Source of the DNA: a virus
Lineage: Duplodnaviria; Caudoviricetes
Direction: 5' to 3' (one strand)
DNA: 64,000 bases
IMG/VR virus record: IMGVR_UViG_3300006922_000005
Each line of letters opens with the position of its first letter. Positions within the stretch are counted from its first letter, which is position 1. Position numbers and translations under genes: made by a program. Shown one piece after another: positions 1 to 64,000 of the stretch. The notes below the pieces were generated by a model. That model searched no databases. It worked only from the letters and a program-made list of their open reading frames with translations, and was not told the origin of the DNA.

Positions 1-1
1 A

Positions 2-151
2 GGTAAAGTAGACCCTAAACGTTTAAGCGACAATTACTTCCATGTATGTGAAAACTGTGATCCTAAGAGATTTGCACAAAAGAAAGGCGTTCAAAAACGT
101 CTTGTGTGGAATATGCCTGCTGGTAGTAGTTTAGATATTAGTAAAATTTAA
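2..151 (+). CDS. 3' end of a hypothetical protein (runs off the window start)
   Basis: Open frame GKVDPKRLSDNYFHVCENCDPKRFAQKKG...SKI ending in TAA at 149-151; contains CxxC. Confidence 0.6.
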   Translation, partial: GKVDPKRLSDNYFHVCENCDPKRFAQKKGVQKRLVWNMPAGSSLDISKI

Positions 152-516
152 AAGTCTAAAGCAAGTTGCCATTCTTCTGCAACGTTATCTTTGCTCCATT
201 GCGGAAGCATAGTAGTAACTACTTCAACATTATTAATTTTATCATGTGCTTCAAGTGTAAGTTTTTTCACTTGTTTAAGAAGTTCATCAGCAAACGGACA
301 CCATGCACTAGTGAATGTCATTAATACATGTAATGTACCGTCTGCTGTGATTTTAAGATCATATATCAACCCTAGGTCGTATATGTTTATAGAAATTTCA
401 GGATCAAATATCCCTTTTAGAGCATCAATTACTGATGAACGTACTTCATCACGTAGTACAGGATCTTCTTGTACATTGTCTAAAGTTTTTTCAAAGGCAT
501 TTGATTCGACTTGCAT
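148..516 (-). CDS. SufT/DUF59 (FeS assembly, PaaD-like) protein
   Basis: DPEISINIYDLGLIYD, MTFTSAWCP and PQWSKD motifs; start moved to 516 (MQVES) because of the TAATG overlap with the upstream ORF. Confidence 0.85.
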   Translation of the reverse strand: MQVESNAFEKTLDNVQEDPVLRDEVRSSVIDALKGIFDPEISINIYDLGLIYDLKITADGTLHVLMTFTSAWCPFADELLKQVKKLTLEAHDKINNVEVVTTMLPQWSKDNVAEEWQLALDF

Positions 517-680
517 TAGTCTTCTTTTTTCCAAATAGTCCATGCACCATATGCAATAGCCGCATATGCCGCTAGTTTTGCAAAAGGTCCTGCAATAAGA
601 ACAATAACTCCGATTGCAATAAGAGCCGCTCCATCTAGTGATGTACGCTCTTCAAGTCTTGCTTTAATCCAATTTTTCAT
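516..680 (-). CDS. 54-aa membrane protein not in the ORF track
   Basis: Hand translation MKNWIKARLEERTSLDGAALIAIGVIVLIAGPFAKLAAYAAIAYGAWTIWKKED; SD-like GGGA upstream; stop overlaps the next ATG. Confidence 0.75.
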   Translation of the reverse strand: MKNWIKARLEERTSLDGAALIAIGVIVLIAGPFAKLAAYAAIAYGAWTIWKKED

Positions 681-691
681 TTGTTTCCCCT

Positions 692-898
692 TTATTTCTT
701 TGTTGCTTTTTTCTTTGCAACTGTTTTCTTGGCCGCTGTTTTTTTAGCAGGCGCTTTTTTCTTGGCCGCTGGTTTTTTAGCAGGCGCTTTTTTCTTTGTA
801 ACTGTTTTCTTCTTAGGTTTCTTCTCTTTTACTTCCATTTCTTTTGTAAGTACAAGAGTTTCTTCTGATGAAAATAGTCGTGTTAACCATCCAAACAT
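692..898 (-). CDS. Histone H1-like basic protein (PAKK repeats)
   Basis: Lys/Ala-rich tail KKKAPAKKPAAKKKAPAKKTAAKK. Confidence 0.75.
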   Translation of the reverse strand: MFGWLTRLFSSEETLVLTKEMEVKEKKPKKKTVTKKKAPAKKPAAKKKAPAKKTAAKKTVAKKKATKK

Positions 899-907
899 CT
901 TATTCTC

Positions 908-1462
908 CTATTTGTCTGTTAATATAATTACCCCGCAGGCTAGTCTTTCACCTGCGTTTCCGGTTTTGAGTGATTCTTCATCTCCGCCTTTGCCAAGATC
1001 GTCCTCATCTGAATGAACTACAATACTACGACCCACTACACTTCGTTTGCCTATAAGGTCAATACGTTCTGCAATGATGGTGAAGTCGGCTATGCCGTCT
1101 GTGTTCGCTGTAACATTTTCTAAATCGCCAACGTGACCGTTCTGTAATCCGCCGTGATCTACATTATCCGGATTGTAGTGGCCACCAGCAGTTTCACAGC
1201 CATTTGTCAAATCACCAAATTCGTGTATATGAAATCCATGTTTGCCCGGCTCAAGTCCTGTAATACGTCCTACAATTACAGTGCCTTCACCTTCGTTCAT
1301 TTGTCTTAATAGAATAGTACCTTTTACTGTTTCACTTTGTTCTAGTTCGCACATGGCTGTAACATGTGATTGTGATTCAGTTAGTGCTGATAAGTGGTTG
1401 CACTGGCACTCAGTGGCCTTCGTTCTAAAGCAACGTTTATCTGATATCTCTTGTAATTTCAT
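908..1462 (-). CDS. sodC: Cu/Zn superoxide dismutase with N-terminal extension
   Basis: HGFHIH, GGHYNP, HGG, HVGDL, VVH and GERLACG ligand motifs all intact. Confidence 0.95.
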
Positions 1463-1546
1463 ACAACTATTTATTGTTCTTTTTTATACAAGTCCCATAA
1501 TTTATACTTGTTTCTCCAAGTGTTCATCTCTGATGCTAACTTGTCG

Positions 1547-2659
1547 TTATGTGGTATAAACTTTAGAGGTTCTTGCTCGAGTACTTTCCGGATTGGACTG
1601 CTCTCGAATAAAATCTCGTCCTCGCTCATAACAATATTTATGCAAATTAATACTTGCTAGATTTTTTGCTTTGCTTTCACACATGATATCTGCATATGGT
1701 AAAAATGATAATGCCCAGTCATTAACAGCATTGTTAGGATAGTAGTCACTGTGGGCTCTTAGTTTGCCTTTCTTGTATCCTGCTTCTAATAGTGCAGGCA
1801 TGTTAGGCATAGTATCGTGTGCAAACCCTTCTGGCAGTGCTTCATCTCTGCTGTATGAATAATGTATCACAGGACGCACACCACGCCACGAATCAATTAC
1901 ACGAGCAAATCTATCGTCAGTGGGACGCATATATTCACCTTCACGACACCAGTGGTGGTGTATGTCCAGTACGAGGGCACAGGTGTCGACCAACTCGAGA
2001 CTGTCCATGATACCCCATTTGTTTTCATCGTTCTCAATCGTAATGCAGTTTCTCGCTTCTTGAGATAATCTTGTGTTAACTGCGTGTTTGATACCGGCTG
2101 GACCTTGTCTGCCTGATATATGGACATTGCATTTGAAGTCCTGGAAGGTCTTGCCGTATCCCATCCAGCGTATGACATCGGTGTGATATTCAAATTCTTC
2201 TACGCTCCTATTTACTATTTCCGGATTATCTGAAGCAAGGACTGTAAATTGGCCTGGGTGCATTGAGAGTCTAACATCGAGGGCTCTTGCTGTTTCTCCG
2301 ACTTTCGCAAATTCTCTCGACGCATATTCCACCACGTCAGGCTTACGCCAATAATAACTCCAATCGTGCTGGGTATAAACAGGAAGTACATCACTACCCA
2401 ATCTGACCATTCTAAGTTCATCTGGCAATCCTCCTACATACTTGATAAGATTGTGGTACGCTTCAATATTGTGTACCATGATATCCCACAAGCGTTCTTC
2501 AGCAACATCTTTAGTTTGTCTATTAAGCCACTGAACTGTTGTACTACGAGTATTTAGTGGCCGCTGAATTTCTTCTAGTAGTTTTTTCTTTTGTGTTTGA
2601 TCTGGATGCATGTACTTACATGCAAAGCCTAAACGTCTAACAGTTCCAGTCGAATTCAT
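1547..2659 (-). CDS. uvsE: UV-damage endonuclease (UVDE/UvsE family)
   Basis: RLGFAC, RLSMHPGQF, ITIENDE, LVLDIHHH, AHSDY and IMCESKAKN motifs. Confidence 0.92.
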   Translation of the reverse strand: MNSTGTVRRLGFACKYMHPDQTQKKKLLEEIQRPLNTRSTTVQWLNRQTKDVAEERLWDIMVHNIEAYHNLIKYVGGLPDELRMVRLGSDVLPVYTQHDWSYYWRKPDVVEYASREFAKVGETARALDVRLSMHPGQFTVLASDNPEIVNRSVEEFEYHTDVIRWMGYGKTFQDFKCNVHISGRQGPAGIKHAVNTRLSQEARNCITIENDENKWGIMDSLELVDTCALVLDIHHHWCREGEYMRPTDDRFARVIDSWRGVRPVIHYSYSRDEALPEGFAHDTMPNMPALLEAGYKKGKLRAHSDYYPNNAVNDWALSFLPYADIMCESKAKNLASINLHKYCYERGRDFIREQSNPESTRARTSKVYTT

Positions 2660-3371
2660 CTTTTAGTATCTTCCAAGTTTCTTTGTAGTTCTTTACATTA
2701 TAGCAGTGACCAAGGTCCTTGTCAATGATTACTTTTTTCAAAGGATAGTCATTTCCTTCTTTGTGCATTGCATCACCAAAGAAATGTAATATATCATTAA
2801 CAGGATCAAAATCTTTTATAATTTGGCTTTTATCAAAACCGTTTGGGAAAATATCCATTCCAGTTTCGCCACCTACTACTGCTTTTAATCTTGGAAAATA
2901 ATTATTGAACGCCGTTGCAATAGTATTTCGTTCATCGTGCTTTGTATCATATTCTACATATAGTTTTCTTTCGCCTAATGTAGCATGACGTCCTACAATA
3001 CTAAAGTTAACCATGCCTGGTCGTTCTTCAATATGGTTACCTGTACGTAATGGAAATGTACTTTCCTCTAGTTTAGACTCTAACCAATGTCGTGTATCTT
3101 TAGGTAATATCCAAGAACTTGTATGAATATTTTTTTCGCCTTTGTATATATCACAGCCACTGCAATTATATACAAGTTCAGCCATGCCGTACAGTCTATC
3201 GCCTATTTGTTCAACTGTTTTAGGTCTATCACTACCTGTAACAAGGTATACATAATTAGTTTTACAAAAATGAAAAAAGAACTTTTCAAACTCAGGATCA
3301 ATCTTCCCTCTACTAGGAGTAAGTGTTCCGTCTACATCAAAAATAAATCTGTTTACAACTGTCATGTCCAA
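2637..3371 (-). CDS. HAD-IIB hydrolase, eukaryote-type phosphomannomutase-like
   Basis: FDVDGTLT, VTGSD, IEERPGMVNFSIVGR, GGETGMDIFP, FFGD and GNDYP motifs. Confidence 0.8.
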   Translation of the reverse strand: MDMTVVNRFIFDVDGTLTPSRGKIDPEFEKFFFHFCKTNYVYLVTGSDRPKTVEQIGDRLYGMAELVYNCSGCDIYKGEKNIHTSSWILPKDTRHWLESKLEESTFPLRTGNHIEERPGMVNFSIVGRHATLGERKLYVEYDTKHDERNTIATAFNNYFPRLKAVVGGETGMDIFPNGFDKSQIIKDFDPVNDILHFFGDAMHKEGNDYPLKKVIIDKDLGHCYNVKNYKETWKILKDEFDWNC

Positions 3372-4240
3372 TTATTCCTTACCCACGGATCTTCACACAT
3401 ATGAGGATTTGGGTCACCGTGAAAGACACAAATACAACATTGACTAGGTGGTACTACATCTTCTACTTTACTAAATTTTCTATTACCTTTTGCACCGCTT
3501 TGTAAAGATCTATCTTTACGTATTTCCCATTTCCAACTTTGTATCCATTCATCAGGCCAAGTTTTGGCTGTACCTTTTGCCGCTGTCCATAACCAGTCTT
3601 GATCTCCAAAGTGTTTTTGGATAATTGCTTTTGGATCTTTAATAAAGTCTGTCCATACATGATTGAGTTGACCTAACTTAAATCTAATTACAGAACTATT
3701 ATACTTTTCCCATTTAGGTTGCATTGCTCTTGTAAAATCTCTGATAACACACCAATCATCTGTTTCGTATTCAAACAATTTATTTAGGTTACCACTAATA
3801 ACTACATCAAGATCCATATATAAAATTGTACTATCTTGTGCTAGAGGTAAATTTGCACTATACATATATGGTTTACACCACCAACCTGAAAGTTCTTTTG
3901 GTAACTCTAAACATTGAATGTCTTTATCTAAGCCTCTAGGATCATCTGTAAGACAAACAAACTTAAAAGGAATAGTTAGGTTACGTTTTACCATACTGTA
4001 CAATACATTTACATATTGACTAGAATATTTGTTACCGTGTTTTAAACATAATACATAATTTTGTTTATGTAATTTATCAGGTGCACGTTCTCCATAAAGT
4101 TCTTGCCAATCTTTTGTTTTTTGTTCTTCACTAGCAATGCGTAACTTGGCTTCTAATTTATCTTGCTTTTCTTTTCGACGCTTTTCACGAATAATTTTCC
4201 ACTGTTCTTTTGTGTATTGTGATTTGTCTAGTTTTGCCAT
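3362..4240 (-). CDS. GT-A fold glycosyltransferase (GT8-like)
   Basis: LYMDLDVVI DxD motif, GDQDWL, VFHGDPNP. Confidence 0.75.
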   Translation of the reverse strand: MAKLDKSQYTKEQWKIIREKRRKEKQDKLEAKLRIASEEQKTKDWQELYGERAPDKLHKQNYVLCLKHGNKYSSQYVNVLYSMVKRNLTIPFKFVCLTDDPRGLDKDIQCLELPKELSGWWCKPYMYSANLPLAQDSTILYMDLDVVISGNLNKLFEYETDDWCVIRDFTRAMQPKWEKYNSSVIRFKLGQLNHVWTDFIKDPKAIIQKHFGDQDWLWTAAKGTAKTWPDEWIQSWKWEIRKDRSLQSGAKGNRKFSKVEDVVPPSQCCICVFHGDPNPHMCEDPWVRNNWT

Positions 4241-4899
4241 CTATCAATGTCCTCGGGAGTGTTTATTTCTACTCCATTAAAATCAGCATGTAGGCATCCT
4301 ATATCCCAACCTGCTTTAAGCCAGCGTAATTGCTCTAACTTCTCAACTTGTTCTTCTTGTTCAATTTCGTAAGTATTATAAAATTCTAATACGTTGCGTG
4401 AGTATCCGTATATACCTAAATGCCAATGTCCGTATCCTGTAATACCTCTACCAAACCATAATGCTTTATCGCCTGATCGAATCATCTTAACACTATTAGG
4501 ATCGTCTTGCATTTCTTTGGGCATGTCTGTCCACAACGTAGTTATTTGATAATGTTGCAAATGCCATATGCATCGCTCTATCATTTGTAATGTTACATCA
4601 GGCATATCACCTTGTACATTTACAAACTGATCATACTCGTCTAGTAATGCACTTTTCTTAACTGCACCTGCAATTCGTTCAGTACCATTTTCATAATCAT
4701 CATTGTCCATAATACAATTTGGACCAATAACATTATAAATGTCTTGATGATCAGTAAGCACGTATGTTGGTATCTTAGACGCTGTACAAGCGTCATACAC
4801 TCGCTTTATCATAGGAACACCATTAAGCATAGCAAGTGGTTTACCAGGAAAGCGTGTGCTACCGTATCTAGCCGGTATAAGAATAGCGGTGGATTTCAT
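4228..4899 (-). CDS. kdsB: CMP-Kdo synthetase
   Basis: IPARYGSTRFPGKPL, NGTERI, VNVQGD, HLGIYGY, EKLEQLRWL, INTPED. Confidence 0.93.
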   Translation of the reverse strand: MKSTAILIPARYGSTRFPGKPLAMLNGVPMIKRVYDACTASKIPTYVLTDHQDIYNVIGPNCIMDNDDYENGTERIAGAVKKSALLDEYDQFVNVQGDMPDVTLQMIERCIWHLQHYQITTLWTDMPKEMQDDPNSVKMIRSGDKALWFGRGITGYGHWHLGIYGYSRNVLEFYNTYEIEQEEQVEKLEQLRWLKAGWDIGCLHADFNGVEINTPEDIDRWQN

Positions 4900-5647
4900 C
4901 TACTACCTTTTCAAAGTCTTTTAAATGTAATGCGTTTGGACCATCACTAGGTGCATTGTCTGGATCATGATGAACTTCTAAAAAGAAATTTCTGACCCCA
5001 AGAGCACTCCCAGCACGAGCCAACCCAGGCACATAATCACGATTGCCGCCGCTACTAGTCCCGTGTCCTCCGGGTTTTTGGACAGAGTGCGTAACATCAA
5101 ACACGACATCAGCATCAATATTGTTGAGCATATAGTCAAGACCAGTATAATCCACCACAAGAGTGTTATATCCAAAACTAGTTCCCCTTTCAGTTATCCA
5201 AACTTCTTTTGCACCTTCTGTTTTTGAAAGTATATTATCAACGTCCCAAGGTGCTAGAAATTGTCCCTTTTTAATATTTACAATCTTTCCTGTTTTACAT
5301 GCCGCCTGTACTAGGTCAGTTTGTCTACACAAGAATGCAGGGATTTGTAATACATCTACAATGTCATTATAGTATGCACCTATTTTAAGAATTTCATTTA
5401 TGTTGTGTACATCAGTAACTATCTTAAAAGGATTTTTTACTTTGTCTTTAATAATTGCAAAGTCATCCATAGTTGTTTTAAGACCTAAGCCTCGAATACC
5501 CTTTAGATTAGAACGATTTGCTTTATCAAAACTTGCTTTAAAAATATATTCAATACCATATTTTCTACAAACACGACTACACTCTACAGCAATTCGTAAA
5601 CTCTGTTCTAGTGTTTCATGTTGACATGGTCCTGCTATAATTCTCAA
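4868..5647 (-). CDS. kdsA: Kdo-8-phosphate synthase
   Basis: IIAGPC, KASFDKANRS, QIPAFLCRQT, NIKKGQF, TERGTSFGY, DVTHSVQ, EVHHDP...SDG; probable TTG start at 5647 behind GGAG. Confidence 0.95.
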   Translation of the reverse strand: MRIIAGPCQHETLEQSLRIAVECSRVCRKYGIEYIFKASFDKANRSNLKGIRGLGLKTTMDDFAIIKDKVKNPFKIVTDVHNINEILKIGAYYNDIVDVLQIPAFLCRQTDLVQAACKTGKIVNIKKGQFLAPWDVDNILSKTEGAKEVWITERGTSFGYNTLVVDYTGLDYMLNNIDADVVFDVTHSVQKPGGHGTSSGGNRDYVPGLARAGSALGVRNFFLEVHHDPDNAPSDGPNALHLKDFEKVVDEIHRYSYTG

Positions 5648-5973
5648 TGGTTTCTCCCTCCATCGAACACACAAATAAAATATAAATCATCATGCATACC
5701 TGCATGTACACGATGGAATACACCGTCTTTGATTAATACTGTATCACCTGGTTGTACTTTAATTGTTTCATCATCAAGTTCCATTTTACCAACACCTTCA
5801 ATAAACATATACACTTCTTCTTGTCCGTCGTGTTTATGTCCTCTAGTGCTTTTTCTTCTGTTTAGTCTAGTACTTGATACAACTAAATTATTAAGTTCTG
5901 TATTGTCTTTTACAATATAGTTTTCATCTTCTTTAACTATTTTGCCTCCGACTCTCCAATGTGTATATCTCAT
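5644..5973 (-). CDS. Cupin-domain protein
   Basis: GHKH...EEVYMFIEGVG...GVFHRV cupin motifs; start moved to MRYTHW. Confidence 0.85.
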   Translation of the reverse strand: MRYTHWRVGGKIVKEDENYIVKDNTELNNLVVSSTRLNRRKSTRGHKHDGQEEVYMFIEGVGKMELDDETIKVQPGDTVLIKDGVFHRVHAGMHDDLYFICVFDGGRNH

Positions 5974-5974
5974 A

Positions 5975-6445
5975 TTATGCCTCGAGTATAGATCTTCGAG
6001 CCTCATAAATTGCTGAATTAGCACCGTGTTCTGCACACTCAACTCTTACAACATAACAACGATTGTTGCTTTGTTCTCTAATCAGTTTGTCTGCAAAGTT
6101 AAAGGCATGTTCAGCAAACTTCTCTGCACCAACACCATCAAAGACTCTAATCTCTGCAAGGTCAAGTGCTTCAAGTTGTTCCATTACATCCATGTGCGGA
6201 TCTCGTTTGTCAACTGCTACTTTATGATCAAAGTTATCTTCAAGCCATGCTTTGATTTGTTTTAGTCCACCAAAGTCTACTGCCCAATTTTTATTGTCTA
6301 GTTCTTTGCAACCAAATGTAAATGTAAATGCTAGACTATAACCATGTAACAGATGGCAGTGTGAATGATCTGCGTTAGGTTGTCTGAACACCGCTGATAA
6401 ACCAATGTTGTGTCCGTAATGTTTTGTACTATAATGTATTCCCAT
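5975..6445 (-). CDS. queD: 6-carboxytetrahydropterin synthase (QueD/PTPS family)
   Basis: HSHCHLLHGYS, DFGGLKQIK, FDHK and terminal E..ANSAIYE motifs. Confidence 0.88.
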   Translation of the reverse strand: MGIHYSTKHYGHNIGLSAVFRQPNADHSHCHLLHGYSLAFTFTFGCKELDNKNWAVDFGGLKQIKAWLEDNFDHKVAVDKRDPHMDVMEQLEALDLAEIRVFDGVGAEKFAEHAFNFADKLIREQSNNRCYVVRVECAEHGANSAIYEARRSILEA

Positions 6446-6560
6446 AATTTTCTCCTACTTGTATTATTTTATGGGCGGCAGAATTAGAAGGGTTGACGCC
6501 AAGTCCTTGATGTATGTATATATGCCAATTTACCTGTTGGTGAAAATTTTCTATAAACAT
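6429..6560 (-). promoter_or_regulatory. queD leader: leaderless 43-codon uORF containing a GC-rich candidate RNA element
   Basis: TTGACA-N16-TATAAT promoter ends 6 nt before the ATG at 6560; GGCG/CGCC stem at about 6474-6502; the uORF overlaps the queD SD and start. Confidence 0.45.
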
Positions 6561-6577
6561 AGCACTATTATAGCAGA

Positions 6578-7195
6578 TTATTTGTTTTTGTCAATAAGTT
6601 TTTTTAAATTTTCGTAATTATCGATAAAAAAATTATCAAAATGATCCCATTGTTCTGGTGGTTCCCATTCGTCAGGCTGTATTTGTAAAAACTTTATATT
6701 AGGATAGTGTTCAAACAGTTTAGCAGTTTGATATATCCAATAACTAGGATCAGTAGCAGGCTTATCTTGATTGTTATAATTATCTGTGCTTTTATATACG
6801 TTATTAAATGTGTTATTATTACCCCATAAATCAAATCCTAGCATCACTACATACTCAGGTTGAATAGTACATGCCAAGTTTAATGCATGTCCTCCACTTC
6901 CCCAATGCCACGGATCGTCTTGTCGCTTTTCGCCTTGGTATGGAAGTTCTGGTAAGCACAATACATTACGCCAAAAACTAAATTGCTTGTACCAATCGCT
7001 TCTAGTGTGTACAGGATTTTCGTATGAATTGTTTACTGCTTCTTGTACCATACGTCTGTCACAGCAAACTAATTGATCTGGATGAAAGTCTCTATGAACA
7101 GCATTAGTTCCAATAGTACTTCCTAACCATTCCAATGTATACAGGTCAAAATTCTTACGGCTTTCCCCGTTGCCTATAACGGTAACATACTTCAT
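6578..7195 (-). CDS. Glycosyltransferase-like protein (DUF115/MAF-like)
   Basis: VIGNGESR, GTNAVHR, SGGHAL and VMLGFDL motifs. Confidence 0.55.
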   Translation of the reverse strand: MKYVTVIGNGESRKNFDLYTLEWLGSTIGTNAVHRDFHPDQLVCCDRRMVQEAVNNSYENPVHTRSDWYKQFSFWRNVLCLPELPYQGEKRQDDPWHWGSGGHALNLACTIQPEYVVMLGFDLWGNNNTFNNVYKSTDNYNNQDKPATDPSYWIYQTAKLFEHYPNIKFLQIQPDEWEPPEQWDHFDNFFIDNYENLKKLIDKNK

Positions 7196-7203
7196 AAGTG
7201 TAT

Positions 7204-7542
7204 TTACTTGCCGCGAATGTCTTTGACTAAGTTTTTAATATCACGTATTTCGGATAATACGGTTTGAACATTTAATTCTGCTTTTGCTGTTCTGTCTGCA
7301 ATAGTGCCAATAGTATGTACTGTCCAAAACCACCATGTAACAGCCGTCATAGCAAATACACCTGCACCAATGCCGGCAATAATTTGCCAATCGATTGATC
7401 CAAAGTACCATAATACTATTCCGATTATAATATATAAGATAGGCGATACCTTAGCGTACAAGTCCCACCATCGTACATCACGTTTGATCTTATCAGGCTC
7501 GTTTTGAAAATTTTTAAAAATTATTGTCTTATTATTGCTCAT
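7204..7542 (-). CDS. Two-TM membrane protein with C-terminal coiled coil
   Basis: Two hydrophobic segments; probable start MSNNKT at 7542. Confidence 0.6.
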   Translation of the reverse strand: MSNNKTIIFKNFQNEPDKIKRDVRWWDLYAKVSPILYIIIGIVLWYFGSIDWQIIAGIGAGVFAMTAVTWWFWTVHTIGTIADRTAKAELNVQTVLSEIRDIKNLVKDIRGK

Positions 7543-7585
7543 ATCAATATTTATCTTTTCTAATAAAATTATTAATATGGCAGTA

Positions 7586-8683
7586 TTATGTTCCGATAAA
7601 TCCCCATGGTGACCAGTTACCCGGTGTACCACTGGCTGTACATACCCAACCAATGGGAGCAGTATTTTTTGGATTTTCATTCCACACTGTGTCACCTTTG
7701 TTCCAGTGTCCGTTAGTTGGCGGCTTGTCCGCAACCATAAACAAACGATTTTGAAAACGTATGTTACCTGCAACTTCTAAATCCTCTGAAGGATTTTTTA
7801 CACCAATGCCTAGTTTACCGTAAACACGATGTGTACTGCTAGTATTGCCTTCTTGACCAATTGTAACATCACCATTAAAACTTACTTTAATACGTGCTTG
7901 GTCATCTGTTATTATACGTAAATTTTTATTATTATATGTTCCAATTTTAGCATCACCATCCTCAGCATCAATAATAATATTAGTGTCATTAGCAAAGTTA
8001 TATACTGCTAAATCGCCTGCAGGTTTATCTGTACCAATACCTAGTCTATCTAAGTTGGGATCAAAGAACAATGTTTCAGCAACACTTAGACGTCCTGCAA
8101 CATTTAAATTACGTAAAGTGCCTACTTCTTGTAAACTACTTTTACGAACAGTTCCGCCTAGTGTATCAAATGATAATACATCATTGCCGTCAATCATAAA
8201 CGAACGATCTTTATGTATGTCTATAGGTTCGGTAGACCAAAATCTATCTGGATTGTTTTTGTAAATGAATTGTTTACTATATTTGCCACCACTCCATAAG
8301 AAGCCTGTGCCAACATTTGATTTACGTTTGTTTTTGTGTGTGAATTCTATAAACTGACGTTCTGTTTTTTCATCAGCAATAAGTTCTTTAGTAACAAGAC
8401 TGTCAACTTCTAGTGTACCTTTTACATGAACATTACCAACAAAGTCTGCGTTACCTTGTACTTGTATATCGCCCATAAGTGCATTAGTTTTAATCTTATC
8501 AACAACAACAAATCCGTCCATTATAGTTAAAACAGTTGCAGTTGCTTTGTCTAGTATACCTACAGAACTAAAATCTTGTAGTGGGCCACCTTTGATCCAT
8601 TCCCCGTTAAACTCGCCTGATTTTAAATCAAGTTGTTCAACTCTAATCCCTTCGGGTTTGTCACCAAAAGTGGCCACAGGCAT
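7586..8683 (-). CDS. Virion structural/tail-associated protein
   Basis: RLGIGTDKP and KLGIGVKNPSEDLEVAGN tail-fibre-type repeats; C-terminal GWVCTASGTPG motif. Confidence 0.55.
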   Translation of the reverse strand: MPVATFGDKPEGIRVEQLDLKSGEFNGEWIKGGPLQDFSSVGILDKATATVLTIMDGFVVVDKIKTNALMGDIQVQGNADFVGNVHVKGTLEVDSLVTKELIADEKTERQFIEFTHKNKRKSNVGTGFLWSGGKYSKQFIYKNNPDRFWSTEPIDIHKDRSFMIDGNDVLSFDTLGGTVRKSSLQEVGTLRNLNVAGRLSVAETLFFDPNLDRLGIGTDKPAGDLAVYNFANDTNIIIDAEDGDAKIGTYNNKNLRIITDDQARIKVSFNGDVTIGQEGNTSSTHRVYGKLGIGVKNPSEDLEVAGNIRFQNRLFMVADKPPTNGHWNKGDTVWNENPKNTAPIGWVCTASGTPGNWSPWGFIGT

Positions 8684-8910
8684 TAAACTATCTCCTCGAC
8701 TATTCCTAGCACTTCTGCTAAAAATAATACTGCTCCTCCGAGCATTAATAAAAAGCCTGAATCAGCAATAAAAATATCAGTGTACTCATTTGCTGTCCAT
8801 AAAATATATCCTGCAACTGCCATTAGGCCTGATGCTATAAATCTAAATATACTTTTTACAATACTAACTGCAAAGTGTCCTTTGCTAGGGTCTTTGTTTG
8901 CTATATTCAT
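8683..8910 (-). CDS. Small membrane protein
   Basis: Two hydrophobic helices ending in LGIVEEIV. Confidence 0.65.
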   Translation of the reverse strand: MNIANKDPSKGHFAVSIVKSIFRFIASGLMAVAGYILWTANEYTDIFIADSGFLLMLGGAVLFLAEVLGIVEEIV

Positions 8911-8912
8911 AT

Positions 8913-9506
8913 TTAATCCCTTCTTTCGAAGATCTCATCAATTAGACCATAATCAAGTGCTTCTTGTGCAGTCATAAACTTATCACGTTCCATGTCATTA
9001 CTTAATTCATCAAATGTTTTTCCTTTAGAATTATGTTTTTCATAAATGTGTGTAAGTTCTTTTTTCAACTTAATAATTTCTTCTGCATGAATTTGAATAT
9101 CAGTTGCTTGTCCACTAGCACCACCACTTGGTTGATGTATCATGTGTCTAGCATGTGGTAACATATAACGTTTACCTGGCTCTCCTGCTTGTGCAAGTAG
9201 ACTACCCATTGAACATGCTTGTCCCATTACGTAAGTCCACACAGGTGATTTGATGTATTGCATAGTATCATATATTGCCATACCACTGCTTACTACACCC
9301 CCTGGTGAATTAATATAAAAGTTAATTGGTTTATCACGGTTTTGTGATTCCAATAAAATCAATTGTGCTGTAACTGTGTGTGCTACTGCATCATGAACTG
9401 GACCGTTTAGAAAAACAATTCGTTCTTTTAATAGTCTTGAAAAGATGTCATATGCTCTTTCGCCATTCTGTTCTTTTTCAACGACCATTGGGATTAGGTT
9501 ACTCAT
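8913..9506 (-). CDS. clpP: ATP-dependent Clp protease proteolytic subunit
   Basis: [28 protein letters not shown] (Ser), MIHQP (His), RDKFM (Asp). Confidence 0.96.
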
Positions 9507-10765
9507 TAATATACTCCTATCAGTATTGTTTCTGGGTTTATTCTACCATTCATCATAGTAGGGGTTGTTGTAAGTTTCTCAATCCAGTTTTCAAACTTTT
9601 TACGTGTATTGAGATTCTTGACTTCTTGTAATTGCTCCATAGGTTTTCGTAGAGTCCACCATACGCTTTCTTTTTCTTTATAGCGTTGTAGTGTTTGACC
9701 TTTAAGAGCCAATCCACTTCCTTCTCTACCAGTTCCTGTTGGATCTTCCATGTTAGTATAGTATATTCCAAGTTTTCTATTCTTGCTATTAAACACAACA
9801 AGACATGTTGCTCCAATTAGTTTGTGTGGAAGAATACTTGAAATTGCGTATTTCTCATCGGAAATTTTATATTTTAGTTTTTCAGTAAGTTTTTCAGGTG
9901 ACTTTCTGCTTATTTTTCTAGGCTTTCTATTTGCTTTACTTTCTGCAATAATAGCATCACATGCACTAATAATAGAAACCATAAAGTCGTATAGTTTTTT
10001 AATATCTTTTTTGTCGTAGTGTGCATATGCTTCTTTTAGTTGTTTAGCATAATCTTTTTCTTGTTCTGAAAACTTAGAAGTATCAGGTGGATTTAATAAT
10101 TCATTGTATTCGCTAATTGCTAATTCGTAAAATGCAGTTATATTTCTAGCATGTGGTTGTTTACATTGTAGTTGACGCAACTTTTGTAGGGGTTTAATCG
10201 CCTTAAAATCTTTAATCTTTTTATCTGTAAAATCATCTAATGCTTGTTCAAAGTCTCCTACCATTATAGCAACTTGATCTCTTATACGTTCTTGTATAGT
10301 AGGTTTGTGTACTTTATCTTCTTTCTTTTGTTCTTCTTCTTTTTCTTCTACAATGTCTTGTGCAATATTAAGTATTTCACTTAACCATTTATTAATGTAT
10401 TCTGAATGAGGCTTTGGAGTTCCCATTGTACCTGGAAGACTTTCCCAGTATTCATTATACTTTTGATGTACATTTGGCATACCTTGTTTTGTTAGATTAC
10501 AAAGGCAACCTAATGTACTATTAAATCTATTCTCAGGTGCTTTAGTAAGAATGTTATATTGGTCTTTCCATTCGTCACTAGTCTTTACCCAATCTAATGT
10601 ATATCTTTTAAAATCGCTATTCTTCTTTTCTAAACGATAATATTGAAATGCATGATCCTTGCATCTGCTAAAGTAGGCACCATCCCACTCTGCACTGTCC
10701 TTAAAATCAGGTACGGATGCACTCTTCGGTCTTTTAACAAGTTGTTTTCTTTTTGCCATCAGCAT
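9506..10765 (-). CDS. Conserved hypothetical phage protein
   Basis: 419-aa ORF with a C-terminal FNSKNRKLG...TLRKP region; preceded by TTGCTT-N17-TATAAT. Confidence 0.6.
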
Positions 10766-10862
10766 AAAACTCCAAATAAAGTATTGTTTAAATTATATAT
10801 AGTCTTTTTAAAAAAAGCAAGAGGTTTTATGAGTGAAATTGCTCAATTGTAAGGATTTGTTA

Positions 10863-11102
10863 CTATTTGTCGAAGTAAAACTTAGAACCCCATGAAGATT
10901 TAATCTTGTTGAGGATTGATGCATTACAACCAATAACCTTCTGTGTTGAATTACTATCAATAACAGTATTGTATTTGATCCAAGTCCAGAACTGAACAAA
11001 GTCTGCGTCAGTTGTTTCAGGCTTTGCTACTACTTTATATCTGTTGATTACAGGTATTTCAATAGTAAGTTTGCCTTTGTTGGTTTGTAATTGTGCTTTC
11101 AT
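10863..11102 (-). CDS. Hypothetical protein
   Basis: ORF abuts its neighbours with typical codon usage. Confidence 0.5.
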   Translation of the reverse strand: MKAQLQTNKGKLTIEIPVINRYKVVAKPETTDADFVQFWTWIKYNTVIDSNSTQKVIGCNASILNKIKSSWGSKFYFDK

Positions 11103-11498
11103 TTATGTTGCTTTGCCTTCGCTAGACACAGGACCAAAGTTTGCACCTGGCATCACAATACATGCAAAATCTGGAGCAGGCATTATAACAATCGAAACTG
11201 AAAAGGTTTTTGGGTTTGCCCAAATAACCATTGGTCCTCTAAGAAACTGCCCATTTGGTAAACCCCATGTAACTAATGCTTGTGCTGTCGGTATTTCACC
11301 GTGTTTTCTCAGTAGTGCTTCAACAATCTCAGCAGGTCCGCAATCAACCAAAATAGGTAACTTCATTACCTGTGCATTAGGTTGTTGTTGAGGAGTTGGT
11401 GTTTCCTGTGTTTCCTGAGCAGTTAATTGGGTGAACATTGCACCGGAAAGCAATATTGCTCCGATGGTTAATCCTAAAGTTTTTAATAAGTGTTTCAT
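11103..11498 (-). CDS. Exported hypothetical protein
   Basis: Signal peptide; two Cys; TAAATA late promoter 5 nt upstream. Confidence 0.6.
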   Translation of the reverse strand: MKHLLKTLGLTIGAILLSGAMFTQLTAQETQETPTPQQQPNAQVMKLPILVDCGPAEIVEALLRKHGEIPTAQALVTWGLPNGQFLRGPMVIWANPKTFSVSIVIMPAPDFACIVMPGANFGPVSSEGKAT

Positions 11499-11510
11499 AA
11501 TGTTATTTAG

Positions 11511-11600
11511 TGGCGGAAGGACTGGGATTCGAACCCAGGGAAGAGTTACCCCTTCGTCGGTTTAGTAAACCGGTGCTTTAAGCCGCTCAGCCATCCTTCC
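11511..11600 (-). tRNA. tRNA-Ser(ACT), rare A34 anticodon
   Basis: GGAAGGA/TCCTTCC acceptor stem, G73, encoded CCA, long variable arm, anticodon arm CCGGT-TTACTAA-ACCGA. Confidence 0.9.
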
Positions 11601-11606
11601 ACAAGT

Positions 11607-11699
11607 CTAACTTATGGTGATCATCCACGGCTCTCCGTAGATTAAAACATGTATACTATTAACAACGAGTGCAACTCCTAACATTTCTAAGTATCCCAT
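11607..11699 (-). CDS. 30-aa hydrophobic peptide not in the ORF track
   Basis: MGYLEMLGVALVVNSIHVLIYGEPWMITIS; TAATG coupling to the upstream ORF. Confidence 0.45.
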   Translation of the reverse strand: MGYLEMLGVALVVNSIHVLIYGEPWMITIS

Positions 11700-11935
11700 T
11701 ACCTTTTTTCTTTCCTTATATTAACTTCTTGCTTGTGTACTACAAACTTTTCTATTTGAGACGGTTGTTTCACTAACCATCCGCCTTCATTAACAACAAA
11801 GACATCCCCAGGTTTGTATAACCAGTGGTCTTTAGGCTTACCTTCTTTACTAAACCCCATTACTTCTCCGGGCCAGTCTCCTGCAATTCTAAAGTTTTTA
11901 CCAAATTGTTCTACAGTGTAATCAAGCCACATCAT
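11699..11935 (-). CDS. Hypothetical protein
   Basis: ORF with overlapping start/stop coupling. Confidence 0.55.
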   Translation of the reverse strand: MMWLDYTVEQFGKNFRIAGDWPGEVMGFSKEGKPKDHWLYKPGDVFVVNEGGWLVKQPSQIEKFVVHKQEVNIRKEKR

Positions 11936-12120
11936 AGATCAATCTCGTTTATTTGTATACAAATTGCTTGGGTTGACAGATTAAAGTTTCCATTTCCTTT
12001 ACCTACTTGTTCACTTAACATATCCCTCATACGAAAACATTCGTCCATAGTTCCTGGTAAGTCAACAACTGTACTAAAGGCCAATCCTGCTTCTATCCAT
12101 ATATAAACTAGATACCACAT
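11932..12120 (-). CDS. Hypothetical protein
   Basis: ORF with overlapping start/stop coupling. Confidence 0.55.
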   Translation of the reverse strand: MWYLVYIWIEAGLAFSTVVDLPGTMDECFRMRDMLSEQVGKGNGNFNLSTQAICIQINEIDL

Positions 12121-12281
12121 TAAACAGTTTCCTTGCTTGAGTGTATCAAACCGTAAACTTCGATTAAGTTACTGATTTGTGTAGCAAGGTGTGGCCATTT
12201 TTCTGTAAGTGTTTCTGCAAAACTATTACGTTCTTCAATTGACATTCTTGCGAATTGTTCAACTAGTGTATTAGTATCCAT
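12120..12281 (-). CDS. 53-aa hypothetical protein not in the ORF track
   Basis: MDTNTLVEQFARMSIEERNSFAETLTEKWPHLATQ...; AAGGAG SD and sigma70 promoter upstream. Confidence 0.65.
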   Translation of the reverse strand: MDTNTLVEQFARMSIEERNSFAETLTEKWPHLATQISNLIEVYGLIHSSKETV

Positions 12282-12307
12282 TTGTTTACTCCTTATTGTG
12301 TAAGTTT

Positions 12308-12336
12308 AATATACTACAAAAAGTAATGTTTGTCAA
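12308..12336 (-). promoter_or_regulatory. sigma70-type early promoter
   Basis: TTGACA-N17-TATATT. Confidence 0.75.
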
Positions 12337-12340
12337 CCTA

Positions 12341-12622
12341 TTATAGATATTCAACTTGTCCTGTAACTGTGTACATCTTTTTAAGAATTGATTCCACATC
12401 ACTTTCAGTCAAAAAACCCTTCACAGTATCACCTTCTTCAGTGATGCCTGGCATTTCTACTTGTCCGTCACCTTTGAAGACAGCAATCTCATATAAGCCT
12501 TGGCGTCCGCCATAACTTACTTCATTCTGTATAATTGACAGATCATATCCACCAAAGCGTACTTTGGCTTGTATGCCTTTAGGAATTAATGTTTCATTAA
12601 ATGTTATATCATTAAAAGTCAT
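12341..12622 (-). CDS. Hypothetical phage protein
   Basis: YGGRQGLYEIAV motif; intact ORF. Confidence 0.6.
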   Translation of the reverse strand: MTFNDITFNETLIPKGIQAKVRFGGYDLSIIQNEVSYGGRQGLYEIAVFKGDGQVEMPGITEEGDTVKGFLTESDVESILKKMYTVTGQVEYL

Positions 12623-13037
12623 TATCCTCTTCTCCTTCGTCTAGATCTTCTCTTAATTGTTTTAGTTGTTCGGTAGTCATATTATTAACTTCACCGATAC
12701 TTTTTTGTAATTTTACTGCATCTGGATGATCTGCATACACACCACCTTTTTCAAAATCACGTTCGTCTAGGATAGGACCTTTAGAGTCACTATCACGCAT
12801 CATCTGAGTAAATTCTTCAAGTAAGCGATCTTTAATAAAAGTTTCTAAATTCATACTATTCTTTTTATGACGATCACTTTCTATTTCTATATCTAAATCA
12901 CTGACAATAGGTGTATGTGCATCGCACCACATCATTGGTAATCCGTCTTCACCATAATAAACTTCTACAATTTCATACCAAAACAAATCCGGAGAATCTT
13001 TTTGGTAACGGCGCATTATTCTAAAGTTCCAAGTCAT
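12612..13037 (-). CDS. Hypothetical phage protein
   Basis: WNFRIM...EIVEVYY N-terminus; acidic tail. Confidence 0.6.
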   Translation of the reverse strand: MTWNFRIMRRYQKDSPDLFWYEIVEVYYGEDGLPMMWCDAHTPIVSDLDIEIESDRHKKNSMNLETFIKDRLLEEFTQMMRDSDSKGPILDERDFEKGGVYADHPDAVKLQKSIGEVNNMTTEQLKQLREDLDEGEEDNDF

Positions 13038-13186
13038 TTTGTTATCTCTCTAATTTTTAATTTATAATCGTACATCGAGTTGTGTCCATTAAATTTAATA
13101 AGACAGTCTGTTATGGTATAGTTTTTCCATCGTACTGTTTGTCCTGATGGGTATGTAACTTCGTATGTTCTTACTACGGTATCCAT
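13034..13186 (-). CDS. Small hypothetical protein
   Basis: MDTVVRTYEVTYPSG...; the longer track start overlaps the tRNA. Confidence 0.45.
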   Translation of the reverse strand: MDTVVRTYEVTYPSGQTVRWKNYTITDCLIKFNGHNSMYDYKLKIREITK

Positions 13187-13210
13187 TAAGTTTGTCCTAT
13201 ATAGTTGCGT

Positions 13211-13297
13211 TGGTACGGACGGCGAGACTCGAACTCGCACGAACATGTGTTCTCAAGATTTTAAGTCTTGTGTGTCTACCTATTCCACCACGTCCGC
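13211..13297 (-). tRNA. tRNA-Leu(TAA)
   Basis: CAAGA-CTTAAAA-TCTTG anticodon arm, long variable arm, CCA end. Confidence 0.95.
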
Positions 13298-13359
13298 GGC
13301 TAACGCCTTTAATTAATTTGATTGTATTGCTCCCTAGGGAAATGTGTTACTGTTTATAT

Positions 13360-13388
13360 ACTATACTATCGAATGATATAGATGTCAA
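13360..13388 (-). promoter_or_regulatory. sigma70-type promoter for tRNA-Leu
   Basis: TTGACA-N17-TATAGT. Confidence 0.7.
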
Positions 13389-14068
13389 CTATTTTGTATA
13401 TAAAAATATGTTTTTTTGAGCAATTTTTTTATGACAGGATGTCTTGTGTTAAAGTTCCATGCAGTTAGATATCCTACTAGGTTAGGTGAAAGTAAGTTTC
13501 CTAGTTTGTCACGAAGTTCAGTTGTATTGTTTGCTTTTCGTAACATATCTAATGCTTGTTCTTTATCTGCGTGTCTTAGCAGTTCGCTTGAGATATTCTT
13601 TGCAAAGGCTTCTATCTCATCTTGATTACCTAAATACTTTTGTTCTCTATCAGTTGCACGAAAACCTTTTTGTGTCGCAAAGTCTCTTTTACGATATTGT
13701 TTACTGTGAATCATTTCATGTTCAAGTGCATCAATAACTCTAAACTTAACTTCTTCTATAGTATCTGCTGAAAACTTTATACCATCTTTGTTTTTTGGAT
13801 TAAACAACAAATCAATTCTATAAGGATCTAATTCATCTTCATCGTCCCATGGATCATATGTTGCATTAAGATTCATGTCATTAACATCAACGTTGTTAGT
13901 GTAGTCTACTGATACTTTTTCAACTCCTAAACTTGCTATTAGGCTTTTTAACTTTCTAGCAATATACTTAGGTTGAAGATTATCTCTAGTAAGATACGTT
14001 AGAAAAGGTTCTAGTATCTTTGCTAGTTCTGATCTATCTTGAGGTTGTTGTACTTCATATAAACGCAT
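13385..14068 (-). CDS. Putative zinc metallopeptidase-like virion protein
   Basis: LEHEMIHSKQ (HExxH) followed by YLGNQDEIEAFA; MRLYEV N-terminus; late promoter. Confidence 0.6.
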   Translation of the reverse strand: MRLYEVQQPQDRSELAKILEPFLTYLTRDNLQPKYIARKLKSLIASLGVEKVSVDYTNNVDVNDMNLNATYDPWDDEDELDPYRIDLLFNPKNKDGIKFSADTIEEVKFRVIDALEHEMIHSKQYRKRDFATQKGFRATDREQKYLGNQDEIEAFAKNISSELLRHADKEQALDMLRKANNTTELRDKLGNLLSPNLVGYLTAWNFNTRHPVIKKLLKKTYFYIQNS

Positions 14069-14076
14069 AATGCTAT

Positions 14077-14565
14077 TTAATCTAATTTGTATTCAAAATT
14101 TTGAGATACATCATTTATATGTACTTGTTTTGCACCATTCTTAATATGAAAATGTGTTGCCATAGTTGTTAATGGTGATAGTGTTACTAGTCTACTAAAC
14201 TTATGTGCCTTTGCCCATTCGCCTAGTTTTTTAATAATTTCTTTACCTGCACCTTTTTTTCTAGACCATACAGTGTATGCAACAACAATTTCTCCTCGTT
14301 GCCCGTCTTGGTTAGCAACCTGTGACATGTAATCCATTTCTCTAACTGTATGCGGTACTTCGGGACATAATGCAGTACAAACGATTGCTTCTATTTCTTC
14401 ATTATACTTTAGACCAAATATTTTTCGGCCGTGCATTATTCTAAAACCTAGTGTAAGTTCCGGTCTAACAGGATCCTCACTTACATCAATGTCGTCTAGT
14501 TCAACTAGTTCAGAACCTTTTACCCACTTAAAAAAGTCTTCGACACTGTCTTTAATTTTTAACAT
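14077..14565 (-). CDS. GNAT-like fold protein
   Basis: YTVWSRKKGAGKEII acetyl-CoA-loop-like motif, VTLSP. Confidence 0.5.
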   Translation of the reverse strand: MLKIKDSVEDFFKWVKGSELVELDDIDVSEDPVRPELTLGFRIMHGRKIFGLKYNEEIEAIVCTALCPEVPHTVREMDYMSQVANQDGQRGEIVVAYTVWSRKKGAGKEIIKKLGEWAKAHKFSRLVTLSPLTTMATHFHIKNGAKQVHINDVSQNFEYKLD

Positions 14566-14758
14566 TAATAGTATCTTCCTTCTTTGTTATTGACCATGCA
14601 CCATGATCAAGTTCTTCCCATAATAGAGTGTCACCATCATCCCAACCCATTTGATTAAGACTTTCAGGTGGCAGATCTAAAAAGAGTTCTTTTGTTTTTC
14701 CGTTTTCTCTTACTTGAACGATCCAACTGTTTGGACCTGTTTTCTTAGGATAGGACAT
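14552..14758 (-). CDS. AbrB/SpoVT-like DNA-binding protein
   Basis: LDLPPESLNQMGWDDGDTLLW pattern. Confidence 0.55.
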   Translation of the reverse strand: MSYPKKTGPNSWIVQVRENGKTKELFLDLPPESLNQMGWDDGDTLLWEELDHGAWSITKKEDTINVKN

Positions 14759-14768
14759 CCTGATCTCC

Positions 14769-15335
14769 CTATAATATTTCGTCTGCTATTCCCATGTCAA
14801 CCATTTGTTTAGCAGTGTAGTATTGGTCCGAAGGATTTTTAATAAACTTTGTACGAACCTCTTGCATTGACATGCCTGTTGCTTCTTTCAATATATTTAA
14901 GCATCTAATTTCACAGTTTTGATTTTCTTTCATCTGTGCTCTCATGTCATGCATTTTGGAATTCATTTCATCACTGTGTTGATGATTCATGCTACCTGCA
15001 TTTTTACCAATATATCGTTCACCTTCTTTACCACTTGCAAAAATTAAAAAACCTGCACTCATAACAGCACCAATACCAACAGTAGATATATTATGGTAAC
15101 TGTATTTCATTACATCAATAAGTGCAAAGGCTTCGTATAAATCTCCACCATATGTATTAATGTATAGTTCTAAAGTGCGTTTGGGTTTTTTCTGTAAGTT
15201 TGCCGATAATATCCATTTAATACAATCGCCAACATTATCTGTAGTAATTTCTCCGTGTAGATAATATACGTCATTATCCAGAAGACTTTTGTCAATTGTT
15301 TCACTAAATGTTAAATTATCATATTTAGAAGGCAT
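14769..15335 (-). CDS. Second, divergent ClpP-family protease
   Basis: LYINTYGGD, AVMSAG (Ser), MNHQH (His), DQYYTAKQMVDMGIADEI. Confidence 0.85.
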   Translation of the reverse strand: MPSKYDNLTFSETIDKSLLDNDVYYLHGEITTDNVGDCIKWILSANLQKKPKRTLELYINTYGGDLYEAFALIDVMKYSYHNISTVGIGAVMSAGFLIFASGKEGERYIGKNAGSMNHQHSDEMNSKMHDMRAQMKENQNCEIRCLNILKEATGMSMQEVRTKFIKNPSDQYYTAKQMVDMGIADEIL

Positions 15336-15341
15336 AATAGT

Positions 15342-15370
15342 AATATACGTATATTTAGTTTAAAAGTCAA
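15342..15370 (-). promoter_or_regulatory. sigma70-type promoter giving a leaderless clpP-like transcript
   Basis: TTGACT-N17-TATATT, 6 nt before the ATG. Confidence 0.65.
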
Positions 15371-15377
15371 CATCTTT

Positions 15378-15503
15378 ATTGTCCAAGTACGGCCCCCATC
15401 CCGCCTACTCAGTGATCTGGCTCATTATGAACACGGAGTACCTACCAAACTACGCTCACGGATCCCCAGATCTTTCCTTATGTGTAGCATCATATTGTGC
15501 TAC
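15378..15503 (-). ncRNA. Unassigned GC-rich structured RNA downstream of tRNA-Arg
   Basis: Several perfect inverted repeats (GATCTGG/CCAGATC, TACTC/GAGTA, GTAGCA/TGCTAC) in a non-coding, GC-rich gap. Confidence 0.4.
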
Positions 15504-15508
15504 GGTAT

Positions 15509-15585
15509 TGGCCTGCCCGGCAGGATTCGAACCTGCAACCTACTGCTTAGAAGGCAGTTGATCTATCCAGTTGATCTACGGGCAG
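15509..15585 (-). tRNA. tRNA-Arg(TCT)
   Basis: ACTGC-CTTCTAA-GCAGT anticodon arm, CCA end. Confidence 0.95.
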
Positions 15586-15590
15586 TAACT

Positions 15591-15851
15591 TCAATTATAC
15601 TCCCTATAGTTCTTGATAGACCATTTTTCAACAACAGGTAAACCATTCTCATCTTCGTCTACTGCGACATAGGCCACAGTCTTTTTAACTGTACCATAAC
15701 GGTATCCTTGACCAACTACATCGCCTACCCAGATCTTGTGTGGGTAGTCGCACCATGTATCGCGATCATTCAGTGAAAATTCAAAATGGTTGCCCACTTC
15801 TTTTTCAACAAATGCTCCAATTGGGTCTTTAGTGTGAGTCCAGTAAGCCAT
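15591..15851 (-). CDS. Hypothetical phage protein
   Basis: AGGAGG SD; TTGACT-N17-TATTAT promoter upstream. Confidence 0.65.
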   Translation of the reverse strand: MAYWTHTKDPIGAFVEKEVGNHFEFSLNDRDTWCDYPHKIWVGDVVGQGYRYGTVKKTVAYVAVDEDENGLPVVEKWSIKNYREYN

Positions 15852-15990
15852 ATAGGCCTCCTATTGCTGTTTTCTAACTATGTACTTATAATAACACCAC
15901 CCTATATAGAAGTCAACCACTAATTGCAATTATGTGCTAATATTTTTCCAATCCGGCGATAAATATCTATATCGAAGCGAGGATGTGTAC

Positions 15991-16269
15991 ATGGATTTTT
16001 TAGCGTTTGTTGGCGAAGTTGGTTTCCCTATTGCAGGAGCAATAGCCGCGGGATCATTTGTCTTCTTAACGTTAAAATTTATCCTAGCATCAGTAACAGG
16101 GTCAGTACAAGGTCTTAAAGGTATTATTGGTGCATTAGATAATCGTGTTCAAACTATGAACAACGACCTTGTTAAAATAGATGCATTATTAAGTTATGTA
16201 TTAAGTATTAGACCAAACGTTGATCGTATTGCGGCCAACGAAGGAAAAGAGGACGCTCGGCGTGATTAA
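15991..16269 (+). CDS. Small membrane/coiled-coil protein (YvrJ-like, GFPI motif)
   Basis: VGEVGFPIAGA, TM segment, then coiled coil; start moved to MDFLAF. Confidence 0.65.
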   Translation: MDFLAFVGEVGFPIAGAIAAGSFVFLTLKFILASVTGSVQGLKGIIGALDNRVQTMNNDLVKIDALLSYVLSIRPNVDRIAANEGKEDARRD

Positions 16270-16275
16270 AACAAG

Positions 16276-16605
16276 ATGACAACAGAATTAGCAAATGCAA
16301 TTAAAGACTTTGGGTTTCCGATTGTTGCCGCTATGGGATTAGGTTATTTTGTTTATTATGTATGGAAGTGGGTAACCACTGAAATTAAACCTGTGCTAGG
16401 TGAAGCACAATCTACACTTATAAAATTAGTTGATCGTATTAGAATGTTAGATAATGATATGATTAGACTGAACACAAAACTATCAATGGTGTTAGAATAC
16501 AAAGACGAGATAGAACAAGCCTCCGGGCAAAAACTAGACATAGACGATATTCTAACTAGGAACAAAAGTTTTTCTGAGGGGTTTGATAGTACGGGGAAAA
16601 AATAA
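16276..16605 (+). CDS. Paralogous membrane/coiled-coil protein (GFPI motif)
   Basis: IKDFGFPIVAA; aligns by eye with the upstream ORF (LDNRVQTMNNDL vs DRIRMLDNDM). Confidence 0.7.
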   Translation: MTTELANAIKDFGFPIVAAMGLGYFVYYVWKWVTTEIKPVLGEAQSTLIKLVDRIRMLDNDMIRLNTKLSMVLEYKDEIEQASGQKLDIDDILTRNKSFSEGFDSTGKK

Positions 16606-16710
16606 ATGTCAGAAGAACAAAAAAACTATTTTGCTTTGACTAAGTACATACTGATAGGATTAATATTCAGTATTGCAGTTGGAGTTGTAGTTTGTTATAT
16701 GTGTTACTAA
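16606..16710 (+). CDS. 34-aa membrane peptide not in the ORF track
   Basis: MSEEQKNYFALTKYILIGLIFSIAVGVVVCYMCY. Confidence 0.4.
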   Translation: MSEEQKNYFALTKYILIGLIFSIAVGVVVCYMCY

Positions 16711-17063
16711 CATTTTTATTTTTACTTTTTGCTAAACATGCAATTTGTGATTTAGCAATTCAACGACTACTTCATTCAAATAAAGAAAAGTATCTTAATC
16801 AACAAGCACATATTCACTACTTACATCACGGACTAGGTAGTTTGTTTGCAGGACTTGTTATTGATATTAAGTTCGCTTTTGTAATTTTTGTTTTAGACTA
16901 TCTAATTCACTGGCACGTTGATTATTGTAAGACTCTTGTTCGTAAGTATTATGATCTGAAGGAAAAAGATTTGCAGTTTTGGGTATTGCAGTCTGCGGAT
17001 CAGGTTCTACACTATTTGACGTATATCCTATTTGCTGTTTTAGTTCTGCAATTCTACGCTTAA
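16692..17063 (+). CDS. DUF3307-like membrane protein
   Basis: KHAICD, IHWHVD and DQVLH His/Asp motifs. Confidence 0.7.
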   Translation: MLYVLLTFLFLLFAKHAICDLAIQRLLHSNKEKYLNQQAHIHYLHHGLGSLFAGLVIDIKFAFVIFVLDYLIHWHVDYCKTLVRKYYDLKEKDLQFWVLQSADQVLHYLTYILFAVLVLQFYA

Positions 17064-17086
17064 TTTGCATTACACGATATTCTATA

Positions 17087-19138
17087 TCACTTACCTGTTG
17101 CAATAAAAACTCCATTCCAATCTTTTGGTAAGTCTTGTGTTTGCTGGAATTCACAACGTTCGATCCACATCTTATAATATCCTTCCATCTTACCATCAAA
17201 GTGTCGCATTAAATTATTGCAAAGTTTAATTGCTTCTTTAAAGTTTTGATTTCTATATTCTTTATGCATACGAATATGCATCTCTTGACTTTTTGTTATT
17301 GCATGTGTAACTTCAATATTTAATACTGTGTATATTGCGAGGCCAACACTCTTACCTTTAACTTGTAGATCATCTACTTTTAAGTAAAAGAAGTCGTCTT
17401 TTGTTGCTTCATATGTCGCTTCTCCAACAAGTAATAGACATCCGTATTCTTTACACTTGCTTTCAATACGAGCGGCTGTACTGACTGAGTCTCCAAGGAC
17501 ATCGTAACTGTGTCTTGCTGTACTGCCCATCTCGCCCAAATAACCAAGACCAGTATTAATACCAGCCCCCATCCCAACGGGTGGCCTGCCTTCGCTAGTA
17601 ATTTTTTCATTAAACTTCTCCACTGCGGTTAACATTTTTAATCCTGTTTGGATTGCACTCTTAGGATGATGCGGATCGTCTAGTGGTGCACCGTGAATAT
17701 GCATACTTGCATCACCAATATATTTAATAACCATACCATCTGCATCTAGTATAGGTTGCGTAATTGCATCCATATAACTATTCATAATTTTAGTTAGGCC
17801 TTTTACATCATCTCCAAAACTTTCACCTAATGGTGTAAATCCTCTTAGATCGGAGAAGCAAATTGAAACTTCTTTTTTCATACCGTCTTTGATTAGTGCT
17901 GGATTCTCTTGTAGCATACGTACTACTGTTGGAGATGCGTATCCTGCGAACTGTTTCTTAATTGCTTGTTTCTCAAAAAATTCAACTACAAATCGATTAA
18001 ACGTTGCATGAAACCCTGTAATAACAGTTACAAGTACGAACCAACTCCAGTCCCATAGCATTAAATGCTTCGTAAACGCAATATAAGCACCGTACACTGG
18101 CGTTATAGAAGTAATGAGTATCATTGCCCCAACGGCCCAGTAAGGAGCACGTACGGCTACTAATATTAACAATAAGCCACCTACGATTGTTGCTATCCAT
18201 TCTACAAATGTAGCATAATCGAAACGTACAATAGTGTCTCCATTTATAATAGTTTGGAGGCTAGTAGCAATAGGCATGTGTCCAAATTGTTCTCCACGTG
18301 GAGTGGCTATCACATTGGCTAACCCTTCTGCTGTAATTCCTACAATTACTGTTTTACCTGCTAACATACTATAGTCATCTTGTGAAGCACTAACAGTTTC
18401 AAATTCTTTATTATAACGTAACCATATTCTACCATATTGGTCAGTTTTAATTGTTGCATATTTTGGAACACGCATTGCAGTAATTCCGCCTTGTTGTGTT
18501 TTAACTTGATAACTTGGATCACCAACAGCAACACGAATAGTTTCCATAGCAACACTAGGATATGTTTCATCACCAACTCTCATTATAAGAGGTACACGCC
18601 TTACGACACCATCTATTTCTGGTACTGTTGATATTACTCCAACACCGTCTGCGTTTAATCCTAACAATTCAATTGGTCCTAACATACCTGGCCATTCAAA
18701 CAACCAAGGCATAGGATCGCCTATTTTAGCAACACCTCTTGGTACTGCATTTTTATTAACACCTTGTGTTGTTCCTGTTTGAGCAATAATTACACCATTA
18801 CCTGCTAATGCTTCGGCAAGTTCCATATCTCCGCCTAGTCTATCTTCTTCAGAAAATAGTATAGGCATTACAATAATGCCAGCACCTGACTCACGTAACT
18901 TCCAAATTATATCTGCAAGTGTTTTTCTGTTCCACGGCCACTGTCCGTATTTCTCAATTGACTTTTCGTCTATTTCTAAAATAGCAACATCTTGTGATAC
19001 AGTAGGAATATCATACTGTTGTATAATATCAAAACTTTTTAATCGTAGTGTTTCTTTAACATAAGGATCAGAAAATCCTATAAAAGAAAGTACTGCTAAA
19101 GTGACTAAAGCAGTTGCCCAATGTGTAATATATTTCAT
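17087..19138 (-). CDS. CHASE2-domain class III adenylate/guanylate cyclase
   Basis: IDEKSI...GQWPWNR (CHASE2), three TM segments, FSDLRGFT, KYIGDA, YDVLGDSV..AARIE. Confidence 0.93.
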   Translation of the reverse strand: MKYITHWATALVTLAVLSFIGFSDPYVKETLRLKSFDIIQQYDIPTVSQDVAILEIDEKSIEKYGQWPWNRKTLADIIWKLRESGAGIIVMPILFSEEDRLGGDMELAEALAGNGVIIAQTGTTQGVNKNAVPRGVAKIGDPMPWLFEWPGMLGPIELLGLNADGVGVISTVPEIDGVVRRVPLIMRVGDETYPSVAMETIRVAVGDPSYQVKTQQGGITAMRVPKYATIKTDQYGRIWLRYNKEFETVSASQDDYSMLAGKTVIVGITAEGLANVIATPRGEQFGHMPIATSLQTIINGDTIVRFDYATFVEWIATIVGGLLLILVAVRAPYWAVGAMILITSITPVYGAYIAFTKHLMLWDWSWFVLVTVITGFHATFNRFVVEFFEKQAIKKQFAGYASPTVVRMLQENPALIKDGMKKEVSICFSDLRGFTPLGESFGDDVKGLTKIMNSYMDAITQPILDADGMVIKYIGDASMHIHGAPLDDPHHPKSAIQTGLKMLTAVEKFNEKITSEGRPPVGMGAGINTGLGYLGEMGSTARHSYDVLGDSVSTAARIESKCKEYGCLLLVGEATYEATKDDFFYLKVDDLQVKGKSVGLAIYTVLNIEVTHAITKSQEMHIRMHKEYRNQNFKEAIKLCNNLMRHFDGKMEGYYKMWIERCEFQQTQDLPKDWNGVFIATGK

Positions 19139-19174
19139 ATTTGTATTTATTTGTGTTTAAGTTGGTGCTAAAGT

Positions 19175-19594
19175 TTATGATATATTGCACCAATACTGTT
19201 CTGCACCAGGCTGTAAAGACTCACAACCTCGTAGAAGTAATTCTAACATCACAGGTAGGTCTTGGGCAATACCAGTTATCATAGCAAGAAAAATAAACAG
19301 GAAAAATAGTATAATAGGACTTAATAAAATTAACCACCAATAGGTTCTAAGTATTCCGTGTCCGTGTTCAAGTCTGTATTCTCTTTTATGAGCAAACCAT
19401 CGTACTACTATTTTGATTATTGATTTAATTCCTCCAACAAACCAATCGCCTATAAAGTGTCTAATGATTCTAACAACAATAAGTATTGGACTTGAAACTA
19501 CTTCCCATATCAAAAGTAATGCATCAACACAAAGATCAACAACGTGATCAATAGTCCACCATTCTTTAAAACGTTGCCATCTACTCTTGTTCAT
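19175..19594 (-). CDS. Membrane protein
   Basis: Hydrophobic helices; late promoter upstream. Confidence 0.55.
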   Translation of the reverse strand: MNKSRWQRFKEWWTIDHVVDLCVDALLLIWEVVSSPILIVVRIIRHFIGDWFVGGIKSIIKIVVRWFAHKREYRLEHGHGILRTYWWLILLSPIILFFLFIFLAMITGIAQDLPVMLELLLRGCESLQPGAEQYWCNIS

Positions 19595-19604
19595 AACGTA
19601 TTTA

Positions 19605-21050
19605 TTATTGCTGAACTACAGTGGTTGTTCCACAACCATTTGCGTTAACACAGGTTTGACTTATTGAGTATGTTTGATTAGTTGAACCTTGTTGTGTAAG
19701 GTCAAGTGTTGCACTAAACCCTGACATAGATACTGAAGTGTTGTGCTGTCCACTTCCGTCTTGTGTTATGTCAACTGTTTGATCACTGCCAACAGCAATT
19801 TCTGCATAGTGTGAACCTGCACCTTGTTGATATAAGTCTATATCATTGTCATCACCTTGTACACTTAGAAATGCTTTTTTATCTCCGTCATTGAGTTGAC
19901 TTGCTAAAACATTATTGTTGTCACCATCTAAATCTAATGCAAAGAAGTGTCCATTAGTTCCTATACCATTGTTGTGATTTTGTGTAATGCTTGTTGTATT
20001 AGTGTCACCATTAATACTAAACTCAAGTCTATTATCGTCTGCACCTGACGTACTACCTTGATCAGCAGTTGTTGTATTAGAGTCGCCTGTAATATTAAAC
20101 AACATAACATTATTGTTGCCTTTTTGTTTGAGTGTAGTAGTGTTATTGTTTCCTACAATCTCTGCATGTATCAAACTGTTTGTTGTACTACCACCGCCTG
20201 CAATAAGATTGTCATTGCCATCTTGTACAATAGTTAAATCGTTGTTGTCTCCTACTTGCTCAATGTATACGCCGTTGCCACTGTGTGTTACTGCTCTTGA
20301 TGTTGTTATCTGTGTAGTCTGTGCGTTGCTTATGCTTGATGTATATGTGGTTGTTGTTGCAACTAATCCTTCTTCTTGCAAGGCTCGATACAACAAATCA
20401 TTCATGTTAGACGCATATTGATGAGTTGAAAGAAACTGACCATAACCAAATGTTACATAAACTGAACCACCATTTGAACCATAATCCCATTTGTGCATAA
20501 TAGGAATATTATTATTACTAGATGAGTTAGCGGCTACAGTTTCACCACCAGTTACATTGTACATATATTTGTCTGAACCTGGTAAAGTATTTTCACTAGT
20601 TGTACTACTTGCATAGTCACCTTTTCTTACTGAATAGTAACAAGTATTGCATCCGCCACCTTGAGTAAAACTACCTACGCCCATCTTAGTTTCAATCAGT
20701 GCTTCTATACTGTTATTTCTGTTGGTTGCTCCGTTGGATCCTACTATAAGTAATTTGCCGCCGCCACTTACATAAGTGTCATACACTGACTTACAGGTAC
20801 TACCACAGTTTGAAGTGCCTGTCATATCAATAACTAAATCCTGGCCTGATACATCACTTGAACTAGTTGTGCCACTTGTGCTACCTGAAACAGTAAAGCC
20901 TGCATCTTCAAGTTCGCTTTTTAGATGTGTATATTGGTCTGAAGTAACACCATTTCTATAATATATAAAGGCATCATTTGCAGATGCTTGTATAGGCAAT
21001 ACTAATAATAAAAATAATATACTACTGTACTTGAATAATGTCAATTTCAT
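19605..21050 (-). CDS. Exported protein with an N-terminal globular domain and C-terminal curlin-like repeats
   Basis: Signal peptide; Thr-rich linker; repeated Q.G..N...(I/L).Q.G..N units. Confidence 0.75.
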   Translation of the reverse strand: MKLTLFKYSSILFLLLVLPIQASANDAFIYYRNGVTSDQYTHLKSELEDAGFTVSGSTSGTTSSSDVSGQDLVIDMTGTSNCGSTCKSVYDTYVSGGGKLLIVGSNGATNRNNSIEALIETKMGVGSFTQGGGCNTCYYSVRKGDYASSTTSENTLPGSDKYMYNVTGGETVAANSSSNNNIPIMHKWDYGSNGGSVYVTFGYGQFLSTHQYASNMNDLLYRALQEEGLVATTTTYTSSISNAQTTQITTSRAVTHSGNGVYIEQVGDNNDLTIVQDGNDNLIAGGGSTTNSLIHAEIVGNNNTTTLKQKGNNNVMLFNITGDSNTTTADQGSTSGADDNRLEFSINGDTNTTSITQNHNNGIGTNGHFFALDLDGDNNNVLASQLNDGDKKAFLSVQGDDNDIDLYQQGAGSHYAEIAVGSDQTVDITQDGSGQHNTSVSMSGFSATLDLTQQGSTNQTYSISQTCVNANGCGTTTVVQQ

Positions 21051-22137
21051 TTTGTCCATCTCCAAGTTGATAATCTCTGTATTCGAAATCATTTTGTTGC
21101 ATATTAATATTATAACCATACTGTTGATCTAAACGTAATTCATAAAAGTTTCCTAATCCATCATCACGTCTTAATACCCAGTCAGGGTTTTGATCATACA
21201 GTTCTATTCCTGTTTCAGGATCTTTACCTAACTGTATACCTTTTTGTCTCGAGTCTAATGCTCCACGCATTAATCTTGCTAACTGTTGATTAATTAAATC
21301 TAATACGTTTGCAAGAAAGTTTTGTTCTAAAAAATCTATGTCTAAGTCAGTCATCCAAATATCTTTAGTTTGTGAACCAAGATAGTCTGAATTAAGTTCG
21401 TCAAATTCTAAAAAGTCAAATCCTAAAAAGTCTGCAAGTTTCTCTGCTCTTATTCTTTCTTCTTCGTCTGATATTTCTACAGGCTTACGAATGATTAATA
21501 AGTTTCCAATTAAACTTTCGTCAATGTCTAACATTAAAGGTTTGAGAGGATTATTCTTTGATGTTTCAACTACTGTTGCCTGAAATGCTTGATTAAGAAT
21601 TACAGTACCAACATCAGAACTTACTTCAATTTCTCCTACAACACAGATTGCTGTTTTTCCATTACCGGAGCAACTAGGTAATAATATAATTGTTGAACTT
21701 CCTGTTTCATCTACAGTCATTGAAAAGTCTGTACCACGTACACCAATTACTGCCGTTGGAGTTTTAATCTTTACATTCTGTCTAGAGTTCTTAGCAATTT
21801 GTCCAGATGCGTACCTAACTGTTCCAAATGACGCTTTTAGCGAAAGACTTCCTGTTGAAGTGTTAGGATCGTATACGAATTCATCAATAACCAGTTTACT
21901 GTTTTGTGTAACATCTACTCTTGTTTCATCTAAAAACTGAATTGCTGTTTTACCTTTTTGTGTTCTAATAGTGTCGTAACTTTCAACTCCAGAACCTTCT
22001 TCACTAAGGATTTTGTCGCCAGCCTTTCTTTCGATGGTCGTGGCTCCTACTTGCTCGATTACTTCGCCAATGCTGGCAAACGCACTCGAGGTTATAGCCG
22101 TGAATAATAGTATAGTTGTTACGAACAGTCTATGCAC
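21022..22137 (-). CDS. FecR-domain exported protein
   Basis: D.IRT...AIQFLDET.V....NSKL, IKTPTAVIGVRGTDF. Confidence 0.85.
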   Translation of the reverse strand: MHRLFVTTILLFTAITSSAFASIGEVIEQVGATTIERKAGDKILSEEGSGVESYDTIRTQKGKTAIQFLDETRVDVTQNSKLVIDEFVYDPNTSTGSLSLKASFGTVRYASGQIAKNSRQNVKIKTPTAVIGVRGTDFSMTVDETGSSTIILLPSCSGNGKTAICVVGEIEVSSDVGTVILNQAFQATVVETSKNNPLKPLMLDIDESLIGNLLIIRKPVEISDEEERIRAEKLADFLGFDFLEFDELNSDYLGSQTKDIWMTDLDIDFLEQNFLANVLDLINQQLARLMRGALDSRQKGIQLGKDPETGIELYDQNPDWVLRRDDGLGNFYELRLDQQYGYNINMQQNDFEYRDYQLGDGQNEIDIIQVQ

Positions 22138-22141
22138 AGGA

Positions 22142-22846
22142 TTAGTCGTCCTGCGTTATGTCGATTTCAGCACCGTCACCATTAGTGGTTAAACTGATTA
22201 TATTATCATACAATCCACTTTGTGTAATGTTGATAAGTCCGCCATCTCCTGTATGACTATGTGTTAAAGTGTGTCCGTTAACATCGCCGTCATCATTAAT
22301 ATCAATAACTGCTGTATTACCTGCACTACCTTGACTATTTGAAATGTCGATATCTGCTATTGCACTTTTACCGTCTACTGTTAATGTAACTGTTTCTGAT
22401 GCACCACTTGTGATATCTATTGTACCAGTGAAGTTTTCTGCGTCTGCCGCTTCACCTACACTCACATTAATATCTGCACTTGATCCTGTTATGTCAATAC
22501 TTAAACTTACAGTATCACAGTTTCCTGCTCCTGCACTATCACAGAGTAATGCTACATCATTACTGTTACCAGTAAGATCAATATTACCTGTGTAAGTTAC
22601 ACCTTTAACTATTGCTGATACAACGTTAGCACCACCAATTTGGTCAATGTTAAACGTCATAGCGTTACCAGTAAGAGTCACTCCAGTTTGTGCTGTACCA
22701 ATTACGTTGTTTTGTCCGTCTTGTGATATATCTAAATCTAAATTGTTACCCGACTGTTGAATGTATATGTCATTCGCAAATCCAGACCCAACTGAGAAAA
22801 AGAATAATACAAAACCCATCATTATATATTTTACTTTATTTTGCAT
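22142..22846 (-). CDS. Curlin-repeat (CsgA/CsgB-like) exported protein
   Basis: Signal peptide; NDIYIQQSGNNLDLDISQDGQNN and further Q/G/N beta-solenoid repeats. Confidence 0.75.
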   Translation of the reverse strand: MQNKVKYIMMGFVLFFFSVGSGFANDIYIQQSGNNLDLDISQDGQNNVIGTAQTGVTLTGNAMTFNIDQIGGANVVSAIVKGVTYTGNIDLTGNSNDVALLCDSAGAGNCDTVSLSIDITGSSADINVSVGEAADAENFTGTIDITSGASETVTLTVDGKSAIADIDISNSQGSAGNTAVIDINDDGDVNGHTLTHSHTGDGGLINITQSGLYDNIISLTTNGDGAEIDITQDD

Positions 22847-22863
22847 TCTCGCTCCTTGTTCTT

Positions 22864-23691
22864 TTAATGAAGATGTCGTCCTTCTGAAGTTATTTCTTTT
22901 CCTTTATACTTCCAAAGTTCGCCTTCTTCGCCTTTCTTTACTATTTCTCCTACACATGCCTCTATTGCGGCTCTAACTGCGTAGTTGGTAGGTTCATTGA
23001 CCGCGGAACCCGTTTCTAATTCTAACGCTTTCGTTCCAAGATCTAAAAACCTAAATACATCTGCTCCAGACTTGTGACTTGCTATTGTTTTCTCACAGGC
23101 TACAGTAAGTAATACTTCACCTGTTTGAACACTTACAATTCGCATTGCCACTGTTACTTGATCAGTTCGGTAACTTGTGTTAGCGCCGATACCAAAATAT
23201 CTTGCTCCAACTCCGCCACTAGTTGTATTTGAATCATAGCCTACTACGCCACCTTCTAATAACAACCCTGCAAATAACATAGGTTTCAACTTAACTGCCT
23301 CTTTGCCTTCAAATACTTCCCTTGTTGATCTTATCAATTGCCTTTCTTTAACCAAGTTATCTAAGCCTACACGTTCTACAACGGTAAACCAAGAACCCCC
23401 TCCTACCTTCTGAAGTGCGTTAATAACCCAAACTTCAGACCCTTGCGTTACCGCACTAGACAACTGACTAAAATTGTCACTTGGTTTTCGTTGTCCAGTT
23501 TTGTCCTGAAAACTATAAACCGCTATAGTAATTTTAGGACCATCAAGTTTTGGCATTGCAACTAAAGTATCCTGTATGGGAGAGCGTGCCTCGGTTGGAC
23601 TGCTCCAGTTTACTTTTGCTGTTTGTGTAGCACACCCGTTTAAAAACGTCATTGCCAAAAACCCAATTATTAAAAATCTTATGCCTCTCAT
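22864..23691 (-). CDS. csgG: Curli secretion channel lipoprotein
   Basis: Lipobox LNGC, AVYSFQDKTGQRK, SSAVTQG, FTVVERVGL.NL..ERQLIR. Confidence 0.92.
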   Translation of the reverse strand: MRGIRFLIIGFLAMTFLNGCATQTAKVNWSSPTEARSPIQDTLVAMPKLDGPKITIAVYSFQDKTGQRKPSDNFSQLSSAVTQGSEVWVINALQKVGGGSWFTVVERVGLDNLVKERQLIRSTREVFEGKEAVKLKPMLFAGLLLEGGVVGYDSNTTSGGVGARYFGIGANTSYRTDQVTVAMRIVSVQTGEVLLTVACEKTIASHKSGADVFRFLDLGTKALELETGSAVNEPTNYAVRAAIEACVGEIVKKGEEGELWKYKGKEITSEGRHLH

Positions 23692-23694
23692 ATT

Positions 23695-24159
23695 TTAGAA
23701 TCCAAATCCGCTCAATGGAACAACAATCTCTGTAGTGCTACCGTCTTCTTCTGTAATTAGAAGTGTAATAGTATCAGACGTTGTATCCTTTACCCAGTAA
23801 ATCGTAGCACCTTCAATAGTTGCAGTTCCGGAACTGTCTCCGTCATCAGTAAACATATTGTCAACTAATTGTTTAGACAGTTGAGCATAGATTCGAGATT
23901 CTATGTTGTTTAAAAACTTTGCTAAGGTAGTGCTATCTGCTTCACGTTTGGCTTTAGCCGCATCGGCCGCCGCTTTTTCTTCTGCTTCTTTCTTTCGAGT
24001 AAACTGTAACTGTTCAATTGACAGTACATGATTACTATATCCTGATCCATTAAAAGATGGATTTTTAAAAGTGAATACTTGTTCGCTCGCTCCAGCCGTA
24101 CCAATAAGACAGACGAACAATGTAGTCGTGACTATGTTTTTCATTTTCTGCTCTCCCAT
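23695..24159 (-). CDS. csgF: Curli assembly protein CsgF
   Basis: ASEQVFTFKNPSFNG.G, FLNNIESRIYAQLS. Confidence 0.88.
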   Translation of the reverse strand: MGEQKMKNIVTTTLFVCLIGTAGASEQVFTFKNPSFNGSGYSNHVLSIEQLQFTRKKEAEEKAAADAAKAKREADSTTLAKFLNNIESRIYAQLSKQLVDNMFTDDGDSSGTATIEGATIYWVKDTTSDTITLLITEEDGSTTEIVVPLSGFGF

Positions 24160-24256
24160 TGATATTTACCGCGATCTCTATTAAATACGCATAGTAAAGT
24201 AATTACAGTATTATTTACTGTAAAATTTTTTACGATTAACCAGGAGTATTTAACCA

Positions 24257-24514
24257 ATGACAGCACAATCAGAGTCTGAACAGCAACTACAATCTAGAAA
24301 AGAGCAAGATGCTTTATATGAAATTTTTAGTGTAATATGGCCCCATGATCCTGATCCTGTAAAATGTGATCTCAACGACGAATTAAGCAGTCTGGAAAAG
24401 GTATTAGTTCAAGATGCAATGCGAAGTGTTAATAATAACAAAACCAAAGCGGCTAGTTTACTCAATATTAGCAGAGAAAATTTAATTTATAAACTTAAGA
24501 AGATTGCAGAATAG
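24257..24514 (+). CDS. Stand-alone Fis/NtrC-type HTH protein
   Basis: LEKVLVQDAMRSVNNNKTKAASLLNISRENLIYKLKK. Confidence 0.8.
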   Translation: MTAQSESEQQLQSRKEQDALYEIFSVIWPHDPDPVKCDLNDELSSLEKVLVQDAMRSVNNNKTKAASLLNISRENLIYKLKKIAE

Positions 24515-24944
24515 CATTTGTAGCATCTACTAATTCTTGTGTAGAAAACTTAAACCTATCTTTTTCAGGTAATAGTGCTGGTGTTAGAGCATGTTCTCGA
24601 TCAAGATATTTGTATTCCATTTTAACGGGGTTGTAGTATTCTTCAACCCACTCAAACACTGTACGTGGATCAAATGCTCCACAAGTATAAACATCTAATT
24701 GTATTAATGCAGGATCTGTTTCATCCCAACTATGTAATACAATGTGACTGGTTTCTATAATTGCGGCAACTGTTAATCCTCGGTTGCCTTCCATTTCAAC
24801 ATACTTGGCAAAAGGACCCATAAGCACTTTCATGCCTATGCGATCAATCAGAGTTTGTATTTGATTACTTGCTGTGTTTTCGTTTGTAGGCGGATTAAGT
24901 ACTTCCGCTCTTATTATCACATGCTTATGCACGAGTGGTTTCAC
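24495..24944 (-). CDS. S-adenosylmethionine decarboxylase (SpeD/SpeH)-like proenzyme
   Basis: IIETSHIVLHSWDE, QLDVYTCG. Confidence 0.8.
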   Translation of the reverse strand: MKPLVHKHVIIRAEVLNPPTNENTASNQIQTLIDRIGMKVLMGPFAKYVEMEGNRGLTVAAIIETSHIVLHSWDETDPALIQLDVYTCGAFDPRTVFEWVEEYYNPVKMEYKYLDREHALTPALLPEKDRFKFSTQELVDATNAILQSS

Positions 24945-24966
24945 TCGACTACTTATATTTGTTAGT

Positions 24967-25041
24967 TGGTAGTCCCTAGGAGAATCGAACTCCTCTTTGC
25001 GAGATGAAAACCCGCTGTCCTAACCGATAGACGAAGGGACC
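24967..25041 (-). tRNA. tRNA-Glu(TTC)
   Basis: GCGGG-TTTTCAT-CTCGC anticodon arm, CCA end. Confidence 0.93.
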
Positions 25042-25061
25042 TTAATTTTTTAATTATTAAC

Positions 25062-25090
25062 AGTATAGCACCAAAGCACTATACTGTCAA
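25062..25090 (-). promoter_or_regulatory. sigma70-type promoter for tRNA-Glu
   Basis: TTGACA-N17-TATACT. Confidence 0.75.
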
Positions 25091-25611
25091 CCTTTTCTAA
25101 CCTCATCAATGTGTATAGGTGTAAAATTAATTTGTTCTACACAAACACACTTGTAAGGACCATCTGGACTAGGATTGCTATGTATATGTCCATGAGCGTT
25201 TATCCCAGGTCCGTTATCACCCCATCTATGTCTTTCTTCAAGAGTACTTGCATGTAATGGAGTATGAGTACAAATAACACCAGGTAACTCAATCCACAAC
25301 TGTATATCCTTAAAGAACGGAGCAACATGTTTTACATTGTCATGGTTTCCAAGAACAAGTCTTTTCTTACCAGGTAACTTTGCAAAGTTTGCTTCTAACC
25401 ATTCTACTTTGTTTTCACCAAACAATACATCACCTAAGTGTATAACTGTGTCCTGAGGCTTAACAGTATTTGTCCAGTTATCTAACATTGTTTGGTTCAT
25501 TTCATCTACGTTAGAAAAAGGTCTGATAGATCTACCACCTTGTGTAAATTCAAGGATCTTACTGTGATTGAAATGTGTATCACTTATTAACCATATATCT
25601 TTTGCCATCAT
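25087..25611 (-). CDS. Calcineurin-like metallophosphoesterase
   Basis: SDTHFNH, HLGD, LGNHD, HTP and HGHIH motifs. Confidence 0.9.
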   Translation of the reverse strand: MMAKDIWLISDTHFNHSKILEFTQGGRSIRPFSNVDEMNQTMLDNWTNTVKPQDTVIHLGDVLFGENKVEWLEANFAKLPGKKRLVLGNHDNVKHVAPFFKDIQLWIELPGVICTHTPLHASTLEERHRWGDNGPGINAHGHIHSNPSPDGPYKCVCVEQINFTPIHIDEVRKG

Positions 25612-25634
25612 ATTCTCCTAACTAACTTATATAC

Positions 25635-25663
25635 ATTATAACATCGGTAATACCAGATGTCAA
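25635..25663 (-). promoter_or_regulatory. Consensus sigma70 promoter
   Basis: TTGACA-N17-TATAAT. Confidence 0.85.
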
Positions 25664-25671
25664 CCAAAAAT

Positions 25672-25745
25672 TGGAGTGGACGACAGGAATCGAACCTGTA
25701 TACATGGATTTGCAATCCACTGCGTAACCATTCCGCCACGCCCAC
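25672..25745 (-). tRNA. tRNA-Cys(GCA)
   Basis: GTGGA-TTGCAAA-TCCAT anticodon arm, U73, CCA. Confidence 0.93.
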
Positions 25746-25749
25746 AAAT

Positions 25750-25823
25750 TGGCATAGGTGGAGGGAATCGAACCCCCATTAACTGGTTTGGAATCAGTTG
25801 TGTTACCATTACACCACACCCAT
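25750..25823 (-). tRNA. tRNA-Trp(CCA)
   Basis: ACTGA-TTCCAAA-CCAGT anticodon arm, G73, CCA. Confidence 0.9.
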
Positions 25824-25860
25824 AAAAAAACCCCCGTAAGCATTATAACTCCGGGGGTCT
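25824..25860 (-). terminator. Intrinsic terminator (attenuator 3:4 hairpin) upstream of tRNA-Trp/Cys
   Basis: CCCCCG...CGGGGG stem followed by a 7-T run on the minus strand. Confidence 0.8.
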
Positions 25861-25883
25861 AAAATTCATTGCTGAACAACTGC

Positions 25884-25949
25884 CTACAAGACACTCCCGG
25901 GTGGTTCACAACCACACCATTCATAATTATTTGTATACTTCGTATTCAT
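25884..25949 (-). promoter_or_regulatory. Putative attenuator leader peptide MNTKYTNNYEWCGCEPPGSVL
   Basis: AAGGA SD; TGG-TGT-GGT-TGT codons; the 3' part is complementary to the terminator 5' arm. Confidence 0.7.
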
Positions 25950-25976
25950 TGTTCGCTTTCCTTATTAACTTTTTAC

Positions 25977-26005
25977 AGTATATTATCTTTTTGTCGTATT
26001 GTCAA
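25977..26005 (-). promoter_or_regulatory. sigma70 promoter of the leader-tRNA-Trp-tRNA-Cys unit
   Basis: TTGACA-N17-TATACT. Confidence 0.8.
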
Positions 26006-26243
26006 CCACAAATGCTTTAATTTTGTTAAAATTATTTGTAGTTTGTTCTTTACCTTCTTGCCAACTATTTTTTTGGTATTCTACTATATCTGCCCATTCG
26101 CTGATTACCCAGTTATTTATTTTTTCAACAATAACAGGTTTCTTCTTAGGTGTTAATGTTTCATCAGCACCTGCTGTTGTAACAAGAAGTACAAATAATA
26201 TTGTTATACTTGCTACGATTGTTAATAGTGTCTTAGTTGTCAT
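25983..26243 (-). CDS. Exported/membrane-anchored hypothetical protein
   Basis: Signal-like N-terminus; W..IVEYQKNSWQEGKEQ. Confidence 0.6.
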   Translation of the reverse strand: MTTKTLLTIVASITILFVLLVTTAGADETLTPKKKPVIVEKINNWVISEWADIVEYQKNSWQEGKEQTTNNFNKIKAFVVDNTTKR

Positions 26244-26263
26244 ATATTCCTTTTGTTAGTTTT

Positions 26264-26340
26264 TGGCCTGCTCGGGAGGACTCGAACCTCCGACCTTTGG
26301 TTCCGCAAACCAATGTTCTATCCGGCTGAACTACGAGCAG
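26264..26340 (-). tRNA. tRNA-Arg(GCG)
   Basis: TTGGT-TTGCGGA-ACCAA anticodon arm, CCA end. Confidence 0.92.
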
Positions 26341-26409
26341 TTTTTGTTTCATATATAACTTAACTATATATGGTAAAACCGTTTTTGTCAACCAGATTTT
26401 TAATCCAAT

Positions 26410-26604
26410 TTAATATGTACAAGTAAGTTCAGCACCTGGATTAACATGACGTTCAACTTCGTCAATCAAACTCTTTTCATCTGAATCGCTTGGTGCTTGG
26501 GGATTTTTATTTTGGGTTACTGTTGGTTTAGCATTACAGTTGTCCAATTTGAATGTGCAAGATATAAGGAATATCGCAATGAATATCAGCAGTGTGTAAC
26601 GCAT
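26410..26604 (-). CDS. Small lipoprotein
   Basis: MRYTLLIFIAIFLISC lipobox; TAAATA 5 nt upstream. Confidence 0.55.
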   Translation of the reverse strand: MRYTLLIFIAIFLISCTFKLDNCNAKPTVTQNKNPQAPSDSDEKSLIDEVERHVNPGAELTCTY

Positions 26605-26612
26605 GGTTGTAT

Positions 26613-27239
26613 TTATTTGTACTTTGGTCCTAATGCCCAAACTACCATGCTTTTTCTTGTACCTTCTGTAACTGGTAAAACTCTATGAGGCACTGTTGAA
26701 CTAAAAATAACCATGTCTCCAATTCCGCCTAGTTTCACAATTTCTGTTTTGCGTTCGTTGTGTTCCATGCCACCGTCTAATTCAAATCCTCCACCTGTGT
26801 ATTCGGTTGGATCGTTCATTAGTATAGTTGCACTTAATTTTCTTAACTTACCCGGAAAGGCAGTATCGTCACCATATGGCCACGGGTGGGCATCATAGTG
26901 CCAATCGTAGTGTCCCTGCTCATGCCCGTGATATTCAGTGTATTGACAATCTTCAAATTGATCAATGTGTAAATCCCATTGACATTCTTGATTAGCAGTT
27001 ACGAACATCTGTTGTAAACGTTCGTATATCCACGGTTCTTGGAAGAACCAAAGATCGCTTCTGCGTATGTCTGCATTTGGAATGCCACTAAACGTTTCTT
27101 CATGGGCAGGGTCTTTAGTTTGAAATCCAGTCATACCTCGTTGGTTATGACCTAGTTTAGCCAACCGTTCTATTTCTTTACACTCATCTGGTGTAAAAAC
27201 TTTTAAGTAAGTTTGAAATAGAATAGGTGAGTTAAGCAT
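26613..27239 (-). CDS. 2OG-Fe(II) oxygenase (PKHD-like)
   Basis: YDWHYD, RKLS, H(RV.PV)..G.R.S.V.W..GP. Confidence 0.9.
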   Translation of the reverse strand: MLNSPILFQTYLKVFTPDECKEIERLAKLGHNQRGMTGFQTKDPAHEETFSGIPNADIRRSDLWFFQEPWIYERLQQMFVTANQECQWDLHIDQFEDCQYTEYHGHEQGHYDWHYDAHPWPYGDDTAFPGKLRKLSATILMNDPTEYTGGGFELDGGMEHNERKTEIVKLGGIGDMVIFSSTVPHRVLPVTEGTRKSMVVWALGPKYK

Positions 27240-27439
27240 TAGAAGTACTTGTTAAGCATTTCAAGTCTGTCGTGTGCAGTTGCCATTTTATCTAACTCTT
27301 TTTGAATAGTTTCGATAATATCGCTATGCTCGCCGATGCCTACGACTTGTTGCATGTATACTTCAATATTTGCTTTGTGCAGATCAATTTCTGCTTCGGC
27401 ATGTTTCTTAGCCGCTGAGATCAATATTTCTTTCAACAT
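27239..27439 (-). CDS. Small conserved phage protein
   Basis: H.ANIEVY....VGIGEHSDI motif. Confidence 0.6.
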   Translation of the reverse strand: MLKEILISAAKKHAEAEIDLHKANIEVYMQQVVGIGEHSDIIETIQKELDKMATAHDRLEMLNKYF

Positions 27440-27504
27440 AAATTCCTTCCTTGTGTGTTAGCGTTGCTTACACTATACTTATTTTAGATTAAAAAGTCAA
27501 CCTT

Positions 27505-28665
27505 TTATTTGGCAGTTGGATTAACTTGGAAGAATGTGTCTGTTCCTTGTGTAGGAATAATTGCTGGTAGCGATTTTTTGATTGATGCACCAGTCATTAA
27601 CTTAACCATGCTTTCGCCTGATGAAGCAGTTATCATTGAGCGGTTCCCAACAACTAAACTAGAAGCAGTTCGCCATGCTCCGCCCATATCATGATGTTCT
27701 TTGTACCAGTCAAAGTTTGCTTGAACATATGCATTAAGTACTTTGTCTGGACTTACATTAGGTGTTTGAAAAACACTTGTAATTTTATCTCCGTAAGTTT
27801 GGAATCTTTGTTGGAAGATAGCATTACCTAATGCTTGTCTTTCTTGTGTTGACATATCTAAATGATTTATTACTCTTACAAAATCAACTACGTTAATACT
27901 TTTTTGTGGCTTGTCTATAGTTCTTAGTTTACTTGCTTTGAAACCTTCCATGTCTTGTAGTCCACCGCTTTGGTAATCGCTAATGGCTTGTGATACTGTA
28001 GGGAACTTTTGTAGTACATCAAGAACATCACGTGTACTAACACCACCTTCTCCTAGTCTACCTGAGCCTGTAGGACCTTTTGAAGTGTTACTAATATTTT
28101 CTGAGTGTGCAACTTTTAATTCTACTGGAACACCTGATGCTGATCCATCTGGATTTCTACCAGTTGTTACCATTAAATCACCTGTACCTTGTTGCGTTAT
28201 ATTTTGACTTAGAATAGCAAACGCATGTTCGCCTTTACCTGCTCTTTTTTGACCTAACCCAAATTTAATAAACTCCATAAACATTATTTCGTTTACTTTG
28301 TCTCCGTAAAATAAATCATCAAAATTGTAGTGTCCGTCTTTTAAGAAACAAGCATGATTAACACATTTGTTCTTTTCAAAGTTATCTAAGAACTTGTTCT
28401 TTTGTGCAATACTTAAACCGTTAGCACCTGCCATCTTTTCAGATATAAGTTGAATAGTTTTTTCACCATACTCGCCTGCTAACTCTTTACTGATCTTAGG
28501 AAAGATTCTGTCAACAACATTTGTTTTGTGTAGTAGTGTGTATACACGATCTAATAATTTAACTTGTTCTTCGTCATTAGGATCAAGATCCTTGACTCTA
28601 TCAAAGATGTCTTGCTTTGCCGCTTCTGGATCGGTATACTCTCGTAAGAATTCTAATGCTCTCAT
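27505..28665 (-). CDS. Putative PD-(D/E)XK-fold virion protein
   Basis: GKGE...GTGDL...VELK; MRALEFLRE N-terminus; TATAAATA late promoter. Confidence 0.45.
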   Translation of the reverse strand: MRALEFLREYTDPEAAKQDIFDRVKDLDPNDEEQVKLLDRVYTLLHKTNVVDRIFPKISKELAGEYGEKTIQLISEKMAGANGLSIAQKNKFLDNFEKNKCVNHACFLKDGHYNFDDLFYGDKVNEIMFMEFIKFGLGQKRAGKGEHAFAILSQNITQQGTGDLMVTTGRNPDGSASGVPVELKVAHSENISNTSKGPTGSGRLGEGGVSTRDVLDVLQKFPTVSQAISDYQSGGLQDMEGFKASKLRTIDKPQKSINVVDFVRVINHLDMSTQERQALGNAIFQQRFQTYGDKITSVFQTPNVSPDKVLNAYVQANFDWYKEHHDMGGAWRTASSLVVGNRSMITASSGESMVKLMTGASIKKSLPAIIPTQGTDTFFQVNPTAK

Positions 28666-28673
28666 AGCAATAT

Positions 28674-29381
28674 TTATACCTTTTTTGGAAATAGCATATC
28701 AGTACAAAAACGCTCTACATCTGCTTCATTAAGTCCTAATGACTTCATTACTTTAGGTGTATGTGGGTTTTGTTGCTGATTGTGACAGTACCAGTTTTGT
28801 CCTTCAAGTACTGTGTTGCGATCGCCCGTGTTATTATGATCACCAATTGATTCAAGGTATACTTTTAAATTATTTTGTGCTAGGTCAATAATAGTGTCTG
28901 CTTCGTCCATATCACTTACATTACCTGCCGCTACCATAGAGCCTGAAAATATATTAGTTGCCCATTCTGGTAATTCACGTTTTTTGCTAGGAACATATTC
29001 ACTTACAGTATCTTCAAACCATTCTACCATATTATGATCAGCACCTTGCCCATTAGGTCCACCTAGTGGACTATAGTCATGAAATGCACCTGTCATTTTG
29101 TTTTTACCTGCAATAACATCAAATCCGTAAATAGGACCATTGTTATGTAACTGCGGAAAAATACAAACGTGCATCATCCATAAGCCTTTTGTAGTAGTAG
29201 CATCTACGACATCAATGTGTGCTCTACGAATGTTATTGTTTTGCCACACACGATTAATCCAACCGTTGTCAGGTTGATTAAAATAGTCTAATCCATCTTC
29301 AGCATATTCTGTTCCATACTCATCGAACATATCAATAATGTTGAATTTGCAATCATTAAGTTTATTCCAAAGTTCACTCAC
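28674..29381 (-). CDS. Ferredoxin-dependent bilin reductase (PcyX/PcyA-like)
   Basis: RRAHIDVVD, LWMMHVCIFP, IYGFDVIAG..K.TGAFHDYSP, Q..NPHT; adjacent to heme oxygenase. Confidence 0.88.
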   Translation of the reverse strand: MSELWNKLNDCKFNIIDMFDEYGTEYAEDGLDYFNQPDNGWINRVWQNNNIRRAHIDVVDATTTKGLWMMHVCIFPQLHNNGPIYGFDVIAGKNKMTGAFHDYSPLGGPNGQGADHNMVEWFEDTVSEYVPSKKRELPEWATNIFSGSMVAAGNVSDMDEADTIIDLAQNNLKVYLESIGDHNNTGDRNTVLEGQNWYCHNQQQNPHTPKVMKSLGLNEADVERFCTDMLFPKKV

Positions 29382-29913
29382 TGCTTAAATCCTTGAATAG
29401 TTCTGTGGCAAACTGAAAGCATTTGATTGCTTCGTCAACATATAGGTCTTCTTTACCTTCTAGTCTACTGCGTACTTCAGCAATAAGTTCTTTTTCATTA
29501 CCGTTAAATTTATAGTATTTTCCATCGCCGGGTACACGTTTAGCAATTATTTGTCCGCCATGTAAATCACCAAAGTGTCTAACATATATGTGAGCAAGTA
29601 ATTGTTCTGGATCATATTCGTGTAGTTTATATAGATGTTCTTTGTAGTCTACTGCACTACCTTTTATAGTAAAGTTTCCGCCAAGTTGATTAAAGTCTTC
29701 TTTGATTGCTTCTGCTCTACATATACCTTCAATACCTTTAAGAATGCCAGCATGTCCTGCCCATTCTTCAAGTGCTTCGTAAACAAACAATTGATTGTAT
29801 AGATACTCTGCGTACTGTGATTCTGTAAGTTGTCCTTTGAGAAGTTTACGTGCAAAGTCGCTACGTTCTGCAGATTTATGAAATTCCCAGGTTAATTCTT
29901 TAAGTGTTGCCAT
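29374..29913 (-). CDS. hemO: Heme oxygenase
   Basis: LKELTWEFHKSAE, LLAHIYVRHFGDLHGGQII. Confidence 0.92.
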   Translation of the reverse strand: MATLKELTWEFHKSAERSDFARKLLKGQLTESQYAEYLYNQLFVYEALEEWAGHAGILKGIEGICRAEAIKEDFNQLGGNFTIKGSAVDYKEHLYKLHEYDPEQLLAHIYVRHFGDLHGGQIIAKRVPGDGKYYKFNGNEKELIAEVRSRLEGKEDLYVDEAIKCFQFATELFKDLSSE

Positions 29914-29921
29914 ATTGATAT

Positions 29922-30539
29922 TTACTCAGAAAAGTTTACATTGCCACTAACAGTGATTCTATAATCATCGCTAGTGTAAAAAGGATATACTGTGTGCGGC
30001 ATTGCACTAGGAAAAATACAAATCTTTCCATTAAATGTTTTGTCTACAGGAATAGGCACTGTAGTATGTTCGCCTAGTGTATTTCTAAAGGCAAACTCAA
30101 AGTGTCCTGCAAGATTGTTGTTGCTTTGTTTTCCTGGACCAGTTGCTAACTCGTCATTTATACTATACGGTATATCTAACCATATAACAAAACTAAAAAG
30201 TCCTGTATGATTATGAACAGGATTAAATTCGTATTTCTTTTGAAAGTTAATCCAAAAGTCTTTTAATATAATTTGCGACTGTCTTACTAACTGTGGTTTG
30301 TATGCAGGATAGTTGTCTTTGTAAAACTTACAAGCATTTAATATAAACGGCTCGCATTGTGCTTTGATATCTGCTAAGTCAAATTCATTTTCAATATTAC
30401 CAGCAAGATTTTTATTGTAGTCAGTGCCACTAGTAAAGTTTTGTTTTAAACTATTTGATTTTTGCCTAAGGATATCTAAAACGTTTGGATCAACGTCAGC
30501 AATTACATATCCAATATTGGCAAATTGATAGGCATCCAT
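29922..30539 (-). CDS. 2OG-Fe(II) oxygenase-like protein
   Basis: WINFQKKYEFNPVHNHTG, FP..M.H.VYPF, RITVSGN. Confidence 0.8.
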   Translation of the reverse strand: MDAYQFANIGYVIADVDPNVLDILRQKSNSLKQNFTSGTDYNKNLAGNIENEFDLADIKAQCEPFILNACKFYKDNYPAYKPQLVRQSQIILKDFWINFQKKYEFNPVHNHTGLFSFVIWLDIPYSINDELATGPGKQSNNNLAGHFEFAFRNTLGEHTTVPIPVDKTFNGKICIFPSAMPHTVYPFYTSDDYRITVSGNVNFSE

Positions 30540-30844
30540 TATGCAAGATCTACTTTGACCTGAAGTGGATAACCGCTTTCTCTTGCTAGTACACTTGTTT
30601 CTACACCTTTTTGTTCTGCAATTTCATATGTGTAGATTCCTGCAACACCTTGTCCATTTTGATGGATCTGTTGCATTATTGCTTCTGCTCTATCTATATT
30701 ATGTTTAAAGATTTCCTTTAGTACTTGAACAACAAAGTCCATAGGAGTTACATTGTCATTAAAAAATGTAACCTTGTACATGCCAGGTTCTTTAATAGCA
30801 GATATTTGTTTTTCTTTTGTTACTGTATCTGTATGAGTAGTCAT
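30539..30844 (-). CDS. clpS: Clp protease adaptor ClpS
   Basis: YKVTFFNDNVTPMDFVV, IHQNGQGVAGIYTYEIAEQK, YPL. Confidence 0.92.
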   Translation of the reverse strand: MTTHTDTVTKEKQISAIKEPGMYKVTFFNDNVTPMDFVVQVLKEIFKHNIDRAEAIMQQIHQNGQGVAGIYTYEIAEQKGVETSVLARESGYPLQVKVDLA

Positions 30845-30910
30845 AATAATTACCTTTAACCCTTTTTAATATTTATAGTATATAATACACTAGATTAATT
30901 AATAATGCAA

Positions 30911-30939
30911 GAAGGGAGAGTGCCAAAACACTCCCCCTA
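30911..30939. terminator. Intrinsic terminator after hsp20
   Basis: GGGAGAGTG/CACTCCCC hairpin. Confidence 0.6.
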
Positions 30940-30951
30940 TATTGCTGTGTA

Positions 30952-31389
30952 TTACTTAGGACTATTAATCTTAATAGTCTTTGGCTTTAGTGCTTCTGGT
31001 ACTTCACGTACTAAATGCACATTCAGCATACCTAGTTCAAGATTAGCATCTGCTACTTTAACATGGTCAGCGAGTGTAAACTCTCTACGGAAGTTGCGTC
31101 CGCCAATACCCTTGTGTAGGTAGTTGACATCTTCATCTCCTTTTGGAGCAGTTCCTTCGATTTTCAATTGATCACCATCTGTGGTAATTGAAAGGTTGTC
31201 CATACCAAAGCCTGCAACTGCTAATGAGATCATATACTCATCATCGTTGATTTGTGCTATATTGTATGGGGGATACCCGTTTCCGTTTGGACTATTTGCG
31301 AACTGTCTTTCCATTTCGTTAAACAGTCTATCAAAGCCAATTGTGGCTCTTTGGAAGTTAGGTAGGTCTAGAGTTGTTAGTCTTGTCAT
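30952..31389 (-). CDS. Small heat-shock protein (IbpA/Hsp20)
   Basis: IGFDRLF, YPPYNI, LAVAGF, YLHKGIGGRNFRREF, GML. Confidence 0.95.
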   Translation of the reverse strand: MTRLTTLDLPNFQRATIGFDRLFNEMERQFANSPNGNGYPPYNIAQINDDEYMISLAVAGFGMDNLSITTDGDQLKIEGTAPKGDEDVNYLHKGIGGRNFRREFTLADHVKVADANLELGMLNVHLVREVPEALKPKTIKINSPK

Positions 31390-31445
31390 ATTATTTCTCC
31401 TTTATTAAGCAAGATTAATTGTTGTACCCTTTCGGCGTACACTTT
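31390..31445 (-). promoter_or_regulatory. ROSE-like RNA thermometer in the hsp20 5' UTR
   Basis: GAAA-tetraloop hairpin, then UCUUGCUU pairing with the AAAGGAGA SD with a bulged G. Confidence 0.65.
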
Positions 31446-31572
31446 TATTTATAACAGTTTTATCTGTTACATATATTATATAAGCATTAATAGTAAAAAG
31501 TCAAGTCTTTTTGGAAATATTTTTAGATCAAACAAGCATGATAAATAATATACGTACATAATAGGATATAAC

Positions 31573-31863
31573 ATGGATACAAACAAAAGATTAGATTTGT
31601 TAGAGAAAAAGATCGATTTGATTATGGATACGCTGAATATTACTTTGGAAAGCAAACCAGTAGCAACAGCATCTATACCAGTTATTGATGATTCAAATGT
31701 TAGACTTGAGATTCAAAAACTTAAGAACGAAATTAAAGTTCTTAAAATTAGGTTTAGAAAGTTACCTATGCAAAGTCCTCTAAGACAGGAAATGCTAGAC
31801 AACATTGAAAAGTTAATGCAACATCAAGCAGACTTAGAAACAGAACTAAATGCAACACATTGA
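31573..31863 (+). CDS. Coiled-coil hypothetical protein
   Basis: Heptad pattern; AGGA SD. Confidence 0.6.
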
Positions 31864-33040
31864 TAAATTTGAACAGGCGATACTAAACCTTAAAGAAGAG
31901 GGCAGGTATCGTGTGTTCAACGATATTCTAAGAGAGTGTGGGGATTTTCCTAAAGCAATTTGGTATTCAAAATATGCTGTTACAAAGATTGTTAATTGGT
32001 GTTCTAACGATTACTTAGGTATGGGTCAACATCAATTTGTTTTAGATGCAATGAAAACAGCATTAGAAACAGCAGGTGCAGGTAGTGGTGGTACTAGAAA
32101 CATTAGTGGTACAACTCATTATCATGTTGCACTTGAACTAGAACTAGCACGTTTACACAACAAAGAATCAGCACTATTATTCACTAGTGCCTTTAATGCA
32201 AACGAAACTACATTAGAAACTATTGCAAAAATTATCCCAGACATTACATTTATTAGTGACAGTAACAATCATAGTTCATTAATACAAGGTATAAGACACA
32301 GTGGTGCTAAAAAAATTATTTGGACACACAATGATTTAGAAGAATTAGAATTAAAACTAAAACAGATTTCAGGACCTAAAATGGTTGTATTTGAATCTGT
32401 TTATAGTATGGACGGAGACATAGCACCAGTAGGTGATATTGTTAAACTATGTAAAAAGTACAAAGCAATAAGTTACATAGACGAAGTACATGCTGTAGGA
32501 TTATATGGACCAAACGGTGGAGGTGTGTGCGAAGAAAGAAATGTACACCCTGATATAATCAATGGTACTCTAGCCAAAGCATATGGAGTACAAGGCGGAT
32601 ATATTGCCGCTGACAAAACATTTATAGATGCAATACGAAGTTACGCACCTGCATTTATATTTACAACATCAATGAGTCCTGTTTTATGTGCAGGTGCATT
32701 AGCATCAGTAAAGTATGTAAAAGAACATAAAGAACTTAGAATGATGTTGCAAGTAAAGTCGGAAGAACTAAAAAGAAAGTTTATAGACAAAGGTATTCCG
32801 ATACTTGAAAATAATAGCCATATTGTTCCAGTTATGATTAAAGACCCTGTAAAGTGCAAACAAATATCAGATGATTTATTATACAAAGACGGAATATATG
32901 TGCAACCAATAAATTATCCTACTGTTGAAAAAGGCACAGAACGTTTAAGGTTTTGTCCTGGACCTAATCACTCATCAGGAATGATGGATGAACTTGTGGA
33001 TAAATTACTTACAGTGTTAGAAAGGCACAAAATAATATGA
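31850..33040 (+). CDS. hemA: 5-aminolevulinate synthase
   Basis: [49 protein letters not shown] (PLP Lys), RLRFCP. Confidence 0.95.
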
Positions 33041-33456
33041 ATAAAATAAAAAAATATATGTATCAGGCAATTGGTTTTTTATGTGTTGGTCTAGCCTATA
33101 TCGGAGTAGTGACACCCGGAATACCTTTTTCAATCTTCCTTGTAATTGCGGCATGGGCATTTGCAAAGAGTTCACCAAAAATGGAGGCTTGGTTATACAA
33201 CCACCCATGGTTTGGTAAATTCCTAACTAACTGGAATAAGAAAAGAGTATTTCCTACAAAAGGAAAATACGCAATGGTAATTGTAATGGCTTCTACACTT
33301 GCGTTTACTTTTTACGCAACAGGCAACTTAAAAGCAGTTGCGTGGAGTGGTGCATTTATGTTAGGTGTAGCAATATGGGCATGGAGATATCCTGGTTCAG
33401 TTGAAGAACACAAACGTAGAGTTGATGCAGGACAAAGAGTTGCATGGCTGAAATAG
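33037..33456 (+). CDS. DUF454/YbaN family membrane protein
   Basis: [21 protein letters not shown]....WL.NHPWFG. Confidence 0.85.
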
Positions 33457-33641
33457 ATTATACAGATACAGATGGTTTGCAAGTGTTATGGCATTTGCTA
33501 ACCACTGAGCCGTTCTTTTGGGTAATACTTTCCATTGGCTTTGTAGCAATACTATTAAGTTGGTGGGCAGAAAGACTACAAGACAAAGACGACGATCATG
33601 TTGTCCAATACTATGATGACAACCATCATATTAATCGTTAA
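33444..33641 (+). CDS. Small membrane protein
   Basis: One TM segment, acidic flanks. Confidence 0.5.
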   Translation: MAEIDYTDTDGLQVLWHLLTTEPFFWVILSIGFVAILLSWWAERLQDKDDDHVVQYYDDNHHINR

Positions 33642-33652
33642 GGAAATATAAA

Positions 33653-34210
33653 TTGATAGATGTACAATTAACTAAAAAGCCAATACTATTAGATCCATTT
33701 TTACCCGAAGAATGGTTACACATACGTATTAAGAAAGAAGTTCTTAATCAAGGGTTTCCGTGGCACTATCCAGGCATTGCAGTTATTGATGATCCAGATC
33801 CTTATGCAACATGCTTCGCTACACAATTTTATGATAAACCTACAGGTGACGACAAATGGTATCTAGCACCAAGTCTTACTCATGCGTTTGATAGTTTTGC
33901 ATGGCACAATCAAAGTTGGTTGCAAATCGATCATTTGATGAGATGTAGAGCAAACATGTATGCTCCAGGACAAGTAACAAGTCCACACATTGATAATGAA
34001 AATGAAAATCGTTGGAGTTTGTTATACTATCTAAATGATGCTGACGGTGGTACAGTTATTGACGGAACTGAATATCATCATAAAGAAAACACTGCGGTAT
34101 TTTTTGATGCAAGATTAAATCACTATCCAATTAAATCTACAACGCCCAGCCGAGTCAGTGTAAACTGGATTATGGCCGGACGTTATAAACAAGATACAGT
34201 TAAAATCTAA
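33653..34210 (+). CDS. 2OG-Fe(II) oxygenase-like protein
   Basis: PHID, LLYYLNDADGGT, H, R.SVN. Confidence 0.8.
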   Translation: MIDVQLTKKPILLDPFLPEEWLHIRIKKEVLNQGFPWHYPGIAVIDDPDPYATCFATQFYDKPTGDDKWYLAPSLTHAFDSFAWHNQSWLQIDHLMRCRANMYAPGQVTSPHIDNENENRWSLLYYLNDADGGTVIDGTEYHHKENTAVFFDARLNHYPIKSTTPSRVSVNWIMAGRYKQDTVKI

Positions 34211-34760
34211 ATCCTAAACTAGTACCAAACAGCATGTCTGTTTTATTAAAGTCTTTATCACTATCTCGTTGCACAAACATATTAAGTTGTGCTTTTGTAC
34301 CTAGTGGAAACTTATAGCCTAGTTTAGTTTGATATTCATCTACACTTAAATCATTACTATAACCACTGCCTAGCCTAAGCATTGGATTAACTTCTAAGTA
34401 CATACCTTTTACTCTTAACCCTATTGCAGATCTTACTCTCCAATAGTCGTTGCGTGTACCTTCGTAGTAACGATATTCAACTCGAGGCTTTATGTAAACT
34501 AAACCGTTATCATATAGTTTGTAGTCTATACGTGGACGATGTTCAGTTTTACTTCCGTTTTCATCATACCTATATGCAAACTTCCATTTGCCTACATACT
34601 TTTCTATTTGTATATGAGAACGCTCACTACTAGTATATTGTCTTGTTTCTATACCATAGTTTGAGTTTTGTATTTTTAGTGTGAATTGATTGCTATCGAA
34701 ATCATCCGCCCATGCTAACATAGGGAAACATAAAATTAATGTTGTGAGAATTTTTTTCAT
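34200..34760 (-). CDS. Small outer-membrane beta-barrel (porin-like)
   Basis: Signal peptide, alternating aromatic/basic beta strands, C-terminal Phe (LGFRF). Confidence 0.7.
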   Translation of the reverse strand: MKKILTTLILCFPMLAWADDFDSNQFTLKIQNSNYGIETRQYTSSERSHIQIEKYVGKWKFAYRYDENGSKTEHRPRIDYKLYDNGLVYIKPRVEYRYYEGTRNDYWRVRSAIGLRVKGMYLEVNPMLRLGSGYSNDLSVDEYQTKLGYKFPLGTKAQLNMFVQRDSDKDFNKTDMLFGTSLGFRF

Positions 34761-34767
34761 TTGATTG

Positions 34768-34796
34768 ATCGGGCGAAATTATTAGCCTCGCCCGAT
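34768..34796. terminator. Hairpin between transporter and porin genes
   Basis: ATCGGGCGA/TCGCCCGAT 9-bp perfect stem. Confidence 0.6.
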
Positions 34797-34806
34797 ACCT
34801 AAGTTT

Positions 34807-35856
34807 TTAAATTATTAGTGTAAGTGCACCTGCACCTAAGAGTAATGCTATCCATGCACCTAGTGCATTTAAGTATTTCTTCCAAGGTGTGCCAAAGTAT
34901 AGTTTACCAATTGCCATGCATTTGTGCATAGGTGATATTAAGTATCCTGCATAATCTAATGCAAAGAACCATACAAAATATTCAACTCCGTATACTAAAG
35001 ATAGTATAGTAGTAATAGCGGCAAATCTGCTACTTGAACCAAACAAGAATGCTGATCCAAATGCTAACGCACTTATGATACTAAATCCTGTTATTGTATT
35101 AATATCAAATGCAGTATTTTCAAGATATGCTTTGATGTCATTAGTATTCTCTCTAGTAAAGTTTGCAACTACAATGATAACTGCTACCCAAGCAAGTAAC
35201 TTAAAATCTACAAAGCCTAGTAACTTTTTATAATCCCATGTTAACGTAAGAATCATATAGTAAAATAGTAATGCACCAAACACTAACCACGGGTCTAACC
35301 CTCCAATAGGTTTAAGTGCTAGAACAATAGCAACTAAAAACGGAAACACATTTCTAATAACGTTTGATACTTTAAAATGTTTATTCTGTGTGTTAAGTTC
35401 AATGTCATCTTCTTTTACAAAGAAAGTAATATATGTAAACACTACTCCTAGTGATACAATTAATAGAGGCAGTAGTTTGAACACAACTGCTCCGTATCCA
35501 ATACTAAATGCGGCCATAGGAATAAGAATAGTCTTTTCCAATGGTGACCAAACATAATAGTGGTGAGTTGATAGATAGTCGATAATGCCAAACTTCTCTC
35601 GTCCTTTTGATCCTTTCGGAGGAGCGAGGGTGTCTAACATACCAGCCGAAACTGTTACTCGACCTGATATGGGAAGTATACCAGTAAACGCACTCATTAG
35701 TGCAACAATTACACGTTTTGATTTAAACACTTTTTGTATGTAGGCATAAGCACCTGCAAACAAATTATGTTCTTTTATCAAACCCGCAATCATCATAATG
35801 AACGCAATAAACAGTAGGTATTCTTGCCCCTTGTACAGCAAGTTTATATTTTCCAA
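34807..35856 (-). CDS. Multi-pass ion transporter (IT/ArsB-NhaD-like superfamily)
   Basis: About 9-10 TM segments; STHHYYVWSP motif; TTG start behind AGGAG. Confidence 0.65.
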   Translation of the reverse strand: MENINLLYKGQEYLLFIAFIMMIAGLIKEHNLFAGAYAYIQKVFKSKRVIVALMSAFTGILPISGRVTVSAGMLDTLAPPKGSKGREKFGIIDYLSTHHYYVWSPLEKTILIPMAAFSIGYGAVVFKLLPLLIVSLGVVFTYITFFVKEDDIELNTQNKHFKVSNVIRNVFPFLVAIVLALKPIGGLDPWLVFGALLFYYMILTLTWDYKKLLGFVDFKLLAWVAVIIVVANFTRENTNDIKAYLENTAFDINTITGFSIISALAFGSAFLFGSSSRFAAITTILSLVYGVEYFVWFFALDYAGYLISPMHKCMAIGKLYFGTPWKKYLNALGAWIALLLGAGALTLII

Positions 35857-35908
35857 GGTAATTTCTCCTGTTGTTTAATGCTTCGATGTAATCTTAGCGG
35901 TCGTTAAA

Positions 35909-35945
35909 AAACTGTTAGAAACACTATGCCTCTAACAGTTTTATT
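35909..35945 (-). terminator. Intrinsic terminator after peroxiredoxin
   Basis: AACTGTTAGA/TCTAACAGTT stem with T run. Confidence 0.6.
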
Positions 35946-35970
35946 TAAGTTAATGCTAATTGTGTGATAC

Positions 35971-36525
35971 TTACTCTGGTGTTGATGCAGTCTGTAAGTA
36001 AGTCATCATATTTTCTGGAGTAGTTTCAATGTATGGATCAGCATCTGAACCTTCATTGTTAATACCTGGCTCTTGCCACCATTGTTCTACAACGCCGTCA
36101 TTAATAACAGCCATGTAACGCCAACTACGCATTCCGAATCCTACATGATTCTTGCCAATAAGCATACCCATGTAACGTGTAAAGTTTCCACTACCATCTG
36201 GAATAACTTTTACATTATTAACTTTAAGTATCTCAGCCCATGCATTCATTACAAATGTGTCATTAACTGAACAACAATATACTTCATCAATACCTAATGA
36301 TTTAATAGTATTATAATTTTCTTCAAAACTTGGTAATTGTGTTGATGTACATGTTGGTGTAAACGCACCTGGTAAACTAAACAACACAACACGTTTACCT
36401 TTGAAGTAGTCATCTGATGTCATTGTTGTCCACATACCTTCATCAAAACTGCAACCGTCATCTAAGACTGAATCGCCAGTTCTAATTCGGAACGTTGTAT
36501 TTGGGATTTCAAATCCTTTAATCAT
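35971..36525 (-). CDS. Peroxiredoxin (Prx5-like)
   Basis: FSLPGAFTPTCTSTQLP, SVNDTFVMNAW, DGSGNFT, RSWRY. Confidence 0.93.
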   Translation of the reverse strand: MIKGFEIPNTTFRIRTGDSVLDDGCSFDEGMWTTMTSDDYFKGKRVVLFSLPGAFTPTCTSTQLPSFEENYNTIKSLGIDEVYCCSVNDTFVMNAWAEILKVNNVKVIPDGSGNFTRYMGMLIGKNHVGFGMRSWRYMAVINDGVVEQWWQEPGINNEGSDADPYIETTPENMMTYLQTASTPE

Positions 36526-36537
36526 TGTTTTTCCTTA

Positions 36538-37659
36538 TTAGTTATTAGCATAAACACTATTAAACTGTTGTGTACACCTAATAAACGTTGTACAACGCAT
36601 TAAGTGTTTAAGTCTAATAGCACCTGCATATGTACAAGTACTACGCAATCCGCCTAGTAAATCTTGTACTGTAGCCGCAACATCGCCCCTATAAGGAACA
36701 AACACTTCACGGCCTTCTGATGAACGATAATCTTTCAATCCACCAAAATGCTTTTTATTTGCGGCATCACTACTCATGCCATAAAATTGTACAAACTGCT
36801 TTTGTTCGTAATGTGGCATGTAGTTGCCATTGTCTAAAAGAGTTGCTTCTTTTGAAAGATAGTGTTTAGTAATTACTTCACCACCACCTTGGTCGTGTCC
36901 GGCGAGCATACCTCCTAGCATTACAAAGTCAGCACCTCCAGCAAACGCTTTAGCAACATCGCCAGGACAAGTACAACCGCCATCAGCGATAATATGTCCA
37001 CCAAGGCCATGTGCCGCGTCGGCGCATTCCATGACTGCGGATAACTGCGGATATCCAACACCAGTCTGTATCCTAGTAGTACAAACACTACCAGGCCCAA
37101 TCCCAACTTTAACAATATCTGCTCCTGCAAGAATTAACTCCTCTGTCATTTCACCTGTTACAACGTTACCTGCTATAATTACTAGATTTGGATATAGTGT
37201 TCTAAATTCTGCTACTGTATCTCTAAAGCGACTGCTATAACCGTTTGCAACATCAATACAAACATACTTTAGTCTACTGCCTGTTTGCTCATATACATCT
37301 CTAAACTTTGCATGGTCGGCATCTGTAATACCAATACTCATTGCAACATAGTCTGTACGTTCCGGTATGTCACTATCAAAATAATTAACTAATTCGTTTA
37401 TACTATAAGTTTTAACTAAACAAGTAAAGATTTTACCTTCAGCAAGTTTGTCTGCCATTTCAAATGTGCCAACACCGTCCATGTTAGCCGCCATAATAGG
37501 TGTGCCACGATAGTGTCTATATTCTGTTTTATCGCCTTTGTAGTTACGGAATGTAAATCCTCTTTCTAGATCAACTTCTTTACGACTACCTAGTGTACTA
37601 CGTTTAGGACGAATGAGTACGTCTTTGTAGTCTAGTTTAGTATCTTCTTCAATTCGCAT
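36538..37659 (-). CDS. guaC: GMP reductase
   Basis: [55 protein letters not shown]. Confidence 0.95.
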
Positions 37660-38188
37660 TTAAGTTTAACTCCTTGTATGCTGTCTGTACCGATAATGCT
37701 TGATAGTAACAATCAGCCAAGGCATTGTGTGCTTCTTGTTGAATTGCTTTACGTGGATCTTTAGATAGTAAACTAAACAATGTTCTACTATCTCTTATCT
37801 GCCAAAAGTTCCATGGTATAGGTAATCCTAATTGCTGGTACAAATTTTCTAATATAACAATATCAAAAGCAGGCCCTTGAGCCCATACTACATCAACACC
37901 AACAAGAAACTTGTTGATCTCTTTTGTCATTTGATCTAAACTAATACGTCCTTCTTCTGAAAAGGCTTCTTCTTGCACACTCTGGGTTTGCTTACCCCAC
38001 CATTCGATAGTACTTTCATCTTGTGTTCTTTTTAATTTGTCTTGCTCGTCTATGTCAAGTTTTTGATAAAGACCACTGTGTGGTTCTTCATTAGTGAAAG
38101 GGTCGAATTTGATTGCGCCTAATGTTAGTATCACACAATCTGGTTTAGTGCCTAGAGTTTCTAGGTCTATCATTGCATGTGTTGCCAT
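37649..38188 (-). CDS. DEDD 3'-5' exo(ribo)nuclease
   Basis: [28 protein letters not shown]. Confidence 0.88.
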
Positions 38189-38200
38189 TTCTATTGCCTA

Positions 38201-38467
38201 TTAGTAGTTGTTTTTATTGTCTAACAATGCACGTTGTTGCCTACGTACTGCCTGTTTTTTAGCCTTGCGTTTCTTATCGCTAGGTTTTTCATAGTACTGC
38301 TTGTCTCGAAAGTCATTAATAATTCCGCTTTCAGCAACTTTGCGTTTAAACTTACGCATGGCTTTCATAAACTCTCGTTCACCTTCGCCACGTACTACTA
38401 CACTCAGGCCCGCTTCGTTGGGGTCTCTAACTTGTGCCATTGATCTTACCTTAATGTTTTTTGCCAT
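38201..38467 (-). CDS. rpsU: Ribosomal protein bS21
   Basis: AMRKFKRKV...I..D.R.KQYYEKPSDKKRKAKKQA. Confidence 0.85.
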   Translation of the reverse strand: MAKNIKVRSMAQVRDPNEAGLSVVVRGEGEREFMKAMRKFKRKVAESGIINDFRDKQYYEKPSDKKRKAKKQAVRRQQRALLDNKNNY

Positions 38468-39704
38468 TTGTCCTTTTGTTTCTATATACCAGTAACGGTG
38501 TATCGTTATTAGTTATCGTTTCTTCTTGTATCGTTATAGTGTCCAACCCTTCTGCCGCTAAATCTTCAGCGTCATATTGATACTGTAACAGTGCCTCTTC
38601 TATAATCTTTTTAAGTCCACGAGCACCTGTCTTAAGTTCTTGTGCTTTAGAAGCAATCGCTTTAATTGCTCCTTCAGTGAACTCTAAGTTTATATTGTCT
38701 AGTCCAAACAAATAACTATATTGTTTTACTAAACTGTTCTTAGGCTCTTTAATAATACTACATAGTTGCTCTTGTGTCAACTGATTTACGTATGTAATTA
38801 AGCCAAAACGACCAATAAACTCTGGAATGAAACCGTACTTGATTAAGTCTTCTGGAAGTATTTGTGACAAATCTGCTTCTGCGTTTGGATCTTGTATGTC
38901 TGCACCAAACCCCATTCCGTTTTGATTTGTACGTTCTGATAGTAGTTTATCCAATCCAACAAATGCACCACCAACTACAAATAATATATCTTTTGTATCA
39001 ATGTCTACCATTTCAGCACCTGGATGCTTACGTTTGTTTTGTCCTGCATTAACTCTAACTTTAGTGCCTTCAATAATCTTTAAAAGACCTTGTTGTACAC
39101 CTTCTCCACTAACATCTCTTGTAACTGAAACGTTTTGTGATTTCTTTGTAATTTTATCAATTTCGTCTACAAACACAATACCACGTTGTGCTAGTTCAAT
39201 GTTTCCATCTGCTTCTGTTACTAGTCTAGTAATAATACTTTCTACATCATCACCAACGTATCCTGCTTCTGTAAGTGTTGTAGCATCACAAATAGCAAAC
39301 GGTACATTAAGGAAGTCTGCAATAGTTTGTGCAATTAATGTTTTACCTGATCCTGTTGGACCCATAACCATTACGTTAGTTTTATCTAATTTAATATCGT
39401 CACTTGGATTGTTTAATTTTTTGTAGTGTTGTGCTACTGCAACACTCATTGCTAACTTTGTTTGTTCCTGTCCAATTACATGTTGATCAAGATACTCTTT
39501 AATCATCTTTGGATTAAGTTTAGTTGTATCAAATGCTTCTTTCTTAGTATGAATACTTTTAACTTTTTCTTTAGTTAAAATAGTTACACATAAGTCAATA
39601 CATTCATTACAAATTGCACTGTCGTCACCGACAATCAATTTGGTTACTTCTTTTTTATCTTTGCCACAAAAGTGACAGTGGTGATCTTGTTGTTTATTGC
39701 TCAT
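38451..39704 (-). CDS. clpX: ATP-dependent Clp protease ATPase subunit
   Basis: C4 zinc domain, GPTGSGKT, EAGYVGDDVE, DEIDKI, RDVSGEGVQQ, RKHP, IPEFIGR, GARGL. Confidence 0.96.
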   Translation of the reverse strand: MSNKQQDHHCHFCGKDKKEVTKLIVGDDSAICNECIDLCVTILTKEKVKSIHTKKEAFDTTKLNPKMIKEYLDQHVIGQEQTKLAMSVAVAQHYKKLNNPSDDIKLDKTNVMVMGPTGSGKTLIAQTIADFLNVPFAICDATTLTEAGYVGDDVESIITRLVTEADGNIELAQRGIVFVDEIDKITKKSQNVSVTRDVSGEGVQQGLLKIIEGTKVRVNAGQNKRKHPGAEMVDIDTKDILFVVGGAFVGLDKLLSERTNQNGMGFGADIQDPNAEADLSQILPEDLIKYGFIPEFIGRFGLITYVNQLTQEQLCSIIKEPKNSLVKQYSYLFGLDNINLEFTEGAIKAIASKAQELKTGARGLKKIIEEALLQYQYDAEDLAAEGLDTITIQEETITNNDTPLLVYRNKRTNGKKH

Positions 39705-40086
39705 TGTATACCTTATCTAAAAAATTGTTGATGTCAGTTACATTGTTTGTACTAATCAGACTGTAAACTTCTTTCATATTTTTATCCTCTGTGTAGTAGT
39801 AAACATTGCTCTTACTTAATATGTAACTAGTATATTGTACACTAATATCACTGGTATTGTCAAGATTAATATACGTTTTAATTTCACCATTTACTTTGTT
39901 AAGTAACCAAGTAGGGTTATTTTCATTTGTATATGCATACAGGTTTATTTCTCTATCATCTTTTTGTTTGCCCAAGTAGTTACTAATCTTTTCTTTTTCA
40001 GCATCTGTAGTATTAATTAGATTTAAAGAAAAGTTGTTGTTGTATAAGTTATCGGGCGGTGTGATCAAGTTTATTTTATTTGGCAT
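39694..40086 (-). CDS. Hypothetical protein
   Basis: NKINLITPPD N-terminus; coupled ORF. Confidence 0.6.
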   Translation of the reverse strand: MPNKINLITPPDNLYNNNFSLNLINTTDAEKEKISNYLGKQKDDREINLYAYTNENNPTWLLNKVNGEIKTYINLDNTSDISVQYTSYILSKSNVYYYTEDKNMKEVYSLISTNNVTDINNFLDKVYNEQ

Positions 40087-40087
40087 A

Positions 40088-42019
40088 TTAATTCTTATCT
40101 AATAATGTAGTAATCTTATTTGCTTCAGTTTCTGTAAGGTCGTCTACTTTAATTAGTCCGTCCTTTAACCTTTCTATAAGAGATATGATATGCTTTTGAC
40201 TTGCGTCTCTATACTGTTCTTCAGTAATTTCTAGTTCTTTAATCTTGCTAGGATCAAAACTTTGTCTTGCTTTGTTTATTTTGTTAAACACACTATTTTC
40301 ATTCTGTTCTGAATTTTGTTCAAAATCTTCTGGATTATTCTCTGCTTCTTCGTTTGCTTTCTCTACCCAACTGTTCCAGGCATCTAAGTCATCAATCTTT
40401 TCAAGTTGTTGAGTAACTGTTTGTTGTGATTCCTTTGATGCTTGATCCGGCCATTGCCCTTTGTCTTTCATATCGTCAATAGTATCATCAACGTCATTTA
40501 CTTTTTCGTCAGCATAGAAAAATGGATTTATTGTTTTAGTATACTTTTTCTTAGTGTCTGTATCAAAATTAATTTCTATTTGATTAGGATCGACAGTTTT
40601 CTGCGGATTAATTTCTTCTTGTTCAACAGTTTTCTGCGGTTCAGGATCTATGTCTTCCCAAAGGAGGTATTGGTCAGTCTTTTTTTTAGATACTACGGAC
40701 TCTTTCTTTTCTTCTGTGTCCGGGGGAATGTTGGCATCAATTGCTTTAGCACGATCAAACTCATAGTTTTGTCTGTGTGCTTCGTCCCACTCTTCTTGTG
40801 TAACTGTTGGAGTGTTATCCGGATCGTTGTCCGGATCGTGCTTTGGGGGCAAACTACCTCCCGTATTTCTCCAATGGAATGTATATTGCGATGCAATTAG
40901 TAATAGTACTGCTAGTGGATCAAATACAAATATAATTATAATAATAACCCAACGTACTGCTTCTTCTAACATATTTTGTGTAGCATTTTCGCCATAAACA
41001 AATTCTGCAATATATTTGATAGGACCTACTTCTGCTTCAAGTTTTCTGTACTCACCTTCAAGTGCATACTTCTCATCTGTTAGTGTATCTATTTCTGTGT
41101 TAGCATTTTTAATTCTTAAGTTTTGTGCATCTACTTGTGCGTCAATGTCTGCTGTCTTATCAGTATCGCCTAGTTGATTACGTAAACGATTAATAAGAGC
41201 ATTTGAATCTTTTATTTGTTGTTCTACAGTAGTACGTAGACGTTTAATTTCCTCTGCGGCCGCTTTTGCTTGAGGATTGTTACTAGCACGTTCAATCTTA
41301 TCAATAAGTTCGTTTCGTTCTTTTGCTTTTGCTTCTTGCCAGTCACCAATCTTGTCAGCAGTCTTTTTACCAAAGATACCGTCAGCACTAGCACCAATCA
41401 TTTGTTGTGCTTTTTTAGTATCGCCACTATCGATGTAACCTTGTAGAGTTTCCATCTCAGCATCTATTTTAGCAAGTTCATTTTTATATAGTGTTGCTTG
41501 GCTATCAATAATTTTTTGTTGTTCATCAATAGCAGGTTGTACTCTAACATATGCTTTGTCAATACGTTCTTGTTCAGCATCTATTTGTGCTTGTATGTTA
41601 GCATCGCCACCAACTGTACTTGTTTCTAATTTTTTAATTTTTTCTTCAGCACGAACAATAATATCTTGTTGTCTTTCAATCTCACCTGTAAGACGTTCTA
41701 CTTGTGCAACACTTTCTTCGCCTGCACTTGTTTGTTCAATATGTGCTTTAGATAAGAATCCAAATATACCCATGCTTGTAATAAACATGAGAACAATTAC
41801 TGCGGTTGTGAGATATGTTTTAAGCCACCATGTTGCTTGTTGCCAATACTTGTGTAACCATACTGCGGTAACAAGTTTACCTACTTCTAATGCAGTACCC
41901 ATAATAATAATGGGAATTGCCGCCGCGGCAAAAATAGCCACTAGACCTGCAATGGAATAGTATATAGCCACTGCCGAAATTGTTAAGGCAGATAAAAGTG
42001 TAAGTATACCGTATAACAT
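40088..42019 (-). CDS. Membrane-anchored long coiled-coil protein
   Basis: Three N-terminal TM segments, coiled coil with ADGIFGKKT, a TM (FVFDPLAVLLL) and an acidic tail. Confidence 0.65.
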   Translation of the reverse strand: MLYGILTLLSALTISAVAIYYSIAGLVAIFAAAAIPIIIMGTALEVGKLVTAVWLHKYWQQATWWLKTYLTTAVIVLMFITSMGIFGFLSKAHIEQTSAGEESVAQVERLTGEIERQQDIIVRAEEKIKKLETSTVGGDANIQAQIDAEQERIDKAYVRVQPAIDEQQKIIDSQATLYKNELAKIDAEMETLQGYIDSGDTKKAQQMIGASADGIFGKKTADKIGDWQEAKAKERNELIDKIERASNNPQAKAAAEEIKRLRTTVEQQIKDSNALINRLRNQLGDTDKTADIDAQVDAQNLRIKNANTEIDTLTDEKYALEGEYRKLEAEVGPIKYIAEFVYGENATQNMLEEAVRWVIIIIIFVFDPLAVLLLIASQYTFHWRNTGGSLPPKHDPDNDPDNTPTVTQEEWDEAHRQNYEFDRAKAIDANIPPDTEEKKESVVSKKKTDQYLLWEDIDPEPQKTVEQEEINPQKTVDPNQIEINFDTDTKKKYTKTINPFFYADEKVNDVDDTIDDMKDKGQWPDQASKESQQTVTQQLEKIDDLDAWNSWVEKANEEAENNPEDFEQNSEQNENSVFNKINKARQSFDPSKIKELEITEEQYRDASQKHIISLIERLKDGLIKVDDLTETEANKITTLLDKN

Positions 42020-42064
42020 AGTCTTGTATTTACCCTTATATTTGGTGTTAGTAAACCTGGTACT

Positions 42065-42499
42065 TTAATTATATGGTCTAAATGTCCAAGACTTTCCCAT
42101 GTTAGTTGAACAAGCATACTCGCTCAAATTTCTAGTCTTAGTTTCATACCATACTTGACTGTTAAGCAATCTACAATACGAACCACCGTATGTTTCTGTC
42201 ATAACAATTTTAATACTACCTGATGTGTTGCTTTTAGCATCTTGCCAATTAATCGATTCGCCATCAGTCATATTGTTAATAGCAAAGTAAATTGATTGTG
42301 TATGCTTACTTGCCGCCTCTGGTGGCATACGCCACACTGTGTTTTCTATAATCCTTGTAACAGATGTCGACACACTATTACCTGTGTGATTGTACTTACT
42401 GTTTATAGACATGTTGCTACTTACAGGACTATTATAATTGTGTGAAGAACATGCACCTAAAATTAATAGTATACTACTGAGCAATAACGTTCGGTACAT
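42065..42499 (-). CDS. Lipoprotein (17-kDa surface-antigen-like)
   Basis: ILGAC lipobox, W...SNTSG...YCR...AC...SW. Confidence 0.6.
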   Translation of the reverse strand: MYRTLLLSSILLILGACSSHNYNSPVSSNMSINSKYNHTGNSVSTSVTRIIENTVWRMPPEAASKHTQSIYFAINNMTDGESINWQDAKSNTSGSIKIVMTETYGGSYCRLLNSQVWYETKTRNLSEYACSTNMGKSWTFRPYN

Positions 42500-42800
42500 A
42501 AGTCCAACTCCCATCTTGTAGTTGACAAGCCATTGTATAACTTGTAGTTAATTTTCCTGCAACAGGATAACTTTGTCTTGCCCATCCACACTTGCGGCCA
42601 TCAAAGCCACTTTGTAGTGTCATTTTAGGATTAGGTTTGTCAGTACACTCTACTATCACTTCACTAGAACTAGTAGTACTATCTTTCAGTATCTTCGTAC
42701 TTGATGTATGGCAATACTGTGATTGATCAACTACCATCTTAGGAGTGCTTGAGCATCCTGTCATAACTGCTAATCCAATTAGGATTACCAAGCACCTCAT
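42474..42800 (-). CDS. Cys-rich lipoprotein
   Basis: VMTGC lipobox. Confidence 0.6.
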   Translation of the reverse strand: MRCLVILIGLAVMTGCSSTPKMVVDQSQYCHTSSTKILKDSTTSSSEVIVECTDKPNPKMTLQSGFDGRKCGWARQSYPVAGKLTTSYTMACQLQDGSWTYVPNVIAQ

Positions 42801-43288
42801 TAGTCTGTTCTCTGTGACTTAGACTCTGCTACCAAACTATCAAATACATCTTTAGGCATTCTAAGTTTTACGAAAGTATATTGTTTACCTGCGTATACAT
42901 AAGTTGCTCTATCTTCTTCGATGTGTTGTGTGATTGGTGTATCTTTTACAACGTAAGAAATAAATGTATTAGTTGTCTTACTGTCGTTTTTAAACTCAAG
43001 TTCTGTTTTTGAGTTTACGTTACCGTTGATACGTTTTGCAAAATTATTCATTGCAATAGCATACATCTGCTCTTCTGCGGCTTGTTGGTAAATTGATTCA
43101 CCAGCCCCACATGCATATGCATACTCTTTAGTCCACCAAAAGTATCCTTCGGTTCCTGATTGGGCACATGACGCATACCATTTAGGTTGTGCATATGTGT
43201 CTCTTTCTGCGATAGTTGTCATGGATGAACAAGCACCAAGTGTACTTGCAATCACTCCTGCAACTGCGATTTTAAATAAGCCTTTCAT
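42800..43288 (-). CDS. Lipoprotein (LPP20-like)
   Basis: TLGAC lipobox; P.WY; A...A...FA.RING. Confidence 0.6.
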   Translation of the reverse strand: MKGLFKIAVAGVIASTLGACSSMTTIAERDTYAQPKWYASCAQSGTEGYFWWTKEYAYACGAGESIYQQAAEEQMYAIAMNNFAKRINGNVNSKTELEFKNDSKTTNTFISYVVKDTPITQHIEEDRATYVYAGKQYTFVKLRMPKDVFDSLVAESKSQRTD

Positions 43289-43381
43289 TATTGCCTCCTT
43301 TGTTAGCCTGTTTGTTTAGCCTATATATACATAATAACATCATTACCGGTTTTGTCAACGGTTAAGTTTACCAAAGTGAAC

Positions 43382-43618
43382 CTACCCTTGTCCTCCACCA
43401 GTTCCGACTAATTTCATTTCCATTCCTGCCTGCATTACTACTACAGTATTATTTGGAAATAAACTCTGAAATTGTTTTTGTACTTTCATTCTATCACCTG
43501 TTGCTAACGGAAGTTTATGTTCTACAACAATAACGTCTCCTGCTTTGGGCGATACTTTTTTTACATCTCCTAGAATTTGATATGCTAGTTTGGATGTCTT
43601 TAGTGCTGGGTCAGCCAT
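43382..43618 (-). CDS. Hypothetical protein
   Basis: AGGAG SD; intact ORF. Confidence 0.5.
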   Translation of the reverse strand: MADPALKTSKLAYQILGDVKKVSPKAGDVIVVEHKLPLATGDRMKVQKQFQSLFPNNTVVVMQAGMEMKLVGTGGGQG

Positions 43619-43619
43619 T

Positions 43620-44081
43620 TTAGTTTCTCCTCATTTGTGCGATCTCTGTCGCTTGTTTAGATCCTGTTGTATCATCTTCGTCCGCAAATACAGGAACAAG
43701 ATTACTTTTGTGCATCATAGCAATACCTACAAGTTTGCGTTCACCTGTGTATCGCATTGATTCTTTTCTAGTAGCAGGTGCAAAACTTTCCTTTGATGCA
43801 AGACTTGGAATGTTTTCAGTTGTTCTTGTTTGTGGACCTGAATATTGCCACGGAGCACTTGATACTGCTTTTGTTTGTTTAGGCTTGTACTGCCCTTTAC
43901 AGTAAGCGATATAATCATCTAGTTGTTCAAACTGATGCTGATGAAGATGCTTTCGACGCATTTCTTTGTTATGCTGACGCCATTGCACTTCATACTTTTT
44001 AAGTTGTGCTTCTGTAACTTTTTTAGACTTACGTTTTTTTGTGTTGAGAGTAGTCAACCCTCTTGCTAGATGCATTGTCAT
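43620..44081 (-). CDS. Conserved T4-like phage hypothetical protein
   Basis: YTG..LVGIAMMHKSNLVPV...A..IAQMRR motif. Confidence 0.65.
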   Translation of the reverse strand: MTMHLARGLTTLNTKKRKSKKVTEAQLKKYEVQWRQHNKEMRRKHLHQHQFEQLDDYIAYCKGQYKPKQTKAVSSAPWQYSGPQTRTTENIPSLASKESFAPATRKESMRYTGERKLVGIAMMHKSNLVPVFADEDDTTGSKQATEIAQMRRN

Positions 44082-44101
44082 AATAGTTATTGTAACTCCA
44101 T

Positions 44102-44749
44102 TTATGGTAATTGTCTAGTTATAATTGTATCAAAAACTATGCCTGCGTATTTTGGATTTGTACTCCAAGCATCTAGTTTTTCTAACAATCTTCGGTAATC
44201 CCAATCTCCATTATCGTATTGTTTTTCTCTTTCTCTACGAAAGTCTTTATATGCAGAATGGTTATTAATTGTATCAATCATATCCTGTACACTAGAACAT
44301 TTTGTTTTATACACCTTTACTCCAAATCTAGCATTAGGAACTTCTAATGGTTTGAGTTGCGGTGCATCTGGATCCCATGTTCTTATTCCAAATAGATTAT
44401 TGCCTTCTGTTGCAAATCTACTTGTACCCCAAGCGGATTCAATTCCTGCCATGCTTATTATAATAGCACTAGGTATTCTTTGCCTTGGTGCAGTTTTAAA
44501 ATTGATATAATCAATACAAGTTTTTAAAGATGAAATAAATGATTCGTCATTATTGTATTCGAACGAAGGTTCATGTAAACCAAAACTGTGTGCAGTTTCG
44601 ACTACATCTGCTTCAACTGTGTGAATGATCTTGTTCTTTACAATATCGTTAGGACGCCAAGTTCCGTATATATACGCTACACCAATAATAGTGATTACTA
44701 TTGTGTATCTGAATAATGTTGGTAAGAACTTTTTAAATTTATTTTTCAT
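44102..44749 (-). CDS. Bax-like glucosaminidase (peptidoglycan hydrolase) with N-terminal TM
   Basis: AGIESAWGTSRFATEGNNLFGIRTW, Y..FR, AWSTNPKY. Confidence 0.85.
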   Translation of the reverse strand: MKNKFKKFLPTLFRYTIVITIIGVAYIYGTWRPNDIVKNKIIHTVEADVVETAHSFGLHEPSFEYNNDESFISSLKTCIDYINFKTAPRQRIPSAIIISMAGIESAWGTSRFATEGNNLFGIRTWDPDAPQLKPLEVPNARFGVKVYKTKCSSVQDMIDTINNHSAYKDFRREREKQYDNGDWDYRRLLEKLDAWSTNPKYAGIVFDTIITRQLP

Positions 44750-44933
44750 AAACTTTATCGTTGCTTAACAGTGATAGTTGATATACAAGTTGTCTTCGAA
44801 CACTTCCCCAATAGTTTAGTTGCCACCCTGTGTTTGCTGTTTCAAGCACTGTGTCAACACTTTCTATTCGTTTCATCCAAAGCGCCATACGGTCCTCCTT
44901 GGGCATTCTCCAACAAGCCTCTTTAAACTGCAT
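44739..44933 (-). CDS. Hypothetical protein
   Basis: W..NYW motif; coupled ORF. Confidence 0.5.
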   Translation of the reverse strand: MQFKEACWRMPKEDRMALWMKRIESVDTVLETANTGWQLNYWGSVRRQLVYQLSLLSNDKVYEK

Positions 44934-44935
44934 TT

Positions 44936-45424
44936 TTAGTCTCCGTTAGTATGACCGTTTGTTAACTTTGCTAGTTCACTTGCTTCTTTTTGGAATCGTC
45001 TCGGTAACCCTGTCCAACGTGATACTTCACCGTCGTTATTGATTTTGAAACTACCTGCTACTGTGTAAATCTCATTGCCGTCTTTGTCTTCTGCAACAAA
45101 TTTACGTACAACGCCGTTGATTATACCATTGCCTGTGTCTCTGCCTACTTCCCATTTATATTTGCCTGACGGTCCTTCATACACCGATTCGTTGCCCCAT
45201 TCATTGCGGCAGATCGTCTTGATGTTTTCAAGTACCTCTATACTTTTAGCCATTGTGTTTTGCCTCCTTAAGCCATTAGTTTTAATAATACCAGTTTTAC
45301 CAGTATTAGTATTATAATACACTGCTTCAGAGGTTTTGTCAATTGTAGATTTTACCAATTTTACCACTTTGTGTTCGTAATTGGATTTATTGTCCAGATT
45401 GGACGAAGATAGATTTGCTTTCAT
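44936..45424 (-). CDS. Hypothetical protein with two probable starts (45424 and 45253)
   Basis: Internal AAGGAGG SD before MAKSIE and an internal sigma70 promoter at 45314-45342. Confidence 0.55.
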   Translation of the reverse strand: MKANLSSSNLDNKSNYEHKVVKLVKSTIDKTSEAVYYNTNTGKTGIIKTNGLRRQNTMAKSIEVLENIKTICRNEWGNESVYEGPSGKYKWEVGRDTGNGIINGVVRKFVAEDKDGNEIYTVAGSFKINNDGEVSRWTGLPRRFQKEASELAKLTNGHTNGD

Positions 45425-45483
45425 GCCTTGATTCTCCTTTTATATGCCTTTGTGCCTAAGTTGCCTTAGTGTATGTGTATTTA

Positions 45484-48400
45484 TTATACGGGATAGTGGC
45501 CGTTAATTAAAATTTCCATACCACTATTGGAGATATCACTAAAAGATTGTGTACTGTCCGTTCCGTTAGCGTCTACTGTGACAATGGTAAAGAATGAATT
45601 ACTTTCTTCAATTTGAGCATGTACTGTAACACCTCCACTAAATCCAGACACGTTATACAGCATAATTGGAAATCCTGTTTGTCCGCCTTGATCAGTTAAG
45701 TCAGCACATGCAAAAGGAAGACTAATTCTTATATCACCTGATGGTAATGCCTGTCCATTTGACGTTTGTAGTTTACCACTAATGAAACAACGGTTTCCTA
45801 TTTTAGTGTAACTCATTTTTTGGAAGCCTGTGGTTGTTGTTAAACTTCCGCTTGATGATCCTGTAATTGTATAATCATGCAATCCTTCTGCATATGTATC
45901 AAGTTGTGCAGTTGCTACTTTACCTGTACCACCATCAATGATCATTGTAGAATCATCTGCAAACACGCTACCTCTTACGTCACCTTTAAGTGTTCCGTTA
46001 AGTGTACCATGTAATTGTCCTGTTAAGCCGTCAAGTACTAGAGTAGAGTTATCACTAAACACACTACCAGTAAAGTTACCAAGTATAGAATCACCTGCTT
46101 TATAGTAACCTGAATCATTTGTAAGAACACTTATGTTATCACTTGCTTGTAAGAAACTTGTTCCGTCAATAGTAACAGTCGGAGTAGTTTGGTCTTGTGC
46201 GGCAGTTACCGTAATACCGTTAGTACCTAAAAATTGGAAAGTACCTTGATTGGCCATATTAAAGCCTGTTGAATCATCTCCAACAATATTAAAGTTAATT
46301 GCTTGTTCGTTCGTTAAGTACCCTGCGTCATTAGTTAATCTACTAATATTAGAACCGTCTGTTAAGTAGTCAACTAGTGAACCACTTTGTGCAATACCTT
46401 TTGTATCAAATGTAATTCTATTATATGTTCCAGGTGCTATAGGGCTGTCTGCTAGAGTAACATTGATAGATGTTGTACCCGTACCTGTTACATCGCCAAA
46501 CAATGTAATTGTTTCATTGCCACCGTCGATAGTAATATTACCTTCTGCATCAGTTGTAGTTGTAATGTTACCTGTACCAGCAAACTTAATTGTTTCGTCT
46601 TTGACTACTGTTCTAACTGTACTATCATCACCTGTTACAAACAGTTGTGAAATATAGTTTGCGTCATTTACAAGTTCACTTACATTGTCACCTGTTTCTA
46701 AACCTGAGGTAATGTAACCTGGGTTGACAAAGTTTACAGTTATGTTTCCTTCAGCATCACTTGAGGTTGTTAAGTTTGTTCCTCCAAGTATCTTAATGTT
46801 TTCACTTTGTTTAACAACACGCATTGTAGAGTCATCTGCTCCAATGCTAAACAAGTTGTTTTCAATGTTTGCAAATCTATTTGTAACTGTTGTTGCGAAG
46901 TTTCCATCGTCATTAAGTGCCGCGGCTAATTCATTTAGAGTGTTTAATTGTTCAGGGGCACTGTCTAGTACTGCCGCTACCTTAACGTCTACTTGTGCTT
47001 GTGTATAAGCGTCTGTGATACCATAGCCTGTAAGTGTAGTTGGTGTTCCTGTAACACTACCCCAAGTAAAGTCTTGTGCTACACCTGTAATTGTAATATT
47101 GCCTTCAGCATCACTTGCTGTTGTAATTGCAGTTCCGCCTATAACTTTAACATCTTCACCTGAACTGATTGTACGCATTGTACTATCATCTGCACCTATA
47201 CGGAAATTATATGTTGATCCTACTTGATCGGCTGTTACGTAACCTGCATTGTTTGTAAATTCTGTTATGTTTGCACCACTAGAAACAAAGTTGCTATCGT
47301 TAGTAAATGAACTAACTGCTGTAGGTGCTCCGCTTAAAACACTGTAAGGTATTGATCCACTTACGCCGTCAACAAGTAATGTACTATCATCTGCAAATAC
47401 TGAACCTTTTAAATCTGTGTTAATTAAATTTTCTAAACTTATTGATAAAGCAAAAGCCGCCGCATCAACTTTAATTTGTCCTGTTGTTCCTAGTACTGTA
47501 AACGTATCGCCTACGCCAATACTACCTGAACCTGTGTTACCTGCTGTTGCTATTGCTTGTTGGTATGTAGTTAATGTTGGACCTGTAATTGTAATATTGC
47601 CTTCAGCATCACTTGCTGTTGTAATATTTGTACCACCAAGTATTTTAAAACCTTCACCTGCTTTAATGTCACGCATGGTTGAATCATCTGCACCTACATT
47701 CAATGTAAAATTATTTGGAATATCTGCAAGTGTAACATACCCTGCATTGTTTGTCCATTGAGTAATGTTACCTGATTTGTTTACTAGTGTGTCTGATGAA
47801 CTTGCAGTAATAAATCCTGTGTCGTTTGTAAGGTCTGAAACGTTAGCAGGTCCTGTAATAGTAAGTGCACCAGTACCTGTGTTAACACTTGTTGAAATAC
47901 TATTAGCACCTAAAACTTGTATTGTTGTATCTGTTGTAACTTGATAACTTGCAGAGGCATCGTCAGCAATATTCCATTTGTATGTTCCTGCTAGACTTGG
48001 TTTATTAGTTAAGTCTGCATAGTCACCTGATGTTGCTACTGTTGCGAATGCAGTGTTAACAGCACTTGTAACTAGTCCTTTAGCATTTACTGTTACAGTA
48101 TTAAATGTTCCAACGTTGGAGTTTACTGTGTCAAGAGTAAGTGTAACTGTACTTGCGTTTGCGGCAATGGCTCCACCAGTGTCACCACTCATGTCTCCGT
48201 CAAATGTAATGTTTGGTCTGCCTGTTAAATCTCCGTATCCACCACTAGTTGCTACTGCGGCAAATCCTGCTTCTGTAATTGTTTGATTAATCCAAGCACC
48301 TGTACTTGTATCATATTGTAATAATTCATTGTCAGCAATACTTGTTATATTAACATTTTGAAGTGTACCTAAATCGTCTCCACTTACATCAGTTATAAAA

Positions 48401-48771
48401 GCCGATGTTGCATTGTTGTATTGTGATAGGTCAGTGTTAGCACTAATTGTAATATCACCTTCAGCATTTGAAGCAGTACTAATTACTCCACCGTCACCTA
48501 GTATACCTAAGTTCTCACCACCTTGTACAATTCTAACTGTACTATCATCTGCACGTAATTCAACTCTACCAATAGCACTAGCAACAATATCTTCTGCACT
48601 TTGTAGACTTAATGTAACAGCATCTGAGTTTGAATCAACAGTAAAATTAACACCAGGGCCTCCAATTACCGTAAGTGTGTCATTGTCTGCGTCTGCAACT
48701 ACTTGTCCTACGCTAGACCCACCTTTTTGAAAGGCCATTATACGGAATGAATCGATTACTTTTACTGACAT
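45484..48771 (-). CDS. Long repetitive tail-fibre/structural protein
   Basis: About 9 (A/G)DDST and 5 T.SDAEG(N/D)IT repeats; LDSAPEQLNTLNELAAALNDD tail-fibre motif. Confidence 0.75.
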   Translation of the reverse strand: MSVKVIDSFRIMAFQKGGSSVGQVVADADNDTLTVIGGPGVNFTVDSNSDAVTLSLQSAEDIVASAIGRVELRADDSTVRIVQGGENLGILGDGGVISTASNAEGDITISANTDLSQYNNATSAFITDVSGDDLGTLQNVNITSIADNELLQYDTSTGAWINQTITEAGFAAVATSGGYGDLTGRPNITFDGDMSGDTGGAIAANASTVTLTLDTVNSNVGTFNTVTVNAKGLVTSAVNTAFATVATSGDYADLTNKPSLAGTYKWNIADDASASYQVTTDTTIQVLGANSISTSVNTGTGALTITGPANVSDLTNDTGFITASSSDTLVNKSGNITQWTNNAGYVTLADIPNNFTLNVGADDSTMRDIKAGEGFKILGGTNITTASDAEGNITITGPTLTTYQQAIATAGNTGSGSIGVGDTFTVLGTTGQIKVDAAAFALSISLENLINTDLKGSVFADDSTLLVDGVSGSIPYSVLSGAPTAVSSFTNDSNFVSSGANITEFTNNAGYVTADQVGSTYNFRIGADDSTMRTISSGEDVKVIGGTAITTASDAEGNITITGVAQDFTWGSVTGTPTTLTGYGITDAYTQAQVDVKVAAVLDSAPEQLNTLNELAAALNDDGNFATTVTNRFANIENNLFSIGADDSTMRVVKQSENIKILGGTNLTTSSDAEGNITVNFVNPGYITSGLETGDNVSELVNDANYISQLFVTGDDSTVRTVVKDETIKFAGTGNITTTTDAEGNITIDGGNETITLFGDVTGTGTTSINVTLADSPIAPGTYNRITFDTKGIAQSGSLVDYLTDGSNISRLTNDAGYLTNEQAINFNIVGDDSTGFNMANQGTFQFLGTNGITVTAAQDQTTPTVTIDGTSFLQASDNISVLTNDSGYYKAGDSILGNFTGSVFSDNSTLVLDGLTGQLHGTLNGTLKGDVRGSVFADDSTMIIDGGTGKVATAQLDTYAEGLHDYTITGSSSGSLTTTTGFQKMSYTKIGNRCFISGKLQTSNGQALPSGDIRISLPFACADLTDQGGQTGFPIMLYNVSGFSGGVTVHAQIEESNSFFTIVTVDANGTDSTQSFSDISNSGMEILINGHYPV

Positions 48772-48803
48772 ATTTTATGGTTCTCCTTACTGTATTTACC
48801 GTT

Positions 48804-48842
48804 GATAAAAGAATAGGAGCATTGTTACCAACACTCCTATCT
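48804..48842 (-). terminator. Intrinsic terminator
   Basis: ATAGGAG/CTCCTAT stem followed by TCTTTT. Confidence 0.6.
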
Positions 48843-48969
48843 TTTAAATATACTGGTTTTATATGTTATGTCGCCTACGGCGTGGATAGAGTCCGTTCTA
48901 TACTGTGTTCTTTTTGTTATAGTTAAAGGTGCTTTTGTATATACACTATTTATATTGCTCTCTATAGTA

Positions 48970-49239
48970 TGCAACTTTTCTGTTGCCAGGTAAGTTGCCA
49001 ACCCCTACGTGCCTAAACTAGGCCGCTAATGCCATTTCTGGCGCATAATTGTCATTTGCAATTATAAAGTTTCTTCGCGATAACCGTGCTTAGATCCGGA
49101 TAACTCCACTAACTCTATTAACTACCAGTCGATCCTATTTCGACCCCATCATAAGCACACTCGGTAAATGTGTTTATGGTGGAGTCGCCCGGTACCGCCC
49201 CGGGGTCCTGAATAGCGTTTGAATTGCTTCAACGTTACA
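48970..49239 (-). ncRNA. ssrA: Circularly permuted two-piece tmRNA
   Basis: T arm CCCGG-GGCGGTA-CCGGG and 3' strand CGACTCC-ACCA (ends 49177) precede the 5' strand GGGGTCG (49147); G3-U70 pair; tag ANDNYAPEMALAA at 49018-49059. Confidence 0.92.
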
Positions 49240-49245
49240 TATATA

Positions 49246-49274
49246 GTTATACTATCATTTTACCAAAAAGTCAA
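49246..49274 (-). promoter_or_regulatory. sigma70-type promoter of ssrA
   Basis: TTGACT-N17-TATAAC. Confidence 0.7.
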
Positions 49275-49358
49275 CCTTTTCTTCAGAATCTATTAGTTTG
49301 TTTCTATTACGTAATAACTAATGCTCAAGAAAATACTCAATATTAACAATGGAGAGTT

Positions 49359-49553
49359 ATGACAGATGATAGATCAGTTGACGCAACTTATGAAAACGAA
49401 GGTAGCGTTGTAACAATTCCTTTAAAGGAATACGACAAACTTCGTGAACGACAAAAATACATTACAGATAAAAGCCTAATATCAGTTATCGATAAAATCG
49501 AAGAACTAGTTAGAGCCTTACGAAAACATATTGTAAGAACGGAGATAGAATAA
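49359..49553 (+). CDS. Hypothetical protein
   Basis: GGAG SD; coiled-coil-like. Confidence 0.55.
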   Translation: MTDDRSVDATYENEGSVVTIPLKEYDKLRERQKYITDKSLISVIDKIEELVRALRKHIVRTEIE

Positions 49554-49801
49554 TGGCCAAAATGAGAACATATACTTTCTACGACGGAGACAATGTAGAA
49601 ACTAAAGAAGAAATGAGTTATAGGAAAGCAGTACGCTCTTTCCAAGGTAGCACAAAAAGTAAATCAGTTAGAGTAGAATGGACAGCCAAAAAAGGCGGAA
49701 CATACGAAATGATACAATCATTACCATTAGGTAGAAAAATAAGACAGGCGGCAATATTAGAAAAGAAAAGAGCGGCCTTAAAAGCAAAGTTAGGAAAGTA
49801 A
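49553..49801 (+). CDS. Basic hypothetical protein
   Basis: TAATG coupling; LPLGRKIRQA. Confidence 0.6.
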   Translation: MAKMRTYTFYDGDNVETKEEMSYRKAVRSFQGSTKSKSVRVEWTAKKGGTYEMIQSLPLGRKIRQAAILEKKRAALKAKLGK

Positions 49802-49802
49802 T

Positions 49803-49946
49803 ATGAAAATACATAAGTCATACGAAGGACATGTTTCACAACCTAAGAAAACAAGTCAAGCAGGTTCCAAAGCACGTTGCAAGTTTTCATCAATGAACAA
49901 ATCTAAAAAACGTAGTCACAAGTTTTATAGAGGACAAGGAAAATAA
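49803..49946 (+). CDS. 47-aa basic peptide not in the ORF track
   Basis: MKIHKSYEGHVSQPKKTSQAGSKARCKFSSMNKSKKRSHKFYRGQGK; stop overlaps the next ATG. Confidence 0.7.
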   Translation: MKIHKSYEGHVSQPKKTSQAGSKARCKFSSMNKSKKRSHKFYRGQGK

Positions 49947-50134
49947 TGGCTGGAATAAAAGCACGTGGAGTTATTACTAACCACTTAAAAAGATATCACA
50001 AAGAAAGAGAAATTATACCTTGCAAATATATTGCTGATGGCAAAGGTAAAGGTATAATGGTTGCTCAATATAAAGATACTAGAGATTTAGTAGTTGATGA
50101 TAAAGATGTTCCTATTGCTTGGGGTAGAGCCTAA
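49946..50134 (+). CDS. Hypothetical protein
   Basis: Coupled ORF. Confidence 0.55.
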   Translation: MAGIKARGVITNHLKRYHKEREIIPCKYIADGKGKGIMVAQYKDTRDLVVDDKDVPIAWGRA

Positions 50135-50421
50135 CCACCTGCAAAACAATTAGCACTACCAGCGGCAACTGATGTACACCCGGTGATGCTATCACCTATT
50201 CTTCCGCAACCTTTTCCATTAATAAAAACAGTAGTTGACCCAAGTGTTATCGGAGCCGCATGTGAAGGACATGGTACACCAGGTAATAAATGTCCTGTGT
50301 TAACATCATCTTTTCTTGATATTCCTATACCGTTTGCAAATACAGTACTACTTCCTACTGCTCTAGTCATTCCTGAACAGTGAGGTACATCTGCATCACC
50401 TATTCTAGTTATTGCTGGCAT
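50131..50421 (-). CDS. PAAR-like spike-tip protein (T4 gp5.4-like)
   Basis: RIGD...HC, GS.TVF.NG, GS.TVFING....RIGD. Confidence 0.88.
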   Translation of the reverse strand: MPAITRIGDADVPHCSGMTRAVGSSTVFANGIGISRKDDVNTGHLLPGVPCPSHAAPITLGSTTVFINGKGCGRIGDSITGCTSVAAGSANCFAGG

Positions 50422-50611
50422 TACGTTCAATCTCCATAAGTTGTTCTAACCTAGCAGGCCATTGTTCTATTTCAGCGTGTTGTTCTTCTGTATGTGGGGC
50501 TTCAGGTATGTGTGGTACAAACTTAATTACATGATCAAATTTGCTAGGAACATCTTCCCATTTATCCACAGTTACCTGTTTGCCTTCAACTATAAATGTA
50601 AACTCGTGCAT
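50405..50611 (-). CDS. Small hypothetical protein
   Basis: P.IPEAPHTEEQH motif; late promoter. Confidence 0.6.
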   Translation of the reverse strand: MHEFTFIVEGKQVTVDKWEDVPSKFDHVIKFVPHIPEAPHTEEQHAEIEQWPARLEQLMEIERNASNN

Positions 50612-50624
50612 ACGAGTATTTATT

Positions 50625-50936
50625 TTACTTTACTTTGAGATTTGGTGGTGCAGTTACTATGCTTGATGTTTGTTGTTGATATAGTTCTGCAAACTGCTTA
50701 ATAGTTTTAGTAATAACCATTATGCTTTCTTTTTTAAACAAGTATCCTTTGTCAGGCTCACCTGTAAATAAGAACTGTTGTAACCCTAACCCTTGTCCAT
50801 TCATTACAAGAGTAAGAGGAGTTTTAATCTTAAAACCCTTTTCATTTTCTTCTGTAAGTTTACCTACAATTTCTTCGCCGGAGTTAAGTTTAAAAGTAAC
50901 TGTATCTCCAACTTTATATGGTGCTTCTATTAACAT
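50625..50936 (-). CDS. Conserved small beta-fold phage protein
   Basis: FKLNSGEEIVG motif. Confidence 0.6.
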   Translation of the reverse strand: MLIEAPYKVGDTVTFKLNSGEEIVGKLTEENEKGFKIKTPLTLVMNGQGLGLQQFLFTGEPDKGYLFKKESIMVITKTIKQFAELYQQQTSSIVTAPPNLKVK

Positions 50937-51187
50937 TATATTGTGTGTCCTGTTCCGTTATAACCTGTTTCATCAATGTAGTTTACAAGTTGATCGTAAC
51001 CCCCAATAGTTTTTCCATTGATTTTGATTTGTGGTACAGTTCTTGCAGTTGGGAACCACTCCATTAATTCTTCTCTAGTGTAGTCAGTTCCTAGAGATTT
51101 ATATGTATGTTCAAGTTGTCTTGTCTTGCACAGATTTACTGCTTTAACACAATACGGGCAACTTGGCTTTCCGAATATTTCGATCAT
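50936..51187 (-). CDS. Glutaredoxin
   Basis: CPYC, TVPQI, IGGY. Confidence 0.95.
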   Translation of the reverse strand: MIEIFGKPSCPYCVKAVNLCKTRQLEHTYKSLGTDYTREELMEWFPTARTVPQIKINGKTIGGYDQLVNYIDETGYNGTGHTI

Positions 51188-52317
51188 AGTTTGAAGTCCT
51201 TAAATGTATCTTTGTTAATGTCTTGTTTAACACCGCCAACGATATAACTTTCAACTTCTGTTTCTTGTGGGGCAACTTGTAGTCCTGCACTTGACAACCA
51301 ATGTTGTGTCCACGGTAGCGGATTAGTGTTTAATGGACGATCATATAACATATCAAGTCCTAGTGCTTTCAATCTTTTGTTAGCAATAAACTCAACATAA
51401 GCATGAAGAAGATTAGCATTAAGTCCAATCATACTTCCGTCTTTGAATAAGTAGTCCGCCCAATTTTTTTCTTCTGCAACACATTCACGCCACAGGTCAT
51501 AAACTTCATCTTTAAGTTCTTCTGCGATTTTAGCCATGTCTGGATCATCGTCACCTTTGGCCCAATGTTTAAGAATGTGTGTACTTAGGTTAAGGTGTGT
51601 TGCTTCATCTCTTGCAATAAGACTAATAATCTTAGCACTACCTTCCATCATTTTTAATTCACCAAATGCAAACGTACATGCAAATGAAACATAAAAACGT
51701 AAACCTTCTAAAATGTTTACAGTCATCATTGCTTTGTATAATGCTTTCTTAACATCATACATAGTACCTTTGTTTTTATTAAAGTAATTGTTTGCAATGT
51801 CATTAAACTCGTCATAGTATTTTGTAACACTAATTGCACGTTCAATAATTTTTTCATCATCAAGAATAGTATCAAACACTTCACTAGGATTAGCATATAC
51901 ATTTTTTACAATGTGTGTATATGAACGTGAATGAATTGTTTCAAAAAAGTCCCAAGCAATAATACAACCTTCTAGTTCTGGATTTGAACAGTAAGGTAAA
52001 AAACTTAGACATGGTCCACGTCCTTGTACACTATCAAGTAGTGTTTGATATTTTAAATTACTTGTAAAGATATGCTTTTGTTCATCACGAAGTTGCTGAT
52101 AGTCACCTCTATCTTTTTGTAAACTAACTTCCTCTGGTCTCCAAAAATAACCAAGCATTGTTTGATTAAGTTTATCGTACTCAGGATATTTGAATACATC
52201 ATATCTCTGTGTGTTTTGATCTGCTCCAAAGAACATATGCTCTTTTGTAAAATCAATCTTCTCTCGGTTAAAAACTGTCTTTGTCATCGCTTTAGTATTA
52301 CCCTTCTTCCTCGTCAT
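51184..52317 (-). CDS. nrdB: Class Ia ribonucleotide reductase beta subunit
   Basis: FWRPEEV, DSVQGR, ETIHSRSY, EGLRFYVSF, RDEATH, VAPQETE..SY. Confidence 0.97.
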   Translation of the reverse strand: MTRKKGNTKAMTKTVFNREKIDFTKEHMFFGADQNTQRYDVFKYPEYDKLNQTMLGYFWRPEEVSLQKDRGDYQQLRDEQKHIFTSNLKYQTLLDSVQGRGPCLSFLPYCSNPELEGCIIAWDFFETIHSRSYTHIVKNVYANPSEVFDTILDDEKIIERAISVTKYYDEFNDIANNYFNKNKGTMYDVKKALYKAMMTVNILEGLRFYVSFACTFAFGELKMMEGSAKIISLIARDEATHLNLSTHILKHWAKGDDDPDMAKIAEELKDEVYDLWRECVAEEKNWADYLFKDGSMIGLNANLLHAYVEFIANKRLKALGLDMLYDRPLNTNPLPWTQHWLSSAGLQVAPQETEVESYIVGGVKQDINKDTFKDFKL

Positions 52318-52323
52318 AAATCC

Positions 52324-54705
52324 TTAAATCGCACACGCATCACACATTTCATCATCTTGATCAACTGTCTGCGTATTACCGTTTTGGCCATTTGTATGAC
52401 CGTTTGTACCATTAATTATAGCACCATTTGTTTTGTTGTCAACCGCTTGTTGTTCCAATTGGTCAGCATCATCTTCAGCACCTTTAAAGTCATAAGTGTT
52501 TTGATAGTAACTTGTTTTCCAACCCATCTTATATGTTGTTAACATGTCTTTCATCATAATACTCATAGGCACTTCGTTGTTCTCATACTGTAATGGATTA
52601 TATGACCAGTTACCACTAATGGCTTGGTCGAAAAACTTTTGCATTACAGCGACGATATTTATGTAACCTTCGTTACCTTTCATGTCCCATAGTAGGGTAT
52701 AAAAGTTCTTTAGTTGACTATACTGTGGTACAATCTGCTTAAGAGGCCCTTTTTTGCTCTTCTTAACGGACAAGTAACCTCTAGGTGGTTCAATTCCGTT
52801 GGTAGCGTTCGACACAACGGAACTGCTCTCCGAAGGCATCTGTGCGGACAATGTTGAGTGCCGTAACCCGTGTTGCTTGATGCTCTTGCGTAAAGTAGTC
52901 CAATCATGATTAAGTTTCTTTCCAACGATGTCGTTGACTTCTTCTTTGTACGTGTCGATAGGCATAATGCCGTCTGAATATTTAGTACGGTTGAAGTACT
53001 CACAAGCACCACGTTCTTCTGCTAACTTATTACTTGCTTTTAATAGATAATACTGGAAACTTTCAGTTAGGTCGTGTACAAGTTTCCATGCTTCTTTATC
53101 GGCATAGTTGACTTTGTGTTTTGCTAGGTAATGTGCTAGGCCGATATAACCAATACCTAATGAGCGTCGAGCCTTTGTGCTGATCTCAGCGGCTTTTACA
53201 GGATATCCTTGATACTCAATAATTTCCTCTAATGCTCGAACGGACAAATCACACAGTTCTTCAAGTTCTGAATTTTCTTTGTTTAATGTTAATGCACCTA
53301 CGTTAATTGCACTTAGAATACATAATGCAATTTCGCCTTCAGCATCATCAATATGTTGAATAGGTTTAGTAGGCAATGTAATTTCTTGACATAAGTTACT
53401 CATGTAAATAGGATCTTTAAATGAACTATGTGTATTACAGTGATCAACATTCATAATATAGATACGTCCTGTTTCTGCACGTTCTTTTAATACTGATGAA
53501 AATAATTCATGTGCATCTATTTTCTTTTTACGAATAGATGTTTTACGTTCATACATTTCATATAGTTCTTTAAACTTATCATTATCGCCTGAATAAAATG
53601 CTTCATATAATCCTGGCACATCATGTGGCGAGAAAAGAGTTATGTCTCCACCGGACAATAACCTTTCATACATTAATTTGTTAAGTTGAATAGAATAATC
53701 TAACTTACGTACTCTATTATCATCTGTACCTTTATTATTTTTTAGTACAAGGATGTCTTCAATTTCATAATGCCAAAGTGGGAAGTGTGTAGTTGCACTA
53801 CCACCACGTACACCATTTTGTGTACAACTTCTTACAGTTGCTTCATAAACTTTTAGAAACGGGACAACACCTGTGTGTGCTACTTCGCCGCCTCTTATTT
53901 TCGAATTAATCGCTCTGACACGACCTGCATTAATACCAATACCTGCTCTCTGAGCAATGTAATAACCGATAGCACTATTACTACTAAAAATACTAGGCAA
54001 AGTATCATCCACATCAACAAGAACACAACTAGCAAACTGGCGAATTGGAGTACGAACTCCAGCCATGACTGGGGTTGGTATGTTGACTTTAAAAAGTGAG
54101 GTCGCGTCATAATATTTTTTCACGTAACTTAAACGTGTCTCCTGTGGGTATTCAGCAAACAACGTTGCCGCGATCATCATGTACATAAATTGTGGAGTTT
54201 CATAAATTGCTCCACTGCTTCTATCTTGACAAAGGTATTTGTCTACTACTTGTCTTAGACCTGCATATGTAAATTCTTCATTACGATCGTGTTTAATAAA
54301 TGTGTTTAGTTTTTTAAGTTCTGTTTCAGTATACTTGTCACGTATGTTAGAGTCATAAACACCTCGATCAATGTTAGCATCTATAACTTGAGAAAGAGTC
54401 ATGTGTTCATAAGTTCCGTAAACTTGTTTGTGAAGTCCGTATAATAACAATCTTGCCGCGGCATATTGATAGTTAGGTGATTCGAGTGATATTAAATCAT
54501 TTGCACTTCGAATTAAAATGTTTTGGATTTCGTCAGTTGTCATTCCGTCGTAAAATTGTAAATCCGCATTCATTTCAATTTGTGATGCTGATACACCTGT
54601 AAGTCCTTCACAGGCTTCTTCTACAACAAAATGAATTTTATCTAAGTCTAACTTTACTTTACTACCGTCTCTTTTGGTTATAAAAACTTCTTTAGATGCG
54701 TTCAT
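52324..54705 (-). CDS. nrdA: Class Ia ribonucleotide reductase alpha subunit with ATP cone
   Basis: ITKRDG, PTPVMAG, SCVL, SNLCQEI, QMPSESSS, YYQNT, C-terminal CDAC. Confidence 0.98.
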   Translation of the reverse strand: MNASKEVFITKRDGSKVKLDLDKIHFVVEEACEGLTGVSASQIEMNADLQFYDGMTTDEIQNILIRSANDLISLESPNYQYAAARLLLYGLHKQVYGTYEHMTLSQVIDANIDRGVYDSNIRDKYTETELKKLNTFIKHDRNEEFTYAGLRQVVDKYLCQDRSSGAIYETPQFMYMMIAATLFAEYPQETRLSYVKKYYDATSLFKVNIPTPVMAGVRTPIRQFASCVLVDVDDTLPSIFSSNSAIGYYIAQRAGIGINAGRVRAINSKIRGGEVAHTGVVPFLKVYEATVRSCTQNGVRGGSATTHFPLWHYEIEDILVLKNNKGTDDNRVRKLDYSIQLNKLMYERLLSGGDITLFSPHDVPGLYEAFYSGDNDKFKELYEMYERKTSIRKKKIDAHELFSSVLKERAETGRIYIMNVDHCNTHSSFKDPIYMSNLCQEITLPTKPIQHIDDAEGEIALCILSAINVGALTLNKENSELEELCDLSVRALEEIIEYQGYPVKAAEISTKARRSLGIGYIGLAHYLAKHKVNYADKEAWKLVHDLTESFQYYLLKASNKLAEERGACEYFNRTKYSDGIMPIDTYKEEVNDIVGKKLNHDWTTLRKSIKQHGLRHSTLSAQMPSESSSVVSNATNGIEPPRGYLSVKKSKKGPLKQIVPQYSQLKNFYTLLWDMKGNEGYINIVAVMQKFFDQAISGNWSYNPLQYENNEVPMSIMMKDMLTTYKMGWKTSYYQNTYDFKGAEDDADQLEQQAVDNKTNGAIINGTNGHTNGQNGNTQTVDQDDEMCDACAI

Positions 54706-54765
54706 TATGTCCTCTTTTCTATACGTTCTTTTATCATGTGTGCAGTCCAGTATTTACTACAAAAA

Positions 54766-55182
54766 CTACAATTCAATTGTTTCTTGGCAAACCATACTGT
54801 CTGGCAATTCACTACTTATACAAACACTATTGTTTTCATAGTCAATAATATTGTCATAAACTTTAACTAGATTATAGTATCTTTTTGTCGTATGGTCTAT
54901 ATATATTTTTATCAAAACAGACGTTTTGGTAAACCTTGTAGTTAACTTCAGGGTATGTCCTATCATAAGGGGTATACCGACGGGACAATACCGGTTTTCT
55001 TTAATTAACTCCCAAGGCGTTGGCCACTGTTGAGAATTGTAAGGGTTAAGGTATTTGTCTGTAACCGGAGCAGTATTCCAGAACTCTAAAGATGCCCTGT
55101 AAGGGTCAATACACTCTTCGAGTGTATCTCTAAAAGTTCGCCATTGGGTTATTCGCTCGTCAGTATTTGTATCTAAGAACAT
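54766..55182 (-). CDS. Hypothetical protein
   Basis: W..FR...W..AP......PY....WPTPWELI motif. Confidence 0.6.
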   Translation of the reverse strand: MFLDTNTDERITQWRTFRDTLEECIDPYRASLEFWNTAPVTDKYLNPYNSQQWPTPWELIKENRYCPVGIPLMIGHTLKLTTRFTKTSVLIKIYIDHTTKRYYNLVKVYDNIIDYENNSVCISSELPDSMVCQETIEL

Positions 55183-56838
55183 CTATGCAAAGTAACTGAT
55201 AGAATAACTTAGGGTTCCTATACCATTACCGATTGGATTTCTATACTTAACTAGTAAAGTTTCACTACCTGATGTACTGTCCATGTCATCAAGTACTGCT
55301 GTCCATTCGATAGCACCGTCGCTCGTGCCTGTGTGACTGTAGTTGTCTGTTATGTTTATACTACTGTCATTTCTAATTGTAAGTGTTAACTTACCTTGTC
55401 TAGTTGTATCACTAGATGTTCCGTCTTTTACAACAAGATAATCAATGTATGCAATCTTATCTTTGGTAAAAGGTAATTTAATAATTTGTGTAGGTGCATC
55501 TACTTCTGATAGTGTTTCAGTTTTCAAACGTGATTTAGTATAATGTAATCCATCAACTGTTGGTTTAAATGGAACTGCACTTAATGAAGTTTGATTTACA
55601 AATGCATCTCTTTCAAAAAAGTCTCCAATACTTGCACATAGTTCACTATCAAATTTAATTACACTTGTTTGTGGTGAGTTTTGTCCGTTGCCGTTGTTAG
55701 CAACATCAATAAACACATTTGAAGATGATGTGTGTCCATATGGAGTTGTGTTGTTTGGTGCATGTACTGCAATACCAAAGTCATCAATCTTATCAAATTT
55801 ACAATTAGTAATTAAGTAATGTCTTGGACCTTGTGCTTGAGAACCTGATCCTGAACTTGTTCTACCTAAGTCAATACCAACATGACCAAATGTAAACAAA
55901 CTATCTTTAATTGTAATTGTTTGTGTGTCGTATATGCTGTAAACACCAATACTTAATTGTGTAAACTGACAGTTACTAATTGTAACGTTTTCAGATGTAA
56001 GTGCGCCTAAGCCTCTTACTTCAATACCAGACTGTGCCGCATCTAATCCTTGTAGTGCATTCCATGTACCTGTAAATTTAACATTATCAATAATACTTTC
56101 TGTTGTATTATCTAAGTAAAGTAATGGAGCATCTGCTGTTACTGTTGCGTCAACTGTTAGTGTCATACCTTGTATCATAATATTTTGTGGACGGCTAATG
56201 TTTTGCATTGAAGCAAACTCTACATAACTTCCCGGAGTACTATTTCCACCTACTGTTTGAAAAACAGGTTTTGCAGTTTGTGATAATTCATTTGTATCAA
56301 CATGCATTGTGATAATAGTTTTGTCAGGTCCGTCACCTATAATATTTGCATAAGGTGGAATATGAATTGTGTTTGTAATTTTATATGAGCCTGCTTCAAA
56401 CTTTAATGCTCTTCTTGAATTTGCATTAAACTTGTCGCTACTGTTTAAAAAGATTTGATCAACTGCTCTTTGTAATGCTTCAGTATCATCTGAAACACCA
56501 TCACCAATTACACCAAAACTTTTAATACTTACGATATCATCTAAACGTGTTTGTATATTTCTTTTAATTGGATTGTTAGAAAACTCGCCTGTTTGTACAG
56601 TTGCGTCTGTGTTTCCTTGGAATTCATATTGATCAAGTAATTGAAAAATGTTTGTTTTTTCTGTTAGGATTTCAGTATTTCCAACAGCCGGAGCACCTTC
56701 GGTTACACTGCCATTACCAATATATAATTTTTGTGTGTCTACTGCCCAGCCTAGTTCTGCACTGGCAAGTTGTGGTAAACCAGTTATAGTTTCCTTACCA
56801 CGTCTATGTTGAATTTTTGAAATTTGTACGACTGCCAC
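55183..56838 (-). CDS. Virion protein with pectate-lyase-like beta-helix
   Basis: MAVVQISKIQHRRG, SIKSFGVIGDGVSDDTEALQRA, G.YKI...I.IP. Confidence 0.75.
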   Translation of the reverse strand: MAVVQISKIQHRRGKETITGLPQLASAELGWAVDTQKLYIGNGSVTEGAPAVGNTEILTEKTNIFQLLDQYEFQGNTDATVQTGEFSNNPIKRNIQTRLDDIVSIKSFGVIGDGVSDDTEALQRAVDQIFLNSSDKFNANSRRALKFEAGSYKITNTIHIPPYANIIGDGPDKTIITMHVDTNELSQTAKPVFQTVGGNSTPGSYVEFASMQNISRPQNIMIQGMTLTVDATVTADAPLLYLDNTTESIIDNVKFTGTWNALQGLDAAQSGIEVRGLGALTSENVTISNCQFTQLSIGVYSIYDTQTITIKDSLFTFGHVGIDLGRTSSGSGSQAQGPRHYLITNCKFDKIDDFGIAVHAPNNTTPYGHTSSSNVFIDVANNGNGQNSPQTSVIKFDSELCASIGDFFERDAFVNQTSLSAVPFKPTVDGLHYTKSRLKTETLSEVDAPTQIIKLPFTKDKIAYIDYLVVKDGTSSDTTRQGKLTLTIRNDSSINITDNYSHTGTSDGAIEWTAVLDDMDSTSGSETLLVKYRNPIGNGIGTLSYSISYFA

Positions 56839-56871
56839 TGTGTTCTCCTAATTTATATGTGTATTTACCAA

Positions 56872-57567
56872 TTAGAAGTGATGATTGGCATAGTAATCTT
56901 CAACTCGCTTTAACCATTCGTTAGACCAGTGTTCAAACTCATCTGCTACTAGGTCAAATTGCTGGTATTCTAATGCTCTACTACACATAAACACATGTCC
57001 TTCACGTATATCAGTGCCGTATACTGCATTATGTGCCATAGCATATGCCGCCATCTGCAAATAGTAATCCTCTACCCATTCTTTTTTCTTAGGCTTGTTA
57101 GTTTGTTTAAAGTCCATAATACAAGGAGTTCCTTTGTACTGTCCTACAACATCACAAGTACCTGAATACATCTGTGGATAGTATAATGCTTGTTCAATAC
57201 CCCATACTTCATCTACATCTACTAGAGCAGATTCAATGATTACATCAGCCATTTTGTTTGCTTGAACATGTACTAGGTTATTGCCCGGCTTACGTTCTTC
57301 ACCTATAAGAAAACGTTCTAAATTGTTGTGCATTGCTGTACCAACACCTGCGGCCTCAGTTACAATTTGCTGTGCTTGTTTTTCGCCCACTCGCTTTTTC
57401 CATGCGATTAAATGCGTCATATCCTTCGTTTTACCTAGGATCGTTGTGACACTTGGTGTTTTACTACCATCGGGTGCTTCGTAAAGTCTTTTGCCTTGTA
57501 AGTTTATTTGTTTAACTGTGTGATACTTGTAACGTTCCACATAAGTTGGTGGGGTATGTTTTTCCAT
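56872..57567 (-). CDS. PD-(D/E)XK exonuclease
   Basis: PSVTTIL, GTAMH, E, GTCD, DFKQ, Y.LQ..AY. Confidence 0.88.
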   Translation of the reverse strand: MEKHTPPTYVERYKYHTVKQINLQGKRLYEAPDGSKTPSVTTILGKTKDMTHLIAWKKRVGEKQAQQIVTEAAGVGTAMHNNLERFLIGEERKPGNNLVHVQANKMADVIIESALVDVDEVWGIEQALYYPQMYSGTCDVVGQYKGTPCIMDFKQTNKPKKKEWVEDYYLQMAAYAMAHNAVYGTDIREGHVFMCSRALEYQQFDLVADEFEHWSNEWLKRVEDYYANHHF

Positions 57568-57627
57568 TAATAAAAAATCCTGTAGTTGTAGTATTAATTA
57601 TAACTTCTAAGGGGGACGAATGTCAAG

Positions 57628-57978
57628 TTATGAGCGTCTGTTTGTTGCTCGTTTTGCCATTTTTTCTATATTATTGGTTGGACTAGAGTCAACATCGTCA
57701 ACTGTACCATCTGCATCACGTTGCATTTGAGTGTTAAGTGTAACGCCATCTTGGTCAAAGTTTTTTATAACTGCTTTAACTTCATCTGATGTATCATACA
57801 AGTCTTTGAAGATTCCATAATCAAAACTACCATGACCGTTTGCTTTCATAAGCGAACCTATTGCTTGATAGGATAGTTCAGCAGTATTGTTTGTTTGGTT
57901 AGCACGTTGAATCTGATTGCGGAAAAGCAATACTATATCTTGTTCTAAATCACTACCTGAAAATTCAAATAGTCTCAT
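57628..57978 (-). CDS. Hypothetical virion protein
   Basis: MRLFEF N-terminus; ends MAKRAT. Confidence 0.6.
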   Translation of the reverse strand: MRLFEFSGSDLEQDIVLLFRNQIQRANQTNNTAELSYQAIGSLMKANGHGSFDYGIFKDLYDTSDEVKAVIKNFDQDGVTLNTQMQRDADGTVDDVDSSPTNNIEKMAKRATNRRS

Positions 57979-57988
57979 GTTCGACTCC

Positions 57989-59305
57989 TTATTGAGCCAA
58001 CTTGTTCATTATACGAGTTGATTCCGCTACTGATTTTTTCTTAGGTGTATATGACTCTGGTGTATCATTTTCTTCATCACTACCATTGTAGTTGTCATAG
58101 AATTCTGCATCACCGTGCTTTTCAATAAATGCTTTTCTAGTCATGCTTTCAGCATCATCTTCTAATGATTTTTTAACTGCACCTTCGCCAATTGACTCAC
58201 GCTTTTCTCTGCCTGCAGTTTCTTCTCCGCCACTTGCGGCATCACTTGCACTAAACTCATCTGATGGATCAATAGGATCAACTGCATCAACTGGTCCGTC
58301 TGCATCTACATCCATTGCAGGATCTAGTTCTTCACCTTCTGGATCAGCACCAATAGTATCTGCTGGTGCTTGTTCGCCTGTAACAATTTGTACACCTGCT
58401 GTAAGTGCTTCACGTGATGTAGTTAATACTTCTTGTGTTGCTTCTAATGCAGGTTTAACTGTTGCAACAAATGCTTCTGATTGTTCTAGGCCTAGTTCAT
58501 CTCTAATTGAGTCTGCTAGTTCTAACATTCCTTCTGCACCCATTTCAGCAACATCTTCTAAGAATGCTGTAAATCTATCTACCATGTCTTTTGCGGCCAT
58601 TGTTAATTCTGCTTGTTCTTCTGCGCCTTCTTTAACAATTTTACTTTCGCCTACTGCTTCAGCACTTGGCATTCCTTTTTTCATTGACTTCAATCTTTGT
58701 ACACCTTGCATAGTTAAGAAAGGTTTCATCATTGTTGTCATAGCATCTCTAAAGCCATCAATTTGTTGTTTGTTTAACGGCTTACCTTGCATAATCTTTT
58801 CAATTGCCATTCTAGCCAAGTTTGCTTTACTTGGATCGTCCATTACAACTCTTAATGCTGTAAGTACTTTAGAATCTTGTTTTGTATTGTTATCCATGTT
58901 AGGGTCAACGTCAGTACCTGCGCCTGGATCATCATCAACATCATCGTTTGGATTTGCTTCTGCAAAGTCACGTTGTACGTCAGCATCGTCAGATTCAACA
59001 TTCATAATGTCTTCGCCTAGATCGTACTCATCAACACTTTCAAGGGGATTATCAAGATATTGATTAATTGCACTTTCTACAATTTTGCTGATCAGCAATG
59101 TTTTTTGATATTCATCACTTTTTAGTGATTCATTAAACTTATGTTTAATTTCAAATTCTTTTAATTTATTTTGAATCTTTGTACTATAAGATTCTAGTTG
59201 TGCTTGGCTGTATTTGGCCACATCAACTGTAATACCATGTTTGCTACGTAAGTCTTTCTGTAAAGACTCTACTGTAACTGTGTTCATAAAATCTGACGTT
59301 TTCAT
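57989..59305 (-). CDS. Acidic prohead core/scaffold-like protein
   Basis: Very acidic, with many (L/I/V)xE gp21-type sites (LNE, VGE, IVKE, IGE, VAE). Confidence 0.55.
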   Translation of the reverse strand: MKTSDFMNTVTVESLQKDLRSKHGITVDVAKYSQAQLESYSTKIQNKLKEFEIKHKFNESLKSDEYQKTLLISKIVESAINQYLDNPLESVDEYDLGEDIMNVESDDADVQRDFAEANPNDDVDDDPGAGTDVDPNMDNNTKQDSKVLTALRVVMDDPSKANLARMAIEKIMQGKPLNKQQIDGFRDAMTTMMKPFLTMQGVQRLKSMKKGMPSAEAVGESKIVKEGAEEQAELTMAAKDMVDRFTAFLEDVAEMGAEGMLELADSIRDELGLEQSEAFVATVKPALEATQEVLTTSREALTAGVQIVTGEQAPADTIGADPEGEELDPAMDVDADGPVDAVDPIDPSDEFSASDAASGGEETAGREKRESIGEGAVKKSLEDDAESMTRKAFIEKHGDAEFYDNYNGSDEENDTPESYTPKKKSVAESTRIMNKLAQ

Positions 59306-59335
59306 CGTGTGTAATCCCCTAACGTTATTATAGTG

Positions 59336-59824
59336 TTATTTAGTGTCAAACAGTAAAGTTTCGGCCTCATCTAGAAGCAACCCTACTGTATCCTTGTATC
59401 TTTCATATCTAGGTATATATTCATGTAGCCTAGCATTATACATATCTATCTTAAGATAGTCCTTGTTTTGTTCAGCAACCTTTAATCCATGCTTTAAAAA
59501 GCGTATTTCATTATAATAGTGCAAATACTTATGATCTGCATCTAAATGCTCCTGTTCATCAAACTCTACGTCCATGCCCAAATATATTGATATTGCTACT
59601 GCTATCTTGTGACTAGCAATACCTTTATAGTATGATATCTTTGGATTATGTAGATTTAGTATATTATACCAGCCGTGTCTATCTTTCTTTATATAACAAT
59701 GTTTGAATTTGATTCCACCATTGTGCGAAACAGGTAACACAAATCCGTTTTGTTTCAAACGAATCTTTACTGACTGTGCAGTGGCCTGAAAGGTAGATAC
59801 TAATTTTTTAACTTCTGGTTTCAT
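59336..59824 (-). CDS. Hypothetical protein
   Basis: Intact 162-aa ORF. Confidence 0.55.
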   Translation of the reverse strand: MKPEVKKLVSTFQATAQSVKIRLKQNGFVLPVSHNGGIKFKHCYIKKDRHGWYNILNLHNPKISYYKGIASHKIAVAISIYLGMDVEFDEQEHLDADHKYLHYYNEIRFLKHGLKVAEQNKDYLKIDMYNARLHEYIPRYERYKDTVGLLLDEAETLLFDTK

Positions 59825-59847
59825 ATCTTTAAAGTATAGCGTAAAAC

Positions 59848-60513
59848 TTAATTTATTGCAAGATCTTTTTTATTATACTTAACCGTTTTGGGCATACCTT
59901 TTTGCTTTTTAGAAGGTTGCAGTTCAATTTCACTACCGGTTACATTCTTTACTTTCATTTTGGCATTCATTGTTTTGCTTGGACTTTTTGGATCTGCCAT
60001 AGGCACTTGGAATTCTTGCCCTCTTTGCAGTTTGGTTTGTTGTGTACCTTGCGTACCCTGTGTACCAATAGTTCCTTGTCCACTGCCTTGTTGTGAAAGT
60101 TTCTGTGCTGTGTTTGTTTTTAAACTTTGTTGGTTGTTGCTTTGTTTTCTAGCAGTACCACGTTCTTGTGAAGCAAGGTCAGTTCCTAGGTTACCTATTG
60201 CTTTGCCTATTTTGTTTCCTGTTGCTGGCTTGTTTGTACCTGACCCAGGTCCTGTTTTTGGTACTGGTGCCATGTTTCGTGCTGTTTTTCTAATTGTATT
60301 GCCTGCACCTCGTGCTAATGCTCCTGCACCACGTGCTAATGCTCCAGCGCCTCGAACTAATGCTCCGCCTGCAACTCTTGCGGCTGTTGCACCTGCTCCG
60401 GCAATAGCGCCGATAATAGGAAGTACTTCATCTAACTGTTCTTCAGTCAACTCATGATCGAGTATAACTTCTTTGAACTTGCTATGTTCTGAATCAATCT
60501 CGTCAATACGCAT
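59848..60513 (-). CDS. Low-complexity Gly/Ala/Gln virion protein
   Basis: MRIDEI N-terminus; LTE and LDE sites; GAGALAR and QGT repeats. Confidence 0.6.
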   Translation of the reverse strand: MRIDEIDSEHSKFKEVILDHELTEEQLDEVLPIIGAIAGAGATAARVAGGALVRGAGALARGAGALARGAGNTIRKTARNMAPVPKTGPGSGTNKPATGNKIGKAIGNLGTDLASQERGTARKQSNNQQSLKTNTAQKLSQQGSGQGTIGTQGTQGTQQTKLQRGQEFQVPMADPKSPSKTMNAKMKVKNVTGSEIELQPSKKQKGMPKTVKYNKKDLAIN

Positions 60514-60845
60514 TAACGTTTCCTTTTTTGTACTTTTGCTCTTTTAGGTGCTTTTGCTTTATTCTTACTTAATACTGCTCTACTTACTCCAGAACCTCGT
60601 TTGGTAAACATTGATTTCTTTGCCGCCAACTTAGGTGCTTTGGATCTAGTAACAGTCATTGTCTTTTTCTTTTGTGCATCAACTGGTGCATGACATGTAG
60701 ACATCTTTGCAACAATACGTCCTTTACGTGGACCACTTACACATCTAAACTTACGTGAAATTTGACCTTTGTGTGAACCACCTGGCTTACCACCTCGACC
60801 AAAGATAAACTTACCACCTGCTTCTGTTAATTCAAAAAGTCTCAT
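60513..60845 (-). CDS. Highly basic Cys-containing protein (paralog 1)
   Basis: MRLFELTE; RKFRCVSGPRKGRIVAKMSTCHAP. Confidence 0.65.
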   Translation of the reverse strand: MRLFELTEAGGKFIFGRGGKPGGSHKGQISRKFRCVSGPRKGRIVAKMSTCHAPVDAQKKKTMTVTRSKAPKLAAKKSMFTKRGSGVSRAVLSKNKAKAPKRAKVQKRKR

Positions 60846-61117
60846 CTTCTATTCAACGTCTTCAATGCTCTAGATGCTGGGTTTGTACGTTTAGTACGTT
60901 TAGCCTTACGCATCATTCTTTGTCCAAGTTTCTTACGTGTAATACGCATCTTCATTTTGGCTTGGATATTTGGTGGAGCAAAGCATTGTTGTGCTTTAGA
61001 CACAATACGTCCATGACGTTTGCCTCCACTACAACGAAACTTACGAACGAGGGCTTTGCCTTTTCGTCCCCAAATTTGCTTCTCCGCGAGATTATTAAAA
61101 AGTTCTACTAACAACAT
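60842..61117 (-). CDS. Highly basic Cys-containing protein (paralog 2)
   Basis: MLLVELFNNLAE; RKFRCSGGKRHGRIVSKAQQCFAP; late promoter 5 nt upstream. Confidence 0.65.
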   Translation of the reverse strand: MLLVELFNNLAEKQIWGRKGKALVRKFRCSGGKRHGRIVSKAQQCFAPPNIQAKMKMRITRKKLGQRMMRKAKRTKRTNPASRALKTLNRR

Positions 61118-61130
61118 GTTAGTATTTAGT

Positions 61131-61367
61131 TTAAGACATGTTAATGAGAATAACAACGACTGTAGATAACAGTCCTGCAATGATTGTACCTGAGGTACCG
61201 ATAATAACTTTAATTAAAGAAGAATGTGATTTACCTAAATCATCATGGATGTTTTGAACTTTTTCTTCAACTCCACCCAAACGTTTTTCTAGGTTGTTAT
61301 AACGTTGCTCACATAAGTCAACGTGTGCTTCTAAATTCTGTTTCTCTAAGTCTGTGGCACGTGCCAT
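61131..61367 (-). CDS. Coiled-coil protein with C-terminal TM
   Basis: LEAHVDLCEQRY coiled coil, then a hydrophobic tail; GGAG SD. Confidence 0.65.
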   Translation of the reverse strand: MARATDLEKQNLEAHVDLCEQRYNNLEKRLGGVEEKVQNIHDDLGKSHSSLIKVIIGTSGTIIAGLLSTVVVILINMS

Positions 61368-61472
61368 AGTTAATATCTCCGTAAACACCCTTTCTCTAAG
61401 GGTTATTAAGTAAACTCTTTGTCGTTAGCCTTAATGTGTTATGGTGTGCCTAGTTTGTGCCTTCATAGTTAT

Positions 61473-61880
61473 TTATACAACTTCAACGGTAATATTGGAA
61501 TTACCTTTGTTGTTTACTATAAACATTTTTGGTTTAGGTACCGTTTCAGTTAAACTACCAGTTATAGGTACCAGTTCTAAATCTTGCTTTAATAGACCTA
61601 CGGGGTCGCTTTTTTCATCAGTGTACGCATCAGCATGATCAACTTCAAATTCATATGTCCAAACTTTGTGTTCACCTTTGTAGTTTGTTCCAAATTCGCC
61701 TGTAACATCTCGAGTTGAGACAAACGGATCATCGTTGAGGTTGATCAAATTACGTAAGTTAATAACTTGCTGTAAAGTTTGAAAATTTTGTTGCTGAAGT
61801 AGTTTTTGCTCGTCACCTTGCCCCCTGCGTCTAACGTCAGTTCGGGTAACATCAACTAGTGTTTTGATACGTATCTTCAT
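61473..61880 (-). CDS. Hypothetical late protein
   Basis: MKIRIKTLVDVT; late promoter 5 nt upstream. Confidence 0.6.
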   Translation of the reverse strand: MKIRIKTLVDVTRTDVRRRGQGDEQKLLQQQNFQTLQQVINLRNLINLNDDPFVSTRDVTGEFGTNYKGEHKVWTYEFEVDHADAYTDEKSDPVGLLKQDLELVPITGSLTETVPKPKMFIVNNKGNSNITVEVV

Positions 61881-61896
61881 ACACATATTTACCAGC

Positions 61897-61931
61897 CATA
61901 AAAAAAGGGTGCCGTAAAAACGACACCCTCT
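61897..61931 (-). terminator. Intrinsic terminator
   Basis: AGGGTGTCG/CGGCACCCT stem with T run. Confidence 0.65.
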
Positions 61932-61954
61932 ATTAAACAAACTAATTTAGTTTA

Positions 61955-62218
61955 TTACGCTTGGTCGAAAGTTGCAACTAAAGCGATACCTGTTGTATTT
62001 TCAAGTCCGTTAGTTCCATCTGTGTTACCACCATCGCATAATAAGTGTGCAGTTCCAGTTGTTCCTGAAACACCTAATACTGACATGTTGTAAGTAGTAG
62101 TTGCTGATGCAATTGAATCAGCCATTGATATTGTACCTGTTGTGATTGCAAAAACAAAAGTTTTTCTGCCAACACCTTGACTTACTCCTACTGTTCCTGC
62201 TCCTGTTACTATAGCCAT
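61955..62218 (-). CDS. Small Gly/Thr-rich virion protein
   Basis: Strong AAAGGAG SD; late promoter. Confidence 0.65.
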   Translation of the reverse strand: MAIVTGAGTVGVSQGVGRKTFVFAITTGTISMADSIASATTTYNMSVLGVSGTTGTAHLLCDGGNTDGTNGLENTTGIALVATFDQA

Positions 62219-62297
62219 TTTATTTCTCCTTTAAAGTTTCTCTTATGGCGTTTCCCACTCTCCATGGGCAACGTACTATTATTTATACAAAGATCAT

Positions 62298-62327
62298 AAA
62301 AAAAGGGCGACACAAAGCCGCCCTTTT
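62298..62327. terminator. Bidirectional intrinsic terminator
   Basis: AAAAGGGCG...CGCCCTTTT. Confidence 0.7.
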
Positions 62328-62353
62328 GATACTTGTAAAAGTAATCTAATTAA

Positions 62354-62722
62354 TTAGATTGCTTCTAGGTCTGTTACTACTGTAACTGTTACTGTGTCAC
62401 CATCTGATAATGTTTGTACACCACCAGTTAGACCAGCCAACGTACCTGTGTCTAATACTTGTCCAACTGCTCTTGCAATTGAATTGATATCAACACCGTG
62501 TGTGTCTGCTACCATGTAGATTTCAGAACCATCTGCTTTAGTTTGTAAAATGTGTGACATTCCACCTAATGCATCTGTTACTTTAGCGGCCGCCGCGTCA
62601 GAACCCATAGCGCCAAGACCGTTACCACCTGCAAGTACAACTTTGAAAACTTGTACTTTAGTAAGTTCTTGCATAGTTCCTCTAGCAACTGCTGTTGGAT
62701 TTACTCTTGTAATTGAAGCCAT
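62354..62722 (-). CDS. Small Gly/Ala/Thr-rich virion (capsid decoration-like) protein
   Basis: MASITRVN; strong SD; late promoter. Confidence 0.65.
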   Translation of the reverse strand: MASITRVNPTAVARGTMQELTKVQVFKVVLAGGNGLGAMGSDAAAAKVTDALGGMSHILQTKADGSEIYMVADTHGVDINSIARAVGQVLDTGTLAGLTGGVQTLSDGDTVTVTVVTDLEAI

Positions 62723-62826
62723 TTTATTTCTCCTTTATTAATAATAAATTGCTCTTATGGCGTCTTCCACTCTCAATGGAATACGTGCTATTATTTATAG
62801 GATACTAGGAAAAATAATGTATATGC

Positions 62827-63702
62827 TTAACGTTTTACTCGTTTTGCTCTATTATGTACTTGTTTTAACAAGTTTACGTATCCAGGGCCTGCTTTAATTA
62901 TGTCGTTTACAATACGCATAACAGGAGCATATGCCTGTGCAAAACGTGGGGGAATACCTAAGCCTCTACTTGTCATACTTAATACTTTGTATGCAAAAGG
63001 CAAGTCTTTATTAGGTACACCTAATAGTCTTAACATCTGTATATCTTTTGTGTCTGCCTGTACAGGATCACTAACACTTACTGATGGCTCAGTGTCTCTA
63101 ACTTGTGAACTTTCCAAGTCGTAGTCTTTAACAAACAACACATAATAATCAACTATGTCTGAGTTGCGTCCTCTTGCTTTTAAAGCCATTTCTAATTCAG
63201 TAACTGCTTTACGTTTTTCTGTTGGAGTTAGTCTTCCGTAATTTGCAATACGTCTACGCAATCCACTGTAGCGACTGTTGGATAAGCCGTTGTCTATTTT
63301 TAACAAATCGTTTGCATCTGCATAACTTGGATTGCTATTAGTATAACTTCTTAACAATCTTTTTGCAGTTAGTGTAGGAAATGTAAAACGTTTACGCAAC
63401 ATCATTGCTGACCTTGAATCTTTTAGTTTTTCTACAATACGTTCATCGCCATCAATAATGTTTAACAAACAATGTAAGTCATTAGCACTACTTCTAAAGT
63501 TATTCCAATTTTGCCATTTAAGTACTTGTTCACTGTATAACTTTGCAAAGCGTCTACTTGGATAATGACGCATTACGTGTAATGCTAAAAAGTATAGTAG
63601 TACTAAATCAGAGGCATCAGTAAACGTTAATCTACTAACGCCATCTGAGTTGCGAATCATTTTGCCTTCTGTAATAAAATCTAAAAACTTAAACTCTGAC
63701 AT
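62827..63702 (-). CDS. Hypothetical virion protein
   Basis: MSEFKFLDFITE N-terminus; intact ORF. Confidence 0.6.
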   Translation of the reverse strand: MSEFKFLDFITEGKMIRNSDGVSRLTFTDASDLVLLYFLALHVMRHYPSRRFAKLYSEQVLKWQNWNNFRSSANDLHCLLNIIDGDERIVEKLKDSRSAMMLRKRFTFPTLTAKRLLRSYTNSNPSYADANDLLKIDNGLSNSRYSGLRRRIANYGRLTPTEKRKAVTELEMALKARGRNSDIVDYYVLFVKDYDLESSQVRDTEPSVSVSDPVQADTKDIQMLRLLGVPNKDLPFAYKVLSMTSRGLGIPPRFAQAYAPVMRIVNDIIKAGPGYVNLLKQVHNRAKRVKR

Positions 63703-64000
63703 TAACCAAAGTCCTTAGGAGTAGTAAAGTTTCTGCGACTGAATTCAAGTCTGTCAACAATTTTAACTGCTCCACCTGTATGATCAATTGCTACATAGCC
63801 TTCAGGTGAGCCTGCTTCATAGCCATCTGCTGTTTTATAAAAATGTGCAATGCTTTCAATGTTGTTAAGTTTAGTAATAAAAATTTTCTTTAGGTTTGTA
63901 ATCTCAGTCATAAAAATAATAATGCCCGACAACCCTTTTCTATTTGTATTAATAAAATTCATATTGTTTTCGATCTTTTGTAATCTATTTTTAACTGCTG
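63702..64000 (-). CDS. 3' end of a conserved phage protein (runs off the window end)
   Basis: Frame stays open to 64000; EGYVA...VKIVDRLEFS motif. Confidence 0.65.
   Translation of the reverse strand, partial: AVKNRLQKIENNMNFINTNRKGLSGIIIFMTEITNLKKIFITKLNNIESIAHFYKTADGYEAGSPEGYVAIDHTGGAVKIVDRLEFSRRNFTTPKDFG

Follow-up and report, generated by a model that had tools for sequence, protein, structure and literature searches.

One of eight RNA genes in the window, the 64,000-nucleotide stretch of DNA analysed here (Caudoviricetes; IMG/VR record IMGVR_UViG_3300006922_000005), was called by ARAGORN as a tRNA-Ser with the anticodon ACT, in the place where such a gene had been predicted from the letters alone. 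The other seven are tRNAs for Leu(UAA), Arg(UCU), Glu(UUC), Cys, Trp and Arg(GCG) and a permuted alpha-type tmRNA. The window, phage DNA with a GC content of about 36%, has nearly all of its genes on the minus strand (Table 1). The original prediction had also named a phage-encoded Arg(UCU) as a competitor at AGA codons, and this tRNA was found in the window.

The original prediction described a complete serine-type cloverleaf with a long variable arm, G73, an encoded CCA, a UU-ACU-AA anticodon loop and a C27-A43 mismatch, and ARAGORN, Rfam and direct reading of the sequence upheld every one of these elements. The gene scored 52.4 bits against the Rfam RF00005 model (threshold, 29 bits), with one pair of the anticodon stem marked as non-standard. 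The acceptor stem contains seven base pairs, all of them Watson-Crick, beginning with G1-C72, G2-C71 and A3-U70; the D stem contains three, including C11-G24; and the T arm is of the standard form, CUGGG/CCCAG. Serine identity resides in the variable arm, G73 and the acceptor and D stems, and the anticodon is ignored by seryl-tRNA synthetase (SerRS), while the class II tRNAs of leucine and tyrosine carry A73. All elements of the SerRS identity set (G73, G1-C72, G2-C71 and C11-G24) are present in tRNA-Ser(ACU). Across 25 distinct ACT tRNAs of the family, G2-C71 is invariant, G1-C72 is found in 23 (with one G-U pair and one gap) and C11-G24 in 24. Since the identity elements are all present and are the same as in cellular serine tRNA, charging with serine is expected, and the tRNA is predicted to be a substrate of the host SerRS. 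A37 follows U36 in the loop, and t6A37 is usually formed in such a context. A scan for promoters and terminators around the gene returned nothing beyond shuffled expectation.

Table 1. Features of the window discussed in the text, in order of position
Feature	Position	Strand	Basis or remark
tRNA-Ser(ACU) gene, class II, G73, encoded CCA	11511-11600	-	ARAGORN, Rfam RF00005 and reading of the sequence
Long variable region, 18 nt (6-bp stem, 4-nt loop), serine-type class II mark	11539-11556	-	Reading of the sequence
Anticodon arm, CCGGU-UUACUAA-ACCGA	11557-11573	-	C27 (11573) · A43 (11557) mismatch, the Rfam non-standard pair
Anticodon ACU	11564-11566	-	A34 = plus-strand T 11566; C35 = G 11565; U36 = A 11564
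ClpP protease gene	14769-15335	-	
tRNA-Arg(UCU), cognate AGA reader	15509-15585	-	ARAGORN; Rfam, 68.5 bits
Adenylate/guanylate cyclase-like protein, 683 aa	17087-19138	-	Annotation in Melnitz and HTVC008M
tRNA-Arg(GCG)	26264-26340	-	Rfam, 66.4 bits
AAA+ ATPase with 'ATP-dependent protease' PHROG match	38451-39704	-	
Permuted two-piece alpha-type tmRNA, tag ANDNYAPEMALAA	48927-49296	-	

The best marker of kinship in the window is the cyclase-like protein, which shares 73% identity with its counterpart in Methylophilales phage Melnitz and 48% with the one in Pelagibacter phage HTVC008M. Melnitz phages have been reported to carry four tRNAs, none of them for serine, and share just tRNA-Leu with the window. 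CheckV estimated that five related IMG/VR records (G404 to G408; loci L029, L027, L053, L021 and L004) are 17 to 66% complete at 61 to 230 kb, which suggests genomes near 350 kb. The window phage may thus be a jumbo relative of Melnitz (141 kb) and HTVC008M (147 kb), outside their size class.

The letters of the gene were recovered independently of the window. A separate DNA run (X9) yielded a 1,823-nt contig over positions 10800 to 11754 with five differences, none of them in the anticodon, and at least 14 DNA runs from marine metagenomes, under 12 study codes, contained the stretch around the gene. The identical gene was found in four IMG/VR contigs (L008, L029, L031 and L037). The exact 17-nt anticodon arm occurred in 55 IMG/VR contigs, in 53 of which ARAGORN called a tRNA-Ser(ACT), and this recurrence of the exact arm together with a tRNA call far exceeds chance. 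When any base was allowed at position 34 of the same arm, viral contigs carried A in 55 cases, G in 54, C in 5 and T in 2. A search with the 15-nt core of the arm extended the family to at least 130 tRNA-Ser(ACT) genes in IMG/VR, that is, 130 of the 137 loci among those listed, with 76 distinct sequences. The proposal to look for the same anticodon in related phages was therefore rewarded, and the concern that ACT might be an assembly error for GCT was not borne out, ACT being read in the independent DNA run and in more than 100 other contigs.

Pairing within the family was examined in two sets: the 25 distinct sequences from the initial scan, which served for the covariation analysis, and the wider set of 76, which served for the tally of pair 27:43. 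Among the 25 distinct ACT tRNAs, the acceptor, D and T stems are paired in 93.6% of cells, and two-sided changes were seen in ten pairs (104 cells), with strong covariation of the acceptor and T stems. Sliding the 3' partners as a control reduced pairing to 29 to 53%, and the observed covariation score was reached by none of 500 shuffles. Pair 27:43 also covaries across the 76 distinct ACT sequences among the matches listed, in which it was read as G:C in 29, C·A in 25, C:G in 8, G·U in 7, A:U in 5, U:A in 1 and A·A in 1. The retention of C27·A43 in 25 distinct sequences marks it as inherited within a single large subfamily rather than as damage, and the same C27·A43 is found in a cellular Ser(UGA) tRNA (L191). 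These observations bear on the possibility that the gene is a decaying, non-functional copy or an artefact of sequencing or assembly, to which the anticodon-stem mismatch and an anticodon that reviews class as 'prohibited' might otherwise have pointed. Against it stand the identical gene in four other contigs, the compensatory changes among the 76 distinct members listed, the confirmation of the letters by an independent run and the inheritance of the mismatch itself, and its probability is close to negligible. The gene is a real, conserved phage tRNA-Ser(ACU).

The family was then sought in cellular and cultivated-phage collections. Among 185,579 bacterial species representatives, the 17-nt arm was matched in 46 genomes and in no case within a tRNA, a search that covers this stem only. 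The bacterial matches examined (L121 to L166; Bacillaceae, Anaerolineae and others) form the core of a palindromic, operator-like site (AAACCGGTTTAC / TAAACCGATTT) that is identical to the arm by chance; the site is often found a short way ahead of a gene start and forms tandem repeats in some of these loci. Among 50,697 GenBank phage records, no close relative of the window tRNA-Ser(ACU) or of the ACT tRNA of the L007 type was found, and the four tRNAs retrieved from the best matches were serine tRNAs with TGA, GCT or CGA anticodons. The record nearest to the window (G001, 48 kb) does not carry the tRNA-Ser(ACU). Thus, the Ser(ACU) family is large and, within the collections searched, is confined to uncultivated phages.

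The company that the gene keeps varies within the family. Ser(ACT) is the sole serine tRNA in five related viral records of 61 to 230 kb, and Arg(UCU) accompanies it in 26 of 54 ACT loci. Ser(GCT) and Ser(ACT) were observed together, about 4 kb apart, in L035 (3262-3350 and 7478-7562) and L055 (8243-8331 and 12459-12543), so that in some phages the A34 form supplements the G34 form and does not replace it. Other A34 tRNAs were also called in viral contigs (L015, L048, L073 and loci of the GCT type), namely Leu(AAG) twice, Ser(AGA) twice, Asn(ATT) three times and Thr(AGT) once; Asn(ATT) would be a further A34 tRNA of a split box. A weak Pro(AGG) call of 32.6 bits was obtained at G408:C1:219187-219256.

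The standard reader of AGY codons, tRNA-Ser(GCU) (the E. coli serV type, or gene L206 of genome G033), shares with the phage tRNA its amino acid, its codon box and its UU-NCU-AA loop context. The two differ in that the phage tRNA has A34 in place of G34, by which AGU would be read through a Watson-Crick pair and AGC probably poorly, and in that its body belongs to a type other than GCU, with a D arm and a variable-arm length like those of the UGA type. When tRNA-Ser(ACU) was searched against 401 alphaproteobacterial genomes, the best matches, at 89% identity over 90 nt, were to two AT-rich genomes of 1.3 to 1.5 Mb (G342 and G033; loci L171 and L172), and the genes matched were tRNA-Ser(UGA), not Ser(GCU). 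The 401 genomes included the unpublished genome G043, on which none of the statements made here depends. Genome G033 carries three serine tRNAs, GGA, UGA and GCU, and the window tRNA is identical to its Ser(UGA) at 80 of 90 positions, to its Ser(GCU) at 69 of 93 and to its Ser(GGA) at 64 of 91. The window tRNA and the Ser(UGA) of G342 and G033 do not differ in the acceptor stem, T arm, discriminator or CCA and hardly differ in the D arm; in the variable region they differ at 3 of 18 nt. Half of the differences (5 of 10) fall inside the 17-nt anticodon arm, where the cellular loop CUUGAAA stands against UUACUAA in the phage and G43 against A43; the gene accordingly looks remoulded or recombinant, and the altered loop directs the tRNA to another codon box, AGY in place of UCN.

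Phylogenetic placement was consistent with these identities. In a tree built without the 7-nt loop, the window type was sister to the Ser(UGA) of G342 (support, 91/97), within an enclosing clade of 34 rows of which 28 are Ser(UGA), nearly all cellular (97/89). When the loop was retained and the tree restricted to ACT and GCT rows, 24 of the 25 ACT sequences grouped together (95/99). The phage ACT lineage represented by L021 has an anticodon arm and a variable arm identical to those of the window tRNA, whereas the acceptor stem, D-loop and T stem differ. Two histories were considered and rejected. An origin as a simple G34A mutant of Ser(GCU) does not agree with a body of the Ser(UGA) type, as judged by the loop-masked tree and by 80 of 90 against 69 of 93 identical positions; and a single origin of ACT is at variance with the loop-masked tree, whose supported branches force at least three changes of label and which needs seven as drawn.

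Collectively, these data are best explained if the body in this lineage derives from an alphaproteobacterial tRNA-Ser(UGA) whose loop was replaced by, or remoulded to, UU-ACU-AA. The mosaic would fit either the capture of a host Ser(UGA) followed by loop replacement or gene conversion among serine tRNA genes with a CCGGU/ACCG stem in common, a choice that 90 bases are too few to settle. Serine tRNAs, whose anticodon plays no part in recognition by SerRS, would lend themselves to such moves between codon boxes. We tentatively propose, as a possibility that falls somewhat short of the probable, that the phages maintain an old and large family of a split-box A34 tRNA that cells avoid, and that in this lineage a captured host Ser(UGA) was converted to an AGU reader. 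The conversion could have proceeded by an anticodon-loop swap or by gene conversion among serine tRNAs with the shared stem. Phages could afford the small risk of misreading that such a tRNA may bring, having an Arg(UCU) of their own and needing accurate translation for one infection only.

Codon usage was compared between the 87 open reading frames (ORFs) of the window and 100 kb of G033, a candidate host type chosen by the likeness of its tRNA body. AGT accounts for 43% of serine codons in the phage (476 of 1,101) and for 18% in G033, a 2.4-fold excess, while the share of AGC is similar in the two (9%, or 101 codons, and 8%). AGT is the commonest serine codon of the window, with an AGT:AGC ratio of 4.7:1, and the bias is uniform, AGT making up 28 to 71% of serine codons in all genes with products of at least 250 aa. 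Each of the phage tRNAs matches a top codon. CGT makes up 30% of arginine codons in the phage and 13% in G033, an excess that fits the phage Arg(GCG); the corresponding shares are 46% and 57% for AGA among arginine codons, 42% and 46% for TTA among leucine codons and 84% and 73% for GAA among glutamate codons. Thus, the anticodon of tRNA-Ser(ACU) matches a codon that is commoner in the phage than in the candidate host type, as would be the case for a tRNA that supplements codon supply. As a second line to the host, the phage tmRNA was compared with G033, G342 and G392 and had no real match in any of them; these genomes therefore cannot be named as the host, G033 and G342 being only those with the most similar tRNA body.

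The same relation was seen across viral loci that share the anticodon stem. Median GC content was 0.376 for ACT loci and 0.470 for GCT loci, and the corresponding AGT/AGY ratios were 0.67 and 0.48 (Mann-Whitney p = 0.002, for loci that are not independent samples). The link between ACT and AT-richness is not absolute, one ACT contig having a GC content of 62%.

Differences in composition of this kind also bear on the second alternative of the original prediction, evasion of host anticodon nucleases, in which the selected trait would be resistance and not codon supply. According to this proposal, the replacement of G34 by A34 spares the phage reader of AGY codons after the host tRNA-Ser(GCU) has been destroyed by an anticodon nuclease, the reading of AGU being the same. 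We know of no nuclease that targets tRNA-Ser(GCU) at G34. In its favour, U32, U33, C35, U36, A37 and A38 are the same as in the GCU form with the same stem (54 viral contigs), and the difference is thereby confined to one position. Phage tRNAs whose anticodon-loop changes resist host tRNases are documented (PMC10264068). However, escape from a nuclease predicts neither the link with AT- and AGT-rich genomes nor the 2.4-fold excess of AGT over the candidate host, both of which are explained by codon supply. Further, a tRNA with A34, because it reads AGC poorly, would compensate only weakly for the loss of the GCU tRNA. Nuclease escape is therefore considered unlikely.

The state of A34 was sought in RNA libraries. 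Metatranscriptome run X17 contained two short contigs, of 41 and 47 nt and at a depth of 24 to 28, that lie on the body of the tRNA alone and leave its flanks uncovered. One of them (record 12; 11539-11579) spans the anticodon with no differences and reads A at position 34, with the qualification that assembled contigs hide minority variants and that carry-over of DNA is possible. No change at 11566 was among the differences listed for any run. RNA runs X15 and X16 also gave contigs over the tRNA, which derive from relatives (90 to 95% alike) or, at very high depth, from the conserved T-arm end, and these were rejected as evidence for expression of the window gene. The X17 contigs provide a modest hint that the gene is expressed as a small stable RNA with an unedited A34.

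Conversion of A34 to inosine, by the host TadA or by an enzyme of the phage, would give a tRNA that reads AGU and AGC and, in addition, AGA. Such a tRNA would have the merit of covering both AGY codons alone, and some A34 tRNAs other than ACG, namely Phe(AAA) and His(AUG), are partially edited in E. coli. It would equally place serine at arginine sites, AGA being the codon for 46% of phage arginines. The anticodon loop is not that of a TadA substrate, U33-A34-C35-G36, since position 36 is U and not G. None of the 87 ORFs within the 64-kb window contains a cytidine/adenosine-deaminase zinc motif, and Pfam searches of ten neighbouring ORFs returned ClpP and a weak GNAT match only, with no tRNA-modifying enzyme among them. 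The A read in the X17 contig may point in the same direction. Consistent with this, cDNA opposite A34 of an ACU tRNA in E. coli contained T only, so that the ACU anticodon was not deaminated there, in a setting where the tRNA body or the host TadA differs from the phage case (PMC11066159). An inosine at position 34 is thus distinctly unlikely.

The decoding behaviour of an ACU anticodon has been measured with the same orthogonal tRNA in E. coli, for which values of 9.4% at AGU and 0.36% at AGG were reported, AGC and AGA being below detection (PMC11066159). These values are relevant to a reading in which an unmodified A34 superwobbles and puts serine at AGA and AGG codons to a useful or harmless level, whether as deliberate or as tolerated recoding. 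The small signal at AGG would agree with it, as would the finding that in certain four-fold boxes (Mycoplasma Thr and E. coli Gly) an unmodified A34 can read several bases. However, reading of AGA stayed below detection in that system, the phage has its own competitor in Arg(UCU), and AGA is the main arginine codon of the phage, so that sizeable misreading would harm every protein. Recoding of arginine codons is accordingly regarded as highly improbable.

Taken together, the gene is likely to be a working phage tRNA that is charged by the host, retains an unmodified A34 and serves as a dedicated decoder of AGU. The host synthetase would attach serine, and the unmodified A34 would pair in Watson-Crick fashion with the U of AGU, with AGC read weakly at most. 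In this way the tRNA would add AGU decoding capacity in a host that is expected to read AGU only through the G·U wobble of a single tRNA-Ser(GCU). The phage Arg(UCU) would cover AGA, out-compete misreading by Ser(ACU) and so limit the misincorporation of serine in the split AGN box. The sequence data show the gene and its fold, its conservation and covariation, the codon usage, the kinship of the body and an A at position 34 in RNA-library contigs; we infer that the tRNA is charged, that decoding is specific, that inosine is absent in vivo and that the tRNA confers a benefit in fitness. The original prediction had proposed that A34 is left unmodified and tuned to AGU, the genome being AT-rich, and had called for counts of AGT, AGC and AGA; those counts, with the AT-rich ACT loci, the A34 of the RNA contig and the E. 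coli ACU data (PMC11066159), lend that proposal support.

The premise of the original prediction that bacterial A34 tRNAs are essentially limited to Arg(ACG) was nearly right, Leu(AAG) and Thr(AGU) being known exceptions. These exceptions, tRNA-Thr(AGU) of Mycoplasma and Leu(AAG) and Thr(AGU) of lactic acid bacteria, resemble the phage gene in that A34 has replaced G34 in AT-rich genomes with many U-ending codons. They differ in that they serve four-fold boxes, where misreading is harmless, whereas the phage Ser(ACU) serves a split box that is shared with arginine. In a review of tRNA gene content, A34 in the Ser-Arg box was described as universally missing, and phage tRNAs were reported to lack the same 'prohibited' genes as bacteria (PMC8007984). 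Natural ANN tRNAs of split boxes have since been noted as sporadic among the bacteria of GtRNAdb and always beside the GNN form, in a study in which phages are unmentioned (bioRxiv 10.64898/2026.05.15.725136). The same study found that E. coli grew better in several media with an engineered Ser-tRNA(ACU), a tRNA that proved harmless or helpful, and described the near-absence of unmodified ANN tRNAs as paradoxical. The engineered ACU tRNAs of E. coli thus have the anticodon of the phage gene and are functional and AGU-specific, the serine form being beneficial when overexpressed; they are laboratory constructs, whereas the phage Ser(ACU) is a natural and conserved gene family. No description of a phage Ser(ACU) was found in the literature searched. 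What the gene described here adds is a body of the UGA type, the contrast in AGT usage between phage and candidate host, the covariation of pair 27:43 and the reading of A34 in an RNA library.

A natural, structurally constrained family of phage Ser(ACU) tRNAs provides real material for the paradox of the unmodified ANN tRNAs, in that it shows the anticodon to be selectable in nature, and it ties the ACU anticodon to AGU-rich, AT-rich genomes. The sequences can be used to ask if A34 remains free of modification and by what means the misreading of AGA is prevented, and the body of the UGA type offers a natural example of a tRNA that changes its codon box. For annotation, the family advises caution: an ACT anticodon in such a gene should not be 'corrected' to GCT, nor should such calls be dropped.

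Two further features of the window were observed. Arg(GCG) is missing from most bacteria, Thermotogae and Spirochaetes having it in place of ACG (PMC8007984), so that the phage inverts the bacterial pattern twice, with G34 for A34 in the arginine CGN box and A34 for G34 in serine AGY; Arg(GCG) occurs together with Ser(ACT) in the relatives L020, L027, L038, G404 and G405 as well. Separately, the tmRNA, the ClpP protease and the AAA+ ATPase look like a phage-borne kit for trans-translation and proteolysis, and the tmRNA tags of relatives read ANDNYSPEMALAA and ANNNYAPEMALAA.

Follow-up and report, generated by a model that had tools for sequence, protein, structure and literature searches.

Ahead of tRNA-Trp and tRNA-Cys in a marine phage lies a short leader that we read as a ribosome-mediated, multivalent leader-peptide transcription attenuator of the trp/thr type, whose output is the cognate phage tRNAs. 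From comparison of sequences, we put the probability of this reading at about 0.78. We document here the parts of the element, their conservation and the alternative pairings of its RNA, and we find that the sensor codons of each leader are coupled to the tRNA content of its own cluster. Since the codons follow the tRNAs in this way, production of the tRNAs is most likely confined to times when ribosomes read the codons slowly. The mechanism is of a known kind; the product under control, tRNA, is new.

Layout of the leader in the window

The window is the whole stretch of DNA that was analysed, 64 kb (64,000 nucleotides) in length. Its source contig is a fragment of a marine T4-like (pelagimyophage-like) phage with eight tRNA/tmRNA genes. 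The element is made up of the following features.

26005-25977, minus strand: sigma-70-type promoter, TTGACA-N17-TATACT, matching 11 of 12 consensus positions
25963-25959, minus strand: Shine-Dalgarno motif AAGGA, 9 nt ahead of the ATG
25947-25956, minus strand: 5' strand of helix P1, GCGAACAAUG, start codon included, from folding (partner 25871-25882)
25949-25884, minus strand: leader ORF, 21 codons plus TAG, translated as MNTKYTNNYEWCGCEPPGSVL
25919-25908, minus strand: sensor codons TGG TGT GGT TGT (W-C-G-C), region 1
25898-25919, minus strand: local hairpin UGG.GUGGUU / AACCAC.CCG in the minimum-free-energy fold, sensor codons paired with the start of region 2
25889-25900, minus strand: region 2, CCGGGAGUGUCU, the last ORF codons and the 5' strand of the antiterminator
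25871-25882, minus strand: 3' strand of helix P1, CAGUUGUUCAGC, just past the stop codon, from folding
25860-25824, minus strand: intrinsic terminator with U7 (hairpin 25860-25828, core CCCCCG/CGGGGG)
25860-25848, minus strand: 5' arm of the terminator, region 3
25847-25842, minus strand: loop of the terminator
25841-25828, minus strand: 3' arm of the terminator, region 4
25830-25824, minus strand: U7 of the terminator
25823-25750, minus strand: tRNA-Trp(CCA), Rfam tRNA model, 62 bits, with no spacer after the U run
25745-25672, minus strand: tRNA-Cys(GCA), Rfam tRNA model, 64 bits

The original prediction had described this layout, and its parts are in place: the promoter with its 17-nt spacer, the AAGGA motif and 21-codon leader with clustered TGG-TGT-GGT-TGT codons, the GC-rich terminator with a 7-U tail, which folding recovers, and the two tRNA genes directly behind it, which the Rfam model confirms. 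A simple terminator scan overlooked the hairpin because its loop limit was 8 nt. Two pairings that had been proposed for the RNA were also borne out in silico. The GUGGU/ACCAC hairpin over the control codons appears in the minimum-free-energy fold, as GUGGUU/AACCAC, and the end of the leader is predicted to pair with the terminator 5' arm when the terminator 3' arm is omitted, region 2 then forming 9 pairs with 25860-25851.

The sensor codons UGG, UGU and UGU are cognate to the tRNA-Trp and tRNA-Cys downstream. Tryptophan and cysteine are rare in the long ORFs of the window, at 1.3% and 1.1% of residues (together 2.5%), and a random 20-codon peptide would hold at least three W/C, with both kinds present, within 4 consecutive codons with P about 5e-4. 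The leader also folds more stably than shuffled sequences (z -3.3). Its promoter (25977-26005) overlaps the stop codon of an upstream 86-aa ORF. Elsewhere in the window, tRNA-Arg(GCG) and tRNA-Glu each have their own TTGACA-N17 promoter, ending about 20 nt ahead of the gene, and have no leader.

A family of leaders ahead of Trp-led tRNA clusters

A phosphoesterase gene lies just downstream of the tRNAs (25611-25087), and with this gene as anchor we retrieved 80 IMG/VR loci at 58-99% amino-acid identity. Wherever tRNA-Trp heads a cluster upstream of the phosphoesterase gene in these loci, the same module is always found ahead of it. Further loci were added by a motif scan with the most conserved stretch of the leader, giving a total of 134 Trp-led elements in marine T4-like phage contigs of IMG/VR, of which 75 are distinct. 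A terminator and leader ORF lie directly upstream in 72 of these 75. Two of the others were without a terminator call (L093, and L076, a second tRNA-Trp inside another cluster), and one was too short to score.

Counts for the ORF, promoter, Shine-Dalgarno motif and folding are based on the 62 distinct leaders with enough flanking sequence. In all 62, tRNA-Trp is the first gene of the cluster, and the arrangement stays while the upstream genes differ. A promoter of the form TTGACW-N16-18-TAnnnT lies 24-37 nt ahead of the start codon in 55/62, and an SD-like motif is found in 60/62. The leader ORF is kept in every relative (62/62), at 18-22 codons with every length difference in frame; it starts with ATG in 46 and GTG in 16, and has an invariant Trp codon at codon 10-13 (62/62). 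Stops interrupt the two alternative frames in 39/62 and 50/62 leaders. Loss of the ORF and its W/C codons with the terminator retained, a pattern that the original prediction had named as contrary evidence, was not seen among these relatives, which retain the ORF, ribosome-binding site, frame and Trp codon.

The terminator is specific to Trp-led clusters. We searched for a GC hairpin with a U run within 110 nt upstream of the first tRNA of distinct clusters, and found one ahead of 63/64 clusters led by Trp and 2/25 led by Thr. Clusters led by Asn, Ser, Gly, Arg, Glu or Leu in the same phages had none among the distinct clusters searched. The U run abuts tRNA-Trp in 29/62 leaders and lies within 11 nt of it in 13 more. 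This spacing leaves no room for a separate promoter, and the tRNAs therefore depend on read-through. A TATAAT in the terminator loop of the window was considered as a -10 element and rejected: its best -35 matches 3/6 positions, it lacks an extended -10, and relatives do not conserve it. Marine metatranscriptome contigs cover the locus at low depth, with possible DNA carry-over and with 3' ends not visible in contigs. One such contig, of 152 nt and possibly also DNA carry-over, spans the leader, the terminator and the start of tRNA-Trp.

The window copy is a divergent member of this leader family, as judged from a profile match and identical synteny. A profile HMM built from the leaders of 52 relatives, with the window's own clade left out, gave 25966-25821 as its sole significant match in the 64-kb window, at full length (E 0.003). 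The window's clade is nearly invariant, so the argument for this copy rests on family homology (E 0.003) and synteny. Its nearest IMG/VR record, G001, is 98-99% identical over the locus and thus too close to be used for covariation; its tRNA-Trp and tRNA-Cys are separated by an additional 89-nt insert, and through an A-to-G change its antiterminator pairing is longer.

Searches further afield added little to the family. BLASTN of the window region and of one relative's leader against 50,697 deposited phage genomes returned matches at the level of the tRNAs only, and no cultured phage with the leader was found among these genomes. A degenerate scan for W-C-G-C-E-P-P leaders returned the known near-identical clade and three new contigs, L176-L178. 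One of these, L177, is a further member, with tRNA-Trp and tRNA-Arg beside the leader; L176 is a GC-rich chance match. The motif scan of genome contigs gave 8 matches, about the number expected by chance. Three of these 8 are unrelated, as judged from tRNA content for those from Acholeplasma (L182) and Pyrinomonadaceae (L185), and from tRNA content and sequence for that from Rhodospirillales (L184).

Codon tracking, RNA structures and competing readings

The clusters behind the leader vary in composition, from Trp alone to Trp-Cys, Trp-Pro-Ser-Cys, Trp-Pro-Tyr-Cys, Trp-Gln-Cys, Trp-Arg-Cys, Trp-Cys-Ile and about 25 other combinations. The original prediction had asked whether the control codons change when the identity of the downstream tRNAs changes, and both permutation tests and phylogenetically independent pairs indicate that they do. 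For 55 distinct leader/cluster pairs, we counted codons that are read by the tRNAs of that leader's cluster, tRNA-Trp excepted. Within 3 codons on either side of W, 116 cognate codons were observed against 76 expected with clusters permuted (z 9.2, p<5e-5). The permutation z was 7-9, and 6-8 with permutation restricted to within leader families.

Counts for single tRNAs, taken as the number of leaders in which a cognate codon lies no more than 4 codons from W, compare clusters that have the tRNA with clusters from which it is absent. The cognate codon was present in 10/12 leaders with Ser(UGA) versus 5/43 without, in 6/6 with Ile(UAU) versus 7/49 without, and in 7/7 with Gln versus 11/48 without. 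For Cys the counts were 31/31 versus 16/24, and for Arg(ACG) 3/4 versus 7/51. No tracking was seen in the family comparison for the tRNAs Arg(GCG), Gly(UCC), Lys and Met. Individual clusters, each followed here by its leader around W, illustrate the match.

Trp-Pro-Tyr-Cys: Y-L-Y-W-C-P-P
Trp-Pro-Cys-Ser(UGA)-Ile(UAU): S-I(AUA)-I(AUA)-C-W-P-S(UCA)
Trp-Arg(ACG)-Cys: C-W-R(CGC)-R(CGC)
Trp-Pro-Cys-Glu-Arg(ACG): R(CGU)-W-C-P-E
Trp-Tyr: T-Y-W
Trp-Arg, no tRNA-Cys: Cys codon absent

Independent pairs were drawn from a tree of the leader backbone with the sensor zone masked. Among pairs that differ in a tRNA, the cognate codon differed in the same direction in 18 and in the opposite direction in 2 (p 4e-4). 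The adjacent 174-codon gene does not track the cluster (ratio 1.03, p 0.19), compared with a ratio of 1.43 (z 6.4) for the leaders of the same loci, and this control rules out general codon-usage drift as the source of the match. Cognate codons make up 34% of the sensor zone versus 5% of the 174-codon gene, and in the relatives their enrichment is limited to positions -4 to +3 around W. Matching is imperfect, in that many clusters with tRNA-Trp alone retain Cys and Pro codons. Pro codons are nearly universal in the leaders, and may have a role in pairing with the G run.

Folding of the leader RNA gives three mutually exclusive structures: the terminator, the antiterminator and helix P1, which joins the start-codon and stop-codon regions. 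The full RNA adopts P1 and the terminator in all 62 leaders folded, two of which differ only in their 5' flank. When the RNA is cut ahead of the terminator 3' arm, region 2 pairs with region 3 in all 62, over 7-17 pairs and with an average energy of about -15 kcal/mol; this antiterminator pairing encloses a small AU hairpin. The sensor codons pair locally with the G run, both in the window fold and in the relatives. Region 2 consists of the last 4 ORF codons, GGGGUAUGUCUU in the main family and CCGGGAGUGUCU in the window. GGGGUAUGUCUU is almost invariant among relatives, and its last three codons are so at synonymous sites too, which indicates an RNA-level constraint on the 3' end of the leader.

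RNAalifold on a MAFFT alignment recovered the terminator only. As indels in the ORF shift the alignment registers, the evidence for P1 and the antiterminator comes from folds under constraint, from swaps of pairing partners and from explicit tables. Pairing in P1 is stronger between native strands than between swapped ones (-12.5 vs -10.1 kcal/mol, p 2e-4), and so it is between native terminator arms (p 2e-4); the antiterminator strands have a slight native advantage (p 0.016). Covariation in P1 is strict. Of 39 leaders that start with AUG, 37 have C[G/A]UG downstream of the stop codon and the remaining two have AUGU and UGUG; all 16 that start with GUG have C[G/A]CG there. The 5' strand has a C in each of the 39 leaders that end in UGA and a U in each of the 16 that end in UAA, and the combination of GUG with UAA occurs on two different leader backbones. 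The terminator arms also covary, one pair changing from C-G to U-A with a U-G intermediate. Covariation of the antiterminator is weak because both of its strands are almost invariant, and its support comes from conservation and complementarity.

These patterns bear on what else the leader might be. It is conceivable, though unlikely, that the ORF encodes a conserved micropeptide with a job of its own, the hairpin being a constitutive leaky terminator or a 3' stabiliser after RNase P cleavage, with unregulated read-through to the tRNAs. The ORF is indeed conserved with a good ribosome-binding site, the terminator always forms at equilibrium, and leader peptides that act in trans are known, such as peTrpL (PMC7298713). 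However, if selection acted on the function of the peptide, the residues around W would not be expected to be rewritten whenever the tRNA cluster changes, and the invariance of the C-terminal codons at synonymous sites points to constraint at the level of RNA rather than protein. The conserved complementarity of regions 2 and 3, and P1, would also have no role.

Nascent-peptide arrest of the TnaC/SecM type, in which the leader might sense free tryptophan or require EF-P at W-P-P and read-through would report something other than tRNA supply, is in our view highly unlikely. In TnaC, the Trp at position 12 is critical, and the leaders likewise have an invariant Trp (codon 10-13), frequently within W-P-P or W-C-P-P. 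Around W, however, the leader varies more than anywhere else, and its residues there follow the tRNA content of the cluster. Moreover, the window peptide has W-C-G-C-E-P-P and a different C-terminus, and it is at the nucleotide level that the 3' end of the ORF is conserved.

Direct sensing of tRNA without translation is barely plausible. In such a T-box-like arrangement, the sensor codons would serve as specifier triplets: uncharged tRNAs would bind them through their anticodons and so stabilise the antiterminator. The leader does place triplets cognate to the downstream tRNAs in a structured RNA ahead of a terminator. Yet it is much shorter than a T-box, it conserves a ribosome-binding site, start codon, in-frame stop and 3-nt indels, and it has not one specifier but several different triplets, which follow several tRNAs simultaneously. 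Rfam model searches, the window and a relative's leader included, found no T-box signature even at E up to 10. Lastly, a chance juxtaposition in the window, with a terminator of the upstream 86-aa gene that happens to precede tRNAs, is made untenable by the comparative data, since the arrangement is conserved in 62 distinct relatives with differing upstream genes and the W/C cluster and fold are each improbable, even though transcripts that come from the tRNA-Arg promoter and 86-aa ORF upstream could also stop at the hairpin.

Proposed attenuation and its significance

We return to multivalent attenuation by a translating ribosome, and propose a model where an early-type promoter would give a leader RNA of about 150 nt. 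A ribosome would load at the AAGGA/ATG and translate the 21-codon ORF, meeting the sensor codons in mid-ORF. If decoding is fast, the ribosome would reach the stop codon and cover region 2, allowing the GC hairpin and U7 to form and transcription to terminate just ahead of tRNA-Trp. If charged tRNA-Trp or tRNA-Cys is scarce, decoding would slow and the ribosome would wait on the sensor codons with region 2 free. Region 2 could then pair with the terminator 5' arm as the antiterminator, and RNA polymerase would read into tRNA-Trp and tRNA-Cys. The net effect would be negative feedback, with the supply of phage tRNAs set by decoding demand. That stalling switches termination, and with what direction and size of response, we infer from these parts and pairings.

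Without a ribosome, the start-codon region would pair with the stop-codon region as helix P1. As P1 ties up part of region 2, termination would be the default when the leader is not translated. In folding, a ribosome positioned on the stop codon masks the antiterminator's 5' strand, and one stalled at W leaves the 5' strand of P1 uncovered. It is tempting to speculate that the constant location of W near codon 12 leaves room for a second ribosome at the start codon, which would block P1. For sensor codons just 3' of W, a stalled ribosome would overlie part of region 2. In silico the terminator always wins at equilibrium, and given this thermodynamic dominance the switch must be kinetic.

The closest known counterpart is the trpL attenuator of enterobacteria (RF00513). 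Both have a promoter-proximal short ORF with Trp codons and a GC hairpin with a U run, and in both the sensor codons form a local, 1:2-like pairing with the segment that follows them. In both, too, region 2 and the terminator 3' arm compete for region 3, and an untranslated leader would terminate by default. The phage leader differs in that its output is tRNA genes rather than biosynthetic enzymes, in that its region 2 lies inside the ORF, and in having the additional covarying helix between start-codon and stop-codon regions. One relative, L018, gives a full-length match to RF00513 that falls below threshold (25.1 bits against a gathering threshold of 41), and it also draws full-length sub-threshold matches to the Phe, His and Thr leader models of Rfam. 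The window has no RF00513 match at E up to 10; its match to the Rfam His leader is much weaker (13.5 bits against 49, E 5). With the relative's score below threshold and the window without a match, we regard the phage leader as analogous to the RF00513 family and not as a member of it.

Leaders that carry codons for several amino acids are familiar from thr (Thr/Ile) and ilvGMEDA (Ile/Val/Leu), and in such multivalent attenuators a shortage of any one sensed amino acid relieves termination. The phage leader likewise combines several kinds of codon, but its mix mirrors a variable set of tRNAs and is rewritten as tRNAs are gained or lost, and each sensor codon is usually present only once or twice. 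The pheST attenuator, with its pheM leader, and T-box riboswitches make the expression of decoding components depend on how much charged tRNA is available. The phage leader would share this logic, whereas those systems control synthetase or amino-acid genes, and T-boxes bind tRNA without a ribosome. A full-text search of the literature, a paper on pelagimyophages included, found no description of attenuation controlling tRNA genes.

The role of tRNA genes in phages is debated, with proposals that include matching of codon usage, compensation for the decay of host tRNAs and evasion of defences that cleave tRNA. If our reading is correct, the supply of phage tRNAs would follow a demand that the ribosome itself senses, and classical attenuation would extend from amino-acid and synthetase genes to tRNA genes. 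Cleavage of host tRNAs by anticodon nucleases, which the original prediction suggested as a trigger, is pure speculation.

Beyond these biological implications, the use of phage tRNAs would become directly testable through changes in codons, tRNA supply and read-through. The family is in this respect a natural experiment, with about 50 leader/cluster combinations in which changes of codon and tRNA can be counted. The leader would also be a compact natural part of about 150 nt, reprogrammable to report the decoding speed of chosen codons. In a broader context, we lean towards the view that phages set their own tRNA genes by demand, through a sensor that is rewritten codon by codon as tRNAs are gained or lost, and that this may be a general, hitherto undescribed principle of tRNA homeostasis among large phages.

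Predicted gating within the window

On sequence grounds, gating in the window is predicted to be limited to the Trp-led unit (leader, tRNA-Trp and tRNA-Cys), with tRNA-Arg(GCG) and tRNA-Glu(UUC) ungated. Each of the latter has its own promoter, ending about 20 nt 5' of the tRNA, and neither is preceded in the window by a leader or terminator. Between tRNA-Arg and the leader lies an ORF with a hydrophobic N-terminus, whose stop codon falls within the spacer of the leader promoter.

Features of the window
26363-26391, tRNA-Arg(GCG) promoter, TTGACA-N17-TATAnT
25062-25090, tRNA-Glu(UUC) promoter, TTGACA-N17-TATAnT
25983-26243, minus strand, 86-aa ORF

Additional elements in relatives

Some related phages sharing the leader, terminator and Trp-led tRNA cluster carry further sequence within the locus. 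In at least 17 of them, a recurrent structured element of 77-95 nt separates the leader terminator from tRNA-Trp. It is predicted to form a three-way junction with a 10-bp closing stem (fold z -2.4 to -3.5), belongs to no Rfam family and could represent a small element that is either mobile or involved in processing; a related 59-nt piece is found 5' of other tRNAs. The same interval in one clade holds an additional mini-ORF with W-R-W, which has no hairpin of its own.

Further downstream, in 14 of 14 close relatives, tRNA-Trp is separated from tRNA-Cys by an insert for which an Rfam search gave no match and folding nothing significant. The window lacks this insert, its spacer being 4 nt (25746-25749). 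In one relative, a stretch between tRNA genes (L060:2035-2243) matches the manA RNA motif with a score just short of the threshold (RF01745; 49.6 bits vs threshold 55.2, E 3e-10).

Features of loci from related contigs (L handles)
L060:2680-2772, L057:2469-2548, L019:1357-1414, recurrent structured element
L018:903-974, second mini-ORF (MTDSEYWRWMKSQVE)
L001:2252-2344, also L004-L017, tRNA-Trp/tRNA-Cys insert, 89-93 nt
L011:2689-2773, L015, L017, L022, second tRNA-Trp allele (ARAGORN)

Exchange of the tRNA-Trp gene

Some relatives carry a different, second tRNA-Trp allele behind the same leader, called by ARAGORN at 84-85 nt; the leader has therefore been retained while the tRNA-Trp gene itself was swapped.
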